A stretch of DNA of 64,000 bases, from NCBI GenBank assembly GCA_022813865.1, contig JALDZX010000001.1, forward strand, positions 1 through 64,000. The letters are read 5' to 3'. Within the stretch, counting starts at the first letter, position 1; every line of letters starts with the position of its first letter. Below are positions 1 through 64,000 of this stretch, one piece after another. Origin of the DNA: Xylographa opegraphella. Its lineage: Eukaryota. Made by a program: the position numbers and the translations under genes. The notes under the pieces were generated by a model that made no database searches, was not told where the DNA came from, and was given only the letters and a program-made list of their open reading frames with translations.

Positions 1-225
1 ATAACATGAGTTGAACACGCCTTCCATACAAAGGAAATCCCCCACTCTATATAGAAGTCCTGTTCTGCGTGCTCAGTAGAACTGGCCTGCTCAGTTGACT
101 GAGCACCCTGCCCCTACTGATCACCTGTGCTCAGTGCCCTAGCCCTTCGCGCTAGACTGAGCACCCATCGCGCTAGGGTTCCTCCATGCCGAGCTCACCC
201 GGCTCTGGCCTGAACCTTAACACTG
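1..225. mobile_element. Probable terminus of a cut-and-paste DNA transposon/MITE (hAT-like), truncated by the window edge
   Basis: Clustered GTGCTCAGT/ACTGAGCAC motifs occur in both orientations (about 69-78, 88-106, 127-136, 156-165), resembling subterminal repeats. The block ends in ...GAACCTTAACACTG at 225, which reads CAGTGTTAAGGTTC on the minus strand, a hAT-style CAG-starting TIR. The other end is not in the window. Confidence 0.5.
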
Positions 226-792
226 CACAACAGCGTTCTAGGGAGGAATGTTTTAAAAATAGAACTACATTTCCAATAATTTGACAAAACTACGAGGACA
301 GAGTTTGAGATGCCTAAATAACGAATTCATTCCGGCACAGGTGGTTTTCCGCCACCCATGGAGGGACGTTATGTGATTCTCCCTTCAACAATGCCATGTG
401 AGCGATATTGGAGATTAGTAGTGCAGGGAGGGCTAGTATTAGGCATGCAGCACCCAAATCCGACGGACTATTTTCAGGCGTGGCAAGCATCCACCGTGTC
501 GAGGACTGCCTACAAAGACACAGGACCTGAATGTACGACATTACACAATGATCGAACCTCTACTTCTTCACAGGCACGAATTCATAGTGTGATCCATGGC
601 ATACATTCACAAGTCTTCATGATCTACCGCAGCAGCATAATTTCTCGTTCGTAGCTCATGCCTTTAGTGTGGTACAAGTACAAAGAACATCCCAATCCCA
701 GTCTAAGGGGGTATCGTAACGCTAAAGCGCAGCAGAAACAAAAAAACGCAGACCATCAGATCGTGATGCACGAATCATTATGAGCCGACCTA

Positions 793-3700
793 TTACCAAC
801 CATCCTCGATATCGGACAACCATCGTCGAACCCCTTCCCGCAACGTGCTATCCGGCATCTCCTTGGTTCGGCATCGCCGGTTCCCATCACCGTCCGTTTT
901 GTGTGCTTCGGATTGCTCGGCAACGACGCTTCTGACAACTTCCGCAAGAGCACCAAGTACCATGTTCTTGCATTCGCTATGCGGAAGCTCCAGTGTCGGC
1001 ATGTCCATCATTGAGGCTCGGGAGATACCATCGCGAACGCTACCAGCGCGGGATCCACCACGGACACTACCGCCACGTGATGGCGATGGAGCTCGAGAGG
1101 GAACACGAGATGAGTGACCACTCTGTGCGAGGACGCGCTCCACTGCATCAATGAGGGTAGGGTCCATGTCCATCACTTGCTCCTCCACGAAGATCTCTTC
1201 CCAACCGTGTGAAAACTCGTTTTCGGCGTTGATTTTAGTCGTCGTCACGTGCTCTCCCTTCAGACCTCGACCCTTATGAGCGGCGATACTTGACGCCAGA
1301 GGTCTACGACGTAAAGTTAGACGTCGAATAGAGAAGTTGGTAGTATCGGCGATGAGGGTACTGCAAGCATGCGTCCACTCATCGCTTACAGTAGCGCTTT
1401 GATCGAGGATATTCTCCACCTCAAGACGAGACTCAGCACGCATAGATTCTTTAATTTCTTGCTTCAAAGTGGCATAAGGGCGGACAGCCTGCAGCGTAAA
1501 ATCGGGATGATAGCTTTTAAGCCAGCCAGCAACGTCCACAGGAGGATCACATTTTGCATTTTGAGCTTTTGAAGCTGTGGGAAATCCATACGGCGGATCA
1601 TGCGTATGACAAAGGCCACTCAAGTTATTCTGAGCCCGTGAAGAGTTTAGGGACGACTCTAAGGAGGATGTAAATGAACGAGTCTGTGGCATTTCGATGT
1701 CGATATAGCCGTCATCTGCGTTAAACGACATCTTGAGAGGGTTGGCTGTGGGCATCGACTTCCTCAGGATGCTTCTCGCAGACGATACAGCTCCACGTAC
1801 TGAATCGGCCTCAGACTTCAAAACGTCATCGAGAACAATAGGCTTTGGTTGATTCTTCACCATCGCATCAACAAGACCAGACACTTTGCCCTTTGGACTA
1901 CTTGACACCTCTTCTGCCATTTGTGCGAGCTTATTGACAGCAGATGATTTCCGGCAACTATTAGTAGCCCTTGTATCTGTAGAAGCATCTTGAGACGATC
2001 CCAAAGCCTCGCTATCATCGGTTGATGAGCCACGCCGATTACTCCAGAATCCGCTGACGACACTACTCCACCGGCCTGCTGATCCGCTTGTACTCACGGC
2101 AGTGCTATCAGACCTCTGCAAGGTATGGTTCAGTGCTATGGATGCAAGGCTACCGCTGCTCCCAGGCCTTGCTCTACCAGTGTCGCCAGACGAAGGCTGA
2201 ATAGCAAGACTGGCAAAGTGAGGTACGGGAATAGCAGATTGTGCTATGGTAGATGTTGAAGCCTTCCTGGTTTCACTACCCGCCGGTGGTATCACAAGAT
2301 TCGCGTTTCTCAAAGATCTGGTATCGGACGTCCTTCTGTTAGAGTTTTCGCCAGGAAAGTAATCATAGTTCTCGCTCTCGCCACCAGATCCGAGAAGTGA
2401 AAAGCTAACAGATCTAGCATGGCTGCTTCGTGTCATCTCATTCTTTTTGTTATCGGATGCTCCATTGTTTATAGTCCGGCGAAGTGATCGATTCCGTGCT
2501 ACGGGAACAGCTGGGGGACTTTCGGAATATATCTTGGGCGGTTTCAGCATATAAGGTACCAAAAGGTTCATAGAAGGACGCGAAGTGGGCAGAAATGCAG
2601 CCAGTAGAAATATGAGCCTTCTTGCCGCCATCTTATCAGTGGAGACAATTACAGTGCGCTGGTTCAAGAGGCCATCAGGTCGTTCATGACTGTGCTGCTG
2701 AAAAGGCTGTCGTCGTTTCCGCCAGAAGGCACCAAATGATTCAAGCCACGACGTGTGATATCCTAAGAAAGCAGTGATGAGATTGAAGAAGAAGAAGTTT
2801 TGATCTCTTCCTCCAGCCCATCGTCCAACCCAACGAGCTTCTTCCCGCCAAGCACCCCAACGCCCTTGACCGGTCGCAACACGGCGGGTGCGAAGTGCTC
2901 CAACAATTCGTTGCCCAATCCTCTCGGCTTGGGTTTGTATATGACTACAGGACTGAAGACACTCTGGCTGGATATGAACGCTTTGCTGGGTCGGTTGCTT
3001 CACTTTTTTGAATTTCGTATTGGTCGACTTGATCGGGGGAGCTGATAGCAAAGGCGCTAATGGGATCGATTGTTCCAAAACGTTCAAGAGTCTGAGCTTG
3101 ACTTCGAGCTCAAATACCTCCAGCGCTTTGCTGATAATATTCCAGTGCGAAAGAAGTACAGATGTATGACCGTTCAATGACGACTCGACGTTCGAACTCA
3201 ATCCAGGGGCGCGCATGTCCATGTACCTTGAGAACATACTGGTTTCCGTGTTCCAGGATGCGCCAGGAGTAATTTCATTAAAGGAGGATCCCAGCGACGA
3301 CAAAGCATGTGGTGGTACGGGCGTCCTAAGACGAGCCGTCTGGGCCTCAGCAGGAAGTTGGATTATCACTGCCATTGCGTACATCGGTACCTTTTTCTGC
3401 TTTACGGGGGGTTTATTATGTGCCTCGGGTAAAACGCTATCATCCATCTGAGGATATCTAGATTCTTCAAGGCTTAGGCCATATTCGGGTTCTTCGGTGG
3501 CCGCATTTGCAGCGACTGGTGTTGCATCAGACAGTGGAACCGAAAAAAGTTTCGTTAACATTATAGACGATCTTGAATTGGATATGGCTCGTTGATCAGA
3601 GCCCTCGGTGCCCATAGAAGATTCGCGATTAATCTCCGCAGCACTGGTGGATCGCATCAGCGGGGTTCGCTGTCGGATAAAGCCACCAGATGACAATGGT

Positions 3701-4467
3701 CGAGCATTATGTATATTACTATCGACCAGGCCAGGCTCATCCGGTGCTTTCCTAGGTAATACATGGAGTTTTGTACCAGGTCCAATGCGAAAGCCAGGCG
3801 CACCAAACATGCAGCCGAGAAGGGCATCAACATCTTCCCTAGCCTCTCGAGCAAGACGCCCTTGTGTAGTTTCTGCGCCATTCGAAGGTAAGTCGAAAGT
3901 TGATTGTCGAATCCTGGATTCTACATGAAAGGTCCTATGTCGGGAGTCGGAAGAATGAGGGGATGTTGGTGAAGAAGGCAGAATCTGTGCACTCTGGAAG
4001 ATCGAGGAGCTGGGGGTATGATGGCGTCGAGGTGTTGCAGCATAGGGAGATCTGGCTTTCGTTTTACTGGAAGCTTGGCCCTGCTGATCGGCAGGCTCAT
4101 ATTCGTGGGGAGACAATCCAGTGCCGGTCGTGTGGGCCACTTGCGGCGGCCTTGAGTCGTACAACACCTGAGGATGATGATAACTAGAGTTGGCGTCCTG
4201 TGCAATAATGACACGGATATCTGCAGGATACTGGATATCTAGATGCCCCCGATCATCATAATCTGCTGCCTCACGGGCGTTTGCCGGCAATCGTGCGCCA
4301 TGAATGGTCAAGCTGTTCTGCTGACTGGATCGAAGTGCAGCTGCCTCTGGGAACAGCAGATCTCGTGTGTGTGCCTCCTCCGTGACCGATTCAAGGGGCG
4401 TTTGAGGTCGAGATGAATTGTGCTGACTGAAGGTGGAGGCTGCACTCTGGAAGAGTCGACCGAGCAT
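793..4467 (-). CDS. LST4: Folliculin-interacting protein (FNIP/Lst4-like), subunit of the Lst4-Lst7 (FNIP-FLCN) GAP for Gtr2/RagC
   Basis: Single-exon ORF of about 1224 aa; first ATG at 4467 (MLGRLF). FNIP_N/longin-like motifs DIRVIIAQD, LLGCMFG, GTKLHVLP; middle block WREEARW...FFFNLITAFLG..TSW and QRTVIVSTDKMAARRLIFLLAAFLP; C-terminal VAGWL..YHPDFTLQAV. Confidence 0.8.
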   Translation of the reverse strand: MLGRLFQSAASTFSQHNSSRPQTPLESVTEEAHTRDLLFPEAAALRSSQQNSLTIHGARLPANAREAADYDDRGHLDIQYPADIRVIIAQDANSSYHHPQVLYDSRPPQVAHTTGTGLSPHEYEPADQQGQASSKTKARSPYAATPRRHHTPSSSIFQSAQILPSSPTSPHSSDSRHRTFHVESRIRQSTFDLPSNGAETTQGRLAREAREDVDALLGCMFGAPGFRIGPGTKLHVLPRKAPDEPGLVDSNIHNARPLSSGGFIRQRTPLMRSTSAAEINRESSMGTEGSDQRAISNSRSSIMLTKLFSVPLSDATPVAANAATEEPEYGLSLEESRYPQMDDSVLPEAHNKPPVKQKKVPMYAMAVIIQLPAEAQTARLRTPVPPHALSSLGSSFNEITPGASWNTETSMFSRYMDMRAPGLSSNVESSLNGHTSVLLSHWNIISKALEVFELEVKLRLLNVLEQSIPLAPLLSAPPIKSTNTKFKKVKQPTQQSVHIQPECLQSCSHIQTQAERIGQRIVGALRTRRVATGQGRWGAWREEARWVGRWAGGRDQNFFFFNLITAFLGYHTSWLESFGAFWRKRRQPFQQHSHERPDGLLNQRTVIVSTDKMAARRLIFLLAAFLPTSRPSMNLLVPYMLKPPKIYSESPPAVPVARNRSLRRTINNGASDNKKNEMTRSSHARSVSFSLLGSGGESENYDYFPGENSNRRTSDTRSLRNANLVIPPAGSETRKASTSTIAQSAIPVPHFASLAIQPSSGDTGRARPGSSGSLASIALNHTLQRSDSTAVSTSGSAGRWSSVVSGFWSNRRGSSTDDSEALGSSQDASTDTRATNSCRKSSAVNKLAQMAEEVSSSPKGKVSGLVDAMVKNQPKPIVLDDVLKSEADSVRGAVSSARSILRKSMPTANPLKMSFNADDGYIDIEMPQTRSFTSSLESSLNSSRAQNNLSGLCHTHDPPYGFPTASKAQNAKCDPPVDVAGWLKSYHPDFTLQAVRPYATLKQEIKESMRAESRLEVENILDQSATVSDEWTHACSTLIADTTNFSIRRLTLRRRPLASSIAAHKGRGLKGEHVTTTKINAENEFSHGWEEIFVEEQVMDMDPTLIDAVERVLAQSGHSSRVPSRAPSPSRGGSVRGGSRAGSVRDGISRASMMDMPTLELPHSECKNMVLGALAEVVRSVVAEQSEAHKTDGDGNRRCRTKEMPDSTLREGVRRWLSDIEDGW

Positions 4468-4884
4468 CTTCAAGGGCTAAGGTGACTTTGCAGTAGGTGT
4501 CTATGTATCAGGAAAGAATTTCAGTCCGAACATGTTGTCGCCCACAGCGCAGGCCCGCCGTAGCCATTTTCCAAGCCTGATTTGAGGTGGCCAGCTTGGC
4601 TGTAGGCTCTTCCGTACGAACTCCGAGGAGCTCCGCAAATGACAGTGTTTGCGTTTCAGTTACCGTATCGAGTCCAAGAGAACAAAGCACCACTTATGGA
4701 TAACGAGGTAGATGTGATGACGAGGCCACCGTGAAGATTATTACTGTGGAACCGGGTTGGAATATAGCTAATTCTGCTTCTGCGGAAGGGCGGTGAAAGG
4801 ATCCGACATCTTCCCGCCAAGCTCCTGACGCGCTGCTGCGCACGCAGGCACTAGTACCAATATGGTATGCCGCCATCGATATAA

Positions 4885-4892
4885 GTCACGTG
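4885..4892. promoter_or_regulatory. GTCACGTG E-box (Cbf1/bHLH-zip, CLEAR-like) in the divergent LST4-IML1 intergenic region
   Basis: Exact GTCACGTG near the middle of the 752-bp spacer between the two start codons. Confidence 0.5.
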
Positions 4893-5219
4893 CGCCGATG
4901 CCGGAGCCCGAGAATCTCCGTAGTGGCATCGAGCTACAATGCAGCTATTCAGAAGGTAAGTAAAGTATCAATGGATCTACCATAGGTAAGGACGATCATC
5001 TCTAACAGAGAAGCGCTTTAGGCTAGACCGGCAAGAAACACATTGCTATGCGGCGAGCGCCTGGTGATATCGATCAAGACACTACCGTTGAAACGATATG
5101 TACTACAATGTGCAAGCTTCATTTCTCTAATGCCTTGAGTGAGCTTCATTTGATCGATTTCTGGGAGCATGCTCCACCGACAGGGTAGTAGATGGTATGA
5201 AAGGGATTAGACGACCAGA

Positions 5220-8200
5220 ATGTCCGCTCAAACGTTACCATTCACGTCGAGCGGTGCCTTGCCCATACCACCACGAGAGGGTCTTCCAGGCTTTCAGTTA
5301 CGCTATGCAGGTTCTGAAAGTAACTCAAGAGCCTTTATCAAAGCAGATGGAAACCTATCAAACGAGTCTGTGACCAGCAATCCTGCAACTCTTCAGGATA
5401 CCCAACACCCTCCGATCAGTCTAGTCTGTATCCTGGGAATCCATGACGATGGTTTTTCCACAGATGATATTCTGCTGAACGCGTCACTTTTCCCTTCTGG
5501 TAGTTTACCTCTTGGTACGCCTATGCAGTTGCGTGCATTGGAGGCAGAGTCGCCCAACAGAAGCTTCAAGCAAAATGGAACCAATGATGTGAGACGCAGG
5601 CGGCCTTCTGGTAAGACTCGTGTGTCACCGTCAATACTAATCGAAAATAATGTTGGCATAGCAAGGACTCATATGAAAGGACCGCAGGAGGTTTTTTATG
5701 TCTTCAAAGCCAGGGATACAAGCTCCGAGACCACGTCTAAGCACCCTAACCTCGAGGTCCATTTTGCATTGGGAACTCTACGATACAGGCGCTAATATTT
5801 TGTCAGGTCTCTGTGTCTCAACAGATAGCTACTGCTCTTAATTTCAAGCATCGCAATCAAGTCGTGCTGACCAAGGTGAGTATTTCCAGCATTCAGGACG
5901 AATGGCTTCTAATATTGCCAATATATAAGGTCAATGAGCAAGATTTCCTGGCTTCACATGTAGAAATTACTTTTCGTGATGCATATCTCACTCGTGCAGA
6001 TATGTGGCGGCTAGTGGTTTCCGAATTGGCCAATCAATCAATGTACAAGGGCCAAAAGCTCATATTCATGGGTACCATCAAGGCACAGGTCAAGACTATT
6101 TACATGAATGGACACAAAGTACAATCAGCATTCTTCGGTGCATCGACAAAGCCTATATTCCGTAGCGAGTCGGCTCGTTATGTACTTTTTATTCAGATGT
6201 CGAAGGAGATGTGGGATTTCGATACCGATGGCACAGGCGAAATCATGTTTCATAAAGTGATCAACGGATTTCTGCCAGATCTCTTCAAGCGATGGGAAAG
6301 TATCGGTGCCCACCATCTCGTCAGCATTATCCTTTTTACACGCTTGGAATACGATAAGCGCTTGGCACCACGCTTCGCTGAAGCTATAATACATGAGAAT
6401 GAGAATGAGCTGCACTTTAAAACCAATAACCTAGCTTTCCAGGATTTTTACCGTGTACTCGTGAGCGATATGGCTTCAGGCCAGTGGAGCAACATCCTAA
6501 CACAGTTGAAGAAAGAGTTCAAGGTCTTCCTGCGGGATGTGTCAATCCGAACCGCATCGTCCGCGGAGAAGTCCTCTCTAGGTCAGGACAGCGTTCCGAA
6601 AGGGGCTCAGGATATTATCGCTGGGAGACCCACGGCAGCTACGCAAGGCAATATCCTCGAAGCCATAAGTCTTGCCTCCTCGCAGTTTTCATATGATTAC
6701 ATTGATCGTGATTTGGTTCGAACCGGACTATCAATTGTGGTAATCTCGCCTGGCACTGGAATTTTTGAGGTCGACCATGATATGCTAACCACGACCACAA
6801 ATGCCCTGATAGAAAATGGAGTTGGGATCGACCTGGTTTGTCTATCACCAATACCTCTGCATTCTGTGCCTTTATTCAAATATGTGGTTCAAGAAGAAGC
6901 TGAGCGGAATAAGGACATGATTATATGCGAACAGCATCCCGTTCGGCGGTTAGTAAGGTCATGGGGCACCTCTCACGGAGTTTCAGCCATACAACTCGGC
7001 CCCTCTGAGGAGAGCATTCAGCATGAGTCTAAGTTGAAAAGCGGAGCAACGTTACCACAGTGGCACTACGCTATCCCGCATTGGATAGACATCTCTTTTT
7101 GGAATTCACAATCTACTCATGAGAGGAGTAGTCGAGAGGTCAGAGATTCCTCGCAACAAAAGAACCTAGAAATTTTCGAATCCAAGTCTTTCGTGCCTAG
7201 AGTTAGAATGTACGAAGTACAGATGATGGGAATCATGGAAAACGAAATGGGCGATATCTCTATACCACATCTCAGTCCCTTTCTGAGCCTTCCTAGAGCT
7301 TCAAAATGGAATGCAACGAGAGCCCAAACCGATTCTCAGAGTTCTTTCAGCACCGCTTCCACAAAGCGAAGTTCACAGGGCTTCAGAACTCAGTTTTCCA
7401 GATCTGAAAGCGTCTCCTCATCTGTGTCCGCAGCCAGATCACCTAGCTTTGAAGCACCAGCAAGCACTCATGAGGATATCTTTCAATGGATGGATCATTA
7501 TGATGAGCACGTATTCAGTCACCCATATGCGTACAAGAGAACTGAGGGACAGCGGGAGACGGCTTCATTTTACTCAGTGAATACGAATAGAGGACGGCCT
7601 CAAAACATAAAATCTGGTTCTCTGACATCGAGCATATTGCCCAAAAATTTATCTAATGCGGATGAAGGCCGAGTTGGGAAGAGAGCTCAATTGCAAGTAC
7701 CAAGACCCAGTCTCGATGGTCACGGTATAAGAGCGCCAGAGTCTACCGGTAACTTCAATAAACCACACAAGCGTACGAACCTTTCTCGTCAAATCAGCTT
7801 CGGTCTCCGTGGATTTGGAGGCCCGGCACCCAAAGCTATCCCGGTCACTGAGATCTCTTCTACAAATGCTCAGTCCGGTTCTCTCCTTGGTCGTGAACTG
7901 CGACAACAGCAGTCCTCCCCCAGAGATAAAGATCCCTCACTTGTAGATAGCGATGGTGGCGATAACATATTGACAAGCTCAACCTCTGCAGATCCAAACA
8001 ACAAGTTGACACAACCACAATCTTCTGACCCTAAAGACACGGCCAAGCCTATTGTCATCAAATTACAACGAGATCCACGAATTGCACCGAGATCAATTGT
8101 GACACTGGAGGAGAATCATATCCCTGTGGGTTCGGTCACCGATGATAACGCGTCTGGGGAAGAAGCTCATAAGGCCAATTCTCGGCATGATGGTGGGCAA

Positions 8201-10711
8201 TTTATATCAAGTGCTACAGCGCCATGGTTAACAGTTCTGAATCCTTCGAATCCTCGGCGTACGTTGGAAGATTCTGCGAATCGCCTTGGTAGATGGCATC
8301 ATGTCTTTCCGCGATCAATGCGGGCATCGAATATCAAGTGGAAGTCTTTGTGCTCGCCAGCAGCCGTGCCCTTAACGACGGAAGATTTCCCAAGCGAGGA
8401 ACTGCTGAAGACTGAATATACCTCAATGGAATACCAAGTGTCAGCTCCTACAGACAACGAACTTTTCGAAGATAAGTCACCCAATGAGTGGCTGTCGAGG
8501 GATCTTATCAGTTCTCGTTTCTCCCACGGGTTTCAGATGGTGGTTGGACCACGAGTACGTGCAGTGACAGGTGATAGCTCGACCATGGATACCTTATTGT
8601 TCGTAAACACTGATGTCGGGAGCAACGGTAATATATTTTACATGTCTAAAGGAAGTGTAATTCACAAATTATCCGTCGTGGACGAAGGTGTTATTGTTAA
8701 GGAATATGCTCGCGGAGCAACCAACGGTCTAGGCCATGGAATTCAAGAATGCAAGCCTATACCATACGCCCCAGCTGTACGAACGACGCTAAGTGACCAC
8801 TATAATGTACGCAAATTTGTCATATCGACTTCACTGGAAAGGTACGACTGGAAAAGACTCGATACTTTCATAGCGGGCCATGAAGAACAACAGCTTAAAC
8901 GATACCCCGATTCGCTTCAATTTTGGCGTGCCCGGTTCGTTCTTATTCCGAAAGAGCGTCCTATTGCGAACAAAAAGATACCGTATCTATCAAACGAAGA
9001 CAATGCGGAAGAGATCAGACTAGAAGGAATCCGCAAACTCACGCAACTTTGGCAAAGGAGCAGATATATTCCTCCAGATGAGCGTCGCTTTCAAGCATCA
9101 TCCCGCCGGCGCAAAGATCTCAATCCTTTGGATATCATCTACCAGACTAGGAATCCTTCTGCAATCGTAACTGCCGAGCTCAATGGAACTCTGCTGTCGG
9201 AAGGGGATGGCACGGACTCAAAGCCCGCTCAACTTTTGCCGGAGAGCGAGCTTTTTGAACGGACAAATCTTAACCTTGCATCGATTGCCAATGCGATACA
9301 AGGCGATCACGGTGTCACGATGATGGATCGTCGTTGGCATTGGAGGCTGCATTACAACTGTTTTATTGGTATGGAGTTGACAACATGGATATTGAACACA
9401 TTTCGGGATGTCGACACACGGGAAGAAGCCGTAACACTCGGTAACGAATTGATGAAAGAAGGCCTATTCCAGCACGTAGAGCGGCGACACGCTCTTCGCG
9501 ACGGAAATTTCTTCTACCAAATTTGTAGTGAGTATCGGGTACCACGGCCTGATTCCAGGAGCAGCTGGTTCGGAAGCAGGCGGTCTGACCGGTCTGTTCC
9601 CTCGACGCCGATTACAGAAGTAATAAAGAGCAGTCCTATTGGGATTAGATCACGCGCAAATTCTATCACCGGAGGCAGTTCTGATGGAGACTCATCGACA
9701 CCGACGAGAAAGCAGACATTGGGTGTGGCCCTTTCGAAACGCTTGATCTACGACGTTGACCCACGAAAACGATCGTATCGACGCGAAGTAATCACACTAC
9801 ACTATGACCGAATAGCTTCCGCAGATGACTGCTATCATTTACGAATAGATTGGATGAGTGCCACTCCGAAACTTATAGAGGATACAATAGTTCAGTGGGC
9901 TACGTTGGCCGAGCGGAATGGATTACGTCTAGTAGAATTGCCTATCGGCGAAGCGTCGAGGATCAACGATTTGCATCCTTTTCGATCTCCTTACATGGTC
10001 AAACTCATCAAGAGTCCTCCAAACATACAGCCTCAAACATACTTTGATGCTGTATCTCTCGGCCCCAGGGCTGTCACCAGTTGGCCGTACCACAAAGCTA
10101 TATTGAAGAAGTTCAACTTTGTGCTGGATCTTGAAGCAGCAAAAGACTTTCCGCCTACAGTAGACGTCACGTACTCATGGGGCAAGCCCGACTACCAATA
10201 CCCGCAGTACATCTCGCGGGATGGGATCGTGCTCGCTCAGATCACCGACGAAGGCGACTTCCTCTTGCTGGCTAATCGGCTATACACCAAACGCAGTGCG
10301 ACCATGAAAGAGACCGGGAGACTACTGCCAAACGGCCCCGACGAGCTGAACTACACCCCACAGCGGATGCCAGCCCGAGGCATTGACTCGCCATCTGCCT
10401 CCCCTGCAATGCGGGCAACACCAGACGTTGGCTGCGTGGTCACCAGTGGCGAGATTGTAACACCGGAAACGGTAGCGTACGAGCTGGAGGCATTCTGCCA
10501 AGATGTCAAAGTATTGGAGGCTTTCTACGAGGAGGTATTGCAGAAAAAAGCGGCCTCCGGTCCTGCGACACCGCTTATGGAAAGTACTACATCAGGACTG
10601 GCAGCGCCCCCGGCATTTACTCTTCGAGATGTATCTCCGGCGGCAAGGCTTGAAACGATTGCTGAGCGACGCAAATTCCGAGCGGAAAAGGGTACATCTG
10701 AGACTGCGTAA
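5220..10711 (+). CDS. IML1: Vacuolar membrane-associated protein Iml1 (DEPDC5 ortholog; SEACIT/GATOR1 subunit)
   Basis: Exons 5220-5756, 5807-5875, 5930-10711; introns 5757-5806 and 5876-5929 are frame-consistent. Motifs FRSESAR..LFIQMSKEMWDFD, GNILEAI, RDLVRTG, PLHSVPLFKY, WKSLCSPAAVPLTT; DEP domain DRRWHWRLHYNCFIG...HVERRHALRDGNFFY. Confidence 0.96.
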
Positions 10712-11073
10712 CCACAGCGGTAGATGGTTAGCTGAGACCATCACGAGAAAAGCTGCAGGAAGAGGCAGCGCGAAAAGGCATGTCAATTTGGGTTGGATTG
10801 ATGATCGTCTAGGGACTGAAAGTGGAAGCAATGGCGAAATTGCGGTAGTGGTGTTGAATCACGGCGGGAAGGGCGCAAGCAGCACAATTCTTATTGGAGA
10901 GGCATTGCATAATATGGTGACCGAGCACCATATCTTCTATGGTTGAGAACCTATTATGTGATCCGCTAGCTTGGAAAGATACACAATCGCTACTTGCTGA
11001 CGCTCTCCTTGACCCACAGCCACCCAGAATTTAATCACTATATCCCATACTTAAGACTATCCTTACGTCAAGT

Positions 11074-12341
11074 TCACTCCGCTTTGAGTCCCAAGCCTCC
11101 AAACAATTCCTCTCGCGTCATGGCCAGATACCTCGCAATACTCTCTTCCCGATGGAACGCCTCCTTGTAACAAATCTGCCACGTCAACACTCCCGCCCGC
11201 GTCCACATGAAAGTCGACAGGCCCGAGGCAGGCGTCTCGAACGTCATCCAGAAATCCGTCATCTTGACATCTCCATGCACAGAACGGAGTCTCGGCTCAA
11301 ACAGCCCGAGACTAGACACGCTCATTGGCTCTTCATATCTGCTTTCCATCCAGAGTAATAGTCCTTCAACTGGTAGGCGGTATCGATAAATGATGCCGGA
11401 GTGAGCACCATGGGCAAGCAGGTGAAATATGGGGCCGCCACGTCTCTGTATTGCTCGTCACATAGGTATCTTAGACCAAATATGCCAAACGAGAGATGAT
11501 TTTTCTCGTCCGGATGACCACCGTGCTTCTTGGCAGCCAGTACGCTCGCAGCCTGGACGACGTGCGTGGGAGTCAGGCCCCTCTGCTTTGCTGCCGCGAC
11601 GACTCTTGCGGTGTCGTGCTCAGAGAGCTGCATGCGCTGCCATAGCGTGTTGCCAGGAAGGCTTGCGGCAGCACTTATGGCTATCCCCGTGGTGGGCATG
11701 CTACCGATCCAGTGACCATAAAGAACCTGGATTTTGGAGAGATGAGTAGGGTCCGTAGGTGTGATGTTTGCTGCGGATTGGAGCGACGGGGCGAGGTTTT
11801 GGGCTTCATCTCCAAACACAACCTCGGCTGGACGAGCGGCCAGGTGTGAAAGAAGCTGATCGAGGAGATGCTGCACAGAGATCCCATCGATGAGGTCGTG
11901 AGTGATTTGGAGGAGGATTTCTTGAGTTTTAGGTATAAGGTGCAATGTTGCCCGCTGAATGGACCTAAGGGTTGGCTGGAGCCGCTTAGCGTCCTGGAGA
12001 ACGTTTTCCGTGCCATCATGAACGATGAATGTCGCCTGTAACCAGGACTCGAGCTCCGTCTCATTCGCGACTTGGTAGAATCTTCTCCCGTCCTTTGTCG
12101 TACTAGCGAGCATAGGATTATGGTACCGGATCCACTTCCAAGCTTGCCGGGTGGCCCCAACCAGATCAGGTCCTGGATACTCAATCCGTATAGCGAAGCA
12201 TAGCATTGCCCATTATCTACCAAGTGGCTTGGTCACATCTGCAGCAGAGAGATAGAGGTTCTCGGTGGCATCTACAGAACGGGAATAGACGCCTCGTTGC
12301 GTTTCTTGCCAAGTCAAACTATCAGTCTGCGGAGCTGCCAT
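11074..12341 (-). pseudogene. Tri3-like / CoA-dependent acyltransferase pseudogene
   Basis: ATG at 12341 (MAAPQTDSLTWQETQRGVYSRSVD). In-frame TAA at codon 43 (12213-12215, PLGR*WAM). HxxxDG motif present (ITHDLIDG). The frame breaks near 11340: the C-terminal SSLG...DFW...W...Y block lies in another frame (11074-11349). I saw no intron signals that rescue either lesion. Confidence 0.75.
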
Positions 12342-14005
12342 GGTGAAGGACTTTGACGGAGACTAATGAACTTGATGAATGAACCCGCGCGTATAAACAG
12401 CTTGTGGCAGAACTTAAACTTATACACACCGAGGATAGTTGTTCAAGTCACTTGCGCGTGTAGAAAGATACCGGTGGAGGATCGAAAGAATTCTTCTCTG
12501 CTCACCTTAAGTATTCGGCGCAACGTAGGGGAAATATTTTGTACAACGCTGACCTCCTTCATCCCGGGCCTAATTGCAATACCAGTGAGATTTTGATGAT
12601 AATTCTCAATCTTTTGCCGCCATAGTTCCAAACAAGCTTGAAGTGATTTAAGGTAAAATGACAAATGTGGAAAGGCTGAATCGCATCATAACTCGTTCGC
12701 AAGCTTGGCGGCAGCCGTCGCATGGGATAAGCGGACCCACAATGGGTGGTGCAAGGCAGTAAGCTTAGAAGCACATGAGATCAGGAAATTAGCACCTTCA
12801 TCCACAGATGAGACGATGAAGTACTCAAAAGAGAACAGATCTACGTATAACCCAATGTAACAAGTACTTATGCTTTTTGCTTGTGGATAAAACAGAGAGG
12901 CCATTTCCACCTAAAAAGACGCCTCCCTCCAGGGACAATCAGGTATATTGATGTAGACCATAAGCGCAAAATTATAGCTTGTTTACTTGGTGATACGACG
13001 TTCAGACTCCCTGCAAGACGTGAGACGCAGTCATGGCTCTCCAAATAAAGCTGAAACTGTAGATAGTCGGCAGATTTGGGAATAAAATAGGAAAGTCAAA
13101 TGAGATTTGAACCGTGGATCTCGACCTTTCGAGACATCCTCGGCCATTTGATAAGCCGTTCGTCAACTCGTATAGTTGATCACCTTGTAAAAGATATTTC
13201 TTTCCGGGGTCTCCGAATGCACAAGAGGTCGGTCGTAGCAGTCTTGAGCATAGCGAGTGTGGAGAAGAGAATACCTTATGCTATAGGGTTAAGATACCGT
13301 GCAAAAGGCAAACAATGCAAACATATCACATCGAACGTCAGAGAATGAGGCTTTGGAGATCTGTGGCAGTCAGGTATCATACACAGGATGACTATCCATC
13401 ATAGGGTATCCGGATAAACTTGGAAAATGCAGCAAAGAAACCAACAAGCTCCGGTTCTGGCACTGAAGTTGGCGATGCTGACTCTGGAGCTAGAGAGAGC
13501 TACAGCTCAGCTTGCACTCGTGTGCCGATATCTATCTACTCAATAAATCATCCAAATATCAGGGGAAATGTCAAATTAGTATTCATATTCTCTAAAACTC
13601 TTTCTTTCTAGTGAAGATGATAGCGGTCAAGCTATCATGTATAGATATCCGCAATGCATGGTTTAGTCGCGGGTGATAAATGTCTATATCACATTGTCCT
13701 ATTCACATTTCCGGTACAATAGCTGTCTACACATGGACTTTGTTTAGGCCCGCCTGGAAAAACTTCGCCAAGAGTCTCGGTAGAGGGAAAGTGCAACCCT
13801 AACATGTGGCTTCACAGCGTCAATAAACGGCACTGACCTTCACCTTCCTCTCTTCCTCACGTCCTCTCTTGCGCACATTATACTCGCTTTAATTGACAAT
13901 CGTCACTCGTTCTTGTCTTCCAAATTATTACACACACTCCCTCCCAAACACTCGAGAGCTACTGCGCTAGATCGTGCTGCGGCAGATCTGAAGCTGACAT
14001 TCACC

Positions 14006-16909
<2,904 letters not shown>

Positions 16910-17262
16910 TAGTGATACAATATCTACCATAATCGTTCCTTAGCTGTGCTTGAAGTGTTGGAGAGTCTTTTTCTGCTTGCAGAGCTAGTTTTTGGGGTAG
17001 ATAGAGTGGGATGGATACTTGCTTGGGAAAAGCTGCGTATAGACGGAGGAAATAATTTTGATCATCGATAGCTCGTCGGTTTCTATATAGCAGATCCATT
17101 TGCTCAGCAGACTGGGCGTATGCCAACTAATGATTAATGAGATTGCACACAACATACGCCGTAGCTCTGAGATTCCCGGGTAGATGATTTGCAACGCTGT
17201 TGATCACCCAACACCACTGTAATTTGTTATTTCCCGCCGCCCTTCGTGACAAATACTGGGAA

Positions 17263-18219
17263 TCAAGCATTCCCGAGCCCGAATATTCCCCCAAAGAACC
17301 CACCGCCCGCCCCTCCCGCCCCGCCCCTCCTCGCCTCGTTCTCGATCCACAGCGTCAGGAACTCGCGGTCTTGGAGCTCGGCGGGGTCGGTCAGTTTGGT
17401 GAGCTGCTGGGGTTCGCCGCGGCTGAAGGCCATGAGGGTAGGTATGGCTGTTATCTGTATTTTGATGATGGGAGATTAGTATTTGGTAGTGAGGAGGGTG
17501 GTGAGGGTGGGGAGGGTGGGGGGGAGGTTGGGAAGGAGGATTGTGATGGTGTGGTGAGGAGTGTGGCGAGGAGGGTGGTGAGGAGGGTGGTGAGGAGTGT
17601 GATGTGCTGTCCAGCTCGTAATGCCGCCTCTTCTTCCTCTTCCTCTTCCTCTTCCTCTCGTCTAGTATCCTCCATCATGAGACCTTCCCCTTCCCCCTTC
17701 CCCTCCCCCCTCCCACACATACACCCACACACGAACCCACTCACCGCAAAAATCCCCCCCACCCCCTCCGCCGCACAGTCCGGCGCATCCATCTCCACCT
17801 CCGCGAACCCGACCCCGCCCTCCCGCTCGCCGACGCCCTCCCGCTCCAGCAGCTGCAGCAGCAGGGCGCGAATGCTTTGCGAGCTGGAGTCGCTGCTGGT
17901 GGAGAGGGTGAAGAGCGCGAGGAGGGGCCGGGCGGAGGTGCTGCTGAGAGAGAGGGTGGTGGTGAGGGTGGGGAGGGAGCGGATCCTAAAGAGGGGAGGG
18001 GGAGGGGGTGGGGTTAGTGGGTGGTGGAAAATGTTAGGGTTTAGTGGGTTGGTGGAGAGGGGGGGGGAGGGGGTTATGGGGGATGGGGGGATGAGAAGTG
18101 GAGGAGACGTACGGGTCGTAGATGCGGTTGCGGGCGAGGGCGGAGGGGGTGGTGTGGAAGGTGGGTGTGTGGAGAGGCGGGAGGCGGAATAGGCGGAAAG
18201 GCAGAGGAGGCTTCTTCAT
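17263..18219 (-). CDS. Small thioredoxin-fold-like protein, probably mitochondrial; not recovered as one ORF by the track
   Basis: Exons 18219-18113, 17985-17745, 17454-17263 join in frame. Basic presequence-like N-terminus, RNRIYDPIR, GVGEREGGVGFAEVEMDAP, cis-Pro-type ITAIPTLMAF, FLTLWIENEARRGG. Confidence 0.75.
17630..17656. repeat. (TCTTCC)n microsatellite within an intron
   Basis: Tandem hexamers visible at 17630-17656. Confidence 0.8.
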
Positions 18220-18621
18220 TGTGGGTGCTTGGGAGGTGCCGCGGGCTGGAGGTCGTGGGGCCGTGTGGGAGTGGTTATATCGGGTGGAAGTACACCGTTG
18301 CGCGGTAGTGGAGAGATGGGATGCGGCACGTTTCTATGCGGGATTGCGGGTGTGACGTGAATTTTCAGGGCGTGGAAGCTTGGGGTAGGGCTGAGAAGTT
18401 TCAGGGGTCTCTCAGGGTAGAAGGTGTGGGGAATTTCTCGATACTGGCACATCATTGGGCGAAGGTTGATGCAGCCCATACCGATGAGCATCGAGGTTTA
18501 GTCACACACTACAAGCACTGAAGTCGAGCGGTCCAGAAAGTCATTGTATGTACACAAAAGTATAAGCATTACTATTAGACTGCCATAATTACATCACACC
18601 CTATCAACAAAGCGAACCACT

Positions 18622-19659
18622 CTACGGGAGCGTGTTGGTGATCTCCAGAATGGCCGGGCCGGCAACGACGGTGTCGTCGGTGACGGCATCCGAGCAGCCG
18701 GTCAGCACGACGTAGCTCTGGCCGTTGATCTCGGGACTGGTGGGCACGACCACTGAGAAGCCGCCAGAGACCGGGGTCGCGGGAGCGAAGATCGGGCCGA
18801 GGATGGTGATGAATGCAGCGTAGAGAGGGCTGGATCCGTCAACGGCGGCGAGGGTGTAGCCGGGAGTGAGGAGGGTGATGGTCTGGCCAGCAACAATGGT
18901 ACCGGTGGTTCCAAGCGCGAGCGAGGGGAAAGCCTTGACCGGGAGAGCTGGGTTGGTAGCTGGGCAACTGACGATGAAGGGAGCCGCAAGTGTGTACACC
19001 TCATCGAAGTCGAGGGGGGTGTCGAAGGGGACCGGGAAAGGCGACTCTCCGAGTGCTTGACGGATGTAGGCGTTGTGGCGGGACTCGACCGTCAGAATGG
19101 AAGCGGCATCGGTGAGATAGGTCTTGCTCATGATGTCTGCGGCAGCGCCGAGGTAGGCCGAAACACCGACACCTGTGATAGATGAGTGACTGTTTCACGG
19201 AAACACGACGTACAAACTTACCCTCGAGGACCGAGGCGAGCGCAACAAATTGAGCCGGGGTTGAGACACCAAAGTCATAGGTGCACTCCGCGACCGGGGT
19301 GGCTCCGGCAGCGGTCAAACCAGCGGTCAGGAACGCGACGTGGGTTTGCTCGTCGGCCGAGATCTCCTTGAGATTGTTGTAGAAGGTCGCATCGAGGCCA
19401 ATGGCGGCAAAGTCGGCCTCGGTGTAGTTGGCAAGACCCTCACGGTAGAAGGTGTCCTCGAGGTGCTCCAGAGTCAGGGCATAGTTCAGCTGGAGCGGAT
19501 ATTAGACACGAATCAATTGGCTCCCAGGCATTCGGAGCAACACAGGGGACGTACGATGTCAGCATCAGTGATGGCCGAGGCTTGTCGCTTGGCAAGAGGA
19601 GCAGCAGCGCTCAGGCCAGCAGTGGCCACGAGAGCGACGACGGATTGGGAGAACTTCAT
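18622..19659 (-). CDS. Rds1-like secreted ferritin-like-domain protein
   Basis: Signal peptide MKFSQSVVALVATAGLSAAAP followed by KR. Motifs LNYALTLEHLEDTFY, DEQTHV, LASVLEGVGVSAYLG, ILTVESRH, PFDTPL. Two introns at about 19491-19555 and 19174-19221. Confidence 0.9.
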
Positions 19660-20383
19660 TGTGAATTAGATACAAGTATTAAGGACAGTGTATTTTTGCA
19701 GTAAATATTCAATCTGGAAAGACAGTGGTAAACGAGTGACGACTGAGAGATGCAAGAAATGGGTAAGGATGAGATCTTACGATGTGGGGAATCGTTTCTA
19801 CTTATTCAGATCATAGTAGACGGCCCCTTGGCGGTGGGTCGCCATGTTTATCCGCATGTTCATCGCTCCAGCGGCTGGGCCTCGCTCTGGGTCTCGATAT
19901 AGGCACAGGTGCTAGGTGTGGTGGAGATGAGGTCTGGGGAAAAGTCGGACCAAAAAGCGAGCTTGTTTACTAACGGCATCCGCGTTGGGACGACGAAATT
20001 GCGCATACCACGATACGGAACCTGACTAGGCCGTATGCAGTAATATAAAATTGCGGACCCTGATTATCCAATCTCGCCGGTGCCAGTGGATTCCAACGTA
20101 CCACTGATCTAAACAACAAGCTCGAGCTTGGTCGCGGCTCGTCGTGATGATCGGGTGGCCCCTTTCCCAGCTCCGTGATGTCCGTCCTCGGCGTGATGAG
20201 CTAGTCTGGAATTGCTGATGAAGTTCCTGATATACCCTTCCGCCCTTCCTGCCGTTCCTCCTCTTCCCACTTCACACTCGTTATCATCTGTACATCCGTT
20301 GTCTTGTCTTTTCGCAACCAGTCACTCTTTCAAATCCCAAAACCACCACAGTCTTTACTATCTTTCTCAACTTCCCGGCCAAA

Positions 20384-20964
20384 ATGAAGTCTTTCTACGC
20401 TCTCGCCGCCGCCGCACTGGTTGGCCTTGCTTCGGCACAAAACTACACCACCTCGACCGTGTACACGACGCAGGAGATCACGGTCACGAGCTGCGCGCCC
20501 ACCATCACCAACTGCCCGGCCGAGAGCACGGTCCTCACCACGATCACCGTGGCCGCGTACACGACCATCTGCCCCGTCACTGCGACCATGGTGCCGACCA
20601 CCGCTGTCGCACCAAGCTACATCAGCTTAAGCTCGGCTGCACCGACCTACGTCAAGTATGTATCTCTGGCTCGGTTTTGCCGACCCTCTCATTTCTAACC
20701 ATGCGCAGCTCCACGGTCCCGTACTCGTCGTGCCCATCCACCTTCGCCACCTCGACCCCGGTCATGGTCACTCGCTCGGCCGTCAGCACCCCCGGCGCCG
20801 GTACGGCCACGATGCCCATCTTCACCTCGATCTCCACCGGCGCTTCCGTCAGCATGGCACCCACCGGGTCCCCCATTGCGCCCGTGCAGCCGGGTGCGGC
20901 ACCCAAGATCGCCGGCGGTGTGGTCGGGTCGATCGCTTTGGTGCTGGCGGCTTTTGCTCTATAA
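20384..20964 (+). CDS. Small Ser/Thr-rich GPI-anchored cell-wall protein
   Basis: Signal peptide, TSCAPTITNCP and TTICP motifs, intron 20656-20708, GPI-like tail GAAPKIAGGVVGSIALVLAAFAL. Confidence 0.88.
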
Positions 20965-22344
20965 GGTGGTTCGGTGAGAGTGGAGGAGTGGGTGTAATGG
21001 CTATTTTTTTTCGTGGGCGGATGGGCTCCAGATCGGATTCTACGAATGTGATTCACCTTTACATAATAAATACAAGACTTCATAATATCAGTTGGCCTTT
21101 CATTCGTGACGTCCATCTGCTCCTTTGATCACTTCTTTCCTGACCCCGTGTTCGGTAGTATATGTAGTTCACCAGCCCACTTCTCCTATCGCTCGATACG
21201 AAGTCGGATTGCAAGATCTCATGTTGTAATAAGCGGGCGCGCGACGAATTCAGTCAATTTAAGGTGATCGACCCCAGAAGACTGACTAGAGAGCGAAAGA
21301 ATAATGTCTTCGAGGATCGTTCAGGAGTGGAGAACTGCTTCGGAATGTCGTATTCTGTGGAGATCTCTGCCAAGCCAACGTCTGTATGGCCAGTATGAAT
21401 GAGCATGACGTCCAATCTTCTTATTGGCAAATTCTGTGACTAAGCGGCCACAAAAATTCGACGTTCAACTGCGTGACTGACAGAAGCCTGTTGGCACGCT
21501 CACGCTACACGATAATTAACAGGAGCCAATCATCGAGCGTCAGCATAAGTTTTTTGTGTCGTCATCCAGACCGTGGACGGATTTGGCCGGGTCAAGCCGC
21601 AGCCCGTTTCTGCCAAGAGGTGCCGAATGCGGCCAAAAAGTGCTTGTTTTCTTAGCGGGAAGCTGTTCGAGATCTCTCTTGGGATATTCGCAACGACCGC
21701 TCAGTACGGTGGTGGGACAATATCGCCACATCTCAACGATCAGTCAGGGATGGAGAGTGAAACTATTCTCCAGTGTGTCTCTGGATGCAGAGATGCAGAG
21801 AAGCATCGCACGACATGGGTCACACCACCAACGAGCATCCTCGCGTATACCTTAATAGTTCCAGCTCCGGATCCTTAACACGGACGAATGAGCGTATCAT
21901 CGATGGATGGACCAGTCCACAGCCGAGCACTCCATCCCTGTCTCATCCATCGGGGCCGAAGCAAGCAATGTCTCTCGGCTCGGCCTGCTGCCTCGGCTGG
22001 CCAGCCAGTCAACACGGAGATCCTTCAAGTGGGGGATTTCTGATTGGTCTTAGCCGAACCCTAAGTGTCGCAAACGGCCGGCTAATGATGCGGACAGGGC
22101 ACGAGACAGGCGGAGGATTGCATCATTCGCCAATCACTGCTCGCTGCTCGCTCGTACCGACTCAGGCCGCACTAAGGCCCAGCTGCTGCTTACTACCTAC
22201 CTTATCTTGCCTGGTCAAATCATTCATCTTTCCTACACCTCCCTCCTCAACGTAGACGTCTCGTGTTCATCCGCTTTATTTGTTGCGACACTTCCCGTCA
22301 ACCTTGCCACAGAGCACGCGACTACAGCGTATTCGCCGACAACG

Positions 22345-24339
22345 ATGGCCGGAGCTTTCGTGGGCAACGGAGGCGATCCTCGCATGAGTGGCGACGCGGC
22401 GGCCGTGGATACCTACCCCGGCTACATCAGTCCCCAGCAGCGTCTTCTGCACGACCCCAACGTCTCCTTCGAGGAGTATCGATACTACGCCGACAAGACG
22501 CGCGCCGAGGAGAAAGCGCTCAAGGAGACCGAGGTCGGGAGCACCGGCTTCATGCAGATTCTCTTCCCCCCCAAGTCGAGCCCCAAGCCGGTCTACAACT
22601 CGCAAGGTGCCGTGGGCGAGTTCGACGAGAAGGGCAACGCCCGTCGTCAAAGCTCCGTCAACGCCAACCTGGCAGACATGTCCACCCGCCAAGTCATCAC
22701 CATGGAGGAATGGACCAACGCCTCGCGCGCCTTCCGCACCGCCACCTGGGCCGCGTGCTTCTATCTCATCACCACCGATATCTTGGGGCCCTTTGGGGTT
22801 GGGTACGTGCGCCATGTTGACGCCCGGTCGCGGTGCGATTGAACCTCCGCTGATACGTGCAGCTTTTCCATCGGTACACTCGGGTGGGGTCCGGGCATCG
22901 GCCTTTTCACGGTCTTCGGTCTCATGGCAGGATAGTAAGTCTCATGATTGTGATTGTAGTATTGTCAACCAATCATACTGATCTCTGTTTCAGCTCGGGC
23001 TACCTGTTGTGGAGGATATTCTTGGGACTCGACTCGTATGAGTTTCCAATGAAGAACTACGGTGACCTGGCCTTCCGTTTATTTGGTACCGTTCCCCGCT
23101 ATATCGTCAACATCCTCCAGAGTATCCAATTGATCTGCGGGGTGGGCCTGATTGTCATCAGCAACGGACAGGCAATTTCGCAGGTCTCACAATTCAAACT
23201 TTGTTATGCCATCTGCTGTTTGCTGTGGTGTATCGTTGGCTTTGCCGTCGGTCAGGTACGAACGCTCGCGAAATATGGTTGGCTGGCAAACGCGGCCATT
23301 TGGATGAACCTAATGATCATGTTCATCTCCATGGGCGTCATTGCGCACAGCCCTCCGAATTACCCTATTTCCGTCCTCGGCTCCGCAGGCGCCGCTACCG
23401 TTCCAGCGGACATCACCCCAGATCCAACAACGGGCATCTATCCGCCTGTGAAGCATTACAGTGGCCTTCCCAACCCAGGCAGCTTGATCGGTTCCATCAA
23501 CGGGCTGATGCAAGGCGTGTACGCGTACGGAGGCGCGCAGCTTTTCATCGAGTTTATGGCGGAGATGAAGCGACCGCACGACTTCATCAAGGCCATGTGG
23601 GGTGCCCAGTTCTTCATCTACACATGCTACATGGTTTACGGATGCTTTGTGTACTATTACCAGGGACAGTGAGTGCGTCCGAGTCCGAGGTAGTATGTTC
23701 CCTCTGCTAACACTCGACGACAGGTACTCCTACCAGATTGCTTACCAAGGTGTCAGCCCCTATGGGTGGCAGACCGCCGGGAACATGATCGCCGTGATCA
23801 GTGGGATCATCGCCGCCGGTCTGTACGGCAACATCGGTATCAAGGTCCTGTACAACAACATCCTCATGGATCTGTTCCGATTTCCCCCTTTGACCACCCA
23901 CAAGGGAAAAGTCCTCTGGGCCATCATCGTCCCCATCTACTGGACCATTGCCTTCATCATCGCGGCCTCGATACCCGACTTCTTCGGCCTCGTCTCCGTC
24001 GTCGCCGCCTTCTGCATCATCCAATTCTGCTACTCCTTCCCCCCAGCCTTGGCCCTGGGCTTCTTCATCAAGAAGCACGCCATGCGCGCCGACGAAGGCT
24101 TTGACCCCGCCACCGGCCGCGTCATCCGTCACGACGGCGGCATCAAGCGCTGGATCCGTGGCTTCACCGCCGGCCCGTTGTGGATGAACATCTTCAACAT
24201 CTTCTACCTTGGGGGCGCGCTCACGACTTTCATCCTCGGCGCGTATGCAGCTATCGATGGCATCGCCGAGGCTTTCGCGGCGAACCCGCAGCTTAATGCC
24301 TTTTCGTGCAATTCGCCGCTGAATCTCAATGCCTCGTAG
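22345..24339 (+). CDS. Amino-acid permease (AAAP/Aa_trans, Mtr-like)
   Basis: Motifs TATWAACFYLITTDILGP, NYGDLAFR, YAYGGAQLFIEFMAEM, IAAGLYGNIGIK; many TM segments. Three introns at about 22803-22863, 22935-22993 and 23669-23723. Confidence 0.92.
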
Positions 24340-25452
24340 GGAAGGGTTCGGGTGCGTGGGTGAGTGAGTGATGGTTGAGCAGGTGGGTGGATCCGTGGAC
24401 AGCGCAGTCTCCGAATCACAAGCTGGACGATTGGATGTACAGGGTTGGGAAGGGGGTGTAATATACCCATAATAGCGAGGAAGAAAGAACGGTGGTTGTA
24501 GTCCCAGCTCCAGATGGCTGTATATCGCAAGCAATCATCCCCCTATTCCGTCGTTCGGTGTTCACCCGCCTTTCCACCACCCCCCTTTTTCCTGAAAAGT
24601 GGCCCCCTACCTCCTGACTTCCCCTCCCCTCCCTCGTCCCTCACTCGCGCTGTAAGCTTCCCATGTCTCTGAAATCAAATCAAGTTTGCCCCCTCCGACT
24701 CCGGACCACCCGGGGACGAACCTACCATCCCAGCGTACGAGGTAAGGACTGATACTCCTCCCAAATTGCATGGTAGTTGTGGGATATACTACGAGGTAGA
24801 GAGTCCGTTGGCTGAGAGCGCAATGTTGAGATTGAGTGTGAGGGGGAGTATAAGTGTAAGTGTGCGTTGAGGGGATGAGGGGAGGAAGAGCCAAGGCTAT
24901 ATTATAATATCGTAAATTCCAAACCGGGCAGCGAGGCGCAGTGCGTGGCAAGTGCATAGCTACTATCCGATCCACCCCAAGAGAGTACACAGGCAAAGCA
25001 GAGACTTGGAACTTAGGCCTGCGGGGACGGGGGGAGGTGAGGTGAGGTGGGCGCAGTGGGCGCATTACTGAAATCCGACGCGGAGAGGAGGGTCGTAGGG
25101 TGGGCGGCGGTAGGAGGGTAGTGGAGGGAGGCGATCCTCGAGCAGGGTTCACAGTAGGGAGAAAGGGATGGGGACAGACATGGTGAGCAGTTCTGCAAGG
25201 CTGGGCGGAGGCAATGCGGTCGATTGATGGATGTGCAGGCTCGTACTGCTGGGCGGAGGAGATGGCAAGCCGATTGTATCTATTTGCTAACTAACCTAAC
25301 CGCTTACGATGACGAGGCCCCTTTTTCCCTGCGAGAGGAGGACCCCGTACCCGTGGTCTATGGAAAAACCGGTAATCGCTGCACCCGTGCTCGTGAGCCC
25401 CCACTCCAACCGCCTTGCCCTTTCCACGTCCCTAACCCTCGACTACGGGCGC

Positions 25453-27582
25453 TCAGACGGCCATGCCCAGCGCGTTGGACTTCCAGTTCAGGTACTTCTT
25501 CCGGATATGGTTCCTTACGAGGTTATCCACCACGATGACTGCACCGCCGAATATTAGCCACAGCTCACACGACGGCGCGCGGAAACAAAAACACAGAGGG
25601 GACTCACCGAGCAGGTAACTCAGCAGGACGGTGGGCAGCATCCACGCGCTGCTGATATATGTGTAGATGGCAGCGTTATCATAGTTCTCCAACGAGGGCA
25701 GGTTCATGAGCGCGAGCAGGGCGAGGCCGATTCCGACGAGGTAGCGGACCGCGTTGCCAAGCATCTCGGTGCGGTACTTCTCGCGCTTGCCGAGCCGCAG
25801 GAGGAGCGTCAGCGCGATGATGGTGAGGCCGGCGGCGACGAAGAAGTAGGTGTAGGCGGTGTAGAAGATGTCGACGATGTCGTTTACAGCCTGAGCGCCG
25901 GCGTCGGTGCTGCTGGCTTCGCCCGTGAGGTCTCTCTCCGGCGCTTCGATGCTGAATAGGCCGCAGATGCCGGAGATGGATTGGTAGTAGATGTAGTTGA
26001 TGGCGTAGGCGAAGTCGTTGGTCGTGTTATAGGCGCCTTCGGTGAGATCCGTCAAGGCTTGGTCCACACTCGCGGGGAAAGGCTCGGGGTTTTGCGGGCT
26101 TTTGAAGTTCTCGAAGACGCCCTGTAGTGTCGAGTTCAGGTTGGCGATGTAGCTGGTCAAAGCGGCACCGGTCGGAGGGTCGTTGACGTTGTCGTCGAAG
26201 AAGAAGGGGATGTTGAAGGCGGCCGGCTCGAGCGGATTGGCGAGGTCCTGTATCTTGAGCCACACGGTAAGTGTCGCTTGGCCTTCCACCAAAAGCAGGA
26301 TGCAGATGTGGAACGGGAAGTGCAAGATCGTCCACAGCTCCTGCCTCAGTCGACCGACCCGTTTTTTCTCCGTTTGATCGTAGTAAAGCATCCATATGAA
26401 GTAGATGATACCAACGCCGGAGATCATCTGACCAATGATGTCGGCACCGAACGAAAGATTGGCTCCCACCTTCTGGATCGATTCACACAACCCAATGACC
26501 CCTTCTCCCAAAATGATGAGAGTGAGCAGTCCAAGTCTTTCGACCATCGGCGTGTGGACAAAGCTTAGGAAGCTGACTTGTCCCGACGCAAACAGTATGA
26601 TGCCTGCTTCGAGCACGAATGCCACATACCAGCCGATGATACCGAGTCCAGCATTTCCGGGGGAAGACGGACTGAACGAGAAATACAGGCCCAGAAAGAT
26701 CAATGCGGTCCCTAGAGAGGTAGCGGCGTGTGTGATCAGTGGGACGCGAGCACGTGGGAAATCCTTGAGCCACCAGTATACAGAGAGATACTGCACTGCC
26801 AGTATAAGACGGCTTGCCATGAGAATCAGGGTCAATGTCTGATCGGTTTGGAGCGCTCTGACAGCGTTGGGAGTATCGATCTCGTAAGTTACATTGAAAT
26901 CTGGCCCAGTGACTGCGAATCCGACCATGACACCGAATTGTAAGGCTTTGCATACACGTTCAAAAGCCGAATCGTTCCCAAAACGGACATCATATTTGGC
27001 GACTTGAAACCACGTTGCCCATAAGATCACAAAGAAGCCGAGGTAGGATCTTAAAGCTGGAAACGGTTATTAGCAGTAGTTCTCTATGATTCAAAGATTC
27101 TGATCGGACTGAGTGACCATCAGTGGGCAGTGGACGTATGGTGGGCGGAGCGTGAAGAATATTGGCAGATGAGAGCGAGAGTACTAACAGTCGGTATCAT
27201 TAATCTCATGGACGCTGGTAAACGTGGTCAGGTTGGCCACGAAGAAAAGATCATAAAATAATTGCACGACACTGGTCTCTCGCGCTCGGTGAAGTTCTGG
27301 CGCACCCTCTTCTAGCATCTCGATTTCCCTTTCTTCCTCCTCCTCTTCATCATCCTCGAGCTCTTGCTGTGTCTCTAAGCTTTCGTGAACTCCATCCACC
27401 GAAGCAGAACGAATCTTCCGATGGCCATGGTCGCGATGATGGCGACTGTTCTGTTTCAAAGGACTTTTGATGAGCGGCGTGTACTTTGGCTTCTTGTGTG
27501 GGAAGCTCGACTCGTCCTTTTCGGCAATAAAAATCTGTTGAACGGAGGTAACACGCTTCAACGCGTCTGGCAAGATACCCAT
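25453..27582 (-). CDS. LtrA (low temperature requirement A)-like multi-pass membrane protein
   Basis: Motifs QLFYDLFFVAN, YDVRF, ERLGLLTLIILGEGVI, W...HFPFH. Introns 27057-27188 and 25539-25607. Confidence 0.88.
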
Positions 27583-27739
27583 CTTGAAGTCTTGTTGGAG
27601 CAATAAGCTGCCAGTGTGAGAGAATATGGACTGTGCTCGACCAATTAAGGAGACCTGTCAACACCGCTTAAACGTTAAAAACAACGGAAACAACCTGAGG
27701 TGATAGATCAAGGAAAAGTTCATCGTGAAGAATTCAAGA

Positions 27740-27746
27740 TGAGTCA
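27740..27746. promoter_or_regulatory. TGAGTCA (Gcn4/CpcA/AP-1-type) site upstream of the LtrA-like gene
   Basis: Exact ATGAGTCAC about 160 nt upstream of the ATG at 27582. A single 7-mer could occur by chance. Confidence 0.3.
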
Positions 27747-28994
27747 CGCCTTTTAAAGAAAATCAATAGCAGCACTCCCGAGGCATCGCAGAAACAACGG
27801 TCGAGGGTGGCGCGCAGCCGGATGCCAGTAATACGGGTGAATGTTGTCCGTGTTAATGCAGATCAGAGCCTCGTCGACGTGAAGCTGTACCATACACTGG
27901 CGTGCAAATGTGCATGGTGGAAATTCAGCACAAGAAGTAACCAATCACGAGCAACACTTGAACCATGACTAGACAGGCATCCTTGCTGCCTTACCTCCGT
28001 ACAGTCCAGACTACTTGTGAATATGAAACAAAAGTCGACGGGTGCTGTCCAGACTCAGACCGCGCATAAGGCGATGCTATCATTGGAGCATTGGAGGCGA
28101 AGACGATGGAGCTGAAGGATTTCCGACCGATAGCCTTGTACGGAGTAGCATGTGCCGTACGGAGTAGAAGTGATGCTTATGGTAAGACAAGGCAGTGAAA
28201 GCACTGCGCCGCATGTACGCATGGACCAGTCGTTGAAAACCGCCCCCACCCAGATGGCGGAAGGCGGTGTTGTTGTGAAGATGCGAACCAGAGTCGTGTT
28301 TCAAGGCCGATCCTTCGAGCCAAACTCAGCTGGACCAATGGACGCGATGAGCACGATAGATGCTCAATCTATCTCGACTCTATCGGTGGCCTTTATTGAA
28401 AGACTTTTGACCGTGCGCCGTCAGGTTCTCCCGCCTTACGGCCTGGAAGTTAATCTAGCAGTCGATTGAATGATATAAGACAAGCTCAATCTGAATTTAA
28501 GTCTGCTTTCTTGAGGTACGTATTCCCTATCAAGCTACGAGCTAAGGCATACAATGTCATTCGCAATCCTTGAAGCTATCATACTGTGGAAGTTATGGGG
28601 AGCCCCAATGCATCCCGTTCTGCCCTTAGCCTCGCCGCAGCACTTTTCGCTCCGTTTTCAACAGAGCCCAAACACATTTCCTCATACTTTCAGCTATGTT
28701 GTCCTCCTTCGAAATACCGACTTCAAAAACAATCTTCGCAAGTAGCGCCATTGGCACATGGTGCGTGACTATAAGGCAGAGCGAGGTCTGCTGTGAATCT
28801 CCCACATAAACCTCCCACGTGAGCCCCGGAGCCAAATATTGCTTGTCACGGCAGGAAATTTCAGAAAGAGCCATTAGCGGCAATGGAGCCAAGAACAGTT
28901 CTCATAATCGAACCCTCCTATTGAGCGTGAGAGCGAGAGTAGCCAGCATAACAGGCCTTCCAACCTACCCCCGGCTTCAATCGCCGGCCCAGCT

Positions 28995-31222
28995 CTATAT
29001 TTCCGTCATTGAGGTGAGCGTGGAGCTGGTGCGAGAGCTCCTAGTGCTTTGAACGCCTTTCTGAGACGTCTCTATTCGCGATAGCTCATTTAATGGCAAG
29101 TCTGGATCGAGATTGCTCACAGGGCGATGAAGCGCACCCTCAATCTCCTCGCTTCGACTTGTAGTCATTCTTCGACGGCCGCTTGAGTTCTGTCCAGAAG
29201 CTGCAATAGAGCTATCGGAGATGCCATCGATTTCATCATCTTCAGCAGCCTCAACGTTATCATCCTCAACCGTCGTGTTCTCCTTGGAGTCCTCTGGATC
29301 GAGTATACCTCCTGGGTGATTCTGTGTCGTTGTCGGTGTGCTATCGGACGAGTCCTCATGAATAGTGAAAATCCAGCTGGACCACTTCGATCTCTTGGAG
29401 CGTCTTTTGGTTTTGCCTTTCATCGTTGGAGTCTGGGGACTGTGGAACAAGGCCGAGGATGTGGTAACTGGAGGTGCCTCCAATTCATTGTGTTCCCGAG
29501 AAGCAATAATTTTCGGAGCAAGAGATAGGTCATCGTGCGCGAGTGGGCTTTCTAGGCTTTCTGTCACACGAGAACAGATATCGATCGCGGCCTCCTTGTC
29601 ATTATGTTCTTCTACAACCACTGGAGAGTTCTCCGAGTGCAGGTGTGTATTATCTAATTCATTTACCTGCTCCATCCTTTTCATTGGGACGCTGTCATCC
29701 TCAAGCGATGCGCCAGTTGTTATCTGTTTGTCAAGTGCAACAGGACCAGCCACTATAGAGCTATTCCAAGACGACTCACTACCGAGCACCAATGTGGAGG
29801 GTGCCTTGTCAGCGGACCCAAAGAACTCTATCTTCTTTTGATCCAGGATATTTTGAGTGAATTTTTCTATCCCCTCCATGTACTGTGGAACTCCTCTGTG
29901 TTGATAGATCGTCCTACTCCCAACATGGTCCAGAACATCCATGCCTTCTGCCCAATACAGGGCCTGGTCTCTGGTATCCCGTGTCTCCGAATTGACGTGC
30001 ACCCCTTGCACTACGCAACGTAACGCATCATACCGCCGCTTTAATGCCGCAACACCATCCCAGGCTTTGTACTGAGCTTTCGTGAAGAAACCCTCCTTCA
30101 CAAGAATGTCGCTAACTTTCGTCCAGCTATGTGGCAGTGAGATGCTGTCAAGGGGTGCACCGTGCTGAATGTTGTGGAGTAACCTGTCCATGGAGCACAA
30201 GTTGTCAAAGTCCACTCCAATCAACGATTCGAGCAGATTACCGGTGCCTGGCGTGATAGATTTGGTCTTATTTGTGACAATAGTGGACTTGAAAGCTATG
30301 TTCTTCGCCAGGGGCTTCGTCGAGAGGGTCATCGAGTATTGTAGATTTTGCGAGTATTTACCACGGTTACTACGATGTGACCTACGGTATTCCGTATTGT
30401 TTGCAGCATTGCTACTGGGTTGCCGGTCTCCATCATTGCCATTGTTAATTTCCCCATCTTCTGTCTCTTTTGCAACCACTCTTCGGGTCGTAGCCATGTT
30501 GGGTCGTGTGGTTCGATCCATTGGATGAAACTTCATGTCATAGATTGCCTTTCCAGTACTGGCAGATGTTCTCTTCACTCGAACTTCGTTCTTCTTAAAT
30601 CCGTCCTTGCTGGAGTAACGATCTTGATTTTCCCATTTATCCGCATCGTCATTACCGTCTTCCGTGCCCATTGCGAGGCAACTACGCTTATCCTTAGATA
30701 AAGGCTGGGTCTCTTCACAACGACGCTTTGACGCTCTTGTAAAATGAGAGGGAGTGACTATGGGATGTACATCCCTCGCTCGCTCGTCGATGTCCAATTC
30801 CCTCGATCCTCTTAGAACATTTGACTGTGCAGAGCACTGATCACTGTGTGTTGCAGATTCAGTCATATGGGGCATAACCCTGCTACTGTTGTCCCCAAGC
30901 ACAGAATTTGACATTGCTTGAACCAGAAGAAATGAGCAAAATATGAAAAATCGTGATTTGGTAGCCTGCTAACCTGGTTGATCCAAGGCATCCTTAATGT
31001 AGTTCGGATGAACCCCATTGGAGCCATTCCTAGATACGGGAATCTGCATCTCAAATTGGAACTTCCGCCGTGGTGAAGTATGCCTCCGCTCATTGTCACT
31101 GGCTGACTTCATTGATAAGTCCATGGGAGGTTGATGTCTATCGTCAATTACTTAGGTACGGTCACAGACTCATACTGATAGGCCCATATTACGTACAAGT
31201 GCTCGTCGACATCAATGTGCAT
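28995..31222 (-). CDS. Hypothetical, largely disordered protein (about 700 aa)
   Basis: The 639-aa ORF is extended by two upstream exons through frame-consistent introns 31138-31196 and 30917-30973 (MHIDVDEHL...). Ordered-looking blocks AIYDMKFHPMD and LHNIQHGAP...W..V..IL..EG...LKRRY. Confidence 0.75.
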
Positions 31223-31621
31223 TCCCCCGTAAGTAAGCAGAATATTCGTCCGAGTTTGAGCTCTATATTGATACAATAAGACAGTATTACAACCACAGTG
31301 CAACAGAAACTGAGGTGGTCCTGAGGAGACGAGAAATGGCAGCGAGAGGCACTCAGATGGTAGTATAGGTAATGAAGACGAAACGGAAGTGAAAATTCTG
31401 ATCCCAGCAACTCCAAACAGGTGTGTGAACTGACACTAAGTGCGGAGCACAGGGTTATAGACGATCACGTGCTCCAATATCACTATCGATGACCGACCCC
31501 GCACTGCGAAACACTGCTGGAGGCCCTGAACATCGACAAAGTTGCGTCAGCGCGTGGAATACTGAGCGCTCTGCAAATAACGCCACCGCCATGATGTAAA
31601 TGCTGAGAGGTGAAGATTGAG

Positions 31622-32644
31622 CTAACGAGGCTTTCTCGCGCTTCGAAATGCTGTGAGATCTATATGAACAGAACTTGCATCCGATTTATCGTCCACCTCG
31701 ATACTGTCCATCCCTGCGAGTGTGTTGTGAACACCCAGGCTGTTCCTGGACTTTGTTGCATCGGGATTGATCTTCAACTCTTCATCAGGCAGATTGGCCG
31801 ATGGCAGCGCTTGCTCCTGCCGCTGTTCCTCTACTTCGTTCTCGTGCTTCTTTTCTGATCGTAGAACGGCAACCTGTTTTCCAGCAAGCCGTAGACAGTT
31901 CTCCAGTCTCTCCTTCGTCCCCAATATCTCGTCAATGCAATTACCATCCCGAAGGAATTGATGTGCACCGATCTCGCACAGGCTTTGCGCCGTCTCCAGG
32001 TCCTTGTCGATCAGATCAAACGGGTCATCAGCGTAGCCCTCCGTTGCATATGGGCCATTGCGGCTTCTAGCCATTCGAGGAATCCTTGGGTTGCGTAGTT
32101 CCAAAATGCCCTCCCCACCGAATGGACTCTCTTCTGTACCCATTGATGCCATCCGAGCTTGGAAACTCGCAGCTGCTTTCCCCTTCCGAAGTATATTCCT
32201 TGCACTGGAGACATTCCGAACCAACACTTCAAAGCCCTCTTGTATGGCCGAATCATAGTAGACTATCACCGACATTCGAGTCCGAAACCGCTGGTGGCCC
32301 GAAGCACCAGAGGCCACGGAACCGCTTTTCTGCCTTCTTCGCAATTTTTCTTCCCTGTATTGCTGGAATAGGTGCTTGCTTCCCGGGTTGATCGGTATGG
32401 AGTTGGAGATCGGAGAGAGCGCGGGGTTGGCAAAGGGGCAGTTCTCGTCCTCGTTGGCGTCTTTCGGCCGTAGTGACTCTGTCGAGCCGTTCTTCTTCCT
32501 CCGAGTTGGGCCATAGGAGGAAGTCCGCGATAGTTTTGTGAATTCTGCATGCCGTTCAGAGGCCTGTCTGGAAAGCTCTTCCAGCCTGGATATCCAGCTC
32601 GGAAGGTTTTCGGTCAGGAATGTGAAACTCTGCAATGCGTCCAT
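31622..32644 (-). CDS. Conserved-looking fungal hypothetical protein
   Basis: Intronless ORF from MDALQSF. Blocks ENLPSWISRL, IVYYDSAIQEGFEVLVRN..ARN.LRKGK, LE.AQSLCE.GAHQFLRDG.C. Confidence 0.85.
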   Translation of the reverse strand: MDALQSFTFLTENLPSWISRLEELSRQASERHAEFTKLSRTSSYGPTRRKKNGSTESLRPKDANEDENCPFANPALSPISNSIPINPGSKHLFQQYREEKLRRRQKSGSVASGASGHQRFRTRMSVIVYYDSAIQEGFEVLVRNVSSARNILRKGKAAASFQARMASMGTEESPFGGEGILELRNPRIPRMARSRNGPYATEGYADDPFDLIDKDLETAQSLCEIGAHQFLRDGNCIDEILGTKERLENCLRLAGKQVAVLRSEKKHENEVEEQRQEQALPSANLPDEELKINPDATKSRNSLGVHNTLAGMDSIEVDDKSDASSVHIDLTAFRSARKPR

Positions 32645-32881
32645 TGTGGGAGGTGCACGCATTAGCGAGGGGGAAGACAATGAGAGAGAAGGCTGCCTCA
32701 AAGCAAATTGGGTCGGTTGAGGGAAGGAATTTCGAGAGGTCGCTTTTTGATATGGTGATGCGGAGAAGTGCCAGGGCCAAAGGTCGCCGAAGCTCACGTT
32801 CATGGGGGCAAGGCACAAGCCCAGGATGTAAATGCAGGAATCCTACGGCGAGCCTGAGAACGCACGTGGAGTCGGTGAGCT

Positions 32882-32918
32882 TTGGCCGATGCCGGTTAGA
32901 CCGACCGGCATCGGCCAA
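32882..32918. repeat. Perfect 15-bp inverted repeat with a 7-nt loop
   Basis: TTGGCCGATGCCGGT (32882-32896) is the exact reverse complement of ACCGGCATCGGCCAA (32904-32918). Confidence 0.9.
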
Positions 32919-34365
32919 TCAGACGTCGGGATGGCAGCCGGCCGCACCGGGGTGCGGCAATTGCGTGAAGTGGCAGAGCAGCGAGCCAATTGGAAGGCAG
33001 GATTCGGGCAGGATTTGGGCGGGATTGCTCTTTTGGCATCACTAGGCCCGAGTCCGCTTCTTAAGTTAGCACAAGGTACATGCATCAGTCGGTCACGCAC
33101 AGTGCACGATGCAGCATCGACAACACCCAACTGCTGCACTAAAGTACTGCTGTGGGGCGCTCACACCCGGTTCGCCCACAGTGATTTCACACACAATGTC
33201 CTCTAGCGGCCAAATCGGGTGGGTGGGACTTCGCACTAGCAGGAAGCCTCCCGCATCATGTCTGAGATCCACCCGGTAAGCAACATGATTATGAAAAATG
33301 CTTCTACGGTTCGGACGAGCGAATGGTCGCATCGCTGATTCGCGGCAATTTCGTACCATGCTGATGTCTGCTTACTTAGATACGCGCCACTGCTTCCGCA
33401 GTTATCTACTCGTCCTCCAGTACATTACCTAGGACTATTACCGCACCTATTCCAGAGCTTGCGCGAGCATGGCCACTTCCAGTCTACCGACGGCCAATAC
33501 TGGCAACAAGCCGAGCTCGGCTGGGCTTGGATTACACGAAACCAGTTGTTCCATACAAATGTTCCCACAGTAGGTGCTGCGAGGACTACAACAGGCCATT
33601 TCTCCTGACCATCTCTGTCCCACGGGTGACGTGAGCCACCACAAGAACGGCCCGCCCGCTCCCGCCAATTAAGTCTCCTAGTGCTGCCTGCCAAATGTCT
33701 AATTCTTCTACGTCACTGACGAGCGGGACGGCGTCTGACAGTCGCAGGTATGAGCAATGAAACCGACATCAAATGATCTTGGGGGCATTTGTCTCCATCC
33801 TTGTGAAAGGCTACTCGACACGAGACGCGTGATTGCAGATTGAAGGACAGAGGACGGTGTAAAGTAGATTTGACTCTCGTGAAACCCAACTGTACATCGG
33901 ATTAGAATGAAATATCTCCGTACTTCCGTGTTAAGGAGGTAATTCGAGCCGCGGCCTCCCGGGATGTGCGAGATCCTCTTGGATGAATGGCGTGGATGAT
34001 TACTGCGTAAGAGGTAACTTACCTCACATACGAAGTACGGTAACTCACCCTCAAATAATCGACTAGCATAAGCCCTTAGCTTCCCTAGACTACCCTAGCT
34101 CATTCGCTTCCGATCTCGACGTCATGAAATCAAAGTCAACAGTCTTCTTGTCATTGAACATCGTAATTCACCACCAGAAGCCTAACAATTACAGCCACCC
34201 TCTTTGCATTTCCTTACGCCTTGTCAGACCACTCGGGCGATTTCACTTACGCTCGATTGCTCAAAGTAACTTCACAAAGACGAGTACCAATTGACCGAGT
34301 CCCTGCCAGCAACCATAGCTTCCATCTCCAAGCCCTGCTTCCGCCTCCATCGCCTCCTCCATACC

Positions 34366-35313
34366 ATGTCTGCCACGACCCATCACCTTACCACCCCTCC
34401 CGCGCCATGGAAATCCTCCTTCATCGAGCACCTGGGCAAGATGCCATCTCCTGAATTTGTCCTTAGTACGGTGAAACCCGCTCCAGCAAACTCTCATTCT
34501 CCAGTCCCATATCTGCCCCGCGCGCGTTTCTGTATCTATCGTGGCATGTGGTCCGAGCTACCGGAGAACAAGCATAACGACGCTCCGATGAATGACCGTG
34601 TGTACGAGTCCGAGCTCCCAACCTTCACCAGCGATGTTCGAATGGAGAAGATACCGGAACTGTTTGCGACTGGGGCGGGCCACGGAGATGTGGATCAAAG
34701 CCAAGGTAGCGGAGGGGGGGGACCAGTGGAAGCTGTCTGGTGGATCAAGGAAGTGGGAACACAATGGAGGGTCAAGGGGACGGCCTATGTCATTGGAGAG
34801 GACATCGAGGGAGAGGGGGAGGAGAGCAGCGGGGTGAGGACTGTGAAGAGCCAGTTGGGTGAAAGGATGCGGGTAGTGAAGAAGGATGGACAAGAAAGTT
34901 GGAGCTGGGGCAAAGAATTGACGGCACACTTTGGGAACTGCAGTCCAGGAATGAGAGGTATGTGCATTTGACGTCCCATAGCTTGATGCGCAAGGTCAAA
35001 CAGTGGACTTGTGGATGATTGAGCGGCTGGCTAACCTGTGAATTGCCCAGGATCATGGAAGAATCCTCCGCCCGGCACGCCTGCAGATAAGGAGCCGGAC
35101 GCAGAGCATAAGCTTGGACAGAAGGTTACTGATCTGAATGACAAGATTGCACGGTCGAACTTCCGGGTCGTAGTGATTAAGCCGAGCGAGGTGGAGATGA
35201 CGGACCTCAGTGATCCAGAGAAGGCGAGGAGGCACAGATATACATTCGTGAGCGAGAAGGGAGATGATGGAGAGATGGTTGGCAAGTGGACTGACGAGGA
35301 GCTTTGGCCATAA
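34366..35313 (+). CDS. Pyridoxamine 5'-phosphate oxidase-like FMN-binding split-barrel protein
   Basis: Motifs APWK, LSTV, PRAR.CIYRG, FTSDVRMEK, EAVWW..QWRV.G, ARSNFRVVVI.P, W..EELWP. Intron 34958-35050. Confidence 0.88.
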
Positions 35314-35994
35314 ATGACCTCGTGGGAGTTGATACGCCTTGATGTGATTCGAGGAGATGTCCATAGCATACCAAAAGCAACCCTCGTCTGTATATAGCGA
35401 GTCTGACTCGACCAGACGTCATATTCAAGATAAAGATTCGCCGCCCGCAAGTCAGCAATTCAGGGTTGTATTCATAGTGATATATCTATGAAAAGCTTGT
35501 GCTTGGTACTCGGGTCTGCTCTACTCTGTTGCAGCTATATCTCAGCTGTACTGGACTGGTTGTGACAATTTTCCAATTTTGCTGAACAGACGCTGTGGAA
35601 GTGAACATGGAAATGCCTTGGACTAGCGGCATTTTGTTGCTACTACTACGGTACTACCCCGCAAAAGTTATCTTTTGCACCCTCCCTATCTAAGGTAGGT
35701 ACCTACACAGCGATCGTGAAGCGCAAGCACATCCCGATTTTATACGCAGTGTTTTGTGAGTTCCTTATTAGCTTCGCTTGCGTTACCCGTGTATCCGTGC
35801 TTATTTGCATTCTGATATTAGGCAACTATGGCTGCCTTCAGACCATGAAACCCTATGTCACGGGACCACGGGAGTGCTAGAACCAGTTGAGACGTGATAT
35901 GCCTTAGTTGCGGTCGCTGATATTGTCCCGATGATTAAGAATTGTGTGATTTCTTTCCGATAATATATCTCTCCAGTTCAGCAGCCCGAACTCA

Positions 35995-38955
35995 ATGATC
36001 ATGTCCTCCTCGTTCGCAAGCGATCCCTCAGACCTTTCCGAGCTCTTAACGCGTAGCTGGCATATTGACGCCGGCGAAAAATTAAATGCGAGACATGAAC
36101 TCGTAAAAAAGCATCAATCTGTTTCGTCCATTGCAGAACACTACCTCAGATCTAGGATCGATCACCACGCCATTGGTGTCGCCGACGACCAAGTGCCAGT
36201 CACTACAGGTTCAGCATCTCTTGTTTCATTAGCCATCGTCAAGATAATCCAAGTTCTCGCAGAATCTGATGACTTCCAATCTGACATTGTAACCATCGCG
36301 AAAAGCCTCAACTCGACCACCCTCTGCGAAGTCCTGAGAGATGGAAGACTGCCATACGTGGTTCTACGAGCTTTTTTGAATCTTCCATATGACGCAATAG
36401 CGCGGAATGAGAGTGAGACCTTGGGGAAATTGCAGGATATCGACGAAGCCGTCCTACTCAATGAGAAATACATTCGGACCCGGGGTCCGCGAGAGAATGC
36501 GGATGGGGTGCATCTCGTTTCAATCGAAGACCTAGGGAAGATATGCGGTCACATACCATCAGACCAGGCTACTACCATGACTATCAGGCGAATGGAACCG
36601 CCAACTGGAGGGTTCGAGTGTCTTGACGAGAAGCGAGAACGAACCATTGAGATCTGCGCGAGTAGCCAATCTTATTGTGAAAGATTCCACCGTCTCACAG
36701 ACGGTATCCTCAAGGGACTCAACTGGAATCATGTGTTCCTGGCTGGTGGTATGGCCTTGACAGCTTTGATACACACCAACGAGTCAAAGGACAAGAACCC
36801 GCACATCCAAGACAGTGATCTTGACATTTTTCTATACGGTCTGGATGCAGACCAGGCTAACCAAAAGGTCGAAGAGATATATAACGTATGGAAGAATAAT
36901 CTACCGGCAAGTAATCAGAACATTCTGGTGGTCAAGAATTTCAAGACGATCAATCTCATTCCGGATTATCCGAATCGTCGTATTCAGATTGTGCTCAAAC
37001 TCTTCACATCGCCCACTCAAGTATTCTTGGGCTTTGACCTCGATGCTTGTGCTATCGGATTTGATGGCGCTCGTGCTCTCATGCTACCGCGCTGCGCTCG
37101 GGCGATTGAGACCGGGTACAATGTCTTCACAATGGACTTCGTGTGGGGCCACTACTTAAAGGGTCGGAACGCGAGTCGAGAAGCCCGTATCTTCAAGTAT
37201 GCGGACCGAGGTTTTGGTTTGAGGATCCTACCATCTTACGCCAAATCTCTGGAAGAAGGCCCTGCCATCATACCCGTGAGCAAGATCGACAAAGTGATCA
37301 CACCTAATGGAAGCCTTCAGGATAATGGATCCCAGGAACTCCGGGAGTTGCCTTATCTTTCCGCTCCGTGTCGTAAATTCGAAAGCCGCGAAGCGTACAG
37401 AATGCCTGCTGGACCCGAAGCTGGGCTCAAGACGCTGAAGCGAGTGGTGTATCTTGGTCGGGATTTCACTAATCGTTTCTGCTTCAAAAACACGCCTCTG
37501 TTTCATCCATCAGCGGCCTACGCCAAAGCGTATCCTGGCGTCTGGATCGAAGAGTATGAGGCTCGAAAGAAACATACCCAGGAACGGATTGACAAGTTCA
37601 ACGAGCTTGTAGCGGAAGGACACGAACCCAGTCCTGCTGAAAATCAAGTCCAGGAGTTGGATAGCAAGGACACTTCCCAGGACCCAGACTACCGTCGAAG
37701 CCTTTCTATGCTCGAGGTGTTTATGAGGCGCGTGGAAGCAAGGAGACTGGTGGATCGAAAGGAGGCACTGTAAGACTGCTAGTTTCCAGTCTTGCCTGGC
37801 CAAGGCTACCACCGCGGGCTGACCTCTTTGAGCTAGGTTCATCTTTGGAGAGTTTGAAAATCCGATCGACGGCGATACAAACTACTATGGCTACTCAAGC
37901 TATACTTGGGATTCCTCTTTCTCCGCTGAAAATCTCGCGACATCGCTCGAAGGAGAGAACGGGGAGTATTTCACCACACTCAAGCAGGTTATATGCGCTA
38001 AGCTGCAGATTCCTTACCAGGACTTTGGCTGTGAGTCCTTTTCCTTTGAAGTGATTTTGATATATACATATATATATATTGGGCTTTACCGCGTAGCGTT
38101 CATAACAGCAGTCGACGATAATGCATGAGCTGACACTACGTAGACGCTGGCTACCTGACGAGGAGAATCCGACAACAGGTCTATGGGCCTGATCTGGAGT
38201 CCGTGATGGAAAAGCAAATCACCATCCCCATGATGGTACCCTACGACCTCGAAAACTTCCTGCTCAACGTGCTGCCAAACCTCACCACCGGCTTCCCCAC
38301 CGAGAAAGGCTTCCTCATACCCGTACACGACCCCAACGTGCCTCTCTTAAACTCCAACGCTCCCGCAGCGTTGCCCCACCTGCACGACACCGGCTCCGAG
38401 GAGGGGAACCTCCGGTACTGGGTCATCAGCAACCGGAGCATGTGGGCCGGGCAGAACCGCATCGAAGACGAAGTCTTCGAGACGCTCTGGCCGCTCTTCA
38501 ACTGGTTCTGCGACAACTGCGAAGGCGGCGCCGTCCGCGGCTGCACGAACCCGGACGCTGTGTGGAAGATGGCGGAGTCGGTGCGCCGCCGCGCCGTGCA
38601 GCCGAAGGTGCCGTCGCACGGCGGCGCGGATGGCATCGGGCTCTCCACCCGCGCCGCCGCGAGCGGCAAACGCGGGTTGACAACGGCGGAGGCGATGCTG
38701 TTCCGCGCGTGGGTGCACGCGGAGCCAAGCTATGCGGAGTGGAAGACGCGGAGGCTGGGGCAGCGTAGGTTTGAGGAGGATGCGTATCTGTATCCCGTCC
38801 CGGACGAGCTCTTCTGGAGAGAGGGCGACGAGGGGCAGTGGAGCGGAGGGGAGGTGCCTCAGTGGCGGTACGTGCCGGTGGACGCGGAGGCGGAGGGGCG
38901 GCTGGAGAGTAGAAAGCGGAAGTCGAGCGACTCGCTTGTGGGTGAGGGTTCTTGA
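35995..38955 (+). CDS. Uncharacterised nucleotidyltransferase-fold-like protein
   Basis: Exons 35995-37769, 37837-38030, 38144-38955 join in frame. Motifs VFLAGG...DSDLDIFLYG, RIQIV, FDLDACAIGFDG, RIFKYADRGF. Confidence 0.75.
38059..38079. repeat. (TA)n microsatellite in an intron
   Basis: ATATATACATATATATATAT. Confidence 0.8.
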
Positions 38956-40831
38956 CGAAAGGGTCTGTGAATGCTTTCGGGTACCTGGGGTGGATAGCGG
39001 GCGTTGGTTTTGCGGGGCACAGGAGAGTGACAATCTGGCAGGGCGCTTGCGCCGCGTGGTCGTTTGCCACTGTGGGCGGTTTGGGGATGTTGGCGTCAAT
39101 GGTGAAGGGTTTGCGCAGATTGAGAACCGCGAAGTCTTTTATTATTTCTACAATCTATCCATCAATCCCATTCCCCTTGCCTTTCAGCGCGACCCCCCTC
39201 CTCATCTCCATCTATCCATCTCCCCATCAACCCCCTCACCTCACCAAGCACCCCAACAACCCCAGTCCGCATCCCCAGCACACTTCAACCATCCACCCCT
39301 CTCCGCGCCAACCACCCCCCTCTCTCCTCCTTAATCGCTTTCAAGTCCCGCACAGCCGCCGCCTCGACTTGTTCGCGCACGTTCCATGCCAGGGCGTGGG
39401 GTTTGCGCTAAGCGGAGTTTCGTGATGCAGCTGCGAGCGGGGAAGGGGGATGGGGGGTTTGGCGGGGACTGCAATGCTCGAGGAAGACCCGTAGGTAGGC
39501 GCCTTGGGTTTCGCGGGGGTGAAGTAAGCGTTGGGGTGATGGTGGGTGTGGCGGGTTAACGCGCTCGGGGGGTTCCCTGGCTGTGATGGAAGACTTTGTT
39601 GGTGGGGGTGAGGGTGAGGGTGGTGTTATTTGTGTGCGTTATCTGAGTGGATGTAGGTCGTTCTGGAGGGGCGGTAGGGTTGGAAGAGGGGGAGTATGTG
39701 GGGGGGGGGAAGGGGAGGACGTTGGGAGGAGGGGAGAATAGTTGTGGGGACTTGAGAGGGAATATATGTGGTGTGAGGCGATTGTTGAGGACGGAGGTTG
39801 AGGGAAGGGGTGGGCTGGAGGTTGGGGGACGAGGTGGGGTGCGGTGATGAGTAAACGGGAGTTCGAAAGCTTTTCGCAGAAAGGCAGGGAGGTGATATAG
39901 GATCCCACCAAAGCTTGTCACGCTCGTTAAAAATGCGGTTGTCTAACTCGATGGTCTGGCACGGGTGGGCCAAGCCCTGTGATGAGATCGATCATCTGAA
40001 GGCTCGAGACGCCGGGTTCGCGAGCAAAGAGTCAACTGTCGTTATTGCAGGGTAAGTGAAAGCAAAGCCTGGTGCTCGGCAAGGCAGGATAGGCTTCTAT
40101 AAAGGAGGGAGAATGGTGTTACAACTGGGAAAAAAAGCTTCCGCAACACATTGTGACTGGGAAAAGAGAATGCCTCTTCTGTGTGTCTCCATTATCTTTG
40201 ACGTTGCTGCTGGGACAAGTTGAGATCAAAGACTTGATTAATCTAAGCCCGGTAACTAGCCTCCTGAATTGAAACCATGCCACTGTTCTAAAAGTCCAGA
40301 AAAGGGTTGCACCGCGCTGCAGGGAAGGTGATGCAGGTATCCTCGCTGTCCTGGTTGAGACCGAGTCTGCGTGGCGATGGGACATCTGCAGTGCCCGTAT
40401 CGCTGTCTCCAGTCGACCGCAAGCACCACTTTGCCTATGCTTCTCCATTCCTCCGCAAACTTGAGACGTTGGAAATGTTGCTCGGGCATGTAGAGATGCA
40501 TAGCAGGCCATCCCCGTTGTCGATGTCATCGGAAGCAGAGATGGTTGCAGTCCAATAGGGAAAGGTCCCCCACAAGGAGGTACTTCCAAAGAACGTCAAG
40601 GTCGAAGAGAAGGAAATCAGATCATCGTAAAGGCCGTTAAAAACTCTCTCGGAGGAAGGAATGTGCTCAATGTCGTGTCGGAAAGTGAAACAGGAAGCAT
40701 TTGGCGCGCCAAGGTCCAGGAATATAGCCGAAAGTCCATGCCCGAATTGCGTATTCCAACCCCCCTCCCATCATCCTTCATCCACCGGCTTGACCGTCAC
40801 ACTCCTCCGGCGTCGTCATCGTCCAGCCGCA

Positions 40832-41029
40832 TCAGTAGCCAGTATTACGCTTGTTCGGACCCGATTGACCGGAGCTATCGGGCACGGGACAGGTACACGA
40901 GCACTTCAGCGGCCGGGTGCGGTATTGCCGCTGGTAGTTCCGGCACTGGTAGAGGAGGAAACTGCTGCAGGGGATCCAGACGGGCAGGGTATGGCCGCAG
41001 GTGTATGTTGCGAGGACTTCGACGCACAT
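40832..41029 (-). CDS. 65-aa Cys-rich microprotein (MC-x8-CGH type)
   Basis: Strong start context CCACC-ATG. MCVEVLATYTCGH...C...C...CSCTC, seven Cys in total. Pyrimidine-rich leader upstream. Confidence 0.6.
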   Translation of the reverse strand: MCVEVLATYTCGHTLPVWIPCSSFLLYQCRNYQRQYRTRPLKCSCTCPVPDSSGQSGPNKRNTGY

Positions 41030-42310
41030 GGTGGAAAAAGGGGGTGCTCCGTCGGCTCGAGGAAGCTAAAAGGCAAAGAGGCAACGAGAAGCTTATTTTG
41101 GAGGCGGGGAAAAGGATACACAGACTTGTCGCTGGTGATGATAAAACTCAAAAGAAAGTACACGGGAGATGATATATAGAAATCTCGATCCTCGACCTCG
41201 AGCGTCACGACGAGCAGGCCCATGGTCAAGCGACTGCACATATTGAGAGGGACTTGGCCCGAAAAGGAAGATTCAATCGAAGCTATTCGAGCGGACAACC
41301 GCGCGTTCGAACATGAGGAGCACGGCAAAGCCGTGGAGCGAGCAGCTGTCGCAGGCACAAGCTGCGATGACGCATGCCATCTTCATCGACGTTCGTTGTT
41401 CACGGTGCCAGTGACGGCCCACGCCGCATCCGTCTATACGGGACCGACGTTACTTTCCTCCCTCGCACCCACGAGCACTTTACCCGTTCCCAGCTGCTCC
41501 GGAGCATCAACAGCGGCGCGCATCACGCATTCGGGCAACTGTCACCCCAAGCAGCCACGCAGCCAGGCGCGACCGAGACGAGTCTGTGGCGGTGTCGCAG
41601 TCGTGAAAAGCTTGTTCTCGGTCACGTTATGAGGCTGACCGGTTTCGTCACGGTCCGCTCTCTCCTTTGGGCGTGTTTGAGAGAGTATGGAGAAGTGTCG
41701 AAGTGTCGAAGAGAGCAAGCGTCGGCATGATACGAAGAAGCTGAAGCAGTTCCATCCATCCATGTGCACACCAAGCTGAAGGCCGCTTCACAAGCGTCAG
41801 ACGCCGAAACGAGGATCTCCGAGGACGGCCCGCGTAGACGTCAGCACGGGCTTAACCGCAGTCAATGATTCAACGATGGATGAAGAACGAATGCAGCGTG
41901 GGAGGCTTGGTTGATTGGCTCTGCTTCCGAGGAGATCGATCGTCGGGTTCCGGGCTTTGAGGGAAAAAGAGCTCACGCGTGCCAAGACGGCCAAGCCACT
42001 CAGCTCGACCGGGGGCTGCATCATTAGTGGTATAGTAGTGCGATTAGTGTCCCCCCGCTTGTCCCGATGGCGGCACCGGGCTGTCGATCCGCGAAGCCGG
42101 TGAGAACCTTACTTCCTTGCAACCGGGTGGAGTGGAAGAGCCTTCGTCGCAGAGTCGTTATGACAAAAGGCAAGTCACAGCGAACTAAGCTCTTCGAGGC
42201 CAGCACCAGCCACAGTCTAGCGTCGGGCCTCTGCCTCTGAAGTCGGGTGAAATTCGAGCTTCCGGGACTTCCCACCGGGCCTCTCAATAATGGCTGAGGC
42301 GCAGGTTTCT

Positions 42311-42350
42311 TGGGCATTGGGCATTGGGCAGTGGGCAGTGGGCAGTGGGC
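42311..42350 (+). repeat. Heptamer tandem repeat (TGGGCAK) x~6, G-quadruplex-capable
   Basis: tgggcattgggcattgggcagtgggcagtgggcagtgggc contains six GGG runs with 4-nt spacers. Confidence 0.85.
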
Positions 42351-42999
42351 GTTGAGCAAAGTGGAGCAGCAGGAAGGAAAAGAAATATTGATTCGCAATT
42401 TCAGCTGGTATATTGTCACAGGGACCACGTCCGAAAACTCTAGACTTCGGACTCGAGTCGATTAGGTAGTCACGCCATGCTGCATGCGAGCCGACGTAAT
42501 GCCAATGGCCGTTGCTTCGCTGCTGAGCGACCAAGCAGCAGACGGGCAGCCGTGTCACACGATCGCTAACTCTAAAGTCGGAGGAGATGGGACGATATAT
42601 AGGATAGTTGATCTTCCTCCGTCCGGTCGCTCTTCAGCCACGTCTTTGAATCATCACTTTCCACCCCCTCTCGCCTGAGACAGCCAGCGAAACACGAATC
42701 CCTTCCTTTGCTCTGTTGAAAGGGTGAAGACGAGATCGGAATCGCCAATCGCAATTTTAAAGTTACGCGCCTTTCCGTTCCAAGATTCCAGGGAAAATCA
42801 ACAAGAAAGCAAGCTCCAACGTCGTCAGTCGACTGCCAACTCTTTCGCTTCACCCACAACCCCCATAACTGCCTTCTCATCGCACACTTCCCTTCTCTTT
42901 CATACATCCATTTCCAAACAATCCCCATTTATTCACTTCTCTCCGATTCTGAGTTCCAATAATTTTCTGGTTTCGTGCTCGCTGGAGCGATCGGGCAAG

Positions 43000-45863
43000 A
43001 TGGCGAGCCCACTGCATGCCATTCTGCGTCGCCAGAGCGTGAGTGGACAACCTTCATCTGTTGCGGGTCTCGAGGTATTGATATTGCCCCCCAGAATTCC
43101 GCCACGACCTCGCCAGATAATACGCCCTCCTTGTCGCAACTGATTTCGACCCTCATCCCGATTGGCCTGGTCGCCTTGATTATGACCCTGGCCTTCTTGT
43201 GTTTGCGTCGAACGCAGAAACGGCAGTATTCTCCACGAACCTATCTGTCGACCCTACGTCCACAGTAAGGTGCTGCTTCAATGCCGCTGACCTTTCACTG
43301 ACTGAGTCGACCAGGGAGCGTACACCACCCCTACCCAGTGGTCTGTTTAACTGGCTTGGGGCGTTCAATAAAATTCCCGACTCCTACGTGTTGAACCACC
43401 AATCGATCGATGGCTACCTTCTGTTACGCTTTCTCAAGATCGCCACCGTCATCTGCCTGGTCGGCTGCCTGATTACATGGCCCATTCTCTTCCCCGTCAA
43501 TGCCACCGGCGGCAACAACAGAGTCCAACTCGATATCCTTACCTATTCCAATGTAGCGCCCGGCGCAGGCAATAACCCTCGCTATTATGCGCACTGTTTC
43601 GTAGCCTGGGCTTATCTCGGTACGTAGAGGTTGTGTATCCACAACGGACCGGATCACTAACATGCTCTCAGGCTTCATCTGGTACATGATCATGCGCGAG
43701 ATGATTTACTACATCAATTTACGCCAGGCCTATCTTATTTCTCCGCTGTACGCGAACCGTCTGTCGTCTCGGACCGTGCTGTTCTCCTCGGTGCCAGGCG
43801 ACTACCTGGATGAAGCCAAACTCCGTGCCATGTATGGCAAAACTTGCAAGAACCTGTGGATTGCCACTGATTGCAAGGCGCTTCAGAAGCTGGTGGATGA
43901 GAGAGACAAAGTGGCTTTCATGTTAGAAGGAGCCGAGACCAAGCTGATCAAGCTCGCGAACAAGGCACGGCTCAAGTCGTTGAAGAAAGGTGGCGCTCAT
44001 CACGAGGAGGAAAGCGCAGGCAACAACGTGGATATGGGCGGGGAGTCTGGATCTGCTGCAGCGCGATGGATTCAGCCCAAGGACAGACCGACGCACCGTC
44101 TCAAGCCGATTATCGGAAAGAAGGTCGATACCATCAACTGGTGTCGTGCCGAACTTGAGCGCCTCATTCCCGTGGTTGAAGCGGAGCAAGCCAAACACCG
44201 GGCGGGAGATGCCAAGTTTGTCAGTTCCGTGTTCGTCGAATTCTACACTCAAGGCGAGGCTCAGGCTGCGTTTCAAACCACGGCGCACCACTTGCCCTTG
44301 CACATGTCACCTCGATTCATTGGCGTCAACCCCGATGAAGTGATCTGGAAGAACCTCCGGATCAAATGGTGGGAACGTATCCTTCGAAACGCGGCCACTA
44401 TCGCCTTTGTCGTTGTTCTCGTCATCTTCTGGGCCATTCCGGTCGCCGTGGTGGCTTCCATCTCTAATATCAATGCCCTGACCGACATGGTGCCCTTCCT
44501 GCATTTCATTCTGAATATTCCCCCGGTCATCCTCGGTGTTGTTCAAGGTCTCTTGCCGTCCGTCCTCCTCGCTGTGCTGATGGCTTTGTTGCCGATCATC
44601 CTGAGATTTATGGCAAAGGAAGGCGGGATGCCTTCGCTGGCACGCATTGAGCTGAGGACCCAGAACTTCTATTTCGTCTTCCAAGTGATCCAGGTCTTCC
44701 TTGTTACCACCTTGGCTTCCGCCGCATCGGCGGTCGTGACCAAGATCATCCAAAGCCCGACAGATGCACCGTCTCTGTTGGCCACCAGCCTTCCTCTCGC
44801 TTCGAATTTCTACATATCATACTTTTTAGTGCAAGGATTGACCATCGCATCTGGTGCCCTCCTGCAGATTGTCGGTCTGATTCTGTTCAAGGTCCTCGGG
44901 AAGATCCTCGATTCGACACCGAGGAAGATGTATAAACGCTTCAGTTCCCTCACGGGCCTCGGATGGGGTACGCTCTTTCCGATCTACACCAACCTGTTGG
45001 TCATCGGTACGTCTTCTCTGCATGCTTGAGTGTGAGTGCTGTTGACTAATCGCTCTTCAGCAATCACGTACTCGACTATAGCTCCGCTCATGCTGGGGTT
45101 CGCGACCATCGGGCTGTGGTTACTTTACTTTGCGACTCGTTATAACCTACTATTCGTCTACAATGCCAATATCGACACCAAAGGTTTGGTGTATCCTCGT
45201 GCATTGCAGCAGATCACTGTCGGAATCTATCTATCGATTGTATGTATGATCGGCCTGTTCGGTGTCAGCAAGGCTGCCGGACCCGCGGTGCTCATGGCCA
45301 TCTTCCTCGTCGGCTCGATTCTATTCCACGTTTCTCTGAACAGCGCCATCGATCCGCTCCTTTATACCCTACCACAGTCCCTGGATGTGGAGGAGCAATC
45401 GCTGCTGGCTCTCGAGGACGGAAACACGAACGGGTACACCAAGCGTGAGGGTCGTGTAAGCAACTCGGACGCGACGCTGAAGAATGGCAACGACACCACT
45501 CACACCGCTGGCAATGACCTGCCCCCAGCCCCACACAAGAAGCCAAACATCATCACGAAATGGTTATTTCCCAATAAGTTTACGGACTATCAGACTCTGC
45601 GTCGCTTGGTGCCGAAAGGTTTCGCCGAGATCGAGTATAGCCCGGAGATTGAACAGAATGCCTACTACAATCCTGCTGTTGCCAGCCCAACCCCACTGCT
45701 CTGGATCCCTAGGGACGAGATGGGAGTGAGTCGCCAGGAAATCAACCACACATCCAAGGTCATCCCCATCTCCGATGAGCTGGCATTCTTTGACGAGAAG
45801 GGCAACATGAAGTGGGACGAAGACGAACGCCCACCGATCTACCGGGAGAAGATTTACTATTAG
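43000..45863 (+). CDS. CSC1/OSCA/TMEM63 (DUF221, Rsn1-like) cation channel
   Basis: Motifs YSPRTY, IDGYLLLRFLK, PILFPVNATGG, SRTVLF, KKVDTINWC, P.EVIW.NL, FQVIQVFLV, NFYISY, DTKGLVYPRAL. Four introns, the first at 43039-43094. Confidence 0.94.
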
Positions 45864-46274
45864 TTGGTAATCACAGCGACCAACCGCGCACGGCTGCAAC
45901 TGTATGGCCGAAGCGGAGCGAAGGGGGAGGAATGGACGGCGTGGCGCCATGGGTTTGGCTTGTTTGCACTAATTCCCTTTTTATCTTTCGGTTTCCCGTC
46001 TCCGTTCAGCTTTATCAAAAAAGATACCACCTCCTGCGGTTTGTGCTTCGTCCCCGCTTGGGCGAGAAGGGGAGCTTGCGGGTCGCTGCTGTTTGGCACG
46101 TCTACTTTTCTGAGGCTTAATATTAATTCGCTGAAACGAAAAGATCGATAGTGTTTTGTGCTTGCTCTTGGTGATGGAATTGATGTGCTGTTGGTGGTGT
46201 ATGGGTGATATATGTATGAGTGATGCTCTTCCCGCCCAGTTGTGCTTCCCTCCACCCACGCTCTCCCCAAATTA

Positions 46275-46326
46275 CCATCTCCATCTCCATCTCCATCTCC
46301 ATTCTGCCTTCCCCTTCCCCTTCCCC
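46275..46326. repeat. (CCATCT)n plus (TTCCCC)n microsatellites
   Basis: Tandem hexamers visible in the sequence. Confidence 0.8.
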
Positions 46327-47487
46327 GGGCGAGCAGGCTTGGAGGTCAATTTCCTACATAGGCTGAGATGAAATGAAACGGGCATAGGCGTGGGCATGGC
46401 CGTGGGGTATATACAGACCCTCATCCAACGGCGTAAGCCAAGCCAAGCCGAGCCAGGGACGATTTCCCCAATAGTCGGACTATCTCACATACCGCATTTA
46501 GTCCGCGAAGGAGGGGGAGAGGGAGAAGGGAGAGACTTTACACGCGAAAATTTGGATATAAGAGAGAGAAAGTGGAGGGGGACGGTACGGCACGGTATCG
46601 GATATATAATCAAACGATTAGAAGTAAGTAAGCTAAAGTATTTTGATGAAATTATATACAGGACTAAGAATTACGGCGAAAGGGAAAATATGGAACGCGT
46701 CTGTTGATTTTGCGGAGTTTGTATGTTTTTTTTAGTTCGCTGCCGCAGAAGGAGGGAGGGTGCCTGAATGATCGATAGGCCGTTCGGGATGTTTTTCGTA
46801 CGTGGGCGCGCAGTGGTGGAGGTGGAGGTGGGGAGGTGGGAGGGATGCTCAGGAGATTGGTAGGGTATTTTCGGGGAGGAAGGGTGGAGGGGGGTTTGGC
46901 AAGGAGATGGAAGATATGTTAGAAACCAGGTGCCGTACCTGGGTGGAGAGAAATTGGCAGGGAGAGGGAGAAGGGGAGGGAGAGGGAAAAGGAGACGGAG
47001 AGGGAGAAGGGGAGGGTCAAAGAGGGGAGAGGGCTTGCATACAAGATCAGATATTAGAGAGGAAGCGATACGGCACGGCACACATCACCAGCAGTCAGGA
47101 ATAGATAGATAGACTACCGCTCAACTATTCCGAAATCTACCCAACGCGCCTTTCGAGCACGGAACATCCTCCCCGCCGCGGAAAGTGCTCCAACGGGCCC
47201 CCTCGTCCGTCAGTCCTTTCGCTCAGGCATTACTGGATACAGTGGTGAAGATGGAAATACATGAATTACATGAATACAGTCGTCCAGATTGGCATGACAT
47301 GAGCGATCGATAGTGGCTGTAGATCCGAGCCCCGCCCGCAACCCGATTACCCATGCCTCGTTGCGAGAGGAGGGTGCCGAAATATCTCCGAGATGGTAGG
47401 AAAAAGGGTAGACGCCGCATTATAATGTCGTGACGAGCGTACAATATGCTTCCGCCGAGCTTGCAAGCTGCTACTTCTCATCGCGCC

Positions 47488-49214
47488 TCATGGCTTTCGG
47501 CCGTGGACGATATATCTAAATTGGGGTTAGGTCAGCCGCGGCGCGGACGACGGGGGATGATGGATGGGTTGGGGGACTTCGTACACGTGGTCGATCATAT
47601 GGATAGATTTATCCTTCAGCTCCCTCCTCAGCCCGACGAGAAAAACCTCGACCTCCTCGGACGTCCAGCCGTGCATTCTCGTGAAGAGCGCCATGGCGAT
47701 TCCTTGCAGGCCCATGAACAGTTGCTCTGTCGAGCGTTAGTGACGAAGACATCGGGATCGAGGATAGAACAGACCCAGATGCCAGATGCCGATGGTCTTC
47801 AGCCGCTGGTCTTTCGGCCAGCCGCCCCACGGCACCTCGAGGATCTCCTCCGTCACGTCCACAAAGCCAGCATCGAGGAGGAGAGACTTGAATCTGCGAG
47901 CGATGAACATGTTGAAGCCCATCCGCGCGGACGCGACGGCGAGGAGGTCGATCCAGAGGTGGACCTGGCTGTTGGGCGGGAACTGATGGTCGTAGGAGAC
48001 GGGGTGGAAGTCGAGCTCCGAGAGCTCGATGTGGCCTCCTGATTTCAGCGTTCTATGACTTGTCAGCTTTCATAGCCAGCGGATCCGATGATGTTTGTCA
48101 ACCTGAAGGCCTGGGATAGCATGGTAGGGTAGTCTCTGATGACCAAGAACATGAAGCGACAGTGGATGAGATCGAACGTTCCTGGTGTATATAGCCATGG
48201 CGCTTCGAGGTCGTCGATTTCGAATACTAGATTCGGCGGTACCCTAGTCACCATAAGGACTAGAATTCATGTACATGAGAGGGTGTTGCTAGCTACCATT
48301 CCGGCTGAACAGGGGAAAGATCTGTCGTTGTCAGCAGAGACGTGTTGAAACTTGATGTGAGCGTACCTATGCCAATTACCTCGGTATTGGGATACTTCTC
48401 AGCTGCTGCGGTCAGCAGCGAATCGTGCCGACGGATCATGATACAGCGCCTTACCCATCTGGATAGCCCATATGCCTACCGGAACATCAACGTTGCGGTC
48501 TAGATAAGAAGAAAGACACCGGTCAACGGTGACTTACCAGTCCCAGTGCCAAGGTCCAACACCTTGTCGGGCGTCTCAGGAATGGGCGCCAGATGAAGCC
48601 GAAAGTCGGTAATGAGCATCATTTCATGATGCTTCATGTCCTCACGATCCAGCTCCGTCTACCGACATCGCGCTGTTAGCAGCTGCCCCGGCTCAATTGG
48701 ACATCAGAACGACGGTACCTCGTCGTTCGGAAGCGGATAGCCTGGGAGAACATTAGCATTTCCAAACACACTGACGGATAGGCTGCGTCTCGTACGGCCT
48801 TCTTGATAGGCATGATATCGCCGTCCATTCTCCCACTGATAGGCCGTGACACTGCTCGAGAGGTGGGACAAGAAGCTCGATCTGATACGCGTTGCGTGGT
48901 CAGCACACGATTAAGAACGTTTCAGCCGCCCGGACGCCGAAGGCTCCTGACATACGCATCGGAGTTGTAGTCGGAGAAATCCCAGTCCTAGAACGTTGAC
49001 ACAAGCTTTCAGCGGTCGGTTTCGTCAGGGTTCGGAGCGCACATTGTTGGCGCCCGAAGGAGCGAGGGAGGCTCACATCGTCGACAGCGATTTCGGGAAT
49101 CGCTGGTGCGGAGTTCTCGGGAGTTGGAGATTTTGGATCCCGGCCAGAGGGATCGGCCTCCTTTGGCTGCTGGCCATCGTCCTCGCCTGGTTGGACGTGC
49201 TCGACGGCCTCCAT
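47488..49214 (-). CDS. LaeA-like (TAM-domain) class I SAM-dependent methyltransferase, 12 exons
   Basis: Spliced translation gives ENGRRYHAY, YPLPNDE.ELDR, LHLAPI, VLDLGTGTGIWA, VIGIDLSPVQP, VPPN..FEIDD, FDLIHCR, LKSGGHIE, WPKD, and ends YIVHGRKP*. Eleven GT-AG introns. Confidence 0.9.
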
Positions 49215-49524
49215 TGACAGTGTCGCTGGGTCGCGGTCGCACACAGGGACAACGCACGAGTCAATCAATCAGAGCAAGCGTGACGCTGCAGGAGGTCAAC
49301 AATGGTACCTTCCGACTGGCAGGTCCGGGGGGGCTCGTCGTCGTACTTAGCTTGTTCGTGAAAGGCCTCAGGCTAGAGGAAGGACTACTGCAACGGCCGG
49401 GTTCTAGGAGAGATGGACTAATTAAGGTCAAGATGGCTTGGAACTTGGAAGGTTGTAGTGGAAGGGTGGGAAGGCACGACGGGGCGGCAAAAGAAGCCTT
49501 CGACCTTGTGGATTGCGCAAGTCT

Positions 49525-49549
49525 GTCCCGTCAGTCCCGTTTGTCCCGT
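49525..49549. promoter_or_regulatory. Three GTCCCGT direct repeats with a 9-bp period in a divergent promoter
   Basis: GTCCCGT at 49525, 49534 and 49543, between the methyltransferase and monooxygenase start codons. Confidence 0.4.
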
Positions 49550-49744
49550 CGGTTTCCCCCTCCACGCCAGGCACGATTGATATATCGCGTCCGGAAAGCA
49601 TCAAGCCACGAGTCATCCAACAGGTGAGCGCTCTCGTCCTGCACTGCTGACCTCCCTTCCCATGCGGTGCTCACCATCGCTGCCGCTAATGTCACTTTAT
49701 CGGTGCAGGGTTTAGTGTCGTCACTGCCGCGCTCTCACGAAAGA

Positions 49745-51310
49745 ATGCTCAATGGCACGACGCAGCGGTCCGACGACCTTCATGTCATTGTAATTGGCGC
49801 GGGTGAGAGCCTCCACGGTAGCAGGTCGACGGGAGAGGCGGGTGTGGGATCCTCATCGTTGACAGGAATGAATCTATAGGTTGCACGGGTCTCCTGGTCG
49901 CTCATGGCCTTAAGAAAGTACGTGTATCATTGTCGAGTCGTGGCGGTGGGCCGATGGGCAGAGAACAGCCTTCGACAGCGACTGATGTGACCACTCGTCC
50001 AGGCCGGCATCAAGTTTTCCATCTTCGAAGCCGAGCCGTTGTCCCTTTATCGGCCGCGAGAATGGAGCATGGGCATACACTGGGGTTTGCCTCTACTGGA
50101 AAAGCTCCTCCCGGCAGACCTCACGGCTCGCTTGAAGGAGGCTCAAAACGATCCTTTCATGGTCCACCCCAACCAAGATTTGCTCCCCATCTACAATGGG
50201 CAGACGGGCGAGATCTTGAAGGCGCTGCCAGTTCCAAGGACAATCCGGGTCTCGCGGCGAAAGATGAGAGCGTTCTGTAGTCAAGGAATTGACGTTCAGG
50301 TACGAGCCATTGTCTCGAACCGCCTACGACCTCCCTTGTACTAATGGAAAGACAGTACGGCAAGAAGCTTGTCGGTATCGAATATGGCGCAGATGGGAGT
50401 GGGTTGACTGCAACGTTTGAAGACGGGGAGAAGGTGGCCGGGTCTATGATCATCGGGGCGGATGGACCACGTTCGTCGGTCCGGGATCTTCTACTGGGAG
50501 AAGAGACAGCCAAGGTCACTGCATTGGAAATCGTCCATTCGAACGTGGCAGTGAAGTACCACGACGCTGAAAAGGCCAGATTCGTCCGCAGTGCACACCC
50601 CTCTTTTAGTATGGTGACTCATCCCGATTGCTTCTGCTTCATCGCCAGTGAGTCGTGCCCTTGAGTGAAACTGGTCAAAATAAAGATGGCTAATTGAAAT
50701 TAGTCCAGGACGTACCTGATCCCGACAAGCCAGAAGATTGGCGATTTCAGATCGTCACCAGCTGGTTGGGCGTGCGTGACACTTCTTTGGACGATGCCGG
50801 TCGTCTGAAGCAAGTGAAGGAGCGAGCGAGCGTTTTACCAGAACCGTTCCGATCCGCAAACCTTTGGATCCCCGACGATACGCGCATCACGTACGACCAG
50901 CTTGCGTACTGGATACCAATCCCTTGGGATAATAGAGACGGACGAGCGACCTTATGCGGCGACGCCGCGCATCCCATGACGCCCCGTAAGCTCACTCCTG
51001 CCCTCCGTGAAGACGAAGGCTATTCTGACACCTTGGATGACTAGATCGCGGGCAAGGCCTGAACCACGCGATCTGTGACGCTACGAATATTGTCGCCGCT
51101 ATGGAGAGTGTACGGGATGGCAAGGCGACGTTGAAGGAAGCAATTTCATCGTACGACAAGGAGGTCGTACCGAGGGGCAAGGATGAGGTCCTCGTCTCTC
51201 GACAGAACGCCTTCATGATGCTCGACTGGAATCAACTGCAGAACTCTCCACTCATGAAACGAGCCACAGCGCCCTCTGCCACTTTGGGCCCGGCGATTGT
51301 GGGTGCATAG
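49745..51310 (+). CDS. FAD-dependent monooxygenase (group A, FAD_binding_3-like)
   Basis: VIVIGAG.TG; IGADGPRS (DG motif); LCGDAAHPM...RGQGLNHA (GD motif). Five introns. Confidence 0.92.
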
Positions 51311-52458
51311 TTCTCAGGAGGAGGTTGGACAGGGACATTGCTCTCTAGCCTTGAATATCAGATGCTATAGCCGCTCTTTACGATACAATACATTCTAGTT
51401 CCAGTTCGGACTGTCTACTATTTATCATTGTTTGGTCCGAGTAAAGACCAGGTAGCTCTGGGATACTCCTTCTCCTCGAGATCGCCTTGCTCCCTTGGAT
51501 CGCTTGACGTCACTTTTAGCTATTACCCAATGGGTTAGGGCGAGTCCTGCAGGCACGAAAACATCAACTTCAGACCATTCGAGAGCGTCGCAACGTTGCG
51601 ACGTGATACAGGTGACGTCGCTGTGCACGACCGACGTCGTACCTGCCAGCAGAAGACTCGACATCTTCCCTGAGGACTCACCCAGCTGAGGACTCGCCCA
51701 GCCGAGTCGTCGCACAGAAACGCCTCCGACAACGGCCGGTTGCCCGGTCTGGTTCAGAGCCATCTGAGTACTGCCAGGGTTCGATGGGTAGACAAGACCC
51801 CTTGGCAATCACACCGGTATACCTCTGAGATCTCGTTGCTTAGGCTATAGAGTTGTGTTTGATGTAGAGATGTTTGGATTCAATTGTCACATGTAGCTAC
51901 GAGCCTCCCGCAGATGCTGCATCTGGAAGAAAAGCACTGCGTCCTGAGCATCCATTATTGACGACGCGATCGATTAATACTCGACGACGAAAATGCATGA
52001 TGCGGTAACCGTGTTACATGTGGCAAGTGGTCAGGCTGCTGCCGTCCGTATCTCGGTGTAAGTCGTACTGCAGCGGCAACAGCAAGCCGTAGGGAGGCTC
52101 ATTCGTTGGCGGACGCAGGAACGTGTTTGTTCTGCTCCAGCCAGTTCCGTTTCTCTACGGGCTTTGCATGTGGTCCCGGACATCTGGAGCCCGGAACTGG
52201 CCTCATTCTCGAATTGTCGTAATAGACGCAATACTCTACGATGGAGCGTCGGTCGTGCTTCGCAATTCCACCAATTCTTTGGTACTCGGGGCTGCGGCAC
52301 GGACTGGCGCAGCAAGGCTGCCGTCGCATCCTCCCACTGACGCGCCCTCCTGCCTTTGTCTGACATCGCTACCACGTCCGCGTCGTCGGTGTTGATCATC
52401 ACTGAAGTTGCGCATTCTATCTCAATAGCTCTATTGCGCTGAGGCCGGAGGTGTCGAT

Positions 52459-53309
52459 ATGTCACAGACTCAAGCCATAACAGAAGGGAGCCTGTCACCT
52501 CCCATCCCGCTGAATGCGATCGCGGCCGCAAACTCGTCACCGAATCCCGAGAAAATGATGGCCATGCATGCCCCAACACCAAGTAACGTCGTTGCTTCCG
52601 AGAACTCGGTCTGGACTCTCCTGAAAGAAGTGGTCACGTTCGTATTCCAATTGGTGGCCGTGATCGCGGCGTTGGTATTCGGTGCGTGGGCGATCAAGTC
52701 CTACGACATCCAGTTGACAGCCAACGACCTCGCAAGCCAATCGCTGCAGTCCTCGGCCACCGGTAACCAGGATGCCAATCAGTTGGCCATACTCTCGGGC
52801 CAGTTGTCCCTGTTGGCATACTGCGAAGCATACGGGGTGAGTGCTTCCCGCCCGGCTGGTTCGGAATGCGAGCTGATTGACAACCATGAAAGAACACTAC
52901 AAACAACCAAGCCACGTGTGAGGCAATCGCGGCCGCCCTACCGCTCGTAAGCCTGGCATCTGCACTCTCGATTTCTATCCCTTCGCCGAGCCCGACCGTC
53001 CCAAGCTCTGCGGCCCCGAGCGCCAGCTTGACCGCCTCCGCGCCGGTTCTCAGCAGCTTACCGACGACCAGCGGTTCATCGCTGGCCAGCAGCACTTCAA
53101 CTCCGCTGCCAGGGGGTTCCACCTCCTCCTCTTCTGCCCCTTCGACGAGTCTGAGCATCGGAGCTATCGTTGGCATCGTCGCTGGAACCGTGCTCGTCGT
53201 TGTGACTTTGATCACGGCGTGCTTGTTCCTCTACAGAAGACCGAGAAGGAATACTGCACGAGCACCGCTTGGGTTTCCTCATGCTGCAGATGGGGGCCTG
53301 GGGAGTTGA
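52459..53309 (+). CDS. Small two-TM membrane protein with a Ser/Thr/Pro-rich stalk
   Basis: TM1 VVTFVFQLVAVIAALVFGAWAI. Intron 52837-52892 joins two ORFs in frame. Cys pair, Ser-rich linker, TM2 SIGAIVGIVAGTVLVVV...LY followed by RRPRR. Confidence 0.72.
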
Positions 53310-54153
53310 GTAGGTGCCATGATCGGATACTTGTCATAGGACAGGCGCCCGCTACGGCTTAGTGAGGCCGTTTGGGAGTCGAGGTGATGGAACCATCCCG
53401 GCGAGCATACTCGACTACCATTCAAAGACGAAGTGCCCGCTACAGCTTCCGTAAAGCTTGTTTGCGAGTCGCAGCGCCTGCATATGGCGAAAGACAATGA
53501 TCCAACCCTCTTCAACGATTGACGGCCCCTCGCAACTTTCCCCAAAAGGCCACTGTTCACAAGTCGCGGGATGGAAATATGATCCACATACAACTTTCTA
53601 CCATGCAAACCTGAAAGCCACCACCAGGCCCCCCGTGAACAGATGCAGACGTCAATGTAGGGTTCATGGTCTTCGCACGGCGGGTTTCCCACAGGATAGG
53701 AATATGCAATCCATGTTGTATACTGCGAAATACTGGGGGACGACGATCTCCGGGTTTGCATAATCGACCAGATAGGGGGGTCAAAATCGCAGTAGTCGAG
53801 TACGAGCGACCGCCTTCGGATCGAATGTCTCTGGTCCGCCCTTTGATGGATTATGTCTGTATATACAACTGCAGAGCAAGTCTGCGACGATGGTCAAGCT
53901 GTAAATAGTGTCCGCTCTTGCTGCGGCCTTCTAGACCCGACGCTCGCACTGAGTCGCTGGAAAGGTATCTTACAGGAGTAGGATTGCTCCCAACAACACC
54001 GAACGAGTAGATGATAGATACTGTACGTGCTCAGCTCCCAACGCCCCCTTCTCCATACTCTACAAACGCGCCCCACCCGGTGGTATCTCCCTCACAACTA
54101 CAACCGTATCCCCATCCCCAAGCCCCCTAACGCCCGCCTTGCCCCTAAATCCC

Positions 54154-57257
<3,104 letters not shown>

Positions 57258-57340
57258 CTTTGCTTTTTGCCGGGCGCAGAATTGAGCGTATGTGTGAGAT
57301 AGAGGGAGGGGTTGTCTGAAAGAGAATGCGTGATTAGGAG

Positions 57341-57870
57341 ACGCGAGGGAAAGACGCTTTTCTATATTCGGTCAACGCGACGTGTTAAGTGGTTTTTGTT
57401 CGCGCGAAAGAATTAGCGCCTGTTTCCTGCCCGCAACACGTGCAATCCACCCCATGGAGACCCGATTCCTAGATGGAAGATTACCTTGTCAAATCTTGAG
57501 CGTTTGATTAAAATCCGGCTCGACAAACATCCTTTCCTACGATCGAGTTGACCTCCCGATACGAATCTCTCGAGGTTCAAACACGACGCTCTGGTCAAGT
57601 CTTCCCGGTTGGAAGGGAGGCGCGCGGGTGGGGTCCGCCGTTGCGTTCGCGAAAACATTTACTGAGTAATATATCCCCCTACCTCGATACCCTTCTTCTG
57701 GTGATTCACCTTCGACCAAGTGCAAAGTAGTCCTCAATGAGTCCACAAGTCTCACAATGTCACGGATCCTACAAGCGGAAAGGCATCATAATCATGTTTC
57801 GATTAATGCTATATAACAAACACTGAGATAAATTGCCGTAGCTAACCTAGGCTTTTGCTCGAAAACGCGT
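57341..57870. promoter_or_regulatory. MCB/SCB-like CGCG elements upstream of MCM6
   Basis: ACGCGA at 57341 and 57375, TTCGCGCGAA at 57399-57408, TTCGCGAA at 57646-57653, ACGCGT at 57865-57870. Confidence 0.6.
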
Positions 57871-57990
57871 TCCCCAGTAACAATATAATGATAAAATCCG
57901 AAGGCAATGCGTTTATCCTGGAAGACGGCCGCCCAGCGCTAGCATCCTCCCATCCACGGCCACACAACTGATGGGCCGATCGAATCCAGC

Positions 57991-60900
57991 TTAATCGTCT
58001 GGAATCTCTGGCACCTCCGAGTCGAACTCATGCTCGTCATCCATAATGATAAACTCCTTGTGAGTTTCATCTTCCTGGACGGGTCCAAAGAGCCGCAGCA
58101 GCTCTGACAGCGACAGTTTCGCAAGCCGCGTGCCGTCGTCACCCATCGCCGAGTCGATGTCGGCCTGTTTCGCGATCTGCATGTTCTGAAGCTTCTCATC
58201 GACCGTGTTCTTGACCACAAACCTGGTGATGTGTGTCTCCTCTGTTTGGCCGATTCGAAATACGCGGCAAAACGCTTGTTGTTCGACGGCATTGTTCCAC
58301 CACAAGTCAATGCACACGACGCGGGAGGCCTAATGCGATGTGTTTAGTATTTCTTCAGCGTGGGTATTTGAAGGACTGTACCATTGTCAAGTTGAGCCCA
58401 ACACCACCGCACTTCAGGCTGGCAATCAATATCTTCTTTTCCTTATTATCACGGAACCTCCGGATTGCTTTGTCTCGGGCGTCGTGCGTCATTTTTCCAT
58501 GATACTATGTAGCGATGTTAGCCCCAAAGTTCTACCAAGTCAAGCAATATCACTTACGCAGCAATGGCCCCATCCCCGGGAGTAGCACATACGTCCGATT
58601 ATTTTGATCCTGCGTGGTGTTAGTGAACTGTGCAGAAGAGCATTTAGTCTATCTCACATCATCTGGAACTGTGTGAAGATGATAATCTTAGATTTTGGCT
58701 CTTGCTTAGCCCATTCTTCGATCTGCGCCACTAGGGCTGCAGTTTTGGCGGATGGCAAGATTGACCCTTCAACATCTAGCCACTTCATATCCTCATCCAC
58801 ATTTCGCCGCCGTGGGACCCTCGTCTCTTGACCGTCCTGCGAAGTATTGGTAATATCTGATCCGCCGAGTTCTTTTATCCCGTTGGCAGGGCGCGTTTCA
58901 GCGTAAATCGCACCACACTCCCGGCATGTTGCATTGTCTTCGCCGCTAGTGGCAGCCTCAATAGCCATAGCATTCAAGCATTCCTGGAATCGTCAGCAAA
59001 ACAAGCTCAGGTGGCCTTCGTCCTGGGATATAGATCGTCAATACCTTGCAATAAAGATGGAGACAGCTTGTGACCCATGGTTCCGTAGGAACGTCTTTAC
59101 ATTGATGGCACAAACTACGAGTGGTCAATGCATCCCACTTTTTGCTGTTTGCAAGTTCCCGCAGCATCCTCCGGAATTTAAAAACGAGAGGACGTGATTG
59201 TTCTGAAATCGGGTCATCGGCCTCCGGCGTATCATCGGGGCGTCGTGTTTCTGCTGCCTCTGTAGGCTTATCCCTCGCCTGGATCATTTTTCGCATTTGT
59301 GCCAGCATATTCCTATCGTTAGCGGTTTCCTTATCTGTCGCTGCTGTGACTTCGTGAGCTGTGGCCTCCCATAGTCGTTGGACATCTTCCAATTCGAAGA
59401 GATCTTCCATTGTTTCTTGAAGCATAAACGTATGTGCAGTCAGTTGCTAATGAATCCATTGATTAGCGTTCCTCATCTACAATCGGAATCGAGCTGAACT
59501 CACCCGTAGACGTAGCAACATGACTAGTATTGAGTTATATGACTTCTCCAGAACGCCTCGGGATTGCCATGAATTTATTCGCTGGATGAACCTTGCACGG
59601 ACAATTTCATAGATAGACCGTTCCACAGGTGAAAAATCAATAAGTATGGTACGCTCATGATTCTCTGGTAGCTTCACAAGTGGCGCACCGAAGAGAGTAT
59701 CAGTATACACTCTCCTTATCATGAAGCGCCTCAGAAAAGTATGCAGCCGCTCATCGCCTAGGTCATTAGACCTATCACAAAAGTTTTCACAAAAGACCTC
59801 GTAATTTCCAGTATGCCGTACTCGAAGAAACTTCCAGTATGGGAAAAGCTCACGAGGACTATTTTGGATGGGTGTACCAGACACTGCCCATCGATGATTG
59901 GCCAGAAGGCCTCGACAAGCTTTGGAAATCTGCGACTTATGGTTCTTGATGACTTGTGCTTCATCAAGGATAACACGATGGAAACGAATGGTATGAAGCG
60001 GGCCGCGGCTATATTCAAAGTGATCCTTCCACCAGGCCATTTTACTTTCGTGAGACATAAGCTCCTTTGGCGGCTGGTATTTGGGATATGATTTAGAAAT
60101 CTCTCCATATGTACTGAGTACAACGTCGGCTTGCCGCAGCAATGATAGAACACCTGAGCCAGCGATTCTGGAGCCAGAATGGAAGCGTACTACAGCGCCT
60201 ATGGCGTCTGATTCAGCGTGCATGGCGAGCTCTTCCTCCCATTGTGAGATCAACGACGGCGTTGCCACGATCAATGTTGTCTTACAGGGTTCGCCAAGCG
60301 GTGGTTTGTTAGCTAAGATTAGTGCAATAAGCATGATGGTTTTCTGTGGCTATTAGATTGAGTAAGCAAAGATGAGTGCTAAACATACCCCGAAACCCAT
60401 GGAGTCACAGAGCATGCCACCATAAGGCTCATCATCACCCGTTTCCCTCTCGACCATCCAGGCCGAACCCTGAACTTGAAAGTGCATCAAGGCAGACTTC
60501 ATCCCTTTGAGCAACCATTTCCCGTTGCCGTCTGGACGAACTTTCCTCAGTCCTAATACCTTGGTAGCTTTCAAAACATGCTGCATCTCTCGAGAGGCCA
60601 TGCGTTGGTCTTCAAGCGGAACAGATGCCACGAGCTGCTTCAGAGCATCAACTTTGCGCTTTTCGGTCATGACTGGTGCTTCTTGCTTGTTAAGATTGGC
60701 ATTAGCATCGGTATAGACATTGTTCGAAAGCAGACTTCTAACGTCGCGGAACAACGTAGGCTTTTGTGATTTTGAATTCGACTTTTTCTCATTGGCAGTT
60801 TTAGCGGCAGCCGGTCTCGTCTTGGGAAGCTTTGCTTCACTGCCTTTTGGTCCCATGCTGGAAGCAGTCTTCTGAGTATCCCTCTTTCCTCCTGAACGAC

Positions 60901-62269
60901 TCTTCTTGGTTGCCTTCTCGTTCTTGGCTATCTCCTCTTCAATACCTGCCAAGCAAGCATCATTCAAGTCCATTGCTTCCGATCTCTTTTTGCCTCGTAC
61001 TTTCGCACGCTTGGATTGGGCCTCGTTACCGAGGAGAGGCCCGCCTTCATCTTCTGTCTCTGCTGTGGCAAAATGAGCGCGCTTTCGAGAGGATGCTCCG
61101 GCCGACATGTTAGGTACAAAGAGCCCATCACCGTCGCCTTCAGCACTACTTTCACCTCTATTACCAGCACTAGCGGCTCGTAGGCGCTCGATCTCGTTGC
61201 GCTTAAGACGAGCCTTCTCAGTTCTCTGCGCCTTGATAAACTCGATCTCGTCCTCCCATTTGAGATTTCCAGCACGTTTCTTAGCATTGTATCTTTTCTT
61301 GAGCCCAGCAAATTTGGCGGCCGGATCTGCATCACGTTCGGCTTCGTCCGCATCACCGTGCATCCAAGCGTTTGGGTCGTTCTCTGCAGAACGGGGGCCT
61401 TGTCCAGAAGGAGGGCCTCGCACAGGAGAAGGGCCCAGCACAGGAGGAGGGCTCTGCACAGGAGGAGGGCCCTGCACAGGAGGAGCGCCCTGCACATGAG
61501 GAGCGCCTTGGACAGGAGGAGCGCTTTGCACAGGAGCTGGCGGAGCAACACCTTGCCGCCTAAAGATATTCGCAGCGCCACCAGCGACAGGCTTCCCCGT
61601 AATCCTCTCCGCCAGCTCCGCCTGAATCTCACGCATACGAGCATTTTGCGCCGCCGTGAGCGGCTGCCTCGACTTTTTCTTGGTCAGTAGCGTCCTCTGT
61701 AGAGTATTTTGATTTGGCATAGTGGCAGGCGGTAATACGATAGGCGTATCGGTCACATTAAAGGCAGGGCCTTTGGAGATGTCGTCCTCGTCATCCGGTA
61801 TGATGATTGTGCCGTTGATGCGATCGGTCCATACAAATTCCAATTGACTATCGTCCTCCTTCTTGACTTCGACTTCGTCCTGGGCAACCGCGACGACAAC
61901 ATCGGGAGGGGCTTGCGGGTTGATGATCCTCGTAGTTTCCACAACATCGTTCATGTTAATTTCAAGAGGCTCCTCTTTGATCCTGGTCGCTAGAGTCTCC
62001 ACAGATGTGTCAGGTTGGCTAGTCGGTTCCCATTCGTCAATATCTATGATATCGACACCCTCTGGCATCATAAACTTTGGCTTGCCTGCGTGTATCCGAG
62101 GCGAGTCATCGGGTGTAGGCGACTCTGAAAAATCACGTATCGGGGAGGGCGCCAGGAACATATCGTCCACGTTGACTTCCGCTTCATCAATCTCAGAAGG
62201 AGGGTGTGTTATCTCGTTCTGAGTGCCCATGGACTCGTCCATAGGGTCATAACCAATGCCAAATGCCAT
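57991..62269 (-). CDS. SNF2-family ATPase with an inserted RING finger (Rad5/Rad16/Uls1-like group)
   Basis: ATG at 62269 (CAACC-ATG-G). Motifs GGMLCDSMGFG|KT, QWEEE, RVILDEAQ, SGTPIQN; RING CHQC...CLHLYCKEC...CREC; SLKCGGVGLNLT, WWN, QAFCRVFRIGQ. Six introns. Confidence 0.92.
61394..61545 (-). repeat. Coding 18-bp minisatellite (about 8 copies) encoding PPVQG(A/P) repeats
   Basis: Unit is approximately GCACAGGAGGAGGGCCCT on the + strand; protein reads APVQSAPPVQGAPHVQGAPPVQGPPPVQSPPPVLGPSPVRGPP. Confidence 0.9.
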
Positions 62270-64000
62270 GGTTGTGATTGCCCTAACACTTTCGATCAGC
62301 ATCAAATCTCCAAGAACCGGCCCCAAATAGTAGTCAATTTACGGGTTTGACAACGTATTGACCTAGGTTGCACCAGGTAATGAGTAGCCGAAACTTTCCA
62401 GTGAACTCACAAAACGAGCATGCAAAGGTACAACATGGAACTTGGTATGACTTGTAAACAAGCAATGGTAGCTTGAAGGAAGGATCAGGCATCAAAGCTA
62501 CATAAAGTCTCTCCTCGAGTATGAATTTTCGAGTCCAATGTATGGTGGACTCAAAAACCGCAGTAGTAATAAAGACCGAGAAATTTATATGAGATCGCTA
62601 GATGTAATTGAGCAGGAAAAGGACACGAGGCCTAAAGGACCAAGAAAGGGGTAGAATATCGATTCAACCAAGGACACAGAAGGAAGCATAAGTCATCTGT
62701 CTGGAGTGAGATACGGTAGGCATCAAGCCAAGGAGACCGTAGGGTATGCGTAGCCTGGTAGAAGGAAGGTAAAAGATTTCTCTTATGTTGGACGATGAAA
62801 ACGAGTCTTGAAACACTGAACGTAGATGTCTGAGATGTCCCAAGTGATTTTCAGAGAGCAATGGCTACACGGAAAGGACAACGACTATCACACAATGATG
62901 TGAGGAAAGGCGGATAGTGGATGTCTACCTTATCAAATTGAGCTCGTGATAGGTATCCTGTGAAGTGTAGAAGATAGACTCGTTTGGGTCAGAAATAAGA
63001 CGTGAAGCAAGAAGAAAAGTAGCGTGGATGAGAAACAACCGAGACCACAAACAGAGGGAGATCTGTATGTACCCTAAGCCAAAGATGCGGATTTGGCAAC
63101 GGGGCCAAAGTGATTTTCAGTAGAGTGAAGACCGATTGGATACGTCTTTAGTAGCCCTGCACCAATCTTCAATGAGTCAGCTCGACAGCTATCGATTGAT
63201 GGGATGGGTACAACATTCCTCATGAAGTTTCAAACAAGATTGATTCACTCAGTGTAGACAATTTGTTATGGAGAAGTAAGAATGCCAACGGTGGAGCAAA
63301 GGGCTCGGTAACAAATTCAGAAGAGTTAACTGGATCGCCAGAAGAAATCAATGAAGGTACTGGAAGAATTACCAAAGGGTTCAGAAGAAGTCGTAGATTT
63401 GTATGTCGCCTTGGCGGATGCCTGAGCTTAGTACGACCAGCAATGGCCGGATCGGATGGCCAAAGGGAGAGGTTACAACAGGGAAGATCTTTAATTTAGA
63501 TACGGGAATTGCGCTCTCCCGCGAGGAAATAGCTCAGTTAATCGAATATCGAAGAAAGAGCAAGTAAGAAATGAAGTAATAGAAGTGATGATCGCTGGAG
63601 GCTCCAGATGAGATTGCCTTGACGCCCTTGGCGTAGGCTTGAAGGTACAGAATAGCAAGCGTCAGTGAGTCTGATCGTAATGATTATGCTTTGATAAGAT
63701 GAAGTGAAGAGAACTGCCGAAGAAGAGAGCGAAGCATCGAGCTTGTCAGGTAGAAGGTGAAGTCGAAGAGAAATTAGGTAGAGTACGTTGCAGTTCAAAG
63801 GCCGTGAAGTCGATCGATGTGGTGATATAAGCGATACTGGAGTTGGTGGATGAGAATCCATTCTGCTCGGTGATATAGTTCAAGAAAAAGAGTTTCCTCA
63901 GAGCTTCGTAGCGGCGACCAGTTTATAACCGGCTCACAGTCATGCTCCTAACCGTGCAAAGACAAGGGAAGTATATCTCACATTCCCACACCACCACCAT

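Follow-up and report, generated by a model that had tools for sequence, protein, structure and literature searches.

Results

LST4/FNIP and IML1/DEPDC5 orthologues in the window

The window, a 64,000-nt stretch of contig JALDZX010000001.1 from the lichen fungus Xylographa opegraphella, carries an LST4/FNIP orthologue on the minus strand and an IML1/DEPDC5 orthologue on the plus strand. The LST4 gene (793..4467, −) is a single intron-free, complete open reading frame (ORF) of 1224 amino acids (P0001). The original prediction had named this ORF Lst4/FNIP, and the identity is confirmed by a Pfam match to FNIP_N (PF14636; E 3.7e-16, 60.8 bits against a cut-off of 25). The window LST4 protein can be aligned over its full length with 15 relatives, each a single ORF, from the sampled loci (alignment A2), and all 16 aligned orthologues match FNIP_N (best E 2.1e-33). 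FNIP_M is matched by three of the 16 aligned proteins (best E 0.00013) and FNIP_C by none; the window protein matches neither in Pfam. FNIP2 chains are the only PDB matches of the LST4 profile, and they are weak (E 0.0025–0.0067) and confined to the N-terminal part; phmmer with the single LST4 sequence gave no match among PDB sequences. The LST4 start codon is supported by the alignment, whose consensus begins with MLGRL, as does the window protein. By orthology, the LST4 product would form a complex with Lst7/FLCN and act as a GAP towards Gtr2/RagC.

The IML1 gene (5220–10711, +) contains two short introns and corresponds to two ORFs, 5220–5795(+) and 6002–10711(+). The database protein P0004 (1795 aa, iml1 of Xylographa opegraphella) is 100% identical across the searched region, and its comparison with the genomic sequence defines the coding sequence as 5220–5756, 5807–5875 and 5930–10711. 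Exon 1 (5220..5756), which is colinear with P0004, has a weak Pfam match to IML1_N_fung (E 0.0099, under the cut-off). Exon 2 (5807..5875) is flanked by intron 1 (5757–5806) and intron 2 (5876–5929). Exon 3 (5930..10711) holds the IML1 (PF12257; E 2.3e-109), DEP (PF00610; E 8.9e-24) and DEPDC5_CTD (PF19418; E 1.1e-6) domains in the order typical of the family. These matches and the identity to a protein named iml1 bear out the earlier assignment of the gene as Iml1/DEPDC5. M1 is invariant in the IML1 alignment, which supports the start codon.

Divergent spacer and E-box

The LST4 ATG at 4467(−) and the IML1 ATG at 5220(+) are arranged head-to-head and diverge across a short common spacer (4468..5219; 752 bp, GC 0.50), as had been predicted, and both start codons are backed by the alignments. 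A motif search also located the expected GTCACGTG E-box in the spacer (4885..4892), 335 bp ahead of the IML1 ATG and 418 bp ahead of the LST4 ATG. The octamer by itself is at chance level in the window, with two copies against 1.9 expected and at least two copies in 62 of 100 shuffles; the other copy (1244–1251) falls in the LST4 coding sequence. Given the site frequencies of the window itself, the probability of at least one site in 752 bp is 0.11 for CACGTG, 0.06 for TCACGTG and 0.02 for the octamer.

The CLEAR element is a 10-bp palindrome, GTCACGTGAC, that usually occurs in more than one copy near the transcription start site. The spacer site reads GTCACGTGCG, agrees with CLEAR at 8 of 10 positions and is present in one copy in the spacer, and the palindrome GTCACGTGAC is absent from the whole 64,000-nt window. 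The description of the site as CLEAR-like is thus not upheld. The spacer GTCACGTG fits RTCACRTG, which we take to be the Cbf1/CDEI-type consensus and on which its Cbf1 assignment is based. Its most plausible reading is that of a Cbf1/CDEI-type site for a fungal group-B bHLH factor, not of an animal MiT/TFE CLEAR element. The motif may be functional, with a factor of this type as the candidate ligand. The spacer could not be aligned to the regions upstream of LST4 in six other Lecanoromycete-like loci. Among all seven Lecanoromycete-like sources including the window, these regions are likewise unalignable except between the loci L016 and L019, and therefore no positional homology of the E-box can be claimed.

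Linkage of IML1 and LST4 across Pezizomycotina

The conservation of the gene pair was surveyed in 72 IML1 loci from metagenomes, which form 46 lineage clusters at a nucleotide identity of at least 93% and were placed to class by an IML1 tree and by the names of the nearest database proteins. LST4 is present in 27 of the 72 loci by tblastn and in the identical 27 by profile HMM, which speaks against a diverged LST4 missed by tblastn in the remaining loci. Of the 46 clusters, 17 have LST4 no more than 10 kb from IML1; where both flanks extend for 7 kb or more (18 clusters), nine contain LST4 and nine lack it. By class, clusters with LST4 number 6 of 16 in the Dothideomycetes, 5 of 6 in the Eurotiomycetes and 7 of 11 in the Lecanoromycetes (the last including the window). 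The linked Dothideomycetes include L052 and L068 (99% and 95% identical to Aureobasidium pullulans and Parastagonospora nodorum, respectively), and the linked Eurotiomycetes include L036 (99% identical to Penicillium decumbens). The linked Lecanoromycetes occupy tree rows adjoining Pleopsidium, Puttea and Pseudocyphellaria. The well-sampled lineages without linkage include Bipolaris-like ones that are close to linked lineages.

LST4 is the sole neighbour family of IML1 that is found in all three sampled classes. The runner-up, a Na/Ca-exchanger gene, is observed in nine Lecanoromycete clusters and one Eurotiomycete cluster, and the window's own neighbours at 11–25 kb each occur in at most one sampled locus. 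The linkage is therefore old and better kept than other adjacencies, the sole control being IML1's other neighbours. Judged from these loci, the closeness of IML1 and LST4 is an ancient Pezizomycotina linkage, older than the divergence of Dothideomycetes, Eurotiomycetes and Lecanoromycetes from one another. A literature search found no published description of this linkage in fungi; PMC11836306 lacks terms for synteny and adjacency, and no publication joining Cbf1 with Lst4 was found.

Read-based contigs at 80% likeness were also obtained from three DNA runs of one study, of which one is the probable source of the window and the other two gave only short IML1 coding pieces. One such contig of 25,988 bases, from one of these two runs, carries an IML1 relative, with no LST4 piece among those listed from it; since LST4 is less conserved, the contig is uninformative about the layout in relatives.

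Variable orientation and a probable local rearrangement

The orientation of the pair varies among the 17 linked clusters. Ten are tandem with IML1 ahead of LST4 (IML1>LST4), five are tail-to-tail and two are tandem in the reverse order (LST4>IML1), and none is head-to-head. It follows that a bidirectional promoter common to both genes is not the conserved element. Of the microsynteny that had been proposed, the adjacency itself stands, and the divergent arrangement with one common promoter does not. The gap between the two genes ranges from 1.0 to 5.9 kb, and the layouts number four once the window is counted. The Penicillium-like locus L036 is tail-to-tail with nothing in its 1.6-kb gap. Elsewhere the gap is occupied by a Tc5/DDE transposase (L022), a GH31 gene (L026 and L053) or a peptidase S28 gene (L003). 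The possibility that the gap holds another conserved gene was considered and rejected, as no ORF family recurs there.

An SNF2-family gene (58657..62338, −) lies approximately 48 kb downstream of IML1 in the window. Its homologue is found 4.7–9.2 kb upstream of IML1 in eight other Lecanoromycete-like lineages, and the gene therefore marks a rearrangement. The head-to-head layout in Xylographa looks like a derived local rearrangement, as seen against sampled loci of which none is a close relative of the window or belongs to its own subclass in the IML1 tree.

TCACGTG sites in the promoters of other lineages

Upstream of LST4, 7 of 17 lineages carry TCACGTG in the first 1 kb; for IML1, 7 of 36 lineages have it no more than 250 bp from the estimated start. 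At five of these IML1 loci, the site is positioned 115–231 bp before the start as judged by the nearest annotated protein. The full palindrome GTCACGTGAC is present in the LST4 promoters of L016 (−327) and L019 (−294). Intergenic-like DNA from the same loci contains eight TCACGTG sites in 133 kb (0.060 per kb). Relative to this background, the motif is 4- to 7-fold enriched ahead of both genes, with binomial tails of 2.6e-5 for LST4 and 9.3e-7 for IML1. The distance windows were chosen after the data had been seen, and the lineages are interdependent, L016 and L019 being sisters and L036 and L053 both being Penicillium-like. The motif is absent from 10 of 17 LST4 promoters and 29 of 36 IML1 promoters, and most lineages have it at just one of the two genes. 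No CACGTG was found within 2 kb in the nine Lecanoromycete-like IML1 upstream regions examined. The motif recurs at both genes, and the promoters are alignable only between sister lineages.

Discussion

Iml1/DEPDC5 and Lst4/FNIP, opposing regulators of the growth kinase TORC1, anchor two GAP complexes that drive the Gtr/Rag heterodimer in opposite directions, and how their amounts are balanced in cells has been little studied. We favour, at a probability of about 0.6, an explanation that combines an old linkage, a derived head-to-head layout and a Cbf1/CDEI-type E-box. Both window genes are true orthologues, encoding scaffold subunits of the two Rag/Gtr GAP complexes, with IML1/DEPDC5 assigned to SEACIT/GATOR1 and LST4/FNIP to Lst4-Lst7/FLCN-FNIP. 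In the ancestor the two genes most likely stood in tandem, in the order IML1>LST4. Roughly half of the well-sampled lineages still have them close together, local inversions and insertions notwithstanding. The Xylographa-like head-to-head arrangement would be a derived local rearrangement and not the conserved state. Sites of the GTCACGTG type recur in the LST4 and/or IML1 promoters across these fungi, and the single copy in the window is placed so that it could serve either gene or both. IML1 and LST4 may be co-regulated to some degree.

The original prediction went further and envisaged a bidirectional promoter in which a CLEAR-like site and a MiT/TFE-like bHLH factor co-regulate the opposing Rag GAP genes and set their balance. 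This model is in keeping with head-to-head starts that enclose a single GTCACGTG in a 752-bp spacer, with the recurrence of TCACGTG at both genes elsewhere and with the two LST4 promoters that carry GTCACGTGAC. However, none of the 17 other linked clusters is head-to-head, the motif stands at only one of the two genes in most lineages, and the site GTCACGTGCG is a single 8-of-10 match at chance frequency. The FLCN-FNIP complex controls TFEB in animals; to our knowledge, MiT/TFE is an animal family that is not known from fungi. The orthologues named in the available part of the review PMC9363479 are from animals only. Taken together, we regard the model as very unlikely. Another route to coupling would be transcription across the pair, whereby IML1 read-through in tandem loci or convergent transcription in tail-to-tail loci damps the LST4 promoter and yields reciprocal expression. 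The ten tandem IML1>LST4 clusters would suit such a mechanism, as would the 1.5–2.0 kb gaps in L001, L011, L014 and L033, in which the longest ORFs have 95–157 aa and none is of a recurrent family, and the short tail-to-tail gap of the Penicillium-like L036. No single interference mechanism fits both the head-to-head window and the insertions of 4–5 kb elsewhere, and we give this route a very low probability too.

A neutral origin deserves more weight, although we consider it doubtful: IML1 and LST4 would be early Pezizomycotina neighbours that have not yet separated, and neither the layout nor the E-box would mean anything for joint regulation. Rearrangement in these fungi usually proceeds by small inversions that leave genes near one another (mesosynteny), and neutral survival through such inversions would yield the same variable spacing and orientation, which counts against the favoured explanation. 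The range of gaps and layouts, the unrelated genes and transposon inserted between the pair in four lineages, the loss of linkage in 9 of 18 well-sampled clusters and the chance frequency of the octamer in the window all agree with a neutral relic. Against it, LST4 alone among IML1's neighbours is kept in all three classes, the pair still lies within 6 kb after at least three changes of layout, and TCACGTG is over-represented ahead of both genes. Should the neutral reading be true, the adjacency is an ordinary relic and the head-to-head layout is incidental. In a further reading, selection would keep the two genes side by side in Pezizomycotina as a Rag-GAP module, in which closeness and a shared Cbf1-type E-box input at either promoter couple the dosage of the TORC1-inhibiting and the TORC1-activating GAP scaffold, and the Xylographa head-to-head layout would be its most compact form, with one site for both genes. 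This reading is speculative, and we think it improbable.

On the sequence comparisons made here, the closeness of IML1 and LST4, though not their head-to-head layout, is old and widely kept in filamentous ascomycetes. A distance of a few kilobases in three classes, combined with a recurrent bHLH site, provides a concrete lead for coupling of the two arms at the level of transcription, and the lead is open to tractable fungi (Penicillium, Aspergillus, Parastagonospora and Aureobasidium). The pair would also offer a clean case for asking whether selection or plain inheritance underlies the conserved microsynteny of functionally linked fungal genes.

The yeast GAL1-GAL10 and Aspergillus niiA-niaD pairs resemble the window in that two genes of one pathway start divergently at a distance below 1 kb and enclose a factor site, which here is a candidate. 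In those pairs the divergent layout is itself conserved and experiments have established shared regulation, whereas the divergent IML1/LST4 layout is seen in one genome only. The animal CLEAR network (GTCACGTGAC; TFEB/TFE3/MITF/HLH-30) shares with the window an identical GTCACGTG core and targets in the lysosome/vacuole-TORC1 axis but differs at two of the ten positions and in copy number. The window GTCACGTG also resembles the fungal TCACGTG(A) E-box (Cbf1/CDEI in yeasts) in fitting RTCACRTG.

Conserved pairs of functionally linked neighbours in fungi, such as Rad16/Rad7 and a pyridoxine biosynthesis pair in Pezizomycotina, are described in the accessible part of a survey by Davila Lopez et al. 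2010 (PMC2871058). Like these pairs, IML1 and LST4 are non-homologous genes of one pathway that are neighbours across distant Pezizomycotina; unlike these divergently transcribed pairs, their orientation is not conserved and is divergent only in the window. A word search of the PMC2871058 text and six supplementary files gave no occurrence of IML1, LST4, DEPDC5, FNIP, their yeast ORF names or folliculin. In A. niger, TCACGTGATC is a top ATAC-seq footprint motif, and its 269 genes are enriched in ribosome and translation terms and not in TORC1 regulators, according to the portion of PMC8419926 at hand. A word search of 11 of the 13 PMC8419926 supplementary files, whose tables may use locus tags, gave no entry for iml1, lst4 or folliculin. 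In the same portion of that report, one TCACGTGATC footprint drove a reporter gene. Several sites in the loci related to the window read CACGTGAT, like the A. niger motif.

Gene identities and structures

Two long genes in the window diverge out of one 752-bp spacer, as the original prediction had described. The minus-strand gene (793–4467) is an ORF of 1224 aa with a Pfam FNIP_N match (E 3.7e-16). The plus-strand gene matches the Pfam families IML1 (E 2.3e-109), DEP (E 8.9e-24) and DEPDC5_CTD (E 1.1e-6) and is 100% identical across the searched region to a 1795-aa database protein, the vacuolar membrane-associated protein iml1 of Xylographa opegraphella. Mapping of this protein onto the window sequence gives a CDS at 5220–5756, 5807–5875 and 5930–10711 that is interrupted by introns of 50 and 54 nt. 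The profile matches confirm a head-to-head pair of LST4/FNIP and IML1/DEPDC5, and we regard both identities as close to certain.

The window LST4 protein is alignable over its full length with 15 single-ORF relatives and starts with their consensus, MLGRL; the ORF is complete. FNIP_N is matched in all 16 aligned LST4 proteins and FNIP_M in 3 of them. Against solved structures, the LST4 profile finds FNIP2 chains only, with weak scores (E 0.0025–0.0067). Four annotated IML1 models from the database (P0266, P0267, P0276 and P0274; 2164–2361 aa) additionally contain either a SET domain (PF00856) or domains of a FAD monooxygenase, and are probably fusions with neighbouring gene models. FNIP domains are found in none of the listed IML1 database models.

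Linkage of IML1 and LST4 across fungi

IML1 loci were collected by scanning metagenome contigs with 16 aligned IML1 proteins and keeping 10 kb per side, which yielded 72 loci, each oriented so that IML1 is on the plus strand. A tblastn search with the window LST4 located LST4 in 27 of the 72 loci, and an LST4 profile HMM returned the identical 27 loci and no extra ones. With lineages defined as clusters at ≥93% nucleotide identity, the loci collapse into 46 clusters, 17 of which carry LST4. Absence is scorable only in the 18 clusters whose sequence extends 7 kb or more to each side of IML1, the other flanks being too short; LST4 is present in nine of these and absent from nine (L017, L020, L023, L028/L030, L038/L039, L047, L048, L056 and L069).

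In an IML1 tree (FastTree, 55 rows, of which 30 represent loci and 25 are named proteins, with short-flank clusters without LST4 left out), the linked lineages spread over three classes. The Dothideomycetes contribute L052 (99% identity to Aureobasidium pullulans), L068 (95% to Parastagonospora nodorum), L033, L057, L044 and L032, and the Eurotiomycetes contribute L036 (99% identity to Penicillium decumbens), L053, L026, L022 and the deep-branching L072. Among the Lecanoromycetes, L001 and L011 adjoin Pleopsidium, L014 adjoins Puttea, L003 adjoins Pseudocyphellaria, and L016 and L019 are sisters. The Xylographa/Lambiella/Trapelia group of the tree contains the window and none of the 30 locus representatives.

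As a control, all ORFs of at least 70 aa from the loci and the window were grouped into neighbour families, with shadow ORFs inside IML1 or LST4 removed. LST4 is the commonest IML1 neighbour (17 clusters plus the window). By class, it occurs in 6 of 16 clusters of Dothideomycetes, 5 of 6 of Eurotiomycetes and 7 of 11 of Lecanoromycetes, the window being included in the last. A two-exon Na/Ca-exchanger gene ranks second (10 clusters, of which 9 are Lecanoromycete and 1 is Eurotiomycete) and is encoded on the minus strand, 1.1–3.5 kb upstream of IML1. Farther upstream, at 4.7–9.2 kb, an SNF2-family gene is found in 8 Lecanoromycete-like clusters. No further true neighbour family in this control extends to more than two clusters of different classes, and three more entries in the class tally are antisense ORFs within LST4. 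The genes that follow IML1 in the window (11–25 kb) are found in at most one locus.

Because LST4 is the commonest neighbour and is present in three classes, the IML1–LST4 adjacency outlasts neighbouring pairs, a comparison that the original prediction had proposed and that was made here against the other neighbours of IML1. The counts support a non-random linkage, which is very probably ancient. Selection acting on the linkage itself appears unlikely. The original prediction knew of no description of such linkage in fungi, and full-text literature searches found none either, within the limits of the library searched. Terms for synteny, adjacency and neighbours are absent from PMC11836306, and a survey of gene pairs conserved in eukaryotes (PMC2871058) has neither IML1 nor LST4 in its text or six supplementary files.

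Two other features of the IML1 surroundings were observed. L020 (Lecanoromycete-like) and L056 (Dothideomycete-like), both without a nearby LST4, have several common ORF families downstream of IML1, which may represent a second recurrent IML1 neighbourhood. In the window, two adjacent ORFs (22944–24339, plus strand), ∼12 kb downstream of IML1, match Aa_trans (PF01490), the amino-acid transporter family to which the Avt vacuolar transporters of yeast and SLC38A9 of animals belong; this gene is not near IML1 in the other loci.

Orientation and probable rearrangement of the gene pair

The linked clusters adopt three layouts: tandem IML1>LST4 (10 clusters; 1.0–3.1 kb between matches), tail-to-tail (5 clusters; 1.6–5.4 kb) and tandem LST4>IML1 (2 clusters; 1.8 and 5.9 kb). 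The head-to-head layout, with its 752-bp spacer, is seen here in the window only and in 0 of the 17 linked clusters. The mechanism originally proposed, a single bidirectional promoter read through a CLEAR-like site, is thus not what evolution kept. Tandem IML1>LST4 is shared by the two Dothideomycete groups and two groups of Lecanoromycetes, so parsimony favours it as the inferred ancestral layout.

The long gaps carry lineage-specific inserts, namely a GH31 gene in L026 and L053, a peptidase S28 gene in L003 and a transposase in L022. The L022 insert, in a Paecilomyces-like Eurotiales locus, is a Tc5/pogo-like DDE transposase ORF of 628 aa (16612–18495, minus strand; DDE_1 and HTH_Tnp_Tc5) between IML1 and LST4. 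No sizeable ORF separates the two genes in the Penicillium-like L036 or in the short tandem loci.

In the window, the SNF2-family gene is located ∼48 kb downstream of IML1 (58657–62338, minus strand), and no Na/Ca-exchanger homologue is present within the 64 kb. Because the usual Lecanoromycete upstream neighbours are missing beside the window IML1, the best reading of its head-to-head layout is that an older linked pair was rearranged locally. The displaced SNF2 gene would mark the rearrangement behind the present layout.

The window begins with a high-copy repeat (1–371), and the summed contig depth in the DNA run that is the probable source of the window is 10312 in bin 1–400 versus 160.6 elsewhere. 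Short variant contigs and loose ends are numerous at ∼28–371, and short matches also occur in two other runs.

The E-box in the spacer and in other lineages

The GTCACGTG site of the original prediction is located in the spacer at 4885–4892, 335 bp ahead of the IML1 ATG and 418 bp ahead of the LST4 ATG. Its frequency in the window is no higher than chance, with 2 copies in 64 kb versus 1.9 expected and at least 2 copies in 62 of 100 shuffles. At window rates, a 752-bp stretch has a probability of 0.11 of containing at least one CACGTG, 0.06 of at least one TCACGTG and 0.02 of at least one octamer. Two further CACGTG cores, at 1074–1079 and 1244–1251, lie within the LST4 coding region towards its 3′ end, one of them being the second GTCACGTG copy.

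TCACGTG is found in the 1 kb preceding LST4 in 6 of 16 clusters (L014 at −324, L016 at −327, L019 at −294, L026 at −400, L036 at −811 and L057 at −532), or in 7 of 17 with the window. At IML1, 7 of 36 lineages have the motif within 250 bp of the estimated start (L022, L029, L033, L036, L048, and L053 and L072 with two sites each), the window being a miss. Relative to the nearest annotated proteins, it lies 115–231 bp ahead of the IML1 start codon in L036, L053, L022, L033 and L029. Background in the same loci is 0.060 per kb in intergenic-like DNA (8 sites in 133 kb) and 0.056 per kb in coding-like DNA. The excess is 4- to 7-fold, with binomial tails of 2.6e-5 for LST4 and 9.3e-7 for IML1, from distance windows picked after the data were seen and from related lineages. 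Despite these cautions, the excess seen at LST4 and IML1 alike constitutes a genuine lead. TCACGTG recurs upstream of both genes, but the motif is absent from most LST4 and IML1 promoters sampled. CACGTG is found within 2 kb in none of nine Lecanoromycete-like IML1 upstream regions examined, and LST4 upstream regions show no alignment except between sister lineages.

A CLEAR-like identity of the spacer site was not borne out, given the chance-level octamer and 0 copies of the full CLEAR palindrome GTCACGTGAC across the 64-kb window. The full GTCACGTGAC does occur upstream of LST4 in the sisters L016 and L019. MiT/TFE factors are known from animals and are not known from fungi. Passages of a review of the family name animal orthologues only (PMC9363479). 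Several comparative-locus sites read CACGTGAT. The spacer site fits RTCACRTG, the Cbf1/CDEI consensus of yeasts. In a study of Aspergillus niger, TCACGTGATC ranks with the top ATAC-seq footprint motifs and marks 269 genes enriched in ribosome and translation terms, and one TCACGTGATC footprint drove a reporter gene (PMC8419926). Nothing on Cbf1 together with Lst4 was found in the full-text literature searched. We give a functional E-box slightly less than an even chance.

In the interpretation that we favour, to which we give a probability of roughly 0.6, the locus holds an ancient linked pair that is locally rearranged here, and a Cbf1-type E-box recurs in the promoters of the two genes.

Possible IML1 5′-UTR features are observed at 4939–5021 (plus strand), comprising an upstream ATG (4939), GTAAGT (4956), CTAAC (5002) and AG (5020–5021). 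The signals at 4956–5021 would fit a possible intron of ∼66 nt. If this intron is real, the IML1 TSS would lie before 4956, at most about 70 bp from the E-box.
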